A model generated the notes under the pieces. That model was not told the origin of the DNA and ran no database searches. It saw only the letters and a program-made list of their open reading frames with translations. This document shows, piece by piece, positions 1-64,000 of a stretch of DNA of 64,000 nt. Position 1 is the stretch's first letter. Every line of letters starts with the position of its first letter. Source of the stretch: Moniliella sp. 'wahieum' (Eukaryota); NCBI GenBank assembly GCA_003971905.1, contig RSEE01000008.1, positions 310,001-374,000 of the forward strand, given 5' to 3'. The position numbers and the translations under genes are program-made.

Positions 1-754
1 CGCACCACCAAGCTCCAAGGGGCCAGTGTCTATCACTATAGTACTCCAGACAAGGTCCCTTTTTATACGGGTGTTTTGGCGCAGCGAAATGCCTGGAAGA
101 TGACTTTTTAGCTTGACTCGGGCCGCCTCAGGCTGCGATACTTTGATCAGAACTGAGTGTACTGAGGTACTAAGTGCTCGCTTATTAAGTTCATTCAGCC
201 CATATTGAGATCTGAGACCTGGCCTGCTCCCTTTCCCAGCCCAGATAAAGTTCAAACGAAACGCTGGAACCAGGTTTTCAAGTGCCCCGCCCCCCTCCGG
301 GCAAAAGGTTCTCCTGAACGCCTGATCGCTCGACCCTTCCTACCGCCATTGGTGCGCCCACCACTCCCAAGCACTAGGCTCGCACAATGCATATTGGATC
401 CACACATCTCCTGGTGTGTTCGCGGTGTCGATCCTGTCTACCCCGGGCCTCATCAACAATCTCTCGCAGCCTGCCAGTTCTACCTTCCCCCTCTGCAGCT
501 GACGAACTCTGGCCCGGTTGCTACGGAACCTACTAAGTGTGAGCTTGAGCGACGGGACGTCCCCCAAGTCCCTAGTTCTCTTCGTCAAGGTAGTCAGGTA
601 GTCAAAAGGTGGCCAAAAGGTGGTCCAAGCCGTAGTAACGGTAGTCACTAGTCACTCTTCGTCACGGGGAAATGCAGGGAAGGGGAAGGGGAAGAACGAA
701 GACGGGGGGCAGAAAGACTATAAAAGAGAGGCATTGAAGCTACAAACTGAATGA

Positions 755-3700
755 TCACGCCGCCGTCGGACGCAGTGTGCGCGTCCGCCCAGGCCCTGTA
801 GACCGACGCGTCCCACTTAGTCCGGGGGGACGGGCTGGGCCCTTGGCACCGACCGCGGTACCGGCACCGGCACCGGCACCTATAGTACCCCCGCCCGCGC
901 CCGCCCCGCACCGGCACCGGCCACAGCAGAAGCAGAAGCCGAGGCTGAGGCGGAAGACGCAATGGTCGTTGTGACCAACCCTTGCCTCCGTCCGGCCACG
1001 ATCCATGGATGGCGCATGGCCTGTTCGGGCTTCATCCGCCGGTCCGGGTCCCAAATCAAGCAGCGCGAAACAAAGTCGATGAACAAATCTTCTTGGGCCT
1101 GAGCTGCGGCAGCGCCACCAGTCGTGCCCGAGGAAGAGGATACGGCTGCGCCTGCTGGTTTACCGCGCCCACCACCCCGTAAAAGCTGGGTGAGCGTCTT
1201 GCTGCCTGGCCGACGACGACGGTTCTTGCTGTTCTTGACGGGGCGCGGGTGGCCCGTGGCGTCAAAGAAGAATTTCCGTCGGGCGGAACGTTCGATGAGG
1301 TACTTGTCAGGTACCCCTATCACCTCCATGATGCACGCCAGCTGTTCCTGCTCGTTCTCTCCTGGAAACAGAGGGTAGCCCGTGTAGAGTTCGGCGGCAA
1401 TACAGCCCACGCTCCACATGTCGATCGCAGTGTGGTACGCTAGGCCGAGAATGACCTCGGGGAGCGGTAGAAGCGGGATTGGATGTAGGTGTACACCCGT
1501 TCCGTCTCAAAACACGACGAACCAAAGTCGATGACCTTGATGGCCGACTTGGCGGGGTGGCAAAGAAGGATGTTTTCCGGCTTGAGGTCACAGTGGACAA
1601 CGCGGTGCTTGCGCAACAGACAGAGCGACGACAAGACTTGCACCGTCATCCGTCTGACCAGACGTAAACTTAGCCCTACATACCCGTTCGCCTTGATCAG
1701 CTCGTAGAGGTTGATGTTGAGCAGTTCGGTGGCAATGCACAAGTGCTCACGGAAGCAAAAGGATTGGGTCATGGTGATCACATGATGCTTTTCCTCAGCG
1801 TCCCATTGGGTCAAGTGCCGCAAAATATCCACCTCGGTGAGCGCCTGGTGTTGGAACCGGCGCTTGTTGCGAATCATCTTGATCGCGACCCACTTGCCCG
1901 TCTTGTGGTCCTTGCAGCGCAGCACCTGCCCAAACGAGCCTCGGCCCAGCAAATCCATCACCTCGTACCGATACGCCAGATGGTCCCGTGATACCGCCTT
2001 GTAATCCCCACGGTCATCATCGTAGCCATAGTTGTTCTCGGGCTGGTCGAGCGAGGGGGAAAACTTGGTGGCGTGTTGGCCACAATAGTAAAACGTCTCA
2101 TACTCTGCCATCTCACGTAGCTCAAATGTAGTGAGATGCGGGCCATACATCACCTCCGCTTGACGACGCGACAACGCACGGGCCGGCGGCACCGACGCTG
2201 GCGGTTCCAACATGGCCTCAATTTCTTCCTGTGACGCACCTGCTTTGCGCTTCTTGGCTTCCGCTCGACGCGCAAACCCAGCCATCTCTTCATCTCCAGC
2301 CCGCTCATCGTCCCATGTCTGCGGGTGCGGAGAGGTGGCGGAACTACGCACCGCGGTACGGCTGCTGTTCCCGCCCCTTGAGGTGCCGCGCACGGCGAGC
2401 GAGGGCCCAGACTGTCCTAGCGTCGATACTGGTGGTGCACGTTCGTGCGAGACGAGACCGGATGATGTGGAAGGGCCAGGAGGTATGTTGAGCGTCAAGG
2501 TGGCCCTCTTGCCTCCCGCGCCAGGCGCAGTAAATGTGGTTCCTGTTGCCGGCTTGCTTGCGTCTGCACCCTTCTTTTTGGGTTTGCTCTCTGGCAGCAA
2601 GGAGCGCAACAAGTCCATCTCAGAAGAAGACAAGTCCGATGACTGAAGGGCAGCGCGGGCGCGGCGCAGAGCCTCCTCCACCTCGGGTTCCGTCTGGGCG
2701 GCCGTGTAGGCTGAGATGATGTCCAATACGGGTGGCGGACTGGCGGCGCGATGGGCCGCTGGCACCGACTCCAACTCCGGCACTGGCTCGTCCAATTCCC
2801 TCTGTTCTGCTACACACGCAAGACGTGGCAGGTTGACTTCTTTCTCAGGGAGGGAAGAGGAACTCCCTTTTTTCGAAACATTGTGCAACGCATCGGCCGG
2901 TACGCCCGCAGCACGGAGGGCAGCAATGGCGCGTGGAATGCGCGAGGGCGCTGTATCCGTCGGATTGGGATTGGTCTCTGCTGGAATAGGTTGAGGGTTG
3001 TTAAACCTAAATAATCTGGAGGGGGATAGACGGCCCGGCTTGGGATTGGACAGGGCCGCATCATTCAACTTGGCCCCTAGACTTGAACCCGAATTGGTAT
3101 GACGCAACGTCCGGCGTATCTCGTCCTTGCCCGTGGGCGACTTGGAGGGAGTGCAAGGTGCCGGGGGCGCATCTAGTGGCGGGACGTTGATGGGCGGAAG
3201 CAGGGGAGTAGCCGTAGGCTTTCCGGCCGACATGCCTGGCATAGTCTACAGCAAAGTGTGAGTAAGTAGAGAGAACACCAAAAGCACCAGAGGCAGACAT
3301 ACCGTTGTCCGTCTTCTTGGTTGGTCCGCCCGCTTCACCGTCCTGGGGGCGATGTCTGTCTTCTCACCCTTGGATACCTGGGCCTGAGCGGCTTGGGGTG
3401 CCTGAGCAGAACGGCGGATGCCCGCTTGCGCCCTCCCCTCCCGTTGGGCTGATGATCTCCTGAGACCTGCCTCTGGAACGAGGGAAGCATCTCGCCAAAA
3501 CCCGTCTGTAGACGGCGCCGCGTCGCGGCCGTCTGAGCACTGGCAGTAGATTTCCCCGAGGCAAGGTTGATCGTGTTGCGCGGGCCGTTGATGAAGGGCA
3601 CCCGGCCCCCTCCTGGGCGCCGGAGGGGAGGAGGAGGAGGTTCATCCTGTGCTGCTTCCGGCACCACGTCCGGACTGGGATCCCCGCGAACCTTCTTTTC

Positions 3701-5563
3701 CTCCTGTGCCTCCTCAGCGCTATATTGGGCGCTTACTGTAGCAGTTTGGGGAGATGGGGGTGGTGAAGGGGAGGACTGGGAGGAGACTCGCCCGTCGGTT
3801 TGGGGAAGGTTGTGATTCCCATGAGCCTCAGGGATGGAACCCACCAGTCCAGGGAAGCCTGAGGCCGTAGCGCTAAAGCGAGAGGTGGCAGGGATCCTGC
3901 GAGCAGGTGTAACACGCGAGCCGCGCATGTTGGGTGGAGGGGAAAATGCACGCCCAGTATGGAAGCCCTTGGCTTCATGATTGGTTGTATGCCCGGGAAG
4001 ACGGGATGCGGGAGCTGCGGCGGCGAGGGCGCGTCGCGGTCGAACAACCGAATCGGAAGGTGCGGCAAGTTGTTGTGAGATCAAGGACGAGGCGGGCTCT
4101 GCTACAAGAGTAGATGCCACCCTGCTCACCCCATTGGTCACAGGAGCTGAGACGTGGCGCGCAGTCGAGAGACGGGGGCGAACCTTGTCCATCGGGGCGG
4201 CAGGGGGTTTATCTCGCGCCATCATTGTTGATACTGTACGACGGGCTCGAGGTGTTGAAGGTGTCGAGTTGGCCCCAGTTCCGGGCCCTGTCCCCTGTCC
4301 TAGACCAGTCTCGCTCGTGCTTGTCGTGCTAGCAGCTCGGGCAGCAGAGGCACGAGTCGAAGCGGCGTACCGAGCGACGGGAGCCTTACTCCTTGTTCTG
4401 ATCGGACGAGAGGCAGAGCTTTCCTCTTGCACCGCTGAGCTGGAAGCGAACGAATGACCGGGATGGCGGATTGGTGGTGCAGACTCGGTTGAGCTGTTTG
4501 CATCGTCCACCTGCAATGGATTGGGGGATGCAACACACTTGAGACGAGCTTGGCTTTTCCCTTGCCCTTGTCCTTGTTGGCCGGGTTGATGAGAGGTGGG
4601 CAAACGGGGAACGACTCGTCGCCGAGGAAACTCATGTCAGATGTGAGGGGGTCGGTTTCGAAGGATTCACCTGCGGGCTCTTCCGGAGGGAGGGGTACCC
4701 GCTCTTGCTTGGCCATTTCTGCATTGCGTACCTTTACACCGGGTACCTGCATGATCTCTTGCTCTTTCAGCTCTTGCTCTTCACATGACGAGCTGCGTTG
4801 CTCCAGCACCTTGAGCCCCTCATCTGAGTTCGAATAGGCCTCCTCTTCCTCGTCCTCTTCCTCGTCTTCTTCTTCCTCCTCTTCTTCCTCCTCTTCCTCC
4901 TCCTCATCCTGCTCCTCCTCATCCTGCTCCTCCTCATCCTGCTCCTCCTCATCCTGCTCCCCATCCTGCTCCTCCTCATCCTGCTGCTCCTGCTGCTCCT
5001 CATCTTCCTCTGCCTCGTCATCGGAGCAGGTATGGGAGGAGTAGAGGTGCTGGTGAGGCGGGAAGGAGACTTGGTGTGGATCGTCCTCGCTGGAGGCATC
5101 GGATCCGGCTTCGCTCAGGGCAGGGAAAGCGGGACGGAGTGCGTCGTGGCTTGTGCCGTGGTGGGCATCGCAGAGCAGGGGGAAGCGGTTGGACAGGTGG
5201 CTGGGTGTGTCGCGGGGCACGGGGAGCGTGGCGGCGGCGGAAATGGAGCGGTCAAGGTGGTTGAGGGAGACGGAGAGGAGCGTGTCGTCGGGTCGCGCCT
5301 CCTCCTCCTCCTCCTGCTCTGCACCGGGTGTGCGCTGGCGTGGTTGTGCATGGGTGAGGAGGAGGAGGCGGAGGAGGAGGCGGAGGCCGAGGGGCGGGAG
5401 CGGGGCGGGCGGGGGCGGGGCGCTGGAGCGAGCGGCGGCCAAGGGCGGGCGGGAGAGGCGGGTCGGCAGGCGGAGAGGAGGCGGTGGGGACGGCGGCGGG
5501 GAGGGCGGAGGAGGAGTGGGGGCGGACGGGGGCGGGCATGCTGGCGCGTGTGCTGCGGCGCAT
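755..5563 (-). CDS. DYRK-family (Pom1/DYRK2-like) dual-specificity protein kinase with long low-complexity N-terminus; spliced and frameshifted in this assembly, ends approximate
   Basis: ORF 1440..3242 has the DH box YGYDDDRGDY, GRGSFGQV, VAIK, HCDLKPEN, DFG and YTYIQSRFYRSP. Restoring one C near 1460 gives SPEVILGLAYHTAIDMWSVG, continuing in ORF 880..1419. Intron 3246..3302 (GTATG..TAG). Upstream ORFs 3335..4603, 4300..5442 and 5252..5563 are assigned to the N-terminus by inference. Confidence 0.9.
4841..5010 (-). repeat. Coding acidic tandem repeat (DEEEQ units, 15-bp period, plus poly-Glu) in the kinase N-terminus
   Basis: ctcctcatcctgctc repeated in tandem; translates to EQDEEEQDEEEQDEEE... 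Confidence 0.85.
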
Positions 5564-6239
5564 GGGGGGGTGGGGGGAGGCCTGCGGGCGCAGCAGGCGG
5601 GCGGCTGAGGGACGACGCGTGCCGAGATGCGCGAGCGCGGTGAGGAGGGGGCGTGCGATGCGTGCAGTGCCGAATGCGCCGGGGATCAGCGTCGGAGGGA
5701 GGCGCGGTCGGTTAGGTCGGCGGGGGGCCGGCAGGCGTTGCTAGTTACCAGCTACTAGTACGCGCTACTCGCAGCAGTCGGAGCAGACATGTAGGGGCTT
5801 ATGCGGACGGGTGCTGAGTAGTGCCGACGCGTGACGCGCTGACGCACCAATGCTACGGCTGAGAGCGGCGATCGCGGATCAACGCATCCACTTGAACGTT
5901 CAACTGCCCAGCGCCTGCCCTGTGTCTTTGCCGGCGCAGTCCACAGCACGCTGGCCCAGCGCCCCGCCAACCCTGCTGCAGACGCCAGCGATCGAGCGCC
6001 GATGCTCGATGCCCCGATTCGATAGCATCGTCACACACCCGCCCTCCATCCGGCCCGCACCGCGCCAGCCTTGCCGCCCCCTCTCCATCGTCGACGCCCA
6101 CACCCAGTATAACCTCGCACATTCCATACCACAGCATCGCATAGCATCGCATTTCCGGCCATTCAATAGTACCAGTACCATTAGGACACACAAACAGGAG
6201 CCCCCGCAGCAGCGTCCCTCACCGTCCCAGCCCCCCCCC

Positions 6240-7502
6240 TCATTCCGTCGAGTTGCGCAGCGGGCTGGGCGCATGCGTCGCGTGCAGCGGCGGCGTCACC
6301 CTCTCCGCGTCCTTGGCGCTGCCCGTGCTGGGAGCGGCAGCCGAATTGGAATGACTCGACGGGGTGCTGGCACTGCTGGCACTGCTTTTGGCTGCCTCGC
6401 CCCGCGCCAGTTCCAGCTTGCGCAACTTGGCTTCCAGCCCCGGCATCTTGCCCGCCTCGCGTAGCGTCTCCTGGGAGCGGTACGGTTGCGACGCATTGTA
6501 CGGCACCTCGGTAAACAACACCGACACCGACTCGCCATAATGCGAACGCCGAATCGTCTCGGCCAGCACGTGCGAAATATCAATCTCCTCCAACTTGGCA
6601 CACGCCAGCATGTTGCGCGTCTGCGGCAGCGTGTTGGTCACAATCAGTTTTTCCAACGACGAGTTGCTGATCCGTTCCAGCGCCGGGGCCGAAAGGATGC
6701 CATGAGTGACCAACGCCAGCACCCGCTTCGCGCCATTCTCCGTCAACTTGCGCGCGGCCAGGTCGAGCGTGCCACATGTATCCGCCATATCGTCCACCAG
6801 CACCGCCACCTTGCCCCGCACATCCCCCACCAGCACCATGCGCGACACCTCGTTGGCCCGCTTGCGCTCCTTGTGGAACAGGGCAAAATCTACATTCAGC
6901 CGGTCGGCAATCGACGTTGCCCGTTTCGCGCCTCCGGCATCCGGCGAGACAATCACCACCTCGTCCAAATCCTCCATCTCGCGAATGTACTGCAGCGTAG
7001 CGGGCTCGGCGTACAGATTGTCAACCGGCACATCAAAGAAGCCTTGGATTTGCGATGCGTGCAGGTCCATCGTGATCACATGATCACATCCTGCTTTTTC
7101 TAGCATGTTGGCAACCAGTTTGGCCGTGATGGGCGCACGCGACTTGTCCTTCTTGTCTTGACGCGCATAGTAAAAGTGTGGGATGACCGCCGTCACGCGC
7201 TTGGCCGAAGCCACCTTGCACGCATGAATCAGAATCAGCGTCTCCATCAACGACGTGTTGGGCGACGTGAACGGCTTGCCCACCGTCGTTGGCGATGCGG
7301 TGGGGGTGACACAGGACGTGTTGATGATGTACACATCGTACTCCCGCACACTTTCCATGACACGGATCACCGACTCGCCAGCCTCATTGCGACCAACCAG
7401 CGCCTTGCCCAACGGAAGACCCAGCCGACGGGCAATCTGCGAGGCCAGCTCGGGGTGAGAGGTGCCGGCAAAGATTTTGATGCCACCCGGCGTGTTCTCC
7501 AT
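6240..7502 (-). CDS. PRS: Ribose-phosphate pyrophosphokinase (PRPP synthetase)
   Basis: Intact 420-aa ORF with [47 protein letters not shown] and [10 protein letters not shown]. Confidence 0.97.
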
Positions 7503-7954
7503 CGTGAATGAGGATCAGAAAACAACGGGGACCAAAAGGGGAAAAGGGCGGACTAGGTCCAATGTTCTGGTCTAGGGTGTTGGGGGCGTGGCGATGACAG
7601 CGGAAGGTGTGGCGTTTGCTGCGACTGCGGCTGCTGCTGCTGCTGCTGCTGCAAGCAGGCGCGGTGGATGTGGGGGTGAAGAGCGGTCGAAACTGGCGGC
7701 CCTTTTCCGAAAAAAAGTGGTGGCTGCTGCCGGTCCCGGCCGGTCCCGGCGGGTTCAGGGTTGCATGTTGCACCGATGGAAATCAAATTGGGAGGAAGCG
7801 TGCTGGTTGCAATTTCAACCCCGCTGGGGTTGGGCGCCACCAGTTGTCGCCTCGTGGTATTGCCGTGACGCGTGATGCTGCGTTTGGAAGACATTTTTCC
7901 TCCCACCACCTGGGGCAAAACGGGGAATAGGGAGGTTCGAGGGACCAAAAATGA

Positions 7955-8050
7955 TGCTTCAAAGGGGAATCGAACCCCTGTCACATCGACGTCTTGCTGG
8001 ACTTGCATCGGTGCTGGCAACGATGTAGTATACCACTAACCCATTGAAGC
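7955..8050 (-). tRNA. tRNA-Gly(GCC) with a 25-nt canonical intron (7990..8014)
   Basis: Reverse complement folds as a cloverleaf: acceptor GCTTCAA/TTGAAGC-A, D-loop AGTGGT, anticodon stem CATCG/CGATG with TT-GCC-A, T-arm AGGGG-TTCGATT-CCCCT. Mature length 71 nt. TTTTT Pol III terminator just downstream (7947..7951). Confidence 0.95.
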
Positions 8051-8403
8051 GGATGATACTGACATTTGATCAACATTTAACACCGCCCTAAACCATGTCG
8101 ACCCTTTTGCGTCTACACTCACTCTCTTCCTCGTACTCGCCTGCGCCTGACGCTTACCACTCTCAAACGCTGCGCCTGCATCAAGCCACAGGAAACCTAC
8201 TGCTGAATTCATAGCATTGGCAGAATTGGAGACAGACAAGGACAAAGAAACGCTGTGCCCACCAGGCTCAGCCATTGAGGCAGAACGACGTAGTGGGTTA
8301 TTGCATATACGTGTCAATCTGGGCGCCCTGGGTCCCCTCCGCCATTAACACCCTCATCAGTGGGGCCAGACCAACAACGTGCCAAAACAGAAGATCCGTA
8401 AGA

Positions 8404-9397
8404 TCACAGAAGCGTACCGAGTCCCATCGCCTTGAGCGAGTGAAGGTAGTACGCTTCCAAGCCCTGGTCGGTAGCCTCCTCGTCGCCCACGGGTACGCCC
8501 GTGAGGGAAAGCGTAAGCGTAGTGGACCCAGGCCCTTCCTCCAGTGTGGTGGTCAGTTCACCCGTATGCCCAGCAGGCCAGGTGGACAGGCGCCAGCTCT
8601 GCTTGAGTTCCGTAGGCCGCTTCGAAGACAAGGTGTGGCCAGTCACGTTGCCCCCAAACAGGGAGAAGGCTCCACCTGGCACCAAGTTGACCTGCGCCGG
8701 TGCCTTGGTCCACATCGGAATCTTTTGAGGGTTGGTCAGCAGCTCCCACAGATCGTCCGCGCTGATCATCAGGTTGGTAGTGTGGGTGAGCGTCTTGGGC
8801 GATGTGCTGGTCGTCGTCTTCTTGGCCGCAGCGGAGGCTGGGGCGGACGAAGGTTGCGCCGCCGGGGCGGCAGCGGGGGTCGAAGAAGCAGTACCAGTGG
8901 CCGCAGATTCGGCCCCGGCCCCGGCCCCGGCAGCGTCGTGACCCAAGATGGCCGCGTGGGAAGCAATGAGCTCTTCACGGAAGGCATGCAACTTGGGCAA
9001 AAGCTTGGGAACGAGTTGCTTGCGCACGGCATCGTAGATCTTTTGGCTGTCGTTGCCCGCCTCCGAGGTGGTCATTTCCGATTGCCACGTGTACTCGTCG
9101 CCCTCGTCTTCCACTTCGTGGCTGACCTCGGGGAAGGTAAGGGTACCCTTGGTCGTACCCGCCGTATCCTGCCAGGTGAGGGTGATGGAGGTGTCGTAAA
9201 TGGTGATGAGTTTTCCCTTGCGGTTGCCCAGCTCAACGTCGCCATCAAAGGCAGTGACAGCCGTTGTCGACACCTCTCTCTTCCCCGACTGGAGAAGGGA
9301 TGGACACGCCGACGAGCGATGACTCAAAGTACGTCTTGGCCCAGGGCGTGCAGCCGTGGGAGCGCCAATGGTAGAACTTGTTCCACTGCTGCGACAT
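8404..9397 (-). CDS. AHA1: Hsp90 ATPase activator Aha1 (frameshift near 9280)
   Basis: ATG at 9397 gives MSQQWNKFYHWRSHGCTPWAK (Aha1 N-terminal N..WHW-like motif). ORF 8404..9480 has DGDVELGNRKGKLI and a C-terminal AHSA1 domain (FSLFGGNVTG, QSWRLSTWP). Confidence 0.9.
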
Positions 9398-9523
9398 GGT
9401 GTGGTCCCTGGTCCCTCCAACAAGCGGGGTGGTGGTCTGGTCGGGGCGGGCTTATTTAAGTCGTAGGGGGCGGACGGCATGACGAGAAGCCCGTCATCGA
9501 TCTCCCCTTGGTCTTCTGCGCCA

Positions 9524-9531
9524 TTCTAGAA
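9524..9531. promoter_or_regulatory. Possible minimal heat-shock element (TTCnnGAA) upstream of AHA1
   Basis: TTCTAGAA about 130 bp upstream of the AHA1 start; only two inverted nGAAn units. Confidence 0.3.
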
Positions 9532-10135
9532 ACCGAGCCGGGCAGAAGGCCGGAGAGGACAGAGTGCTAGGGTTAACCAACCCTAGTGTTGCTGAACCAC
9601 TGCGTCCCACTCACAGCCTTTAGAATTGTTTCAACTTTCAACCGTCGTACGTGGGAGGAACACTCGTGGAAACCACCGTGGGGCCTTGGCAGCCCTCAGC
9701 GCCTTAGCTCCATATTCCGCACTCCGTCCTCAAGATCATGTTGATCATAAGCCCCACCATCCACTCGCTCTCTTGCTCGCCAACATCTTTGAGGGCAACA
9801 GAGTTTTCATTTTTGGGCGTCACTGCGAGAGAGCAGGACCAAGCCATGAATACCAAACGACGCAGCAGATGAACAAAACACCAACTTGGCTCATTAGCTA
9901 GAAGCAAGACGTGCGCACTGCAGCCCACTGTATCAATGGGCCGTCTCCGTTCCACCATTCACAGTACCACTCTCCCCTCGAGGCAGAAAACGGTACCATA
10001 CAAGAACGTCGTATACGTACGTAGCCACTTGGGCCAGGGCAACTTGCGGTTTGACAAACAAGGTAACAGGATAATCCAGGCCAGGAAATATGGGTTAGGG
10101 CAGATGGGACAGGAATCGCCGAGGACAGAGGCGAT

Positions 10136-10559
10136 TTAACGCTTGGCTTGCAACGCAGCTTCTGCACGGCGCATCATACAGGTAAGGTGGTCAGTAGTCA
10201 GTACAATGACCAAAGCAGCTAGCTGAGATCAACAGCGTACCTCGCCGTGTGGCGTCCTCAGGAGAGCAGTGTCTACAGCTTCCGGAGGGATATGAACGTA
10301 GCGCACGACCGAGGAGCGAACGAAGACGGAGGTGACGGCCGCCATGTGCGGATGGGCCGCCTCGTTGAGGACAGAAATGTTGTCCAGCTTGAAGTTGAGG
10401 AACTGGTCGACGCTCTTGAGCGTGCCCCGGATGGCCAGGTCGTTCTTGAGCTCAATGGTGACTGTCTGGTCGGTGAGGGTCTTGAAGGCGGAGAAGATCA
10501 ACTGCAAGGCAGCGCAAACAGTCAGTCAGAGGCGGCGAGATTGCGTGAATGCGTACCAT
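10136..10559 (-). CDS. LSM2: U6 snRNA-associated Sm-like protein LSm2 (3 exons)
   Basis: ATG|GTACGC intron (10502..10556), then LIFSAFKTL..VTIELKNDLAIRGTLKSVDQFLNFKL..HPHM. One missing base near 10260 (DATRRE). Second intron, then a last exon ending TAA at 10136. Confidence 0.92.
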
Positions 10560-10847
10560 GGAGGGCGGCGCGCTGGGTCCACACGCGTGGACGGCTGGGG
10601 AGGGGGGGAGCTGCTCCGCAGAGGAGGTGGCTGCGGCAGCGATCGATGATCATTGGGGGCGGAATGATTAATGGCGCTGGGCAAATTCCGGGTGAGCGGG
10701 GGAGGCCTGACACTGCGGCGCGTTGATTGATGGAGCAGGGCCGGTCCAGTCCAATGTCCAAAAAACGGCAACGCCGTTGAAGCGCGTCCCGCAGCGCTCT
10801 CCTCTCGCGGGTTAGCGTCACCTGGAATCCCGCCAAGGTGTTATGCT

Positions 10848-12772
10848 ATGGCCAGAGGCACCAATGCCAACGGCGAGCGACGCGCCGAACTGGCAGCTCA
10901 GTACTTGACCCTGACCGCCGCGCTCGCCACGAACCGCGCGGCGCAAGCGGCAGCCACCGCGCGCCTGGACGCGCTGCACGCTGCTGGCACCCAGCTCAAT
11001 ACGTTGGCCGTGCGTCTTGACCAAGCTGAAGCGTTCCCAGAGGAGGATAGCCAGCTCGTCGTCGCACCAATTACCGTCCCGATCGATGTCCACAACCCCT
11101 TTGGGCCTGACCACCAACTCACACAGCTCGATCCTCCCCGCGCTCGCCTGCGCCAGATTGCGTCGGCAGCAGGACGTGTGCAGGTACTGGGTGTGCTCGA
11201 GATCCAGCGCTTGCGCTCGGCCGTGATCGGTGCCGCAACCGAATACATTGCTGCCGCTACAGCCACCTCGGGAAGCATATCCTGGCTCGCCGAGTTGGCG
11301 CAGGAGCTTCTTTCGACACCGCTGCCGCCGCTACAGGAGCTCGCTCAACGGTCCCCTCCCAATTTGGTTCAGGAGGCAACAGAGTTGCCTGACGAGATCA
11401 AACTGTTACTCGCTCTCCCCATGCCTTCGTCTTTGCCCTGCATCAAACTCCCCCTTCCCCTACTTCTTCTCCTTTCGTCTCCCAATTCAGCGAGGCCAGG
11501 GACGATGGCGGGAGCTCGGACGAAGATGACCTCGGCCCAGATGAGGTTGACTTGCTCAACTGGGCCTCCATCGCGAGCCGGGTCCGCACCATTTCCCCTC
11601 CTGAAACATGCAGGACGCAGTGGCTGATTCATTCCCGCCCTGCCTTGATCCCTAGCTTGGTTCCTAGCAGACCAACGGGCGAAATTTCGCGTCGTCTGCC
11701 TCCTGGCGCGGCCAGGAAGTTGTCGGAATGGCAGACGAGGTGGGTGACTCGCTCGCCTTGTCCTGCTCCCTGGTCAACGGGGGAAAAGGAAGCTCTTGTT
11801 TCTCGTTTGAAAGATCAACGCTGTCCACAAGGGATCGAGGCCTGGACTCAATTGGCGGGGGAGTTGTACCCCGAAGGGGATCGATCTCCTGCGGAGATCT
11901 TGTCCCAATACCGTATGCTTACTACGCCCAATCCCGTCGCCGTCTCACAAGCTGATACGTCTGCCTCTTTCACTTCACAATCCATCGGGACGGACGAGGA
12001 TTGGGACAGGCAAGCGTTTGCTCCTTGGCTTCCTTCGGGGGAATTGGAGGATTGTTCAACAACCGAACCAGAGCAAGCTGAGGTACGCGATCTTGTCCAG
12101 CTATGGGCCTCGGTGGGGATTCTTTTATGAACTTGAAGCAGCCGCCGCGAGGAAACAGCACCGGGTGGTCTGGCTTCAGAAGAAGGCCGACGTCGAGCCA
12201 AGGAGGCGCGCTTACCTGCTTCTATGGCCTACAATTATTACACCTCATCCTCCAGCTGGACAGAGAAGGAGGACCAAGTGCTAGGGAGTTGGTTGGGCTC
12301 TTACACCACTGCTGAATCTGGTCAAGATAATGGCCGAGACGGTAATCTTCGATTCCAGCCACCACAGACGACAGTACCGGCCCACCTGAGCGACCAGCCG
12401 CCTTGGAAGTCACCCCATTGAACACGGAGGCATCCATCGCTGCGGTCGACGCGTTGCCTTGGCTCGTGGTCCGACGCGCACTTCCAGGAAGAACGTTGCG
12501 ACAATGCCGCCGGCGGTGGGCACAACTCACTTTTCGTCCTACTTCTCCTACTGATCCTTCTACCTCTTCACGGGGGCGGCGTGACCCGTGGGCGCCCGCG
12601 CGGACGTCCACGTGGGTCTCGTTCCCGTGCAGCTGCCCGGCCAAGATCAAGCACGCCCACGATGCCCGCTCCGCCGAACGATACCGAGGTTACCAGGGGC
12701 ACGGGGCGAGGACGAGGCCGTCCCCGAGGCCGTCCTCGAGGGTCAGGACGGGGCACGAAGAGAGGGAAGTAA
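10848..12772 (+). CDS. Hypothetical Myb/SANT-repeat protein with C-terminal AT-hook-like motifs (multiple frameshifts)
   Basis: Consecutive + ORFs carry PWSTGEKEAL, SWTEKEDQVL, W...LPGRTLRQCRRRW and RGRGRPRGRPRG. Confidence 0.55.
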
Positions 12773-12968
12773 ATCCCCATCATTATCCTATTCGTGATCC
12801 AGCACCAATATGCTGGTCTATACCCTGTTTGCTTTTGTGTGCGACCCCTTGGGGTGCAGCGCTGGTTCATGCTTCAAGTTCGAGAGGGTATATTTTGTAT
12901 GAATGAGGGCCATGTACTTGCCGAGCGATTGGATGTGCGATTGGATGAGGTCTTAGCTCGCCCTCCGA

Positions 12969-13908
12969 TCACGATACAGGAAGAGAATCGGATGGCTGTA
13001 CATTTTTGCTCATAATAACATAGTCGCAATCGGGATCCTCAAGAGGCGTCAGGTTGTCCACCTCAAAACTGCAGAAAGAAATCAGCAAGCGAGTCGAGAG
13101 GTATAGATGAGGAAACTCACCCGGAACGTTGGTACAGTCGTTTGGCTCCATCGTTGAACTGGAAACAGGTAAGACGCACCTGCTCCATCCCCACTTGTTC
13201 TGTCAACCGGGTCAGACGCCCAAGCATCCACGATCCGATCCCCTTCCCTCGGAAAGATGATCTGACTTGCACCTCGTACAAGTATGCGCAGCTGGCCTCT
13301 GAAAATCGTCTCTTTTTGCGTTCCTCGGGTCCATAAGGATCTGTGTCAAATTGGAACATGATGTACCCGGCAATTTGTTTCTTGGAGCTCTTGTCCGAAT
13401 GAGACATAACCCGGGCCCGCTTGCCGGTAACCCAGTCCAATGTGGGAGGGAACAGGGAGGCGCGTTTGCGTTTAGGATTGGGTTGGGCCTGAGTGTCTTT
13501 ATTGGCGTCAGATTGAGAAGTAGCACAAACGATACACGCGTGCTCGGCATTCTCTTGGCACTCATCACCTTGGTGTTTGTTCGCCGGCTCGCTTGGGCCG
13601 TCGTACAAGATGAGGAACCGAGATTTGGCCATGCGCATTTCTCCTCGTTTGATACGCGGACTCCAGCCCTGGGATGAAGCGTCGTACAGGGGCTTCATAT
13701 TGGCCTCCAGAAGTGAGAAAAGGTCGCGTTCCTGCTCCCGGGTCAAGTCGGAAGACGCGACGAGCTCAAGCTGGTAAGCGTGGCCTTGGATCGTGGCCTG
13801 GGTGGGTGATGCCGGGGACACATCCTGCTGTAAATGGGACACAAGCTCAGCACACGAGAGACGGACTGCATTCTCTGCCGCCTGGTGGGGTGTTGGGCTG
13901 GCTGGCAT
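12969..13908 (-). CDS. NAT4: N-alpha-acetyltransferase 40 (NatD, GNAT family)
   Basis: LLEANMKPLY..SSQGW, YLYEVQV...RGKGIG, LTCFQFNDGA..LY. Intron 13069..13120, then FEVD..P......DYVIMSK. Confidence 0.8.
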
Positions 13909-14185
13909 GGACGCGTAGGCAGCCGCCAAAGGTGGTGGTTGGGGCTGCCCGCGGTGGCACTGGACTGGTGCTCCGACGGCCAGGAATCCATCGCGGCCTG
14001 CGTCCCTTTCAACTTTCAACTTTCAATCTGGCACAGGTGCGTGAGCTAATACGCCGTGTGCGATGGGTCATCCCCCCATAGTCCATCGATTATGTGAGGC
14101 CAACCAGCAATCCCAAGTCAGGCTGACGGATGCCGCTGATAGATAACCTGCGACCACGCCTCCTCGACATCCACGCCGCTGGGCC

Positions 14186-16088
14186 ATGTCCATCCTCGGG
14201 CTTCCCGACGAGGTGCTCCTGCACATTGTCCAGTCCGTCGCGCACGCACACCATGTGTCTCGTGTGGCCCAAACCTGTCGGCGGCTACGGGCGATCGCTA
14301 CGACGGATGCCGTGTGGCGGCCCTTGGTCCACCGCCGCTTTGGCCGATCCTTCCTGGCCTCTGCGTCGCGCCGTCGGCGCGTCGCTGCGCCTCTGCCTCT
14401 CCCGCCCGCATCCACACGGCGCGGGTGGAAACAAATCTACTCGGCACTGCTTGCGTGGCGGCGTGGGGTGTACCGCGTGATTCGGCTGACCCCACCCGCG
14501 CCTCTCCTTGCGCTTCCTCTCGCCCCGCCCTCTCCTCCGGGCAGAGCCAGGCTCCCATTGTACGGGCAGCGGGACGAGTGCTCTGCCTGGTTTCACCGGG
14601 CGGCGCCAGCATTTGTATCCACGTCCTCGGCCCTGGATCTTTGGCTGATCACGACACCCTCCGACTAGCCAAGCCGGATGCCCAGCTCATCACTCCAGAC
14701 GGGTGGGGACCGGTAGTTCAACTGGCACTCGATGGCCCCGGCGACGCGGCATCCCTCATCCACTTGGCCGCTGTATATGCATCGGGGGCGATCTGTGTCC
14801 ACCGGCTGCAACTACGTGCCAAACGAGATGGATCTGCAGGTTGGGTCAAGACGTGCACTGTGGCCCAAACTCCACCCTGTGCTGCTCTCTCACCGCGGCG
14901 GAACCAGCAGGAGCGAGGTATGGGATGGGTATGGTGACAAAGTGTGCACTTTGTGGTCCTTTGCTGGCGCTGTTATCTAGTTCGGGTCGATTGACTATCC
15001 TGTGTATCGAGGGCGCCGGGCATCTCGAACCTGTCCTCCGATTCTCCGGACCGCGGAGTCAAGGGCGCGGGGCAGTGGAACTGGCATTATCAGCGCTCCC
15101 ACCCGCGCAAAATGGGCTGTCCCTACCTCTTCAACGAGCTTCTTCGCCGCTATTTTCACCAACCCGTCCCCGGTCGAACAACTTTGTTTGCACCTTGGCC
15201 TATACGGCCTCCTTGGCCACCCGAACGCTCGTGGGAACGCAACAACTCGTATTTTCCCTCCCTCCCTCGGAAGGAGGTTTGGCGAAAATACACTCGAATC
15301 GACATACGACCTCCATGCTCTTTTCACCTGCGCTTTCCCCTCAAGAGCCGCCGGCACGGGACTTGTGGGCAAGAAGAATGGCGGGAGATATAAGTCCACC
15401 CTGTCCCGTCCCTCGTTCTGTGTCTCCTTCTCTCCAAGGCAACCCAAGCCCAGTTTTCTCTTGGGCATCTGGCTTGCCCGAGGAAGGACGCTTCGTTTCC
15501 CGTCCAAGCGGGCCAGAGGCATGTTCCCCCTCCCCCTCTGCATCACCTTCTCCTCCCTCGCCCCCCATGTGTACCGATGCGCGTGAGCCACCACCTACAC
15601 CACCAGGAGAGCGTGTAGCAGAAGAAAGCTTGCTCGCATTAGCACCGCCCTACCTCTTCCTTGCATCGGGGCATGGCGTGGAACTGTTCTACCTTGATTC
15701 TGCTCTTTCATCTGATCAAGCAGGTTCTTCCTTTTCTCTGCGCCGTTTATGGTCCGCCCCCACCGCGCACAGTGCCAACGTACTTTCTGTCTCGCTTTCT
15801 CCTAATTTGCACCGCGGCATCAGCGCCGCTGCCGATGGCAAGGTTCACGTGTGGCCACTTGCTCGGGTTCCCGACGTGGCCAGCGCCGAGACTGAACTAA
15901 GGCGGGACCACCTGCTTCCTGACGCGGTCCAAAGCCTGGCTTCTCTGTCGGTTCTAACGACAGCCAACGCTTGGGGAACTGGACCGGCCCGAGTGCAGAT
16001 TTTGGACTGGCGGTTTGACTGCTTGGTGGCCAACGTGATGCGGCAAGGGGAAGAGCAGACGCAACTTTGGCGCTTGGGTGTGGATTGA
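14186..16088 (+). CDS. F-box protein with degenerate WD40-like C-terminus (frameshifted)
   Basis: ILGLPDEVLLHIV...VAQTCRRLRAIATTDAVW F-box. AHSANVLSVSLSP..ISAAADGKVHVW WD-like repeat in ORF 14703..16088. Confidence 0.7.
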
Positions 16089-16883
16089 GTTGGTGTTGCC
16101 CCTGCAGGCGGACAAAGTACCTTTGACGTACCGTCCTTTCCATCTGCATTGCATGGTAGGAGACAGGGAAGCAACCCAAGGGCGGAGGGTCCAGGCTGCA
16201 TAATGGAGCTGGCCAACCAGATGAATCTGGCCGGATGAGAGGAAAAACAGATGGAAGAACTTCGTGGAAGCGTGAGGCCGGCTATCAACAAGCTCCACTG
16301 CAGTTTTGGGGATGGGGAGGGCACCGAGTTGATGGATTCAGACCCTTCTCTCTACAGGACTCGATGTTCAAAGAGGTGAGCCCGGACCCTTTCACCTGAT
16401 CAGAATCAGTCTGCCATTACATATTGCCTGATGGTCCACCACACAGGCCCGTGTAGGTCCTAGTGTACTAGTAATCCAGCCAATCTGGTTCGTCTTGGGT
16501 ATATATGGACACAGATGAGCAAAATATACACACCGACAAAACAGCTCCCCTTCTTCGACCAACGTCCCGACGCAGGACAAAAACTTTTTCACAAGGGCTG
16601 AAACGCAAAAAAGGGGAATCGATTTGGGGGACAGATGGGAAGGGAGGAAAAGGAAACGAGTGTGGGAAAGACAGGCGTGTCGTTACGGGTGGTAAGGGAA
16701 CACGGGCGGGGTAGTCAAATGGATAAGCAAACAAACGATCGAGAGGGGTGCTAGACTCCCCGAGGCCAGACCTGATATCGCGTTGAGATGGGTCGGCCAA
16801 GTAAAACAAGAAGAAGAAAATAGCGAACGAGTGGGCTCTTTCAAACATCATCCACATCAACACCATCCCCGCCATCACCAGAC

Positions 16884-19105
16884 CTACAGCGCGGCCACCC
16901 GGTGAGAGCTGGTGCGGGTCAACCGTCTCAGGAGACTCGTCTTGGGTGCCGGCTCGATGGGCATCATCTCTTGGCGCGGGTCGGCGAGGAAAGTGGAAGG
17001 CGCCGGTCGGTACCCGTTGCCATAGGGCGCCGGCGCCGGGGGCTCGTATTCCCACACGGGTATCGTGGGCATAATCCGACACAGCCCCGCCAGAGCGCTG
17101 GGAACGGACACTGCGCCCGCCCGCTGACCGGCCACCCGACGACAACCGGCGTCCCTGGTCGGACCGTTCCGAGCGCACCGAGCGGGCCGACCGGCCCGAG
17201 ATGGACCGCGCAGCCGACATGTACTCTGGATTGGTCTCCAGGACCTGTGCACCGTCGGCGCCCGTCGCTGCGGTGCTCACCCGGCGCAAACTCGCTTTGG
17301 TCGGCTTGAGTTCCGAGCGCTTGGACCGCTGCGAGCGGCGGGACGAAGCAACGTCGTCCGCCGACTCAAACGCAGGATCGTAAGTGCGCGCAGAGTGGAT
17401 ACGCACGGTGGAACGGTCCACCGGACGCGCACGCACTTCACGTGAAAATAGCTCCGATTGCGGGCGCGGGCGCCCTGCGCCTGAGGCCCCAGCCGAAGCC
17501 GCGGTCGTCCCGGGGAGCGGTCTACGACCAAGGGAGCGGGACCGCGGGGCAGACAAAGCAGGATTCTGGGGCGGCGGCACGGGCCCGCGCGCAGACCGCA
17601 TTGGCCCCCCCCTTGAATACGGGGCATTTTTCAGGCCATCGTCCGAATCCGATTCATACTCCCCCGAATGGGCATATGCCTCCACAAACTCCTCTTCCTC
17701 TGAATCGGGATTGGCTCTGAGCGACATGCGACGGGCCATGGTGGTGATCGAATGCCGCAGGGGAGACCTGTGCCCCTCTTGCCCCAGCTCGCTCTCGTCT
17801 CCGCTCGCCTCGTTATAACTCATGCCACGGCTTGGCTTACGGCGCCGCTCTGAGTCGGCACCGTCGCGGGGCAAAGCACGAGCGGGGCCCGGGGCACCAG
17901 TCGCATCTTCCATTCCATAGCCATCCATCTGGTCCAAGGGAGCGTGCAGGTCATTCGGTTCCGATTCTGAACGAGTCAGTAGAGAGTACCAAAGCTTGGA
18001 CAGAAAGCAACGACTTACTATTCAGCCCAACCAGCTTGAGGAAACTTTTGGAGCGCTTGACATGCGGACGCGGGGGTTCCGGCTCCTGAACAACAAGCGG
18101 CACATCTTGGAGGTCAGACAGATAGGCTTGGACTACACCCGAACGTTGCCGCGATTGGGGCTTGCGGGCACCGGCACGGAAAGCCGCCTCCATGCTCACC
18201 GAGCTCGAGGTGGCCGTCTGACTGTCCTTGTCACTGTGATCGGGGTGACGGGTCGCCCGGGCTGGCTTAGCAAACTCAGTCCAGGGCTCCTCCGCATGAC
18301 CCCACATATCCGCCATGAGGTTTGTTGAAGGCGTGTACTCGTCGTCTCCGACAGAACGCGGGCCACGGCGAGATGGTTGGGGCGCCATGCGAGGCCCTTG
18401 CATGTCAGCTGGGTAAGAGGCTTGGCCTGGGGCCATGTCAGCAAAAAGACCACGAGACCCAATCTGGGCATTGTGACTGTGGTACACGCCGCGTTCCTCT
18501 GCGGGCTCCATCAAGCCGCGAGCATTGCGGGCGCGGCCTGACTGACCAGGGCGCGAAGCAACATCGTAGGCCGAACTGTGGTGAAACGTGCTCTGACCGC
18601 GAATGCCCGTGTTGTCCAGAGTATCAATCACGTCCATACGGGAAGGGCGACGACCTTGCGAACGTGGCCCGTCTCGAGAAAGCGGGGCGGGGAATGGCTC
18701 ATCGTTCGCATTTGCTGGATCTTCGAGGCCAGCGCCATTTCCCACGCGGGACAACCGGCGGCGAAAGGCACTGGCAAAGCGTCCCGCCACACCTGTATTC
18801 GGGGACAGCGCACCATCCATGTGATTATCGAGCGGGCTGCTAGGCTCGGGGCGCGAGTAGGGACTGATGTCGTCGGGAGGGCAGGGATCGGCAAACGAAG
18901 AAGAGGGCAGGGGGGGTGCGCCATTGCGACCGGAGCGCGTACCCGGCGGAGGGCCACCGTAGGCATCGAAGCCATTCTGGTCGGGAGGAGGGTAGCGGGG
19001 CTGGCGGCGCGGGCCACGAGCAGGCCGGTCAAAGCTGGGTTCGTCGTCGAACACGGGCTGGGGACGGGAGCCGCGAGCACGCGCACGGGAGATATGGGCG
19101 GACAT
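16884..19105 (-). CDS. Pal1 cell-morphology family protein (frameshifted, 3' end approximate)
   Basis: MDVIDTLDNTGIRGQSTFHHSSAYDVAS resembles the Pal1 core D.ID.LD.tg....FHH.gpfDa. Continues through ORFs 16468..17937 and 16884..17252. Confidence 0.65.
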
Positions 19106-20226
19106 GGCACCGGTGGGGAGGGGGGAGGGGGGAGGGGTGGCGGCGGGAGGACAAGAAAAGATGCGAGGGCTCGGGCATGTAATGTGCAAAGCGGGGCAGG
19201 CGGCGGGGACGGGTGGATGCGCACTGGCGTCGGTTGGGCACACTGGTGGGGTGCGGGAGGGGCCGTGAAACCTGAGGCGCTGGTTGGGGTGTGTGACTTG
19301 CCCTGGCCCACCCCGCCCGGCTGCGAAGCAACCCCGCACCCAGCAGAGCCGGCAGGAGGGCAGTCAGCGCGCGCTTTGGCTGTCGGCAGGCGCAAGGGCA
19401 CACGCGCAGTGTCGTGCGCCCGGCGCCCCGCGAGTGTGTGTCCAAACCACCCCGCAAGGCCATCTGACCCGCAGAGGCAGCATCGACCGCGCGGGCCAAA
19501 GGCGGGCTGGGTAGGGTTAGCGGGAGCCGGTGGCCGGTGAGCGCGGCGCCACCGCTGAGCGCCAGAGTGTTGCTCAGCCTCAGCACTGATGCATGATGCA
19601 TGATGCAGATGCAATCCATGATCCACTGCGGCCGCATCGCTGATACATGGCAGTGCTGATCATCGGGCCAGCCTCCATCCCGCCGACACATTCAGCTTTG
19701 TAACATGTAACCCGGCAGCCACCAGCGCTCTTACTCAGCCCCCGCCGCTTGGGCCACCACAAAGCATACGCAGCACACGCTACCACCCCACCCCAACACC
19801 ACAATTGCATATGGCCTCCTCCGCATCGACAACGCCGTCCACACGGCCACTCTTGGCCTATCTGGCCACAGGTCCTTGCCCCATCGGAGCACCATCTGGC
19901 CATCCCACCGCCACCGTCGTTTGCTTTCTCGTTCGTTGGGAGCGCGTCCCCAGGATCCCCGGGGGACCCTGCCTTCGCGGGCGAGTTGTGGCTGGCAACC
20001 CGCACCCATTAAGGATGGTCGATGGCGCCTAGGCAAAAACACAGCCGCTCTGAGACACTCATTTGCACCGAACGCTGGTGGGGGCCACCAAGGGCGGAAT
20101 GTGTCTCTCGTTCCGCGCGTCCTTCGAACTGGCTACGCCTGGCGCGTGGGTGTGGTGGCCGCTGGGCGTCGCACAGACGCTGGCCAGCGTGGTCGGTGCG
20201 TGCCCAGCCCACCATCCTCACCTGCA

Positions 20227-20935
20227 ATGTCCTTGGCCCTGCACACTGTTGGCGCCACAACAGGCTTCCTGGGTGCCGTCGGTGCCTACCTGCTCTTCAC
20301 TGGCAATGGTGAGGCGTTCAACCCAGGCCAGTTCCTCGAGGACACCTCCCCTTACGCTTGGGCCATGCTCGGCATTGGCATGTGCATTGGTCTCTCGGTC
20401 GTCGGGGCCGGCTGGGGCATCTACGTCACAGGTGCCTCCATTCTTGGTGCCGGTGTCCGTACCCCGAGGATTACGACCAAGAATCTCATCTCGATCATCT
20501 TTTGTGAAGTGGTCGCCATCTATGGTGTGATCATGACCATCGTCTTTAGCGCCAAGATCAACGGTAACCTCCAGGCCGGACTCGACACATTGTTCACCAA
20601 GGAAAACTACTTTACCGGTAGGTACCTGACGCCTTCTCTCGCCTTTTTTTCTTCCTTCTTTCCTAGTCTTCCTGTTTGGCTATTGACACTCTCATTCCCC
20701 TTCAGGCCACCTGCTCTTCTGGGGCGGTTTGACGGTGGGCGCGTGCAACTTGATTTGCGGTGCGGCAGTAGGCGTGACAGGTGCCAACGCGGCCGTGGCG
20801 GATGCGGCGGATCCGCAGCTGTTTGTCAAGATTCTGATTGTCGAGGTGTTTAGTTCCATTCTCGGCCTGTTTGGCTTGATCATCGGTCTCATCCTCACCT
20901 CGCGCGCCAAGGATTTTGGCACCGAGCCGTTCTAA
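20227..20935 (+). CDS. VMA16: V-ATPase V0 proteolipid subunit c''
   Basis: [32 protein letters not shown]. Intron 20618..20705, then [40 protein letters not shown]. Confidence 0.95.
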
Positions 20936-21123
20936 CTGCCCCTGCCCCCGGCCATCCCCTTTGGGCAAAACACACACGGGAGCGCATGTGTGTGGGGCTC
21001 GTTGGCTTCGATGCGCTTCCGCTCCATCTTTTCTTCTCTCTCTCCTTCCCCCCCGCTCTCCCTCGTCTACTGCATGCGATCCAATCCCAGGAGCATTATA
21101 GATTCGAGATGGGGACTGGTATC

Positions 21124-22421
21124 TTACTCATGCGCCGAATGGGTCACCCCGGCAACAGGGGGTACCCCCAGCTCAGCCAACATGGTGGGAACGCTAATCG
21201 GGTCCTTGGCTAGCGCCTCGGCCTCTTTCGGACTGCGCACGAGGATCATGCCGGCATAGCCTTTTTCAGGGGATTAGCGGGAGCGATAGCACAGCAGAAG
21301 GAACGTACCCATTGCGTTCACACTGAGCCGGCCCAGTTTTTTCTCATTGACCTCGCCCCATTCACCAGGAAGCGCGTATACCTCGCGAGAGCGAGGGATG
21401 AGGTGCATAGCGCGTCGGAGAGAGAAGCATATTGAAAGAACCAAACTTGCTCTGGGGTGCCGTTGGGCTGACATCTTGGGTAGCAGCCTTGTGGTGGTCC
21501 GCTTGGTTCTTGGTGTCGAGCAAGTCGACCAAACGCTGCATCAGGTACATTTCCGCCCCTTTCTCTTCAGCTCAACTGGGTCGATCAGAGCCACATAGTG
21601 CTGCCACGGAACAGGCAGGGCATGTACATGTCCTACTCGCAGGTCCAGGATCAGCGTCAGCGCGTCCGCCCTCAACTTCGGCAATCATTAATCAACAGGC
21701 GGCGGCACCGGTGGATGTGAACATACGAAATTCGGACCCGTCCCGCTCGATCGAGGTGAGGAGACGTTCGATGGGGATCGTACCCTCGGCATCATCGGCC
21801 GGGGGATGCTCGTCCGGGTCCACCCCGTCTGGCAACATCTCTCGCCGCACCTCAATCAGCTGAAGGTGACAGTGTTTTTGCGATGCGCCTGACTCCCAAC
21901 CACAGTTGAAGAAGGCCATCATCTCCTCCTCAGCCGGGTCGCCATGGAAACCAGCAACGAAGCGATACGCTTCGGTCAACAGTGCGGGAGGAGGCGGCAG
22001 GTTCTGGGGCACAAACTCCTTGGTGACCAGCAAGGCGTGCCGAGGCACAACACAGTACTTGTTGAGGAGCACAATACCTCCCTCGGGTTCCGTCTCACTG
22101 ACGAGCAAGTTGGGCACATAGGGCGGCGCAAACGGATCCGCTTTGTTCTGCTCCCCACTGGCCGGCTTGACTGCATTGGGCGTGGGCTTTTGCAACAGCG
22201 CAGGTACCTCTCGTACAATAAAATCAATGTCGAGCGTCTTGATCTCGCGGTCTTCGGGTTTGGCATCGGGGGGGCGAGGGGGGGGTAGCGGCAGCCTCCT
22301 GTGGGTTGGCAGGCTGAGTCAGGACGCGCACGGTGGAGGGGAAGTAGAAGGCGTCGCCGGCAGCGAGGGCGAGGTCGTACTGCTTGGCGACCTTTTTGCG
22401 AAGCTGGGCAGCGGTGGACAT
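21124..22421 (-). CDS. Ap4A phosphorylase / ATP adenylyltransferase (APA1/APA2 family); introns and frameshifts
   Basis: DPFAPPYVPNL, LLNKYCVVPRHALLVT..F.PQ, FFNCGWESGASQKHCHLQ (HXHXQ), HLIPRS, LSVNAMG|YAGMILV. Confidence 0.88.
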
Positions 22422-22826
22422 GGTGCGGGCCGCTGAAGGCGAACGGGGTGGAGAAGGAGGAGGACGGGGCGCGGCAGGCGCGAAGGCGCAGCGGTGGGGG
22501 GGTGGGGCCAGGCGACGAGGGCGGAGCTGGCGCAGACAGCCAATCATAAACAACAGGAGTAGGCCGCAGGCGTTGGGCGCGAGAGACGCCGCTCGGGGGG
22601 CTCGGAGCGGAGCAGGAGGGTCAAGACGGGCGTGAACATTTCAGGCGGCGCGGCGCCGAGGGGCTGAGGATGCCCGAATGGCGAAGCTTGAAGCTTGAGG
22701 GAGGCAGCAGGCGGCGGAGCTTCCCGCGGATCGAAGGAGGCTTTGATCATTGATCCTTGCACCCCTCGGCCTCGCCCGCCCGGACGGTCTTCGAGCGGAG
22801 CGCCCCTCCTGCGCCCCCGACCACCC

Positions 22827-24159
22827 ATGGATGCTGGAGGACTGTCGAGACGACGCGCTCATGGCCGCCGCTCCGTCCCCGCCGGCCCAGATGGCGATGG
22901 GCCCCAGGACGATGCCTCGCCCGCATCTGCACATGCTCTCCCCCACCTCTCGTCCCCGCCATCCACCCGCCGGGCAGCCACCGCCCCCCACACCTACCGC
23001 CTCCCGGACTCGGACCACCCCATTGCGTTTGACCCACGCGACCTCGCCGATGGCGGTGTCCCAGCGGGCCAGCCCCGGCCACCCCGGCTGACCATCATGG
23101 AGGAAGTGCTGCTGCTGGGCATGAAGGACCATGCGGGCTACCTCTCCTTTTGGAACGACAGCATCTCCTACTCGCTCCGCGGTGCTGTCCTGCTCGAGCT
23201 GGCCCTGCGTGGACGCATTAGGATCGCACAAGATCCGCAGCGCTATGACTGGGCTGTGCAGGAGCGAGGGCTCGAAGTTGCGTCGCGGCAGCCAACGGGC
23301 GATGTGCTGCTGGACGAGACGTTGCGCCACATGGCGCTGTACGAGGCCAAACAGACAGCCCTCGGCATCTACAAGCGCAAGTCCTGTGTTCAGTGGACCG
23401 ATGTGCTTGCTGGAGAGACATGGGACCCAAAGCAGATCACGTACCAGCTCCGGGCCGTTCGAGAGCGCCTGGCCAAGGGCTTGGTCGACAAGGGCGTCCT
23501 CCGCACCGAAAAGTCCAGCATCCTCTTCTTTGACGTGACCACCCACCCCCTGGAAGATGTGGCGGCGAAGCAAGCCGTAGTGCGCAGGGTGCATTCCATA
23601 CGTGTCCCCCAAAGCCAAGACAGGGAGAGATGTGTCTCCCATGGGAGTTAGTCCCGACTCGCTCTACGCCGAGGAACGAGACCCTGTACCTTTCCCGGTC
23701 ATACGAGCCCTTTGTACCGTCTGCGCAGCGTTGGCGGCCAATGTGTTGGAAAATGCGTTGGTAAACCTCAGCTTTACCCGGCGAGAGGCGGCGTTTGAGC
23801 GGGCGGACGCGTTGATTGCCGAACTGGGGCAGTGGCCGATGGCTCCCACCTTGCCAATGGGCAACATTGGCAATCCCTCCCGTCCAAAAGAGCTACCGGC
23901 CACCACGGATGCGGCCAGGAGAAGCAAGCGTGTCATGCCTAGCAGTCTTGCCGCCGGCAGCGTAGCCCAGTTAGAACCCGATGAAGGGACTGATGAGGGG
24001 CGATCCACCTTGGCCCTCAATTCTCTGCTGGCCATGGTGCGGGACGAGATGGAAGCAGCGGGAGGAGCGGTAGCCGGGGTCAATTCGAAGCGATCGCAGG
24101 CATCTTGGGTGCTTTGGCCCGAATGGATTGCCTTGTACGTGTCACATGTAACCATGTAA
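22827..24159 (+). CDS. VPS74: Golgi phosphoprotein 3 / Vps74 (frameshift near 23630; 3' end approximate)
   Basis: RLTIMEEVLLLGMKD..GYLSFWNDSISYSLRG, TGDVLLDETL, GETW, VRERLAKGLVDKGVLRTEK..FDVTTHP, AANVLENAL. Confidence 0.92.
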
Positions 24160-25876
24160 CCCCTCTTGATGGATCCCATGTGTACCCCAGTACTAACCTA
24201 TCACACGTTCAGATTTGACCCTATCATGCCAATACCCAGCCCCCTCTCCTTACGCCGCGTTGCATTGTGCTTCCAACGTTTTTTGCATCCTTCATTGTTC
24301 GGTCCCGACTGGCCCATCCTCCTTTCGTCTCTCACATGCAACCGATCTAAATGACCTTCCACCCCTTTCGTTCACCCTTGCTTCTTAGCTCCTACCACAT
24401 GCCAAGCGCCATCATCCCCCCGATTTCCCCCGCACGCTCAATGCAATGGGGACATCGTGCAACATATGCCCTCCCATTTGGCGTGGCCTTGCTACCTACC
24501 CCTAGGCGCGAAGAGGCCTCCGACGCACAAACTCTCAGCAACAACAGCATCGTATGGTGCGCCCAACCCACACGCCTGCGCCCACCTGGTTCTATCAACT
24601 CTCCGTGTCGCGCAACACCCACTGTCCCTTGCTTCGTCGGTCGGCAAGGGTATCTGTGCAGTGTAGCACTCTGGTGGTGGAAGTCGCAGTGTGGAAAGGA
24701 ACATACCCCGGCGACCCGGCCAAGGTGAGCAAGGAAGCAATTTTGAAAATGGGAATGGGAAAAGAGCATCGGCACTAACCACTGCGCCATTGTTGTTGCC
24801 CCTCGAAAAGAGCTGGGACGCGGTACATAGTCGTTCAGCCCGCTGTGGGACTCGACGCGATCCAAGGATGGACCAGTTGGGAGCTACCTCGTGTCGCATT
24901 GGTTGGTCGCCCGGGTCTGCCGAAGGAAGTCCAACGTTATATGCGGAGCAATTCTCCTGCCTCGCTCCCCGCCAAAGATAAGGTGCATCTGCGGAACAAG
25001 GCTGTGGCACACAGTTCAGGTGAAGGGAATTTCGACCCTCCGAGGCGGGGGGTATATGCGCAGAACAGGGACTAGTGAAGGTACAGAACAAGTCTGTGCC
25101 GCAGGAGTCGGAAATGGTATATCCCGGTTGACAAAAGAGTGAGGTATATAGTTCGCCTTTGGGAAAGAGGGAAAGAGGGAAAGAGGGATGGCCCATTTAA
25201 GGAACCGCACGGCAGCTACGTTTCCACTAGACATGCCTGTTACCTTTCCCCCTGAGTTGACACACGGGGGGGGGGAGGACGGATTGTGATGGATCCATTA
25301 GTTAAGAAGGACCGGGACATATAGTCTCCCAGGGTAGGAAGAACAATCGTTTTGACAAGAATGATTCGATAGTAGCAATGACGGGAAGAAGCGCAAATAT
25401 CATTCAGATATACTGAAGGTGGCTTCCACCTTGGGGCCAAACCATGTCTTCCATGTATGTGGCACACTTAGAATGGTCCAGTGTCCTCAGTCGATATATG
25501 TGGATGAGGCCCGATCCACTTTCGTTCTTCTCTGTCAACAATCGTCATCAGGTAGCATCGATAACACCCCTACGGAACCTAACGTCCCTCTTGGCAAGGT
25601 GCAACAACACTTAAACCTCTCTAACGAAGAGGGTGTAGCCAAGAGAGGAATCGCTACAAATCTCATCCCTACATCTATACTCGGCAGAAAGCCTGCTGTT
25701 GTTGGCAACGCGAGTAAGTGGATTTTGCAAGAACTGGCTCTCGGGTTCCAAAACGTTGAATCGAACGAGCTTCCCAAACGAGGGAGGTGTGCAGAATGAT
25801 GTGGAAAGAACAAATACTGAAAGGTGCAGAAGATTGAGGGGATGCCGTTGAGGGTGTGTGGGGGATGGGGTTGGAA

Positions 25877-27094
25877 TTAAATTGTTGCCGCTGCGCTGCC
25901 CCATCCCAGTCCAGCTGCAGCCCGAAGGAGTTCGCGGGTACGCATCAACGCCTTGCCTTGCTCATTCTTCCCTCGGAACGAGTGTTGTACCGTGGAAGTG
26001 TGCAGACGAGGTCGTGAAGGCTTCGGAGGGGCCCCGAAATGCACTCCCCTTGACGCGACGGGTAGACCTTCGAGACTTGGATGTGTTTCCTTACTGCTTG
26101 GCAAAGGCACCGAGGGGCGACGGTCGTAAGGAAACGGGATGGGGGGCGTATCTGCGTGGTCTTCCTTCTGGTCAGATTCATCATTCTCTAGTGTCTCTTG
26201 GTTCTCCTCGTCGTGGTCGCGAAGGTCGATCGTGTCGGAGGTGGAAGCCGACACCTCCTCATTCACGCCCGAACTTCTTGGCGACCGGGATCGACGCGGC
26301 TGCTTCCTGGGCTGCTTCTTTGGCTCGTGCCGCCCGCTGTGCCGCTGAAAGCGCCGATCGTGACCGGCCTCGCGATGGAACAGGCGTATCGAGCTGGGAT
26401 AGGCTCACACCCGCGCCCCAAAATACTTCCGAGGGCGTGGCATAAACAATCAATGCGTCCCCCGTCTCGAGCAGGCGAAGGCTCAGGTCAGAATGTTGGG
26501 TAAACTTGAGTAGCAACACCCGATCCATTGCCGCTACATTCAATCGATCTCTCATCCAGCCACGCTCGACGTAGGCGGAATGTTGATGTGCGACCCGACG
26601 TGCGTCTTGCGGCGTCGCCTGCCGCCGCACTTTGTGTGCCACCTCAGGATGGGCGGTAAACTTGAGCGCTTGGAACAAGTGTTCTGGGGGGTACGAATGA
26701 GCGGACGAACCTGGATGCAGGAGAGTGGATACGTACCAGCAGTAGGATAGCGGACTCCGTCCAAGTAAACGGGATGGTCCGAATCGGGCGACAGCCAAAA
26801 GTTCGGCGCACCCTTGTGGTGGAAGGCAATCCGCATAGGGTTTCGACTCGAATCATACAGGACACCGTTGGCGATAAAGGGAGTCTTGTCCAGGACAGGC
26901 TTGGGCGCTGCCCCAGCCACGGAGGAGGAAGCCGTAGTAGAGATAGATTCCGATTGCGAGTCCGGCTGGGAAAGGACTGGCGAATCGATGGGGGACAAGA
27001 GTTCAGGGGAAGGAAGTGCGGGTTCAGAGGCTTCCGCTGGCGGTTCCGACGTAGTCTTAGACTTGCGCCGAAGCAAGCTGGAGAGGCTGGGCAT
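25877..27094 (-). CDS. NADAR (YbiA-like) domain protein with internal low-complexity insertion
   Basis: YPTA|EHLFQALKF, W.....AAMDRVLLLKFTQH..L...LLETGDA.IV......FWG and distal GKNEQGKALMRTRELL. Intron about 26684..26736; frameshift about 26265. Confidence 0.85.
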
Positions 27095-28519
27095 GGATGG
27101 GATGCGGTGGTGGTGGTGGCTCTGAGTATTCAAGGTTCAGGAGGAGATGCAAGAGAAGCATGCCATAAATGACACAGACAGAAACAGAACAGTCGGCAAG
27201 AAGCGAGGGGCGCCAGCTGAGTCGGATGCTTCGCAGGAACACTGTTGGTGGGGGTGGTCGGTCAGTAGCTCGCCGCCTCAAGCCTTCCAGTTGATGATTG
27301 CCATTCAACAGGAGGTCTGTCCAGTGCTCAACCGCTTCCCAAGCGCCTCCGCGGCTGGCACTTTTTGCCGCTGTTGTTCACGGCTTAATGAGGCCGAGGG
27401 ATCAACGTTCGGCGCGCCCAGCCTGAGCGCCTCGGCCTGAGGTCCGGAGGCATGAGACCTGAGGCTCAGCAGAAAACTGCTGGCTCGTTTGTAGTCCACG
27501 CCATTGCCAGCCCGCCCGGACGTATGCTAGTGCATACCACACAGAGCACGCCATCGCATCACCATCCACCATTTTTATACTCCGTTCACAGTCTGTCCAT
27601 CTTTTGCGGACATGTACATAGCCGGCAACAATTAGCTAGTTACTAGTTGCTAGTTACGCGCTACGAGTCACCAGCACATCACTGGGTATTAGCTGGTCAC
27701 CGTCACCCGGAGGCGTTCTGACGCGCTGACGTCTGAAAGGCCCACACCTATGCCAGCCCCACGCCCTGGGCAGTCTCAGGGCAGTTCGGCACGCTCTTGG
27801 CCCGCGGCGCAGCTGCGCAGGGCGTCGGGGGAGGCCTGCTACAAAAAGCTGCGTCCGTCGGGAACGTGTGATCACGCGATTGGTGATCGATTGGTCCTCG
27901 TCGCAGCGCCACCACCGTTCAAAAAGCGCGGTACGTGGGCACGGCACAAATCAGCGGAGGCTTGTTGAACGCACGTTCAAGGTACGCTCGACACGACAAA
28001 AGACGTAGACGCCCCTGTCCAGGGGAAGGCGCGACGAGCAGACAAGGCCGATGCGTTGGTGGTCAGCGTCGAGGAAGCGGTCTTGGGGCGGCGGCGGCAA
28101 GTCTGTTTGTAATGGCTTACCACCAGAGAGAGAACCCGGGGGACGCCTCGAAAGAGGAATTGCGTGCTGCGGTAATAATTGGTGCTGGGCGACAGACCAC
28201 TCAATCGGCGCGTGAGTTAGTAACGGCTGAGCTGAGCTAGCCTGAGCGGTCTGAGACCTCAGCCTGAGCAGCAGTGCGCCTGGAAATGAGCCTGGGTGCT
28301 GATGTAAGCAGCGCTTCATTTGGATTCCATTCAATGTTTCATTTCCCAGCTAGCCATTCCGCCCAGGGCGGAAGGATGAGCTTCGCGAGCGAGTGGGTTT
28401 GCCAAGCAGGTGGACGCGCTCGATGGTGGATGGCTGGCTGGAGCCGGGCGGCCGGCGGGGCGGCCACCTCTTCCTCCCCACCCAACTCCGTCTGCCCAGC
28501 CGACGAGCTGTTGTCCACC

Positions 28520-28931
28520 ATGGCGTCGGTAACAGGCATGCCGGTCAACCGTATCCTGCGGGACATGAACCGTCGCACTCAGTTCGCGTCCAACGAGCTG
28601 ATGCGCATGACGTACAAATACATTGCTCGCAACACCACCCTCCCGCCGCCTGTGCGCCACCAGGCTCAGCTGAAGCTCAACGAGTTCCCCAAGAACGCGG
28701 CTCGGCCCGTTTTCAAGTCGCGCTGCACTGCTTCAGGCAAGGGCCATTCCGTCTTCACCAATGTCGGCCTCTCTCGGGTACGTGCGCTTGGGTTGGCACC
28801 CGGGTGCTACCTACTGCTCCATCTCGTTGGGAATCCCTGCTGACTTGACTCCTTCTCGTGTCCTCCAGCCCCAATTCCGCCACCAGGCATTGGCTGGCAT
28901 GATCCCTGGCGTGGAAAAGGCGTCATGGTAA
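28520..28931 (+). CDS. MRP2: Mitochondrial ribosomal protein S14 (uS14m)
   Basis: RD..RR.......E..R..YKYIARNTTLP, KSRC..SG. Intron 28778..28868, then QFRHQALAGMIPGVEKASW*. Confidence 0.9.
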
Positions 28932-29515
28932 TTGATAGTCCCCACCTGTGGAAATGCGATTAGACAAAGTAAGAAGGGAAGGAACAAAGAGCGTGTGTCC
29001 AAGAATGAGGTTTCTGAACATAATGCTCAGGTGGGCGGCCTTTGGCACTGCCCACGTGTGTGCTAGAGTGCGACTTGGGAGCGCTCGCGACCCTATGCAT
29101 CAGCTGCAAAGCAGCCTTCAGACAAGACTGAAGGCAAAGTGGTGAGCTACAAGTCTTCAAGCAACGTCTGAAGGGAAGGAGAAAGGAGAGAGAGAAGGGA
29201 GATGGAGCAAGCAGGGCGTGCGCGGCCTGCGAGCGGAACTCTTCCGCCCGGCTAAGCGAACGTCACCGATCCACTTAGGGCCGTGCAGGGAATAGTAGCA
29301 CTATCCTCTAACAATGTGGATCCGTCAAAACATTCTTTTCTTTGCAGAGGGACAAGGAGAGACCAAGGGTGAGAATTAATCAGCCCAGAGAGCAAAAGAC
29401 AAGGGACGGTAGAGAGAGTGAAGATGGACCAAGTTATATACATGTACAGGAGATGAGAGAAAGATTGACCGGCTTGCCGGCTAGACGTGTGTCAAGGGGC
29501 AAACTGGACCATCCT

Positions 29516-32095
29516 TCAGTTGTGACTGGTCAGGGACCAGCTGTTGAGCGCGACCGATGGCGGTTGCGCCTGGTCGGCGCTACTCAGGTCGTCCCACTGT
29601 GGCTGAAACAGCACCTCAATTGTCTGCTGCGAGCCAGGCTTGAGGTCAATTTTGAGTACCGACACGCCCACGTTGGTCGGGTTGCCGGGCAAATTGTCCG
29701 CCGACGCACCCGGTCCCCAGGAAGAGCCAGCAGGGGGGCCTTCGGTGGTGAAGGTGGCGCCCGGTGGGCTGAGAATCGACACTTTCATCACCTTGGGCTT
29801 GGAAAAGCTGTAGCTAACGCCGATGGCAGCATTGGGATCGGTCAGGTTGTTCAGTGTCAAGGTTGCGTTGGCACCCGCGAGCGAGATGGTGGCATTGGTT
29901 TGCATACGCCACTCGATCGACGACTTGCCCACCCCAGCAGCAATCTCGTCCCGAAGCAGTACTTGCCGGCGCGCATTGAGGGGCCGAATCCCACGCACCA
30001 CCTTGCCCGTCGTTTGGTTGTAGGCGGAACTCATATCGGTGACGAAGTAGGCATTGTCCCGAGTGCTAGGGGAAAAGTTGATGGCGCTCGATTGCGTCTT
30101 GTTGGTGGTGCCAAACTTGTTGACTGGTGCACAATTGACTTGCTGATTGGCCCCATCAATCAAAAGCGTGTTTTGGCCGGCCGTGCCCTTGCGGTAGTAG
30201 GTCCAGCGCTGGGCCTGCTCCGTTTCTGAGGTAAAGTAGCCAGGAGACAAGTACTGTGCCGAGCCATACTCGCCGGCAAACCGGGTGCCCAGCGCATCAA
30301 TCACAAAGTCGCCCACATCCAGATCGCCATGGGTTTGGTGGCCAGTCAGATTGGATGCCTTCATCGCCACATACAGCCCGGTAAAGTCGGTCCATGATGA
30401 ACGCATCGACACCCACGAGCCGCGCGTGTCGGGGAAATAACGGTCAAGAGGGAGGTCGTTCCAGAAGGCGCCCGTGGCCGACGTATCATACCAAAACAGG
30501 GCCAAGGGATCACCCATTGCATCGGCCCGATCCCGTTGGAAGAGCGTGAGAAGGGGTTGCTTATACTGATTCCCCCACCATAACATGCCATTTGCGTTGG
30601 TGGAAAACTTGTTGGGTCCATGGTCCCCGTATGCCATCATGCCCGCCATACCGGAGACGTACATGTGGAAATAGCCCGTCTTGTAAAACTCTGGGTTCAA
30701 GCCTTGGTTGCTGCCCGTGGCGGTGATCAAGGAGGACTCGGCACGGACGGCAGCGTTGGTTCCAAAGTACCAGTAATTGGGTGTTTCCGCCCAGGTACCG
30801 TCAGAGTAGGGACCCTGGAAACAGTTGTCTGTAATGTTGGCCAGAGCCAGGTCGAGCACTTGGGAGCCGATCTTGTTGGGATCATCACCATCGTCCCCAC
30901 TGATGGCAAGGGCCCCGAGGAGGAGACCCGAGTTGGACACACAATTCCAGTTCCCGTTTCCATTCGACGCTTCAGCCCACCACCCAATACTGCCATTCCC
31001 TTTCAGAGCCGACAGGCCTGGAACCAGTCCAAGGGTGATGATGCTCCACCGCAGCGATTGGAGTTGGGTGGCGTTCCATGCATCATGAAGCCAATCGTAG
31101 CCAATTGCAAACGCGGCGGTCATCTCGCCGGTGTCAAGGAAGTGGGTCGGGTTCCAATGTTGGTCAGGGAGCGGCGCTGGTCCTTGCCCAAAGGGAGTTG
31201 AGGTATTTCCTGCGGCGGTAACGAGCTCAGTCCAAGCCCGATCCGCCCACTTTTTATCCTTGGTCATGCGGTAGGCGTATGCAAATGCCCGGATCCGCCG
31301 CTGCACTTCCCGGGACACGTCTAACACGCCCGATCCGGCATAGCCGCCATCAATACTGTAGTTCGTGACAGGCATGCTGTACCACGCCGATGCGTTGGCA
31401 AACACAGAGTCGTTCATCGCTGTCAGGTAGGCGTCGTGTTGGATCCGCTGTTCCATGCAGTTCCACATGTAGCCAGGTGCCATGAGACGCGGGTGAGCAC
31501 GTAAGTTGGTCATGGATAGGCCAGATGAATCGTCTTGGCATGCCACGGCCGGATTACCGTTACCCGCAGGGCTAGCTGTGTTGGCTGTCTTGAGAAACAT
31601 TGGGTTCCCATACATGTCGGTCGATCCAGAAAAGAGATGGTCCGCTTTGCCTGCAGACGCATGACTGTTGGCAAGCGAAGTGAGGGAGGGATTGTCGATC
31701 TGGGTACTACCGCCCTGCGAAGCAGCATTGGTCCCTGACGAACCGTTTTTCTTGGACTTGTGCGCGCCAAAGTAGCCACCCAGCACGGCGGCGACGATGA
31801 CAACCACGGCGACGATGGGAAGAAAGACGGTAAGCCACTTTGACGGCCGCTTCTTGCCGGGGGTGGGGGCGTTGTAGGAGTACTTGGGCTGGGAGTAGCC
31901 AGGGCCGGCGAGGTGCTCACTTGACGCGTTGGGTGCATATCCATTGTTGTATCCCGAGCTCGTGTCGAGGTAGTAGCTGCTCGCGTTCTCCTGCTTGAGG
32001 AACGCACCCTGGGATGCACTGTCATCGTAGTGCCCTGCGGCGTAGCCGGCTTGGCTGTAGCCCGAGTTGTTGTTGTGCAGGTAAGGCTGGGCCAT
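29516..32095 (-). CDS. Heparinase II/III-like (polysaccharide lyase-like) type II membrane protein
   Basis: Intact ORF: cytosolic tail, TM helix WLTVFLPIVAVVVIVAAVLGGYFG, HPRL, HFLDTGEM..AFAIGYDWL, NWNCVSNSG, WAETPNYWYFG, THGDLDVGDFVIDALG. Confidence 0.82.
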   Translation of the reverse strand: MAQPYLHNNNSGYSQAGYAAGHYDDSASQGAFLKQENASSYYLDTSSGYNNGYAPNASSEHLAGPGYSQPKYSYNAPTPGKKRPSKWLTVFLPIVAVVVIVAAVLGGYFGAHKSKKNGSSGTNAASQGGSTQIDNPSLTSLANSHASAGKADHLFSGSTDMYGNPMFLKTANTASPAGNGNPAVACQDDSSGLSMTNLRAHPRLMAPGYMWNCMEQRIQHDAYLTAMNDSVFANASAWYSMPVTNYSIDGGYAGSGVLDVSREVQRRIRAFAYAYRMTKDKKWADRAWTELVTAAGNTSTPFGQGPAPLPDQHWNPTHFLDTGEMTAAFAIGYDWLHDAWNATQLQSLRWSIITLGLVPGLSALKGNGSIGWWAEASNGNGNWNCVSNSGLLLGALAISGDDGDDPNKIGSQVLDLALANITDNCFQGPYSDGTWAETPNYWYFGTNAAVRAESSLITATGSNQGLNPEFYKTGYFHMYVSGMAGMMAYGDHGPNKFSTNANGMLWWGNQYKQPLLTLFQRDRADAMGDPLALFWYDTSATGAFWNDLPLDRYFPDTRGSWVSMRSSWTDFTGLYVAMKASNLTGHQTHGDLDVGDFVIDALGTRFAGEYGSAQYLSPGYFTSETEQAQRWTYYRKGTAGQNTLLIDGANQQVNCAPVNKFGTTNKTQSSAINFSPSTRDNAYFVTDMSSAYNQTTGKVVRGIRPLNARRQVLLRDEIAAGVGKSSIEWRMQTNATISLAGANATLTLNNLTDPNAAIGVSYSFSKPKVMKVSILSPPGATFTTEGPPAGSSWGPGASADNLPGNPTNVGVSVLKIDLKPGSQQTIEVLFQPQWDDLSSADQAQPPSVALNSWSLTSHN

Positions 32096-33020
32096 TGTTG
32101 CTGCCAGCACCACGCGTGGCGCAGTGGATAGAGAAGGAGAGGAAGGGTTGGAGGCGGGACGGAAAGAGATACGACGTGATGGGGCGTGGTGCGACACGAA
32201 GCCAGGCGCTCGCACCGCTTGCTGATAGACCCTTGTCTCGTCTGGTCCCCTGGGTGGCGCCTCCGCACGGCGTCAGTGTGGGGGGCACGCGTCTCGTGTG
32301 CGACGCCCCGAATGAGGGGAGCATGGGGGCAGCGTTTGCATGCCATCCCATCTGCCGACAAGTCACACGCAGCACGCGAGCCATGGTGCAAAAGGTAGGG
32401 GGGGCAGTGTTCAACGTTCAACGTTCAACACGTTCAACCCCAGTCATTGATCACGCATCTGTGACCGAGTCACCTGTGATCATCGATCAACTGTCAGGCG
32501 CGTCACGCGTCCCTGGCCACTGACCAGTGACTTATCATCACAGGTCCAGTACTCGGAGTACGCAGTGCGCGCTCTGCTGGGCTCTGCTCCACACACTGGT
32601 AGTGTGCCTTGATGGCACCTGGCGAGTGACATCCTTGGGGACTACAGCGTGTCGCAGTTCAGCATCCTATCATTGTCCTCCTCGCGTCGGTCCAATTTCA
32701 ATTGCAAACACCAGCTATCGCAGCGTCCTGTCACGCGCGCCTTCTCCCACGCCCTGTATCAAGTCGATTTGCATACCGTCGCATCAATCTGTCACGCATG
32801 AAAGCCACACATGAAAGTCACGCATCATGCATCATGGAACATGGAACATCCATTCATTGACATCGAACGTCGAACGTCGAACATCGACCAACTTTCGGGG
32901 TGAGGCTCACTTGGCTAAAAAAAGTGTACTATCCGTTCGCCTACTAGCTTCCACAGCTTGAGGCCTCCAAGCTTCGCCGTCACCAACCAGATATACACCG
33001 TCCTCATTGCCTCATTCCGC

Positions 33021-34256
33021 CTAATCGAGTCCGGCAGTGTCCGGATGTTGGAATGGCATACGGAAAAAACCTCCGGGAGGGAGACGACCGCCACGAATGT
33101 TGACTTGCAAACTTGCGTGGAGCAATTTGGGCGCAGCCAGCGACTTGTCCCGAGCGCGACGCAAGTCAAGAAACTGCTGTTCCCGGCACGCTGGCTCAAT
33201 CTCGTCCGGACGACCAAGGAGGGTGGGGCAGCCTGTGCCTTGCAGGTGAATGTTGGACCGGCGCTGCTCGGCCACCGTGGTCCGATCCTGTGGTGGCCGG
33301 GAAGAAGGAGGGTAGTCATGTCCCACATATACGAATGTGTCGTCGGGTAGAGACAAGACGGTTTGTAAGGAATCGTACAGGCTCTCTGCCGATCCCCCTG
33401 GGAAATCGGCGCGGGCTGACCCAACGTCAGGAAGGAAGATCACGTCCCCACAAAAGAGGTGTTGGCCAATGAGATAGCCGGTGTGGTCGGGCGTATGGCC
33501 GGGAAGGTACAGTACAGCGCAAGTTGTGCCACCAAACGTGAAGCTGTCCGTCGCGCCGTGGGGGGACCCAATCGGCGCTGGTCCAGTACGAAAGAGCACG
33601 TCAAAGTCGCCAAGATCGGGAGTCAGACCGTACCGCGGCCCAAAACGCGCTTGGACCTGGCCGATGCCCGCGCCCATACACACGGGCACAGGGCCACGCG
33701 TCGCCGCTAAGCCTCGAGCGGTCAGTTGCGACTTGAGGTAATGTGCTCCTGTGAGGTGGTCTGCATGGGCGTGTGTCTCGAGAATCCGACTCACTCGGTA
33801 CCCCCTGCTCTGAAGGAGGGCGATAAGTGCGTCGGCCGAGTCGGTGCCAATGGTCTGCTTGTTGGGGTCGTAGTCAAGCACAGGATCGATGATAATGCAC
33901 GTCTCCATATCCTGGCCAACCACAAGGTAGGTCCATGTGCTGGTAGGGCCATGAAACAGACCATGGATCGTCGGTTGGCCGCGCTCGGCATAAAACGTGC
34001 TGCGTTCGTAATGGCCTCCTATGGGGCACGGGGCAGGGGGCTCTTTTGCAGGCAGGCCCCAGCCGAGATTCAGAGGACGAGGGGTGGGATTCATGCGTGA
34101 CCTAGTAATGGGAATAGCTTGGACACGAGGAGAGCCGGTAGTAAGAATCCGTGCCAGGCGGGGGCTTAGATACATGGCTGCTTTGGTGGGAGCCATCGCA
34201 TGGCCAACAGCCGGAGCGAAGCGAGGAAGTGTAGGCAGTAATGGGCAGGCACTCAT
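33021..34256 (-). CDS. Metallo-beta-lactamase fold persulfide dioxygenase-like (ETHE1/Blh/SdoA type)
   Basis: TWTYLV, IIDPVLDYD, ILETHAHADHLTG, PGHTPDH, FCGDVIF, ARADFPGGSA, VGHDY, SLQVNIRGG. Confidence 0.85.
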   Translation of the reverse strand: MSACPLLPTLPRFAPAVGHAMAPTKAAMYLSPRLARILTTGSPRVQAIPITRSRMNPTPRPLNLGWGLPAKEPPAPCPIGGHYERSTFYAERGQPTIHGLFHGPTSTWTYLVVGQDMETCIIIDPVLDYDPNKQTIGTDSADALIALLQSRGYRVSRILETHAHADHLTGAHYLKSQLTARGLAATRGPVPVCMGAGIGQVQARFGPRYGLTPDLGDFDVLFRTGPAPIGSPHGATDSFTFGGTTCAVLYLPGHTPDHTGYLIGQHLFCGDVIFLPDVGSARADFPGGSAESLYDSLQTVLSLPDDTFVYVGHDYPPSSRPPQDRTTVAEQRRSNIHLQGTGCPTLLGRPDEIEPACREQQFLDLRRARDKSLAAPKLLHASLQVNIRGGRLPPGGFFRMPFQHPDTAGLD

Positions 34257-35003
34257 GGTGGAGGGTGGAGGGAGAGAGGGGAGGGGAGGGGGGAGATCTG
34301 ACGACCGAAAGAAGCATCGAGCGGCATCTCCCTGTTGAACTTTATGATATGGTCCCACCCATCAGGTGGAGCTGATAGTGGTGATAGCCGGGCCCGATGG
34401 ATCGAAGCAGCAGCAATCTCGCCGGGCTAGGCCGGGCCCCGGCCACTTTTCGCCAGCCCCACCTAAGCTCCCCCAGTCTACACGGCGAATGGCAGTTACG
34501 TAAGTGCGTCACAATAATGCGCACATCCCACAACAAAAGTGGCCGAAATAATTACAACCCACCAACTGCGCCCGAGTGCGGTGGGGAGCCACGCGGTGAC
34601 GGCTACTAAGTACTAACCGGTTAAAGTGCCCTCCGCACCTTGGCCTGCCTTTTGGCGCGCCTGGTAGTGGGCAAAGTGACATGGACCGTCCGTCCTATTA
34701 AGGGGGAGAGATCACCCGGCGAGCGGTCTGCGCTGAGCACATGCTTGCCATGATCTTAACTCTCAGATGAGATCTCAGATGGTATGGCTTTGATGTGAAA
34801 GAGTACTTTTCCATATATATGCCCGCACCCAAAACAGTCCTATCGTTAATAGTGACATGTGACCTCGCGCCGAACGATGCACACGGCGAAGCGTATGGGC
34901 AAGACCCACCACCAAGCATAGTCCCTGTTTCTGCTTCTCGACTACCTATACCTCTCTGTCGCTTCACTTGCGAAATCAGAAGGTTGAACAACCACATATC
35001 AGG

Positions 35004-35790
35004 ATGTGGAAGCCGGGCAAGCTCAACGACGTGGTAAAGCGCACGCCGCTCAAGTGGCACCTCCTCGTCATCAGCTTTGTTACTGGCCTTTTGGACGCGA
35101 CGACGTATGGAGACTTGCAACTGTTCGCATCCAACCAAACCGGGAACACCATCATCCTCTTTGTCCTTCTCTTGGGTAAAAAGCCAGGCGAGTATTCCAA
35201 CTATCCTGACCTCCTGCCCACGGGTATCTCCCTTGCCACATTTCTCGTCATGGGATTTCTCTGGGGGCGAGCAGGACTGCGCGCTGGACCTAGAAAGAAG
35301 TGGTGGCAAATGTTTTCGTTGTTGTTTCAAGCGGGAATGCTTCTTCTTCTTGCCATTCTGCTCGATACCAACGTGATCCGCCCGGGTCTGCGAGTGGGCC
35401 ATGGGGAGGCGGAGAAACGACGCGGCATTGGCATGCTTGTTGGCTGCACCATCAGGCGCACAAGTAGCCCTCGCCCGGTCCTCCGGCATCTCCGAAATTC
35501 CAACAGCAATGCTCACCTCTCCCTACATTGACTTTTTTGTCGACCCCAATCTCTGGTCGCATCCTTGGAAGGTGGAGGATCCCAAGATCAAAACGCGCAA
35601 TACCCGTGCTCTTTATCTCATGTGCATCATTTCTGGCTCGGTTGTGGGCGCCTTGATTCATCGTCACGCCGCTTCCTCTTCGGCAGCGCTGTACCTGGCA
35701 TTTTCCCTGCGTCTCTTGGGTGCAATCGCGACATTGTTCTTCCCCACCTACCCTCCCGAGGCTTACTCGATTGACAAGACCAGCCCCTAG
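35004..35790 (+). CDS. DUF1275 / YoaK-like multi-pass membrane protein (frameshift near 35420)
   Basis: SFVTGLLDATTY....FASNQTGNTII, GAQVALAR..G.SEIPTAMLT, several hydrophobic helices. Confidence 0.82.
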
Positions 35791-38700
35791 TACTCATTCC
35801 TTTTCTGTAATAATGCCATCCCTTTGATCGTGTAATTGTTCAAGACATGGGATGGGATGGAACTTCCTCTCCTCTGCATGCAAATATCTATACTGTAACC
35901 ATATCATTGACGGAGTTTAAGGCCACGACAAAGTAACGCTGGTGCCTCTATACCCATCCGTTCATCCGGCGTGTGTTGCTTGGTAGAGCCAACCCCGTTT
36001 TTTTAAAACCAGGGGGATCGCCAGGAGATCACGACCCTCTGGTGTCCGCCATCCCTTCCCATCCCCGAGGTAGCACGTGTGGATACGGATGAACGCGGGG
36101 GGGTCAAAGAAGGATCTCCTTGGCATAATTTTCCATTGCCCTGATGGCTTCACGGCATCTTAGTAGTATGCCAACGCACACACACGAGTATTAGTTGAGG
36201 CTCGGTCCCCCTTTTGGTGCGTTGCTTCATCCATTCCTTCCTAGAGGACTGGAATATTCGCTAGCCTCGTCACGTGCGCCATATAACAATACACCATCAA
36301 CTGTGTCTCCTCTTTGATGGCCTTGTCCAACCATCACGGTGCCTCCATTTAGTGTGCCAAATCTGATGATCGGACAGTCAAAACAACCCATACATCTCTT
36401 CCAGCAACTGACAGTAGGTAGCAATAAACAAAAGACCCCGTCTGTCACGGGGACACGATTAAGTCGTCTTGCACAGCCGCCTCCACTCCTTCATCCGCGC
36501 TCTCGCTTCTCGGCTTCTCTCCCTTTCACTACTCAGGTTTTCTATCTTTCGCTATCGCGACTCGGGATTCTCGGCCTATATACAAAACCCACAACAATCG
36601 TCTTGCTACCCTCGGGCTCGTCTAAAATTCAACACACTGCTCATGGTTTTGAGTCTGTTTCTCGCCTCGTTTCGGGTCTCGGGTCCGCTGTGCCTTTGAC
36701 CCTCGTCTCGTCTTTCACCTCGTGCATGCCGTGCATGGTTCTCCCTTCTTCCCTTTGACTCATTTCCCCTTTTTCGCTGTAGACGTGTTGGTCATTCCTT
36801 TGTTCCCCTGCTCTATTCTATAAAAACCTGTGCCTATTCTTAGATCCAATTGGGATGGCCAACAAGCCACCCACACCATTATTTCCCCTCACCTTTCTTC
36901 TAGGCACTCTCCACTCTTGAACGACCAACGTTTGATCAGCTCGCTTGCCCTTCTTCGCCCATCGGAGCTCCTCGCTTTCTCGCCCGCCCCCCAAGGTGTA
37001 ACATCCTTTGCAGACGCTGCCTGGCTCTGCCCGAGACTTCATTCATACCCGGCGAGAGAGTCGAGCACGGTATTCATCGAGTTCAACCTTCAACGTTCGA
37101 TCATAATATCGAGTTCTCTGCGTTCAGACATTCGATGTCATTTTGGCCACAACTGTCGTATGTTATAGGGGTGGAGAGGGGGATGCGGCAATAGAAGAGA
37201 TGAGCGCCAATATCTTATCCTTGGGAAGTAGAACCACAAAAGAGTTACTATGGGACCTGACAGGGAAAGGGGGGGTGGCTGTGAAGAAGCCTTTGCAATA
37301 TAACCAAAGTGAGGGAAGAGAGGCAAGACGCAAGCGTCCCCCTCGTTTTTCTCACTGGCTCCACCAGCGTCAGCCACAACTAGGCTTGCCACATAGCACT
37401 GCCCCCGTGCGCCTGTGGCACAGGACCCCTAAGCCAGCACCCATCATGCATCATGCATCACGGCGTCAGCTTGCAGATGTGCAGATCGCTCGCTACTGGA
37501 AGCTCTACGGTGGATCCGCTTTCAACTTTCAAATGCCAGAGCGAGCGCGAGCCAGCGAAGCAGAGGACCCGTAGCATTGGCTGTTCACATGCATCACATG
37601 TCACACGAGGCACCACAGAACCACACCTGTGACACGCGCACTGAAGATCGAGCACGCGCCACACTCCAGCTTCAAGCTTCAAGCTTCTCAAGGTCGCATC
37701 AGCCGCCGGCGGACCTCAGTGGTTCTCAGCCTTTGTTGGCTCTGCCGTCTCGGACGGATAGATGGGAAGGAAAACGAGGCTACGAAAGGGCATTGTGGGT
37801 GGGCGGGGGGGGGGTATAACCACACATGTCGGACGAATGGAGATTGTGCCGAGATGAGAGTAGCGGTTGCCGTTCGTTAAAAGCTATGGTTCTTGACCAG
37901 TGCCAGCCAAATACCAGCGTTAACGCGTTGCTCGGCTGGGAAGCCGGCGGGGTGGAGAGAGGGCAGCCTGATGGCAGCAAGGCGCAGCAGCGCCGGTCCA
38001 GAGCGAGGCGCGGCACGCACGTGAGCCGGCGGGCCAGCGGAGGCCACAGGGCAGCGAGTGGAGGAAAACACGGGGGCAGTCTGGGGGACTCGCCCAATCG
38101 TCAGCGCAGGGAGAGCGTGCACAGCACGAAGCACGCACCTGTCCCCAAACAGAGCGAGAGTTGGGCGTGCTGGAAGCTGGACCCAGCGCTGCCACCGCCC
38201 TGCGTGGATTTGCACCAGCGTGGAGACACGCTGGGCGGGAGTGGCGCCGTGCCCCCGGGGCTCCGATCGACGCGGCGCCGGGGGCTTGGGCGTGGGCTGG
38301 CACAGTGCCAGTCACCCGAACAACGGCGGCATCGCAGCGCCCCGCTGGCACCAGGCGCGTGTGGCCAGGGCAGCGCCGGGCAGCGGCAGTAGGCAGGCGC
38401 ACGCAGCCAGCCAAACACTCCCCCGTGCGCGTGGAAACAGTGGCGCGCGCGCCCGCCGCGAGCGAGGGTGGCGTGGTGCCGCTCTCTCGCCCTGGGCACG
38501 GGGGCAGCCTGGAGCCGCCTGCGACGGCCTGCAGGGGGCGACGCGACGCGTGATGGGATGGGCAGGCTGGGGTGTGATGCATGCATGATGCTGCCAGGGT
38601 TGGCTGCCCCCACCGGCCACGCAGAGGAGCACCGCAGCGCACGCCGACGAACCGACGGCGGGACTCGGGGCGTCCTGCGTCCCCCACCCCCCCCACCACC

Positions 38701-38797
38701 CTCTTCTCGGCCGCCGCCCCCTCCGCTCCTCTTCCGCCGCTGCTGCGCTGGGCGAGCCTGCGTTCGTTTCTTCTCTCGTTCGCTCTCGTCGCCCACC

Positions 38798-41700
38798 ATG
38801 TCCGACTGGCCCCTCGAGTTCATACCGCCTCCCGCCCCGCGCGCCCGCCACGCCGCTCGGCGACTGGATGGCCCAGAACGTCACGACAATGGCACGGCCA
38901 CCACCCTGCTCGACTGTCTCTGCTCCACCACACGCCCCGCCCTCTGGAGCCCGGACCTCTCCCGCCGCCCCTCGACCACCGCAGCATCAAGCAGTTCGTC
39001 CAATCCTTCACCCTCCCAGTCCTCCGCGCCCGCAGCAACCCACTGCGACCCAACGACCGTGTCATGCTGCTCTCCTGCCGGCCCTGAGAATGCCCTGATG
39101 CTTATGTCCATTGCCACCTACCATACTTGTGCCCCGCTCAACGCCGCCTGCACTGCCGGCGAGTTGCGTGACGATGCCGTTCGCCTCCGCGCCCGCGCCG
39201 TCGTCACAACCCGCGACAGTCTGGAACGCCTTGGCTGCTACGAGCTCTACGAAGAGGAAAACATGGAGATCATCGTTGTCGACTTCAAAACATCCGGCCC
39301 GGCAGGTTACTTTGACATAGCGGTACTCGAAGGCGAAGATCTTGTCCCATACCAGCACGGTTCTCAGCGCCCATGCCCGCCCTCAACCCTGACCGACTAT
39401 TCCCTTGTTCTTCATACCTCTGGCACGTCGGGCAAAAAGAAGGTGGTGCCCTACTCTCTGCGCCACATGATCGTGGGTACCTGCTGTGTCGTCTTCTCCT
39501 GGGAACTCAAACCCGATTCGGTGAACAGTATGTCCCTGCTTTCCTCTCGTACTTTCGAACTGACAACACACACTAACTTGGTGCTTCTCAGTGAACATGA
39601 TGCCTCTTTTCCATGTTGGCGGTATTGTGCGGAACCTTTGGTCTCCCCTCTTCTCCAATGGGTCCGCCATTATGTGTGCTGGATTCGACGCGACGACCTG
39701 GTGGAAGCTTGCTGGTCAACTGGGAGCGACGTGGTACTACGCTGCCCCTACCATGCACCACGCTATCCTGGCCTCCAAACCCGAGGGGACAGTTGCTTCG
39801 CGGGACACTAAGATCAAAATGATCTGCAATGCCGCTGGTGGCCTGCCCCTTGGCTGTACAGCTCAAGGAAAACTTTGGTGACTGTGCTGTACTCCCCTCG
39901 TACGGCATGACAGAATGGTGCGCGAGACTCCCTCTCTCCTCCCATTTGCGATATGTACTGACCTATGGATTTTTCGCGTTGGCAGCATGCCCATTGCCTC
40001 ACCCCCACCGACTACCAGCTAGACCGTCCTGGTTGCTCTGGGGTGGCCTGCGGCCCTGGCCTTTCCATCCGTGATCCGTTCAACCTTGAAAAGGAGCAGC
40101 CCACCGGACAGACAGGTGCCGTATGCGTCCGTGGTCTGCCCACTTTCAGCGGTTACGAGACCGATCCCGATGGTCCTCTGGATGCCTCCTCTTTTTCTTC
40201 GGAAGGCTGGTTCGACTCGGGTGACATGGGCCACTGGACGCGGATGGCTATTTGTTCATCACGGGTAGGTCCAAGGAGATCATCAATAAAGGTGGTGAGG
40301 TTATCTCCCCGTTTGAGGTCGAAGAAGCCGTCACGCAAGCGACCACGGGCCGTGTCAAGAACACTCTCTGTTTCTCGATCGAGACGACGTGCTCCAGGAG
40401 ACAATTGGTGTGGTGATCGTCCCCACGCCAAATGAACCCCGGGTAGGGCTGTCGGAGCTGCAGAACATGCTGCGGAACTATCTCCACCCATCCAAGTGGC
40501 CGTTTGCGATTGTCTACATGGACGACCTTCCAAAAAACCAAGCAGGGAAACCCTTGCGTATCAAGCTCGCCAGCCGTCTGGGGATTGGGCCGCTGACCGA
40601 TAGTGTGCCCCCGCTGCAGCGCCACTTTGAGGCGAAGGCACCTGGGAAGGAGGTGCCATTGCTGAGCCAATCCCCTGCCAACTGGTGAATGTGGATCTGC
40701 GGGCAGTCGAGCGCGCCTGCTACCGGATCCCTGGTATTGTCGAGGCGGCAGTTCGCATGCGCAAGGATGGTGCCCCCGAGGCCTTCCTCTATGTCGAGGA
40801 AGACATGCCATATGATGCTGCAGACATCGACCGTGCACTGGCTCAGGTGCTGGACGGCTACGTGGTACCCAATCCATTGCACGTTTTCCGTCAGCCCTTG
40901 GCCAAGACCGCCCAGGGCCAAATTGACTTTAATACCATGGAGGCCGAAGTGCGCGCCCAGAACGCTCAGGACATGTCCGCACGGGCATTATTGTTCGCGA
41001 CATTATTGGCAAGCTGCTCAACACGGATCCTGGCAGCATCACAGCCGAATCCGACTTCTTCCTACTGGGCGGCAACTCTCTCTTGCTGGGCCGTCTGGTG
41101 GCGCAGATTCGGAAAGAAACAGGCGTGTCGCTCGAGGTTTCGTCTCTGTTTACAAACTCAACCATCTCGGCTATCGCGGATATGATTGAAGAGGAGACGG
41201 GAGGCTCGGATGCAGAAGATGAAGACGAGGGCTACTACGATGAGAAGACGGGCTTTAGCTCCAACTTCCTCTCGGCTCATCGCTACGACGATGAAGAAGA
41301 CGGCTACCTCAACTCGCACGGGTATAAGCCCCGGTCCCAGACTCATCCGTGGGTGATGCTGGTCCAGATCATCCCGCTGCTCTTTTTCTACCCGTTCAAG
41401 GCCGCTGGACCTGGACCGTGCTCCTTCACGGTCTTGCCTTCTCGGCGTATTACATCAACGACAACTTTTGGGAGCGTGTGGGTGTCCTGCTTCTCTCCCT
41501 CTTTATCGCCCGTCTCACTTCCCGAATCATCTGCCCGGTCACCGCCATTGCCTTCAAGTGGCTTGTCATTGGCCGTTACCGCCCCGGAAAGTACCCAATG
41601 TGGTGCAACTACCATCTGCGCTGGTGGATTGTCAACCAATCTCTCACCACGGCCGGTAAGGGTCTTTTCAATCTGACCCCCGAACTGCGCAAGGTATACT

Positions 41701-43880
41701 TCCGTCTTTTGGGCGCATCGATTGGCAAGAACGTCAAGATTGACAAGTTTGCCAAGTTGGGCGAATATGATCTTCTTACGATCCACGATGGTGTGCAGAT
41801 TGACAAGTCTGTCGTCCGCGGTTTCTGCGTCGAACGTGACGGTTACTTCCGTCTGGAACCCATCATCATCGGGCGCGACTGCATGGTCAACACCTACACT
41901 CAGATTTCTCCTGGCGCTCGCTTGGCCAACGGCACGGTTTGGGGTCCCCAATCCAGTAGTCATGAGGAGCCGTCGATGGACAGCTATGCCGCATACAATC
42001 GCGAGGCAGTGCCTAAGCCGCATTGGTCCTTGATTGTCTTCCTTGGTCTGCCGCTTAAACTGGTGGTCTGGGTGCTGTGCTACCTCCCTTGGTTTTCAGC
42101 CTTGTTCATGCTGCTCTCGACGCCGTTTTTGTTCAACAAGCACGATTCGCTCAAAGGCGTCGTGGCATGGTTCTCCTTCCCTGACCGGATTGGCTGGCAC
42201 TACCTAGCCCGCATTGTGCGCAATGGCATGCCGGCCATGTCCAATGTGATCCTCGGTATCCTTCTTAAGCGCATCTCGGGCCTCAACAAAGAAGGCTCGA
42301 TGAGGAACGCGACCCAACTCTCGCTTTGGCGCCGTTGGGTGCAATCCGAGTTCCTTTCCCAGCCCCAGATTCGCCGGTCGATGTCCATCTTGGGCACTCA
42401 CTACGAGATGACCTCGGTTATTTACCGTGCGATGGGGGCCAAAATTGGCAAACGCGTCTACTGGCCGGGATCGGGGATCTACTGCCCCGACCCCGAGTTG
42501 CTGGAGATTGGGGACGATGTGGTGTTTGGGTCGCGTTCGGAGGTCTTTACCTCGGACTCGATTGGATGGGCCAAGGTACGCGTCGCTCGCGGCGCTATGA
42601 TTGCCGACCGTGTGGTGCTCTCTCCCGGTGTGACGGTGGGGAAGCAGTGTGTGATGGGTTCCGGTGCGTTGGCGCGCAGGAACGGGTACTATGAGCCGCT
42701 GTCGGTCTGGATGGGTGCCAAGCACGGTGAAGCGGTTAGTTTTGGCAAGTCGGCGCCGTCTGAGGAAATGGGGGAGGATTCAACCATCACGCCATTTGGC
42801 CGTGCGTTTTACAAGCGCCAGGCCAACTTCTTTGTGTTCCCCTACCCTATGCTCGTGTGCATCAACATTCTGATGAGCGTCATTACCTCGCTCTACTGGG
42901 CTTCGCCTGCCGTTGCGGCCATTACTTTCCTCAACTTCCTCAGGATTCACTTTGAGGACAAGGCCGACGGTCTGTTTGGCGACCACTGGTACCGCCCTGC
43001 CCTGGTGTACATTTACATTGCTCTTGCCTTTGTCATCATCATGGGGGCCCAGATGATTATTGCAATGGGTTGGGTGGTCGGGACGAAGTGGGCGATTATT
43101 GGCCGGCGGCGCGAAGGACGGTACGATTGGGACAAGTCGTCGTATTGCCAGCGCTGGCAGCTTCACCTCGTGCTGCAGAAACTGCTGGGCAAGGGCTTTG
43201 GCGGTCACATTATCGGGTGCATTTCTGGCACGGTGTACGCAGTCTGGTACCTGCGCGCTTTGGGCGGTCACGTGGGCAAAGACTGCTCGATTTGGGCCGG
43301 TGGCAAGCCCTCGCTTCAGTTTACCGAGCCGGAGCTGGTTACGTTTGGGGATCGGGTCAGCGTGGACGACTGCTCGGTGTGGCTCACATCAACTCACGCG
43401 GACGCTTTTCCCTCAACGCGCTCCGGATTGGAGACGGGTGCGCGATGCGTACCGGTTCGCGCCTGCTCTCTGGCGCCAACATGGAGCCCCGTAGCATGCT
43501 GCTGGAGCACACCCTGGTCGCGTCCGGTGAGATTGCGGAGGCGGGGATGGTGTATGCGGGTTTGGCCTGCTCGTCAGCTACGGGTGCGCAAGCCCAAACC
43601 AACCGCCCCATCGGCTTCAGCGCCCACCGTTGTTGTGGAAGGCGGGCCTAGCAAGAGCTTTGGTCTGTCGCCGATGCCGTCGACCTTGCCTTCGATGAAT
43701 GCTAGTCCGTATGCTTCCAAAGATGCATTTAGCTCGCAAGATGCATTTGCTCCCATGTCGGCACCTCCTCTTCCCTATGGGCACCAGCCTACCACCTCCT
43801 ACAATGGCTCTTTGGCGGATTCTTACGGCCACGGGGGGTACCAATACCAAACGCCCATGCAACCCCATTCGGCATTTTAG
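38798..43880 (+). CDS. Membrane-bound NRPS-like enzyme: acyl-CoA-ligase-type A domain, carrier (T) domain and three Pls/PosA-type TM+LbH terminal repeats; 2 introns, several frameshifts
   Basis: [56 protein letters not shown] domain [10 protein letters not shown] (Ser codon 41077..41079). Repeats [52 protein letters not shown]. Introns 39528..39591 and 39918..39985. Confidence 0.88.
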
Positions 43881-45103
43881 CATTTTTGTCACGTCCTCGT
43901 TTACCCGATCAACCCAGCTCCCCTTTCTCCATTGCTTGTGACCCCGGTGGTTACTTCGTGCCCGCCACGGGCCCGCCTCGTCGCAGCCCACAGCAAGGCG
44001 CGTGCACATCACTCTCGTTCGTTTGTTTTCTCCCCGTTCCCCCCTTTTGGTTTTTTTGTTCGTTTTCCTCCTCCGCCCCGCTATCTGTCACTGCCACTGC
44101 CACTCCCACTGCCACCTTGCGCATTATCCCTTTCCTCACCCCCGGCACTTTGGACCTGTATTTCTTGGGGACCTCGATCCCCCAGGTAGATTTCTTTCCA
44201 ACTATCTCACTCTCCCTGCGCTCCATCTCGTTTTCTCGTTTTTGAACTTTGCTTGATGCACTACGGTCCTGACAGGATCCCCGCGGCTCGGGCTGGCTGT
44301 AATGGACTCGTTGGTGCTCTCTACCATATCTCTCATCTCTCCTTTCTGCTGGTTCCGTTCGCATTTTCCGCCACCCTTTTCGAGCTTCAGGTTCGTGGTC
44401 AAACCTCGTCACAGCCGACGACAGTGTTAGTGGTTGGCCTCGTACAATGTTACCCCCTCAGAACCTGAAAGCACACTAACAAACGCCTATGGAGGGCTGC
44501 TGGGACCGTCGGCTCATTTCTCTTGTAAGGTCAACTAGCAACTATTCGACATAAGACTATAGATCGCCACCGAGTCTACGGCCCGGCTTGGGCGTTGGAG
44601 CGTAACCAGTAACCGGTAGGCACCGACGATGGAGATATGCCTGCCCGTTCCACCGCCCACCGCCGTGCACCGATCCGCTGTCCACCGATCCACCGTTCCA
44701 TCGTCCACACCCTACTTCCCTCTCCCATTGTCCACCATTCCACTGTCCCCTGTGCCAAGAGCGGAGTGGGCGCAGTTGTTGCACCCTCTTGAAGTACTGC
44801 ATCCTCCTTGCCAAACGGTGAGGAGAGTGGCCTCTACCTAGCAAAACAAGCACGAATGGTATAGGCACGCTGAACGCTGAGCCGCTGAGCCGAGGGCGAG
44901 GTGGTAAGATTGATCAGCGAATTTGAAGTTGGAACCAGTAGCTTGATGGCGTCACACTTCGCGAGCGGTTTCAGCAGAGTGGAAATATTGAATTCAGCCG
45001 GGTGTTTCGATGCATGTCAAACCACCAGACCCAGCTTGCTCCAAGCTTGGTTTGTGGACCTTCAAACCGTGGCAGCCTCCTTCTACCACCTCGACACCAC
45101 ATC

Positions 45104-46250
45104 ATGGTTGCGCCCAGCGAGCTCCTTCGTATTCTCATCATCGTACGTCTCATTCCGTCCTACCTTATCTGGACTAACCTCCCCTTTGCGCTCCGCAGCG
45201 TCATGGCGAGACGGCGTCCAATGCTAGTGGCATCATTCAGGGACAGCTCGACATTCCTCTCAACGCCAAGGGCTATCTGCAAGCGTACTACACTGCCCAC
45301 GCCCTTGCTCACGAGCACATCGATGAAGTCTACACTTCGCCTCTTCAACGTGCCCGTGACACAGCCCTGACCATTGTCCGCATTCATCCGTCGCTGCGGG
45401 TCGTCTCCGCCGTGAAGGCCGAGGATGAGTCCCAGCATCTGCTTCAACAGCAGGGCACACCAACCCGCCTCTTACCCTCCCAGAGGGTCGCAACGGATGC
45501 GCGACTTATGGAGCGGAACTTGGGTGAGCTGCAGGGAAAACCAGGCGCTGGCCGGGCCCACGGGGAGATCCCGGGGGCAGAGACGGCTTCCGAGTTGCGA
45601 AAGCGTCTGATTGGCTTTTGGGACGACATGACTTCGGCCCCGCTGGAGGCGTTTGCAGTGCCATCCAACGCTTCATCTGGGACAAGCACGCCGGCTCCAA
45701 CTTCAGGTGTTAACACCCCCACGCGGGCATTGGACCATACGGACTACACCCTTCCCCCTCCTCCCCCTGCTGCAATGGAAATGGTTCAAGAACGTTGGCA
45801 AAAGCACCGTTCCCGTCCAGCAAAGACTTTTGCGCGGACCATTGTGTTGGTCTCCCATGGTGCTGCAATGCGGAATTTGGTCTCGTGCGTTCATCTCCAA
45901 TCCGATAAGGTCATGGCTAACCGCTTACGATTAGCGCAAACTTGCTCCACTTTGGTGCCGTCCAGCTCAGTCCCGAGCTGCAAACCGCGTTCGATGCTGG
46001 TGCCCCCGTTGGGACCAAGGGCCGGCTTTCCAACTGCTCCATTACTGAGATCCACTGGCCCGTTGGGCTGGATGTGTTTGACGCCATGTCGGGTAAAGTC
46101 ACCTCGGGTCCCACCCATGGCACTCTGGTTCGCTGGGCCGATGTGGCTCACCTGCCCCCTGAGCTGGAGAAGCAGCTGGTGGATAATGTTGACGAGGTGG
46201 AAGAGGATGCGGAAGAGGAACAGGCGAACAATGCAGCAACTCGAGCTTAA
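45104..46250 (+). CDS. Histidine phosphatase / phosphoglycerate mutase-like protein (frameshifted)
   Basis: MVAPSELLRILII|RHGET..N..GIIQGQLD.PLN across intron 45143..45198. SPLQRA, LMERNLGELQG, LVSHGA, LSNCSIT. Confidence 0.82.
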
Positions 46251-46430
46251 TTCCCAACCTGATCCAGATCCTGCCCCAAGCTTTTCCGGCCAGCGCCATC
46301 CCACGTCTGGAAGCCATTTGCAACACTGCATGCCCTATCTGCCTGCCCATTAGCCAAGCAATGCTATGGCCCCCTAACAACAGCAATAGTTGTTTAGACG
46401 GTGCATATGGTTGCTGAGTGCGACCTCGTT

Positions 46431-48381
46431 TTAGGGAATGTTTGCCAAGCGAGACTGGATTGCCTTGGCCGAAAACTCCTTGGCGTCCAGAGTGAGACCC
46501 GGGTTATGCGAGAGTGCCGAACGGGCATTATGGAGTGCGCGTTGCCCCGTAGTAAGCATCCCTTTCTTCTCGGGGTCGTTGGGGTCGAGTCCAAGCTGAG
46601 CCAGCGTCAGGGGCTTGACCACGTACTGGGAATAATCCCCACCCTTAACCTCGAGTAGTTCGCGCCGCTTCACCTCAGCTGCACGCCAGATGGTGTGGGC
46701 CGGGTAGCTCGCGCGGATCATGTTGGGGGGAACCCCTTCCAAGTCTGCCAGTCGCGCTTCCTGGTTCGTAGCGTGGGTTGTGTTCAGACTCTTGGCTACA
46801 TCCGCCCACTGATCTTGCCCGGTACGTGCAGGGTTGTCAGAGAAGGTAGGCGTGGAACCCTTGCTCACGTTAGGCTTCTCCTCCGTCAAGTCCATGTACC
46901 TCGGCCGCGCCAGCTTCGGTTCTGGCTGAGCCAGACCCTGGGGCAAGGATGTCTGGTAATGATGCAGAGCAAACTTCATCGACAGATAGGGCGGACGGTG
47001 AAGGGGCGCATGGCTTCAGCGCAGCATACTCCTTCTCCAACGCAAGTCCCCCGCGTTGCTTAGCCTCAGGGGCAGAGGAGGAGTACGTGGGGCCATCGTA
47101 CTTAAAGTCCTTACCGTTAGGGAATTTGGGTACGACTGGTGCACCCACCATCTTGTGGCCCAGGTGTTGACGTGAGTTGTAGTAGTTCCGTGGCTGAGTG
47201 AAAAGCGGATCGTTCCAATCGGTTTGTACATGTTCCAGACGCAGTTTTGAGTGGTACTCGCCGGGACGAGGCCAAGCTGCGAGGAGCTGGTAGTATCCTC
47301 GTTCTCCCTGGTCCACAGCCACTTCTCGAATCTCCATTGCGTTGACTTCCGCAGTTTGGCGGCCGCCCTTTGGGACACGGGAGACTGAGACAGTCTTGCG
47401 CGCCAACAGATCACGTTCCAGCGTCTCGTCCTCTTCGGGAATCGGCTCGGGTTCCATTGCCTCATCCACTTCATCCAAAGCACGAAGCGTGCTGGATGTA
47501 CGGGTTGACGTTGCGTGTTTGGCGCGGGGGAGGCCATCGTCCAACTCATCCTCCGAAGCAGCTTTACGCGCCTTGAGGTTCTCTGTTGTTGTATGCTCCG
47601 AACGCAACTGGCGACGCTTTTGCAGTTTCCGACCCACCTTCTCCGCATGAGCAAGCTTACTGTCGTCGTCCGCTTCAAAGTCTAGCACGGCCTCGCCTTC
47701 TTCCTGTGCGGTCAAGCTGTCCACTCCCTGCTCTGCCAGTTCGGGAGATTCAGCAAGCTCGGCACGCTTGGAAGGAGGGATTGCTGTATTTGCTTGCATC
47801 TCCGCCGAGCGAGGGGAACGGACGCCTTCACGGGGTCGATCTTCGCGGCGCGGCGCGCCCTCGCGGGGACGGAATTCCCGACGAGGCTGGCCGTCTCGTG
47901 GGGGGCGGGAGTCTCGCCGCTCGCCTTCCCGCGGACGGAACTCGCGGCGCTCACCATCGCGTGGACGGAACTCGCGGCGCTCACCATCGCGTGGACGGAA
48001 GTCACGACGCTCCCCGTCGCGCTGTCCGAAATCACGACGAGGACGGGAATCGCGACGCTCCCCATTACTACGCAACATGGGGGCGTTAGGATCGCGTTGC
48101 TTAGTCGTCGCCTCGCGGCTCTGCTCACCAAACTGGTTGAAGATGAACTTGCGTGCCGAAGGACCCTTGCGATCCGCGTTGGGCGTTGCTTTGGCCGCTG
48201 GGGCGGGCTTGGCCAGGCTTGCGGGCGCGGGACGAGGGCATATTGAGGATGGCACGCAGCTTGCTCTGGGCCGAATCCTTACTGTCGGCCATTGCCACCG
48301 CGGACGCGTGGAGAGAGCGCCATTGCGCCCGGTGGCCAGCTGGACAGCGGCCTGGACACGGCGCGGGGCGACGAGCATCAT
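46431..48381 (-). CDS. Hypothetical protein, possible mitochondrial targeting, with RPRDGERREF repeats (frameshift about 47000)
   Basis: 503-aa ORF overlapping a 182-aa ORF on the same strand; Arg/Ala-rich, acid-free N-terminus; family not recognised. Confidence 0.6.
47925..48060 (-). repeat. 30-bp coding tandem repeat (RPRDGERREF)
   Basis: gtggacggaactcgcggcgctcaccatcgc repeated, with degenerate flanking copies. Confidence 0.85.
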
Positions 48382-48641
48382 CGCTTCGCTGGGCCGCCGC
48401 AGACGATGGAGCAGCAGCTCGCTCGCCAGCGGCGCCGGTAGCGCCCACGCCTTCCAGCTTCCGCCCCCGCTCCCGGCGCTCAGATCCGCCGGCCTGAGAA
48501 GGCGCGCCAGCGGAATATTATATGTGGGTTCCGCCCCACGTATTGCACCGAGTCCCCATCCCTCCCCCCATCACCCGCACCGCCTCCTCTTCGCGCGCGC
48601 GTCACACGGCCTGCTAGACTGCTCTCTGCGCTGCCGGCACG

Positions 48642-50856
48642 ATGCTCGACCACGTTGCTGTCGTCCTCGATGGTACGTAAGATGCACACCATGCCATCCG
48701 CGTCTCTGCAGCGAACTAACCCCTTGACCCAGGCGGGCTCGAGCTCTGGTCTCGCTCTTTCGCCTTCGCCGCTGCCCCCAAGAGGCGGTGGCGGTGGTGA
48801 ACCAGCTGGTGCGGGAAGTGTTTATCGAGGAACGCACTTCCGCTCCCCTGTCTTCCTCTTCGTCCGACCGTGTGGGCCGCTTTGAGGCAGGCCCCTTTGT
48901 GGCGCGTTATCTCCAGGTCAACACGCTGGCCAAGCCACTGCTCTTTGTTGCCGTGCACCAGCGCATGCTTCCGCTCTCCTATGTCGACGCCCTGATGCAT
49001 GACTGGGCCGCGGAGTTTACCCCCTTGGTCCGCGATTTTGTCACCGCCTTCTCCAGGTAGGCACACCTTCTGGATTGGACAAGGCTACTTCTGCCCTTGA
49101 TGGTGGTGAGGTGGGGTCGGCCCTCCCGGCAGAGAAGAGGGAGGCACTTGCTTCCCGTTTGGACGCCGGGGTCCCAAAATTCACTGCGTTGGTCCGGAAA
49201 CACGAACGTTCCTCTCACTCTACCTCAGGGCGAGGCGGTGCTCTCTCTGTGCCCGAGAGCACCGGGGGCACGTCCGTCTCGGGCGAGTCGGACGTGGATA
49301 CGTCCCAAGTTGAGGCCAAACCCCTTACTGCTGAAGAGAAGAAGGAGGCTGCGCTGGCCGCTGTGAGGGCACGTTTGGCCGCATCGGGTTCAGGGAAAAA
49401 AGGGAAAAAGTCGAATGGCTCTCCCGTGTCCTCAGGCGCCAACTCTCCTACCCCGGACAAACAAGGCAAGAAGAAAAAGGGAAAAGGAAAGGAGATGCGC
49501 AAGTGGGATGCCGATGGCCGCTCCGTGGCTGTCAACCAGGACGATTCGGCATTGGATTTCTCTACCTCTTCCGCTAAGGACCCGGAGGCTTCGCAAGCTA
49601 TGGCGGCCGCATTGGTGGATAAGGCGTCGATGGGCCGGACCGACGCCAATGGAATGTACGAGGTGGCTGACTTTGAGGTGAAGGGTAAAGGTGCCTCGAA
49701 ATCGGGATGGATGTCCAAGCTCTCTGCAGGGGGTGGGTCCAATGGTGGAATCCTCTCCCGGCTAAGTGGGGGAGGCGCTGGGACACTCACCAAGGAAGAC
49801 TTGGCCCCAGCTTTGCAAGCTATGCAACAGCAACTCCAGTCCAAGAACGTGGCGGCGGATGTAGCAGCTCGTCTGTGCTCTGGTGCTGAGGCTCGCCTGG
49901 TGGGGCGCCCACGCTCCTCCTGGTGGTCTACTGACGGTGGCGCTGAGAAGATGGTTCGCAACGCCCTGTCCGACTCGATCGCCCGCGTCTTGACTCCTCG
50001 CACTTCAACTGATGTGCTAGCTGAGATCTCGGCTCGTAGGACGGCTCAAGAAGTCAAGGCAGCTGTCGACGCATCTCGTTCGGCCAAAGGTGGAGCCTCC
50101 CAAGTTCATCGTCCTTACACCATTGCTTTTGTGGGGGTAAATGGTGTGGGTAAGTCAACGAACTTGTCCAAGGTCGCGTTTTGGTTGCTGCAGAACCAGC
50201 TTCGTGTGCTCGTCGCGGCTTGCGATACGTTCCGTGCTGGTGCTGTGGAGCAGTTGCGTGTCCATGTCCGCAACCTGGGACAACTCCATGATTCCTCTAC
50301 AGGGGGTGTGACCTCGGTCACTAATGCCGATGGGGCTGAGTCGAGCGAGGGCAAGGACATTGCTCTTTTTGAGGCTGGATATGGGCGGGACGCCGCAGCC
50401 TTGGCTGGGCAAGCGATCGCTGCGGGGGAGAAGGGCGGGTATGACGTGGTGCTTATCGATACGGCCGGACGGATGCAAGACAACGAACCTCTGATGCGCG
50501 CCCTGGCACGGCTGGTCCAGGTAAATAACCCGGATAAGATTCTCTTTGTGGGAGAAGCCTTGACGGGCAACGAAGCGGTCGACCAACTGTCGCGCTTTGA
50601 TGGAGCCCTCAAAGACCTCGGGGGGCGTGGGCTAGATGGGATGATTCTGACCAAGTTCGACACGAGTACGTCTTTTTCTTTGTTTGGCTGTATGGTCTAC
50701 TGACCTTCACTGCTAGTTGACGACAAGGTGGGCGCTACATTGACTGCGACGGCGATTACGGGCTTGCCCATCTATTTCGTCGGTACAGGACAGACATACA
50801 CCGACCTGCGTCAACTGAGGGTAAACGCAATTGTCGACGCTCTGATGCGCGATTGA
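48642..50856 (+). CDS. SRP101: Signal recognition particle receptor alpha subunit
   Basis: MLDH exon, VNQLVREVFIEER longin part, KEMRKWD, FVGVNGVGKSTNLSKVAFWL, ACDTFRAGAVEQL, DTAGRMQD, TKFDT|..DDKVG, GTGQTYTDL. Confidence 0.95.
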
Positions 50857-52468
50857 GCCAGACGACTATCTGCTTTTCTCCATGGTTCTTTCATCTCGCT
50901 ATGCCATCTACTGTAACTACAAAAAATGCAGACCCGCCCTGCGCTTCTTTTTGCCGGACATTGTTAGTGGGTCATTGTTTACATCGCATACGCAGCTGCT
51001 GTGTGCTCCACACTCCACGCCGGCTACCACGTCATTGTCCCCGGCAGGCACTTTTAGTTGTCGATTCACTTTTTTAGCGTAAAACGATTACGATCCGCCA
51101 CCACGTGTGCTATAACGAAAAAAGAGAGAGTCGCTAGTATGCACGGGGGCTTTTGGGGATTTGGCGCGAAGGCTCGCGCAGACGAGAACTCCGACGCACG
51201 CACCGATGTGGCTGAGCTCAGTCTGAGCACTGGATCTGAGCTAGTCCGATAATTGTGGCGCGTTTGAAGGTCTAAGGCCTAAAAGGAAAATAGCATGTTA
51301 TGAGTAGCTTTCAGTTCAGTTTGCCCTCTTTGTTTGGGCGATTCTCGAGCAATCAAGAGGTGCGAGTAGTTGTGAGCGACAAACGCGTACAACTGTGGCT
51401 GCCGGATCTGTTGCATGGTTTGGCAGAGAGACTTGGGTAAGAGTCTGCGCATGCTGATCGCCCTGACACACGCGTGACACCGACACGAACATTGTTTTCC
51501 TAGTCGGTGAGTCGTCCACCACCGTGGGAGCCACCTGCACAGAATGCAGACTGATCCTGGCACTGCTGTGTACGGCCGGCCCAGTGAAGCTTGAAGTCAT
51601 ATTTGGTCACTGCGTACAGTCGCTAATTAATGAAGTCAGTATTCGCTGGTCACTCTGGTCACTATTATAGTCACTAGTTACTGTGACATCTGACGTCGAT
51701 CTGACGAATCATTGGTTCCAGCTGATGTGACTAGTGACTAGTGACTGACGCAGCGCCTCGTCATGGGTACACCATCGACGTCGGCGATGAAACTCAGACG
51801 CAGTTGAACGTGTTGAACGTCTTAGGCTCAGCTGAGCGCGCTCAGCTGAACCGCTGGACGTGGAACAGCCTGGAACAGCCTGTCCAAGCTCAAACGCTCA
51901 GCTCAGCGCCCACACCGAACACAGCCCCCATGGCCATGTCAGGAACGCCGCCGGAGAAAATCGAAACACTTGGCACATACCACTGGCGCGGTGCCTTTCT
52001 CAGCGCGGGTAGGGTTCGGCTGAGCGGCCAAAACACACAAGACAGACCCCGTGCCGGAGCGGGTTTAGAAGAAGTTTGAATCAGATGAGTTGGCACACTT
52101 GTCGCCCACAGAACGAGTGGCGTGGACCGCATACCCATCGATGATGCCGTGCGGCGCCGGAACTCTTCCCGTCTGGCTGGTGGAGGCGTCCGTGCACGTG
52201 TCGTGGCCAATGGAACAGGAGACGGGCGGGGCTTGGGTGCTGGGAGCCCGCCAGTCTTCCTGAGACAAGTCTTTGCTGGATTTTGCACAACACGTTGAGC
52301 TCGACAGCGAGCTGCCGGCTCCAGGGCACTGTGCTAACCAGCCTTTTCCAATCCGTTGGGGCTCAAATTCTGCCCTTTTATTTGGCCTCACTTATCGCCG
52401 GCCGCTGCCCACCCGCTTCTTCGACCTCCCACCAACACTACCACCTCTCCTACTCTTCGACAAAAATC

Positions 52469-54118
52469 ATGGCCCTCGCTCGCAACGCACGCATGACCCA
52501 GATTGAGTGGCTTGCTGGCCTCAACCCCCTCGGTCTGGAGGAGTCCGCGGCCAACCCCAACCAGCGCAAGACTGCCATTGTCTGCACCATTGGCCCCAAG
52601 AGCAACAACGTGCCCACCCTCAAGGCCCTCCGCGATGCAGGCATGAACGTTGTCCGCCTCAACGCCTCGCACGGCACTCACGAGTACTTCCAATCGGTCA
52701 TTGACAACGCGCGCGAGGTTGATGCCAAGTACCCTGGCCGCCCCCTGGCCATTGCGCTCGACACCAAGGGCCCCGAGATGCGCACCGGCATGATGGTCAA
52801 CGGCGAGGACGCCCCCATCGAGGCTGGCCATGTCTTCTACGTTACCACTGACGATGCATACGCCGAGAAGTCAAGCCCCGAATACCTCTACATTGACTAC
52901 AAGAACCTGCCCCAGAAGATCGACGTGGGCAAGAAGATTTTCATTGACGATGGTATTCTTGCGCTTGAGGTGTTGGCGATTGAGTCGTCTACCATGGTCA
53001 AGGTTCGCTCGGTGAACGCCGGTGTCCTTTCGAACAAGAAGGGTGTCAACCTTCCCATGACGGAGATTGACCTCCCCGCTCTGTCGGCCAAAGACGAGGC
53101 CGACATTCGCTTCGCCGTTGCGCAGAACCTGGATTACGTCTTTGCGTCTTTCATTCGCACCCCCGAAGACGTCAAGCACATCCGCAAGGTCCTTGGCGAG
53201 GATGGCGCTCACATCAAAATTATTTCCAAGATCGAGTCTCACCAGGGTGTTCAGAACTTCACTGACATTCTTAAGGAGACTGACGGCATCATGGTCGCTC
53301 GTGGTGATCTTGGTATTGAAATCCCGGCCGAGGCTGTGGCTGTGAGCCAGGTGCGTCTCTCCTTTCCTAACTCACGCACTTCATGCTGACTCCCTGTTTC
53401 CGCCCACTAGAAAATGATGATTGCCCAGTGCAACCTGGCCGGAAAGCCGGTTATCTGCGCCACCCAGATGCTCGAGTCTATGATCAAGAACAACCGCCCC
53501 ACTCGTGCCGAGGTGTCGGATGTGTTCAATGCCGTGCTCGATGGCGCTGACTGTGTCATGCTTTCCGGTGAGACGGCCAAGGGTCTGTACCCCGTGGAAG
53601 CAGTCACCACCATGGCCCAGACCTCTCGCCTGGCCGAGTCGGCGATTGCCTACCCCGCCCTCTTCAACGAAATGCGCCAGGTGGTTCAGACGCCGACCCA
53701 CACCGAGGAGACGGTCGCCATGGCTGCCGTGGCTGCCTCGCTGGAGCAGAACGCTGGTGCGATCCTGCTCATGTCCACCTCGGGTAACACTGCCCGTCTT
53801 GTGGCCAAGTACCGGCCGAAGTGCCCTGTGCTCGTTATTACCCGTAACGAGCAGACCGTTCGTGCTTGCCATCTGTACCGCGGCACCTACCCCTTCCTCT
53901 ACGCCGACACGCGCCCCTCAGCAGGCAAGTGGCAACAGGACGTGGACAACCGCATCAAGTTCGGCTTTGCCCAGGCTCTTGAGCTTGGTATCCTCAAGCC
54001 TGGTGCCACCGTCGTTGCCCTCCAGGGTTGGCGTGCGGGCAAGGGTGCGACCAACTCGATGCGCATCCTCTCCGTCCCCACCCACGAGTCGGGGCTCGAG
54101 CTCGAGGCGGCACACTAA
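52469..54118 (+). CDS. CDC19: Pyruvate kinase
   Basis: [41 protein letters not shown]. Intron 53351..53410, then [34 protein letters not shown]. Confidence 0.98.
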
Positions 54119-55380
54119 TTTTTCCCTTGATTCTCATGGCAACGTCTCCTATCATGTTACCCATCTCTCTCTTTGTCACTCGTCTTTTGAATGCCTTGAT
54201 TATGAGTTACAAGAGTCGGCTCATTGGTAGACGCAAGAACCATAGTTGACTCGACGTCATGGGAAGGTCAAACTAGAACCAAGGTACGTGCTCTGTGCGC
54301 ATGCTACCTCCTTTCGACCAAGCGTGGGAACATTTATGTGTTGGGGATACCTCTTAAATTGCAATAGATTCCTGAAGTGGTGGGCATTCCCAGCGGCCAT
54401 TGAGGAGGCCGGAGGCTGTCCAACGTCTGAATGAATTGATGGCTAACTCTGTTTCATAAGTAGTAGCAGTAGCATTTGCAAAGCCAAGACAAAGACGAAG
54501 AAATGTTGCGCCTAATGGCTCGCTCATCCTGCCCGTCCTGTCAGCTCGTGCGACCCCAATCAAGAAGCCAATGGTATCGACATCCGGTCAGGGCGCAATG
54601 GCTTCTCCGCCGGGCCTTTGCCGGGCATAAGTTTCCAAAGCGGATGTAGCCTGATGTCGCGAGTGTTGGATACGAATTAGTGTTATGGATGTGTGAACGT
54701 CGATGACCCATCTCTCCACAATGAGCTTTTTTGGCAAAAGAAGTTCCTTCCAGTGCCCAAACTTCTTCGCAATCCTGTCTGAGGAAGACCGACGGACTTC
54801 TGCTTCAAAGGGGGTTTACAGTCACTACGAAAAAACGTGATCTATTCTCTTTCCGTTGTTGCATCAAGAGGGAAGATAGCCTAAGTCTTATGAATGTCCA
54901 TAATCGTCACTTGAGAGAGGGTTAAGGATACTCACCAACAGCTGGTGCGTATCTGGGCTCATACAGTTCCTTAAGCGGCCCCCTGGACGAAGAGACTGGA
55001 CGAGGAGGACGAGGTGATGGAAAAGATGGCGCCCCTTTCCTTCGGTCAGATTTTCTGACTAGAGGGTCAAGTATCCCCGTCAAAGTGGGTGCAGGTCAAG
55101 CTGTGGAAAGAGACGCATGTCTTCCCCCGACTAAACCCCCATTTTAATCTGGGGCCCCTCCTCCCCAGGATCCAAAAAGCCCATAATAGTTCAACAATCC
55201 AAATTTCCATCCCGTCGCATGCTTCCAAGAAGGGGGTGGCATCCTCGCTAGGACCTCAATATGGAGGTAATCATTACCACATCTCTGTGGCCATCATATC
55301 CTAATCTTTGAGTCTGTTTCCCACGCGTCATCGCAGTAGTAGATGTATGCATATCCTTGAGCTTGGCATCAGGACTCGTT

Positions 55381-56535
55381 CTATAGAGCCCGGCGCTCGG
55401 CAACCTTGATCAGGTCGGCCACAACGCCCATGGCGGTCACGTCGGCACCAGCACCAGCACCTTGGACAAGCAAAGGACGGACAGGGTAGCGCTTAGTAGT
55501 AAAGGAGACAATGTTGTCGCTCCCCCCCAGCGAGGCGGCGAAAGGGTGGGTAGCATCGTACTTCTCCAAACTGGCCTTGACCTCTCCCGATTGAGCATCA
55601 ATCACTCCAACGTAGCGCCAGACTTTACCTTCTTTCTTGGCCTCCTCACGCAGCGCCGCCAGCTCATCGTCGAATTCGGCCAACTTGGCAATGTAATCGT
55701 CGCCATCCGCCACCTTGCCTTCTTTTTCCAGGGCGGCGAGCTTGTCGGGGGTAAGCGATTTGGTCGGCACAGAGGCAAATCCCTCAGGAAGAGGAGCAGC
55801 CTTGGCCACAGTGGGGACCAGGCGGGACAAGATGGTCAACTTGCGAGCTACATCCGAGCCTGACAAGTCATCGCCAGGGTACGGTTCGGTGTACCCGTTC
55901 TTCTTAGCTACCGCCACCACCTCGGAGAACTTTGCAGTGCTGTTGAGCGAAGATGGGCACCACACATTGAAGATGTACGACAGGGTACCAGAAAAGACAC
56001 CCTCAATCTTGTGGATCTCATCACCAGTGGCAACCAGGTCCTTCAGCGTTGAAATGATTGGCAAGCCGGCGCCCACCGTGCTCTCCAGCTGAATCAGTGG
56101 CCCCTGGGCTCCGGCCGTGTCCTCGAGCGCCTTTAGGATATCATCAAACAAACTCTTGGGACCCGAGTAGGCCTTCTTGTTGGGCGTTACAACGCTGAAT
56201 CCAGCCCGGATGAAGAGGGGGTAAGCGGAGGCGATGGCATCGTTCGAGGTGTTGTCGACCACGACCGTGTGCTTGCCGCCGGCTCGGGAGGCAAGGAGCT
56301 CGATCAGCTGCGATGGGGCCGGGGCGGTGGTGGTAGAAGCGGCGAGCTGGGAAGGCCAGTCGGGTCCAAGCGGGCCCGAGGGCAAGAGCAGCTTGCGCGA
56401 ATTCTGCACACTTACAATCCGCAGTGCCTGGGCCAGGATGGGAGAGCTGGTGATCTGTGCTATCACCGCGCTGCCAACCAGGCCAGCACCGACGATGGCA
56501 ACATTGACGTTTCCGCTGAAGCTCGGGGCAGCCAT
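55381..56535 (-). CDS. HOM6: Homoserine dehydrogenase
   Basis: VGAGLVG, VDNTS, VVTPNKK, ESTVGAGLP, IEGVFSGTLSY, GYTEP.P.DDLSG.DVARK, GAGAGADVTA. Confidence 0.96.
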   Translation of the reverse strand: MAAPSFSGNVNVAIVGAGLVGSAVIAQITSSPILAQALRIVSVQNSRKLLLPSGPLGPDWPSQLAASTTTAPAPSQLIELLASRAGGKHTVVVDNTSNDAIASAYPLFIRAGFSVVTPNKKAYSGPKSLFDDILKALEDTAGAQGPLIQLESTVGAGLPIISTLKDLVATGDEIHKIEGVFSGTLSYIFNVWCPSSLNSTAKFSEVVAVAKKNGYTEPYPGDDLSGSDVARKLTILSRLVPTVAKAAPLPEGFASVPTKSLTPDKLAALEKEGKVADGDDYIAKLAEFDDELAALREEAKKEGKVWRYVGVIDAQSGEVKASLEKYDATHPFAASLGGSDNIVSFTTKRYPVRPLLVQGAGAGADVTAMGVVADLIKVAERRAL

Positions 56536-57223
56536 GGGGAGATAGAAAGGGGGGGGAGGAGAAGGAGGAGGAGGTGGTGGTAGTGAGGCTGTCACGAAGT
56601 GCAGTCGAGGCGGGGAGAGGCAGGCAGCCCACGAAGGCGATTTTTTCTCCGTCCTATATATACAGCACGTGCACGGTCTCCGCTGGAAGGCGTGCGAGCT
56701 TGCGCTTGAACAACAGCAGCAGCTTGAGGTTAAAAGTTACAAGGCGGATCTGTCGGGGGAGGGGGCTGACGTAAGGCCTTGGTAGGCTGGGTTCGTGGAG
56801 CGGCGTAATCGCGTAATCAGTTCCAACGCATGCAGTGCTCTGAGATGATTCAGGTTTCAACGCGTAATTATATTCGCCTCAGTTGGTGGATGCCGATGAT
56901 CGATGGCATGGTATCGTGCCACTTGCCTGTAGTTACGCCCGGACGGGCCAGCGGAGGCGAGCAGGCGTGGAGTACGTCGAGTGCAACACACCCTGGTTAC
57001 GTCAGCCGTTGCACGAGCACACTGCCCCCCCCCCCCCGTCCCCTCCCCGGTCGGCAGGTGCAACAGGGTTGGTTGCAGCCGGCCACGCCACAAGCGCCTC
57101 ACGTCCCTCAAGTCTGCTCCCGCTTCTTTCCCCTCTCCCCCACCACCAAGACTCTCTTCCCTGCGCCCCGCCTCCACACCTGCCGTCGACAGACCGCGCA
57201 GAGACCGACTCTTGCCCGCTCAT

Positions 57224-57668
57224 ATGAACATCGAAAACCTCCAGCGCTACGACCCCTTTGCCGACGTCGGCGAGGAACCCCCGGCTCCCAAGTCGTCTGC
57301 TCCTCAGGAGGCTACCAAGCACAAGTCCAAGACCACTGTTGATGGCTACATCCACATTCGTGTTCAGCAGCGCAATGGCCGCAAGACGCTCACCACTCTC
57401 CAGGGTCTGCCCAAAGGTATGCTTCCTCTCGCTCCTTCTCTCCCTCGTTCCAAATGGTTTGTACTGACAATTATTGACAACAGAGTACGACCCCAAGAAG
57501 CTCATCAAGGCGTTCAAGAAGGAGTTCGCCTGCAATGGTACGGTTGTCGATGATGTTGAGGCCGGCCAGGTAATCCAATTGCAGGGCGACCAGCGTCAGA
57601 AGATTGCTGCCTTCCTCTCGGAGGAAGTCGGCATTCCCAAGGCGACCATTAAGGTCCACGGTTTCTGA
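57224..57668 (+). CDS. SUI1: Translation initiation factor eIF1
   Basis: MNIENL..YDPFAD, YIHIRVQQRNGRKTLTTLQG. Intron 57417..57483, then KKEFACNG..IQLQGDQR..IKVHGF*. Confidence 0.97.
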
Positions 57669-58654
57669 GCTCATCGGTATGAGCTTACGGGCAGTTTCTG
57701 CTGGGCACTTTTCGTAGCACCTGGGTCTGTTGTGGCCCCGGTGCTTGTCGGAAATGAGAGTGCATAAAGTCGACGTTGGCCCATGGGCTCTGTAGCCCAC
57801 CTGTATGGTGGCGCTCAGTGGCACTCCCGTACCAATTTGTTGGGTCTCGATCAGTGTTGCTTGCTACAGAGCGAACACTGTTTCCCCCTTGGCAGTATCT
57901 CCAGTGGCCTGAGCCTCTGGTGGATGAAGCCTCATGGCATCGTGGTGTATACCCAGCAGCCCGTTCCAATTGGATAGTTTGTCGCGAGGCTTTGAAGCTT
58001 GGAGGGTGTGATGCGATGATAGGCGACGTGCATATATAGCCCACGTACACTGGCAGGGGCGGGGACGTTTGGAGAGGCGGCACATTCGCTAGGAGGAGGG
58101 AATAGACACGGAGGGGACGCTCATCTGCGTTGGCTGCTGATCATTTTGAGGCCAAGAGGCTCTAAGCTAGCAGGGGTCAGTAGGAGTTTGGTCTCCAGGA
58201 GTGACGGTGACTAGTGAAGCTAGTGAAGCTTGAAGCTTGAAGCTTGAAGCTAGCTTTACGCGCTTTACGCTTGAAGCTCTGGAAGTGACGAGTGACTAGT
58301 GACTGGAAGGCACATCGAGACAATAACAGCGACCAGCAGCGGCTGCCGGGCTACGCTCACCGTGGGCGCGAGCCGCGCGGAGCTCAGCCCGAGCAGTGGC
58401 GGGTGACGCGGTGACGTCACGCGTGATGGTGACCCAGCGAACAGCACCGGGCGGAATGACGCGCGAAGAAGCTTGAGCTGGACGCGCCTGGCGGCGGAAT
58501 GCGGCAAGGGAGCACAGGGCGAGTGGGTGGACAAAAATTGCTGTGGGCGAGATGAAAGGGATGACTGAAATGATAGTTTGAGAAGCTGCCGGCGCCTTCG
58601 CTTCGCCGCTCCTCTCGCCCCGCTCTTCTGCGCCGCCACCCTCCCACGACCGAT

Positions 58655-59763
58655 ATGGCAGCTCCCGCATCGCCCTTCCCGGACCTCCATACGCCTGGCT
58701 CTGCCCTGGAGAGCCTCTTGCTGAGCAGCTCCATCTTCCGCCCCAGTCTGACCGCCTGAACGCGGACGAGGGTGCAAACGCTCCCTATGGGTTCTTCACC
58801 CCGGTCATCGAAGCCGCCGGGCGTCTGCACGCGGCCCGCAAGCACCTCGACTTGCCCAACCCAGGCTCCGTTGAACACCTCCAGCGCGAGGTCAAGGCTA
58901 CGCACCTGACCAACCACTCTTTGACGGCGCACGCGCTGACTTGACCAAGGTGTTTTCCGTTAACCCTGTCTTCCAAGTTACCCATGCCTTCCATGCCCAA
59001 CGCCCCCAACCCGCCGAGCTACAACTTTGGCGCGGTCTTGGGTGACAGCCGCCACTTCCTTCAGGGTGGCGTTGATGATTCGGGTTCGGTAACTATGCGC
59101 GCGAACCGTGGCTGGGGCTTTGGTCACATTTCCAAGATCCAGGCCCAGCTGGTAAGCGGCTCAGGGTCGTTTGTGCAACTCGAGCACGACTACCAAGGCT
59201 CGGACCACAACCTGAATCTCAAGGCGCTCAACCCTTCGATCAACAATGGCACCGGTTTTCATGGGAAGCTACCTGCAATCCCTTACCCGCAACTTTGCCT
59301 TTGGCTTGGGACCGTCGTACAACGGCCTTCGCCTGAAGTCCAGGAGGCCACTACGGGCTACCACGCCAAGCTCACTGGTGACAGAAAGGACAGGAACTGG
59401 ATTGCTACCGTTTCGGCCCAAGGAATGGGGGTGCAAGCCTCCTATTGGCAGAAACTTGCGGAACGGGTGGATGTGGCGGCGGACTTGTTGCTGCTTGCAG
59501 TGGGCCCCAAGCGCGAAGGCGACGGCAACTCTCGGTGCAAGGGGACTTCCACATGTCCACCCTCGGACCCAGATTGACTCGACTGGCAAGCTCGCGACCC
59601 AAATCGAACAGCGTCTTGCCCCCACCTTCTCCTTCACCGTGGGCGGAGAGATTGACCCATGCAAGGGCGCCTCGCGCTTTTTGGTGTGGGTCTTAACATT
59701 GAGTCGGGTACCGAGATTGACCCGACCACTGTGCCGCCGACCCCCCCTTCGCTCCCGCTATAA
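58655..59763 (+). CDS. TOM40: Mitochondrial import channel Tom40 (many frameshifts)
   Basis: LDLPNPGSVEHLQREVK, YNFGA, LQGGVD, QLEHDYQG, GSYLQSLT, ASYWQKL, QIDSTGK, FTVGGEID spread over several frames. Confidence 0.9.
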
Positions 59764-60903
59764 CGGCTGCCTGGTGGGGGATAGGAGGATCAAAAATGCC
59801 ACGACACTACTGTTGTGTTTTGCTCGGCCTTGCTCAGCGCTCATGGCCAAGCGCCTACTCTCCTTCCTCACGCCGCTTCTATCTTGTGCCATCACGCTCG
59901 GTACTGTATTTGCCTCTGCATCCTTTGCATTTATACACCACCACTTCTCAACTTTTCCATTAAGTTGGGCTCCGTAGTAACTTTGGAAAAGACAGTGGAT
60001 TGGCGTACTTCAGCAGATGGTACAAATTGATGCTCACTCTGGCTCACCAGGGTGAGATGCACAAATGTGGACCATGTGAATTCAGCTATTCATCATTCAG
60101 CATTCGCTAATCCCGCTGACGCACTGACGAGGAGAGGGGATATGTCTGTCATCAAAGGGGCATCAACGTCATCAACGGTCAATTGGGTTAGTGCAAATAA
60201 AGAGGAGGCTTAATGAGCTTAATGGTCGCGATGATGATTGCATCCTCAAGAGTCTCTCAAGTCTCAAGTCTCAAGCTTCAAGTCACTACTAGTCAACGGG
60301 GGTCAACAGGATGTGAGAACGCATGGCGTGCAACGGCTAAAGCGTTGAAGCTTGAAGCTTGAAGTGTGAGCGAAATTTACCTCCTGTGGTTGGGATGGAG
60401 ATAATGCCGCTCTTAAGCAATGTACAACCTTCCGACCGCTCGGAACACCTCACTGCTCGTGCGCTGCTGACTGATTCTTCCGCCCTTCAAGAAAAAGAAC
60501 GACAAGAATGAGAGACGACGAGGGGCGTGCGATGAACGTGATGAACGCTGGATTGATGCTTCCGGAGGCCTATCCTCGGAAGAGGCTGGTGTGTGGCCCC
60601 ATAGCGACCTCGCAGCAATGCTGGGACATCTGTGTATACCGGGGCGAGTCCCACGGGTACTTTTGATGCAGACGGGAGAACAGAAGTGTCACCGACGAAC
60701 CACGGCTGGTTGTCGGTGATGTATGCAAGCTTGAAGCTTGAAGCATGATGCAGATGATCGATGATGCATGGTGGACATACACGACATCATGCATCATGCT
60801 TCACATGATCACCCTAATCGGTGCAGAACCCGTGTTCCGAGGCGCGCAAGAGGAGACTGGCGCTGTGCAGTCTCGCCATGCGCGCTGGCCTAGGGTTGGG
60901 TGG

Positions 60904-60913
60904 ACGCGACGCG
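60904..60913 (+). promoter_or_regulatory. Tandem MCB-like (ACGCG) elements upstream of ORC1
   Basis: ACGCGACGCG about 100 bp upstream of the ORC1 ATG; typical of G1/S replication genes, but the genome is GC-rich. Confidence 0.35.
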
Positions 60914-61010
60914 CTGCGCCCGAAATTGCCAAGCGCTCGCTCGATTTCGGAACGGCCGGATCATCAATCTGTTGACGACCCACCACCGACCTCCCTCCTT
61001 GTCCTCGGCC

Positions 61011-63562
61011 ATGCTCTCGTCGCGCGAAAGCCACTGGCAAGTGGGCGATGCTGTGTACTTCATCGCCGATCCTAACAACCGCCGCGCCCTCCTTCATCCC
61101 GGGCTGATCATCGCGATCGACCAAAAGGCAAAGGGGGCCCACTCTGCCGTCTTCAGCTCATGGGCTTGGCAGGATCCGAGGTGCTGCGCATTCACGATCT
61201 CGACTTTGCTCCCAAACCCGTACGTCCTCCCACAACGACTGAGAGGTGGCACTAACATGCTGAATGAACCAGTATGAGGCATTTGACCAGCGACTTCACC
61301 CCGTTCATCCCCCTGTCTCGGGTACAACACAAGATCACATATGGACGGACAGGCTGTCCATGCGGAAGCGACCAAGGACATTTCGGACGACGATCTCTAT
61401 GTTCGATTGGGACGAAGTGATTATGCCGCTTTCCTCTGGTGCAACAAATTGTTCAACGACTATGTCACCCGCGGCTCAGCACCTTCTGTCGACGCTATCC
61501 CCTCGGACGACGAAGACGAAGAGGGGAATAATGAAGCCGGTGCTACGAAGCAAGGGATTCAATCTATCACCTGGAGTGAGTGGGTCGACCTATCCAACCG
61601 CGATCAGAATGGCCGCCCTGTGTTTGCATGGCACAAGATCCTCGCCGCGGCTAGTAGTTCCACATTCACCCGACCTACTACCGCGCCCGTTATGGCCGTG
61701 GAAGATGCCACAGCCAGCACCCCTCATTTGCGCAAAATCTTGGGCACACCCACACCCAAGATGACCCCCCTAAGGTCATCAACCGCCTCTCGCACCCCGA
61801 ACAAGTCTCCAGTCAAGCGTCGCCTACTTCACTCTTACGCTCGGAGGGCATCGACTGCCACCCTCCATTCTGAGAGCGAATCGGATGATGCTGCTTCCGC
61901 CTCAGATACGGCGACTGACTTTGAATCTCGCTTGTCCGACTTAGAGAGCGGTTCTGAGGAGGAGATGTCTCTGTCCTCCAAGCGTAAGCGGCACACTAAG
62001 ACTGCTGTCCCCCGTACCCCCCGCAAACGGACCAAAACCGTGCCTTCCACCCCAGCTACTGGGCGCAAAAAGCTTGCAGCCAAGGTGAAGGCAGCCCGTT
62101 TCCCGACAGCCCTAGCCCGAGGGGACGATGATGAAGGCGGAGAACTCTTGGCCGAGTTGGAGCGCAAGTGCAAGCCATTTGGTGGCGTGGCCAAGGCTCC
62201 AGCCCATGAGCGGGCTCGCTTCCCTCCACGTAGGGAGTACTCCATCATTTTTGCCTTGCCGCGAAACCGAATTCTGCTCGATCCAAACTCACTTGGAGAA
62301 CGCGCTGGACAATCGTCAGGGGGGATGCTTGTACGTTTGCGGCGTTCCTGGGACGGGAAAGACAGCCACGTGTCGCCAGGTCGTCGGTCTCTTTGCTCCA
62401 CCCGCGGAGACGAGTTCAACTTTGTCGAGATCAACGGGATGAAGCTGGCCGAGGCGTCCCAGGTCTACACTGTTCTCTGGTCTGCCCTGCGTCCTGAAGA
62501 CGATACCTCGGGTCGTGGGGCCAACTCGGCACTCGACTCGCTCCGTCGCCATTTCGAGCGTGGAGCGATGGGCGCCGGTCTCCGTGGCGGCGGACGCAAG
62601 ATGACGGTGGTCCTCTTGGATGAAGTAGACCAGCTACTCACCTCGAGACAGGAGGTGCTCTACAACTTGTTCCATTGGCCCCACCTGCCAGGCGCTCGAC
62701 TAGTTGTCCTCGCTTTGGCGAACACGATGGATCTTCCTCAACGTGCGCTTTCGGCCCGTGTGGCTTCCCGTTTGGGCGGGGCCAACGTTCCTTTCCAACC
62801 TTATGACGATGCCCAATTGGCCGCTATTGTCCGTTCTCGCCTTGGCATCGCGACGGAAGCCATGGCAGTTTTCCCTCCCCCAGCCATGGAGCAGGCAGCC
62901 AAGGGATGTGCCCAGTCCTTCCAGCCCCATGCCATCACGCTAATGGCCAAGCGGGTGGCCGTGGTCAATGGGATGCACGACGAATGCTCGATGTTGCACG
63001 TCGGGCCTTGGAGAGGGCAGCGAGCGCGTCGCCGCAAGGCCAGGCGCCGCTCCCAGTAACGATTGCCGATGTGAATGCTGTCTTTACCGACCTGGCCAGT
63101 TCTGGCGTCGCCGTGATGATCCGTTCTCTCTCCACCCATGCAAAGATGTTACTTTGGGCGGCGCTGATGTGCGCGCGTAAGACGGGACTGTGCGAGTGCA
63201 CGCTGTCGGACCTGGTGGCTACGCATGGGGCGTTGGCTGTTGGGCACAGCATCGGGGCCGCTGCCACGTCTGCGGCGGTAGAGCGGGCTCGACTGTTTGC
63301 GCAAACGGGCTTGCTCGACGAGGAGAAAGCCAGTCGAGACGCCCGCCACGCCCGCATTGCGCCTAAACCCCTGTCGCTGGAGACGTTGGCTGCGCCCCTG
63401 GCCTCTCTTTGCACCCTCGGGCTTCTTGTCCCGTTGGGGAAGGAGTTTGCCCCGGCCCGAGCAGGTGCGTGTGCGCGCGTTCTGATTGCGGTGCGGGAAG
63501 ACGAGGTTCGAATTGCGTTGCGGGAAGATGAGGATCTTCGGTTCCGCCACTTGGTTGCATGA
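61011..63562 (+). CDS. ORC1: Origin recognition complex subunit 1 (BAH-like N-terminus + AAA+; frameshifted)
   Basis: WQVGDAVYF, LPCRETEF, CLYVCGVPGTGKTAT (Walker A), FVEINGMKL, VVLLDEVDQL, LYNLFHWP, ANTMDLP, DARRMLDVARRA. Intron about 61220..61273. Confidence 0.92.
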
Positions 63563-63967
63563 CCGTATGGAAGAGTAAAACGCGCGATTACTGTTCTTCC
63601 TACCGACCATTACCCTCTTTTCTTTGTATAATTTCCCGTGCAAGGAGCGGCAGCAGCCATTGCTCCGCTGTGCACTGCCCTGGCCTTGCTGCGGGCCAGG
63701 CAAACCACGACATTCATTTCATCCGACGCGCGAAGTGAGGTAGCTAATACGGTAGCTTATACAGGCAGCGCGTAACGGGGTCCAACAATAGTCGGTGTCT
63801 GGGGTAAAACGCGATGTGGCCGCTAGGGTTGAACACGCAGAGCGCGTTCGCGTTGTGGATTGGCGTCTGTTCCGCCGTGGCACCACAGCGCACCCCTCGC
63901 CACTGCCGGCCAGAGTGCGAGCCCCCAAGCCACCTTCTTCTGCCTCTCTCTCCCCTTCCCCACCGCC

Positions 63968-64000
63968 ATGGCCACGCGCCACGCATACGACTCGGACTCG
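63968..64000 (+). CDS. Probable start of next gene (truncated by the window)
   Basis: CCGCCATGG start context after a pyrimidine-rich leader; MATRHAYDSDS stays open to the window end. Confidence 0.4.
   Translation, partial: MATRHAYDSDS

Follow-up and report, generated by a model that had tools for sequence, protein, structure and literature searches.

A probable orthologue of the fungal polymalate synthetase family in Moniliella sp. 'wahieum'

A single gene on the forward strand of the window, a 64,000-nucleotide stretch of contig RSEE01000008.1 from Moniliella sp. 'wahieum', encodes an adenylation (A) domain and a carrier domain, followed by three membrane-flanked, left-handed beta-helix domains. 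The gene is best read, with moderate confidence, as a Ustilaginomycotina orthologue of the fungal polymalate synthetase (PMAS) family that is probably intact, and whose product would load a carboxylic acid, likely L-malate, and polymerise it through ester bonds at the membrane. The initial annotation had flagged this architecture as possible new chemistry for which no product had been characterised. That claim does not stand, as the architecture already has a studied member, the polymalate synthetase of Aureobasidium that reviews describe as reported in 2020. The more general proposal that a non-amino carboxylic acid is polymerised at the membrane survives as the best reading of the gene.

Gene model and domain organisation

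The coordinates of the gene and its features are collected in Table 1. Both limits of the gene, as first annotated, were borne out, as were the frameshifts, with the differences that two real introns are present and that the frame is broken 11 times rather than a few. When read through, the gene yields 1654 residues, including 11 X and no in-frame stops, and this read-through aligns with the 1597-aa Violaceomyces protein P0004 over residues 2-1572 at 75% identity. The A part and the carrier and terminal parts belong to one gene, as evidenced by five named Ustilaginomycotina gene models of 1564-1598 aa that each hold all of the domains, and by a close relative (P0002) in which a single unbroken ORF of 1294 aa runs from exon 3 to the stop codon.

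Table 1. Positions of the gene and its features in the window
Feature	Position	Strand	Basis or remark
Whole gene	38798..43880	+	ATG at 38798, TAG at 43878-43880; three exons, two introns
Intron 1	39528..39591	+	64 nt, GTATGT...CTCAG, phase 1; orthologue alignment continues across it
Intron 2	39918..39985	+	68 nt, GTGCGC...GGCAG, directly 3' of the SYGMTE motif; orthologue alignment continues across it
A domain, large N-terminal part	39049..40234	+	PF00501 in orthologues; best PDB matches oxalyl-CoA synthetases
A3, TSGTSGKKK	39416-39442	+	Within large A part
A4, MPLFHVGG	39600-39623	+	Within large A part
10-residue motif	39729-39758	+	Cited in initial annotation; present
A5, SYGMTE	39898-39915	+	Within large A part
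A7, GWFDSGDMG	40205-40231	+	Within large A part
A domain, small C-terminal subdomain	40243..40565	+	PF13193 in orthologues
A8, 12-residue motif	40264-40299	+	Within small C-terminal A-subdomain
A10 lysine, in 10-residue motif	40530-40559	+	Within small C-terminal A-subdomain
Putative second, degenerate copy of the A-domain C-terminal subdomain	40664..40984	+	Lacks the A10 lysine (...AQGQID)
Carrier (thiolation) domain	40993..41199	+	PF00550, 60.9 bits, on piece 40987-41403
Phosphopantetheine-attachment serine, in 10-residue motif	41053-41082	+	Within carrier domain
First pair of hydrophobic (predicted transmembrane) segments	41353..41555	+	Kyte-Doolittle peak for second segment only; first from sequence and orthologue continuity
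C1, first left-handed beta-helix-type tandem domain	41556..42014	+	NCBIfam matches, WcaF-like and TIGR02353; homologous to C2 and C3 by hhalign
Second hydrophobic stretch, 40 residues	42018..42137	+	Read as transmembrane helix pair; Kyte-Doolittle peaks 2.2-2.4
C2, second tandem domain, with Hexapep match	42234..42818	+	PF00132, 44.7 bits; hhalign
Third pair of hydrophobic (predicted transmembrane) segments	42828..43070	+	Kyte-Doolittle peaks 2.1 and 2.4
C3, third tandem domain	43086..43561	+	hhalign to C1 99.8%, to C2 98.9%; split by break at 43380-81
11-residue repeat motifs	41556-41588 and 43086-43118	+	Cited in initial annotation; present
Beta-helix repeat motifs LGASIGK, MGAKIGK, LGGHVGK	41709, 42432, 43260	+	
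C-terminal tail rich in Ser, Pro and Tyr	43563..43877	+	Ends ...HSAF
Frame breaks, 11 of 1-2 nt	38966..43562 (span)	+	tblastn frame jumps without an orthologue gap; direct three-frame reading
Frame breaks, first six	38966-67, 39073, 39849, 40005-06, 40235-36, 40384-85	+	
Frame breaks, last five	40662-63, 40985-86, 41404-05, 43380-81, 43562	+	

All of the motifs named in the initial annotation are present, and in frames supported by orthologues. The Pfam families AMP-binding, AMP-binding_C, PP-binding and Hexapep are found in the orthologues, and the last two also in pieces of the window's own sequence (scores in Table 1). The second A-subdomain is proposed with weak to moderate confidence; its match to PF13193 (18.5 bits, E 0.0039) covers positions 2-75 of the 76 in the profile but falls under the gathering score, and it aligns by hhalign with the first subdomain (94.5%, E 7.5e-8).

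The C-terminus has the layout of epsilon-poly-lysine synthetases (Pls/PosA), as had been suggested, with TIGR02353 (Pls/PosA) as its top family (144-209 bits), hydropathy peaks on the flanks of each repeat by the Kyte-Doolittle scale, and C1, C2 and C3 that are mutually homologous by hhalign (99.5%, 99.8% and 98.9%). In published descriptions of Pls/PosA enzymes (PMC7179176, PMC10522769), the A and T domains come before six transmembrane helices, arranged as three pairs, and the three tandem domains C1-C3 have been modelled as beta-helices of the left-handed kind; the window protein likewise has three tandem C domains parted by transmembrane helix pairs. It was nonetheless rejected as a Pls/PosA equivalog, because its C-terminus scores 144 bits on TIGR02353 (179 bits for the orthologue P0005) against a curated cut-off of 423.1 bits, and because the alpha-amino-binding Asp of NRPS A domains is absent, the A4 motif reading FHVGG and not FDxS. 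In addition, the A domain is of an acyl-CoA-ligase type, an extra degenerate A-subdomain is carried, and the bond expected of the window enzyme would be an ester rather than an isopeptide. The window protein is presumably about 300 residues longer than Pls.

Relationship to polymalate synthetase

In the case of the black yeast Aureobasidium melanogenum, PMAS is described as consisting of A-like, T and C-like domains with six transmembrane regions, encoded by a gene of 5049 bp whose deletion is reported to affect polymalate (PMA) production (PMC11905612, PMC9210645, PMC11286673). According to the reviews, in which the protein (QHD40385.1) is attributed to Wang et al. 2020, the enzyme has not been isolated and complementation gave back only a third of production; in these sources, knowledge of polymalate synthetase is purely genetic and confined to Aureobasidium. 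The same architecture, in which A-like and carrier domains precede a C-like region that has six transmembrane segments, is found in the window protein and in a cluster of Aureobasidium proteins of 1685-1690 aa (P0372 and P0410). This cluster likely corresponds to the published PMAS, given its architecture, length and genus, and the core gene with A and PP-binding domains that is described for A. pullulans. The window protein aligns with the cluster over its full length at 39-40% identity (for A. melanogenum P0410, 1610 aligned positions, 40% identity and 1101 bits), and both give the same NCBIfam profile below cut-off, a FadD7-like A domain and TIGR02353. About 60% of residues differ between them, and the hosts are an ascomycete in the one case and a basidiomycete in the other. 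No enrichment of the Crz1 motifs reported for the PMAS promoter was seen upstream of the window gene, where one was found in 1.5 kb, compared with 0.9 per kb across the window.

In a tree of 60 rows, built with FastTree alone and with the window protein entered as its first read-through version, the window protein nests within Ustilaginomycotina. A basidiomycete clade (22 rows, support 100) and an ascomycete clade that includes Aureobasidium (23 rows, support 100) are sisters, and their joint node has a support of 99; this arrangement is consistent with vertical descent. The family is pan-fungal (Dikarya, chytrids and Mucoromycota), and is also found in other protists and in at least one Myxococcota MAG.

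In the acyl pocket, the nine positions homologous to His214 and the oxalate pocket of AtAAE3 read HVGAAGMPK in the window protein, identical at 9/9 positions to P0372 and P0410, and to 243 of the 286 family rows examined, although these positions are defined for oxalate and a C4 substrate would contact additional residues. This identity, together with conservation of the full-length architecture, including the second A-subdomain, argues against a basidiomycete branch of the same family that uses a different monomer or acceptor, producing another polyester or making a single acyl transfer to a membrane or cell-wall acceptor. Such a divergence is unlikely, but would be in keeping with the long basidiomycete stem branch (0.6), which suggests that function may have changed, and with a literature search in which no basidiomycete was found to be reported as a source of polymalate. 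Likewise, retention of the family even in Malassezia, whose genome is very small, hints at a housekeeping surface role, and Agaricales copies carry extra RING-finger Pfam matches.

It can also be proposed, tentatively, that PMAS-type enzymes make up a large lineage, so far undescribed as a unit, whose sister group is formed by the cationic poly-amino-acid synthetases; a near-invariant pocket and a second A-subdomain without the catalytic lysine would mark this lineage. If so, basidiomycetes including Malassezia and mushroom-forming fungi would make an undetected polymalate-like or other hydroxy-acid polyester at the cell surface. The spread of orthologues suggests that polymalate, a biodegradable polymer of biomedical interest, or a close relative of it, may be much commoner than reported. 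Orthologues for which the same pocket is predicted, both among basidiomycetes and in much more distant groups, would represent new sources for biochemical and structural work. In databases the gene is labelled 'acetyl-CoA synthetase-like', 'oxalate--CoA ligase' or 'NRPS-like', and the present reading provides a testable function for a gene so labelled. Some records name family members 'Oxalate--CoA ligase' or 'peroxisomal-coenzyme A synthetase', names that are automatic transfers.

State of the reading frame

Along the coding sequence, which is about 4.96 kb long, the 11 frame breaks are unevenly spaced, with nine inside 2.4 kb followed by none in 2 kb. Such clustering might be expected of a true pseudogene, in which 11 small indels disable the gene in the window strain and no product is made, as might the lack of any frame break in the Pfam matches of four neighbouring genes (pyruvate kinase, homoserine dehydrogenase, PRPP synthetase and Aha1). 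However, all of the breaks are of 1-2 nt, the read-through is free of in-frame stops, and the window protein keeps 261 of the 266 columns with a conservation of 90% or more. Three of the five misses fall at frame breaks, leaving only two substitutions, whereas 11 independent neutral indels should have brought many more. Moreover, two other genes in the window, for a DYRK-type kinase (about position 1455) and a VDAC porin (59490-59560), are likewise broken inside conserved motifs. Loss of the gene is therefore improbable. Given the absence of stops, the conserved columns and the broken kinase and porin genes, the breaks most likely arose as errors in an assembly that is noisy in patches, and thus the organism itself probably has an intact gene. 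For users of this assembly, the implication is that it carries patchy indel errors.

The adenylation domain and a proposed reaction

Comparison with solved structures places the A domain with the oxalate/malonate-CoA ligases and not with amino-acid NRPS A domains, in agreement with the initial annotation. An 85-aa piece around A4, taken from the window itself, has five PDB matches at E<=0.01, four to oxalate-CoA ligases and one to a malonyl-CoA ligase. For the orthologue P0005, the best PDB matches are oxalyl-CoA synthetases (6qjz, 169 bits; 5ie0, 163 bits; 8aff, 141 bits), followed by the malonyl-CoA synthetase 4fuq (124 bits), while amino-acid-type NRPS A domains score about 60 bits; amino-acid adenylation families are absent from the 25 best NCBIfam families listed. 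The closest solved ANL enzymes are thus oxalyl-CoA synthetases of the AAE3/Pcs60 kind (AtAAE3, LsOCS and yeast Pcs60), with which the window protein shares the motifs PLFHV.G, ATWY.A.PT.H and Y.MTE, as well as A8 and A10. It differs from these enzymes in having a carrier domain and a membrane polymerisation region joined to its A domain. An SKL-type signal, typical of the C-terminus of peroxisomal proteins including Pcs60, was looked for at the end of the tail and is absent. The second-best PDB group, malonyl-CoA synthetase MatB (4fuq and 3nyq, 98-124 bits), also acts on a small dicarboxylate, but as a stand-alone CoA ligase.

The structural matches, and the records that name family members 'Oxalate--CoA ligase' or 'peroxisomal-coenzyme A synthetase', might suggest that oxalate itself is loaded, in which case the enzyme would oxalylate an acceptor, since oxalate has no nucleophile for polymerising. 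That substrate is very improbable, because Ser289 and His319 of AtAAE3, described as contacting oxalate and as kept in no enzymes other than oxalyl-CoA synthetases (PMC8905533), correspond to Ala and Pro in the window protein, because His216, Cys288 and Ala313 are Gly, Ala and Gly, and because the likeness to malonyl-CoA synthetases is nearly as strong and the names are automatic transfers. The residue is smaller than in AtAAE3 at four of the nine pocket positions (216, 288, 289 and 313), which, with the change of His319 to Pro, fits a substrate bigger than oxalate.

Judged from sequence, the enzyme most likely activates L-malate, or a hydroxy-dicarboxylate close to it, and then polymerises the acid through ester bonds at the membrane. 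The product of the gene would be a single membrane protein of about 1650 aa, whose A domain is predicted to convert a small hydroxy-dicarboxylic acid, with L-malate the most likely one, into its acyl-AMP. The acyl group would then be passed as a thioester to the enzyme's own phosphopantetheinyl carrier domain, and not to CoA, and the Pls-type C-terminus may form an ester bond between this acyl group and the hydroxyl of a free monomer or of the growing chain. Here, the three left-handed beta-helix domains, each with its membrane helix pair, would probably form a pseudo-trimer on the cytosolic face, with the polyester let go at or through the membrane. In a search for shorter relatives, the best 120 matches were only fragments of the window protein's own family.

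Gene model and frame breaks

Pieces of one long protein are spread over all three forward frames between 38.4 and 43.9 kb of the window, the longest stop-to-stop piece being 41328-43880 (+). Alignment to P0002 (a close relative), P0004 (the Violaceomyces orthologue) and P0005 (another full-length orthologue) gives the gene model in the table. Read through with an X at each break, the product has 1654 residues without a single in-frame stop; it shares 75% identity with Violaceomyces and Thecaphora proteins along almost its entire length, and is 87.5% identical to P0002 over 1301 aligned positions, the whole of that protein.

Features of the gene in window coordinates
Feature	Position	Strand	Basis
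Start codon (ATG)	38798	+	tblastn with P0002, P0004 and P0005, with three-frame junction reading; gene of 5083 nt
Stop codon (TAG)	43878-43880	+	tblastn with P0002, P0004 and P0005, with three-frame junction reading
Intron 1 (GTATGT...CAG, normal fungal splice signals)	39528-39591	+	tblastn and junction reading
Intron 2 (GTGCGC...CAG, normal fungal splice signals)	39918-39985	+	tblastn and junction reading
Frame breaks (11)	38966-67, 39073, 39849, 40005-06, 40235-36, 40384-85, 40662-63, 40985-86, 41404-05, 43380-81, 43562	+	frame shift of 1-2 bases, orthologue alignment ungapped
Second, degenerate A-domain C-terminal subdomain, between A domain and carrier	40664-40984	+	PF13193, 18.5 bits, E 0.0039, below threshold

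The frame breaks are very probably patchy indel noise of the assembly, as judged from the state of the reading frame and of neighbouring genes. In addition to the stop-free read-through, the consensus residue is kept in 261 of the 266 columns conserved at 90% or more among 51 other family members (counted on a first version of the read-through), with three of the five misses falling exactly on break sites, and the ORF of P0002 runs unbroken from exon 3 to the stop. Conserved genes elsewhere in the window are broken likewise. A DYRK-type kinase gene (-) lacks one base inside YRSP|EVILG near 1455 (about 1440-1470), and a VDAC porin gene (+) changes frame by 1 nt within 59490-59560, inside a conserved motif; in each, the Pfam match resumes in a different frame at continuing profile coordinates, leaving no space for an intron, which indicates that the assembly carries indel errors in patches. 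The DUF1275 gene may hold another frame break, at about 35370-35416.

Breaks of this kind could also mark a pseudogene, a reading that draws on their clustering, with nine within 2.4 kb, none over the next 2 kb and then two in 0.2 kb (a pattern that also argues against uniform noise), and on the window's pyruvate kinase, homoserine dehydrogenase, PRPP synthetase and Aha1 genes, where no frame break was seen. Set against the open read-through, the retained conserved columns, the intact relative and the similarly broken kinase and porin genes, however, a pseudogene is improbable, and patchy assembly noise is the preferred reading. That all of the frame changes are introns was rejected, since splice signals and an alignment gap coincide at only two, the other 11 being ungapped in the orthologue. 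Short introns of the ordinary fungal kind in the pyruvate kinase and SRP-receptor alpha genes (53352-53410 and about 50666-50716, +) indicate that real introns in this genome show clear GT...AG signals.

Upstream of the ATG, 37900-38797 is a stretch of about 0.9 kb and about 65% GC with long overlapping ORFs on both strands, and is probably promoter or 5' UTR. The 1.5 kb upstream shows no enrichment of the Crz1 motifs that the promoter of the Aureobasidium polymalate synthetase is reported to carry (1 hit there versus 0.9 per kb window-wide).

Domain organization and the adenylation pocket

The orthologues carry AMP-binding, AMP-binding_C, PP-binding and Hexapep domains (Pfam), of which PP-binding (60.9 bits) and Hexapep (44.7 bits) are matched by the window's own pieces. 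The C-terminal subdomain of the A domain is followed, ahead of the carrier, by a second, degenerate copy of itself, which covers nearly the full PF13193 profile and aligns with the first subdomain in hhalign (94.5%, E 7.5e-8). In this copy the catalytic A10 lysine is replaced; the segment occurs in 51 of the 52 rows of the family.

In the C-terminal region, hydropathy peaks lie at residues about 853-883, 1037-1069, 1303-1334 and 1364-1382, and a further hydrophobic segment without a peak, about 812-846, was assigned by eye from the sequence. Between the hydrophobic segments are three stretches of 150-195 residues each, C1, C2 and C3, whose repetition went undetected in a blastp self-comparison of the C-terminus and emerged from profile comparison on the 52-row family alignment (C1-C2 99.5%, C1-C3 99.8%, C2-C3 98.9%). 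The same layout, three tandem domains with six transmembrane helices in three pairs, is found in the poly-amino-acid synthetases Pls, Epls and PosA; the passages of the PosA paper on this region model the tandem domains as three left-handed beta-helices packed like trimeric sugar-nucleotide acyltransferases, and state that an experimental structure is lacking (PMC7179176, PMC10522769). Among NCBIfam families the C-terminus fits TIGR02353 (Pls/PosA) best; the cut-off of that model is 423 bits, and the window reaches 144 and three family members 179-209, which makes the gene a relative of the Pls/PosA family, not a member. The C-terminal 691 aa, searched against PDB sequences, gave nothing better than E 0.02, the weak matches being small hexapeptide acetyltransferases, and no solved Pls-like C-terminus was found with this query. 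A literature search on Pls structure or fungal Pls homologues returned nothing relevant.

For the A domain, the PDB matches of full-length P0005 are headed by oxalyl-CoA synthetases (6qjz, 169 bits; 5ie0, 163; yeast Pcs60, 8aff, 141), followed by a malonyl-CoA synthetase (124 bits), with amino-acid-type NRPS A domains at about 60 bits. The window's own 85-residue A4 piece matches five PDB sequences at E<=0.01, four oxalate-CoA ligases and one malonyl-CoA ligase; the exon-1 piece (39074-39526) matches none at that threshold. The initial annotation, every quoted motif of which is present in the gene, was therefore right to assign an oxalate/acyl-CoA-ligase type of A domain, and the Pls-like C-terminal layout that it proposed is borne out by the hydropathy and mutual homology of C1-C3. 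When shorter homologues of the A domain were sought, stand-alone Pcs60/AAE3-type ligases were not among the 120 matches listed, all apparently fragments of the gene's own family.

It does not follow from the type of A domain that oxalate is the substrate. The oxalate pocket of the oxalyl-CoA synthetase AtAAE3 is described as Val215-His216, Cys288-Ser289, Ala313-Met314, His319 and Lys500, with Ser289, His319 and Lys500 contacting oxalate, and Ser289 and His319 conserved in oxalyl-CoA synthetases alone (PMC8905533). In pairwise alignments the window counterparts are Val-Gly, Ala-Ala, Gly-Met, Pro and Lys, such that the oxalate-specific Ser289 and His319 are both missing. Of the eight positions, four (216, 288, 289 and 313) hold a smaller residue than in AtAAE3, and a proline stands in place of His319. 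Together with the position of AtAAE3 His214, the pocket positions, as mapped from a two-carbon (C2) ligand, give a nine-residue signature, HVGAAGMPK, which is that of the window, of both Aureobasidium rows and of 243 of 286 rows overall. This common signature predicts that the window enzyme would load whatever the Aureobasidium enzyme loads.

Kinship with polymalate synthetase and a proposed reaction

The initial annotation knew of no characterised product for this architecture, a statement overtaken by the polymalate synthetase (PMAS) of Aureobasidium melanogenum. As outlined in passages of PMC11905612, PMC9210645 and PMC11286673, PMAS was reported by Wang et al. 2020 and is an NRPS-like protein with A-like, T and C-like domains and six transmembrane regions, encoded by a 5049-bp gene. 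Deleting that gene reportedly affects the production of polymalate, and the enzyme itself has, by the same account, never been isolated. The architecture of the window protein is therefore not new. In A. pullulans, a homologous core gene lies within an antiSMASH 'NRPS-like' cluster (A and PP-binding in the figure's domain key), with a separate 'NAPAA' cluster on a different scaffold; the supplement of PMC11905612 gives antiSMASH cluster types, and the core-gene accession is absent from it.

Querying with a Hortaea member of the family brought up a single Aureobasidium cluster (P0372), whose 126 members, A. melanogenum proteins among them, are 1685-1690 aa long. The published PMAS (QHD40385.1) was not seen among the 15 of 126 members listed, so that its identity with this cluster is one we infer, from genus, architecture and length. 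Aligned over 1610 positions, the window protein and the A. melanogenum protein P0410 are 40% identical (1101 bits). In architecture, homology, orthology pattern and pocket the window gene agrees with the PMAS-type family, and it is close to certain that it belongs there.

In the proposed reaction, the A domain would activate L-malate, a small hydroxy-dicarboxylate that suits the enlarged pocket as well as the relationship to ligases of oxalate and malonate. The acyl group would then be loaded onto the enzyme's own carrier serine, in GGNSL, and the pseudo-trimeric beta-helix domains may catalyse attack on the thioester by a hydroxyl of free monomer or chain. This last step mirrors the free-acceptor mechanism reportedly proposed for Pls by Yamanaka et al. 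in 2008. Because a pair of membrane helices separates each domain from the next, A, T and C1-C3 would all lie on the cytosolic side, and the transmembrane helices could provide an exit path for the polymer. As a whole, this reading of malate activation, own-carrier loading and ester polymerisation at the membrane seems reasonably probable from sequence comparison; the chances that polymalate is the actual product in Moniliella sp. 'wahieum' are roughly even. In searches of open-access papers, no report of polymalate from basidiomycetes and no description of the family's breadth or near-invariant pocket was found, and searches pairing polymalate with Ustilago, or Malassezia with NRPS-like, gave nothing relevant.

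Breadth and phylogeny of the family

A search with the C-terminal query P0001 (691 aa) gave 1739 proteins at E<=1e-3 (7540 candidates), led by P0002, an unnamed protein of 1294 aa at 89% identity. Among the best 120 of the 1739, the best named matches come from Ustilaginomycotina and are 1564-1598 aa long, with 71-75% identity in Violaceomyces, Thecaphora, Ceraceosorus, Tilletia and Parajaminaea and about 63-67% in Malassezia; Agaricomycete proteins come next at about 50-56%. By precomputed Pfam annotation the matches have AMP-binding, PP-binding and Hexapep domains, their names are limited to 'acetyl-CoA synthetase-like', 'peroxisomal-coenzyme A synthetase' and 'NRPS-like', and a protein atlas search gave nothing beyond unnamed Hexapep clusters. 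A protein of the fern Adiantum nelumboides (P0033), 73% identical to the window C-terminus, is probably fungal contamination of the plant assembly. Many Agaricales members, especially from Mycena (P0045, P0068-P0074 and others), have additional RING-finger matches (PF00097, PF13923, PF13920, PF13639), suggestive of a fused ubiquitin-ligase-like domain.

In an exhaustive profile-free search with the C-terminus, 2083 sequences, each representing a cluster at 50% identity, matched at E<=1e-3 (278 at E<=1e-30). Of the best 150 representatives, 52 are at least 1150 aa long, and 51 of these also match an HMM of the family's A domain. Among the members with a name are ascomycetes from several classes, chytrids, one mucoromycete, the non-fungal protist Artemidia and a Myxococcota MAG.

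In a FastTree phylogeny of 60 full-length rows (first read-through version, Myxococcota row as root, local supports only), the window protein falls within Ustilaginomycotina. Basidiomycetes form a clade of 22 rows (support 100) whose sister is the 23-row ascomycete clade containing Aureobasidium (support 100), their joint node has a support of 99, and the mucoromycete and other chytrids branch outside it. The basidiomycete stem branch is long (0.6); this notwithstanding, the pattern is that expected for orthologues. The Spizellomycete chytrids Geranomyces and Thoreauomyces (P0377, P0381, P0382), unlike the other chytrids, which lie outside Dikarya, are nested in the Dothideomycete part of the ascomycete clade, a placement that may reflect horizontal transfer or contamination.
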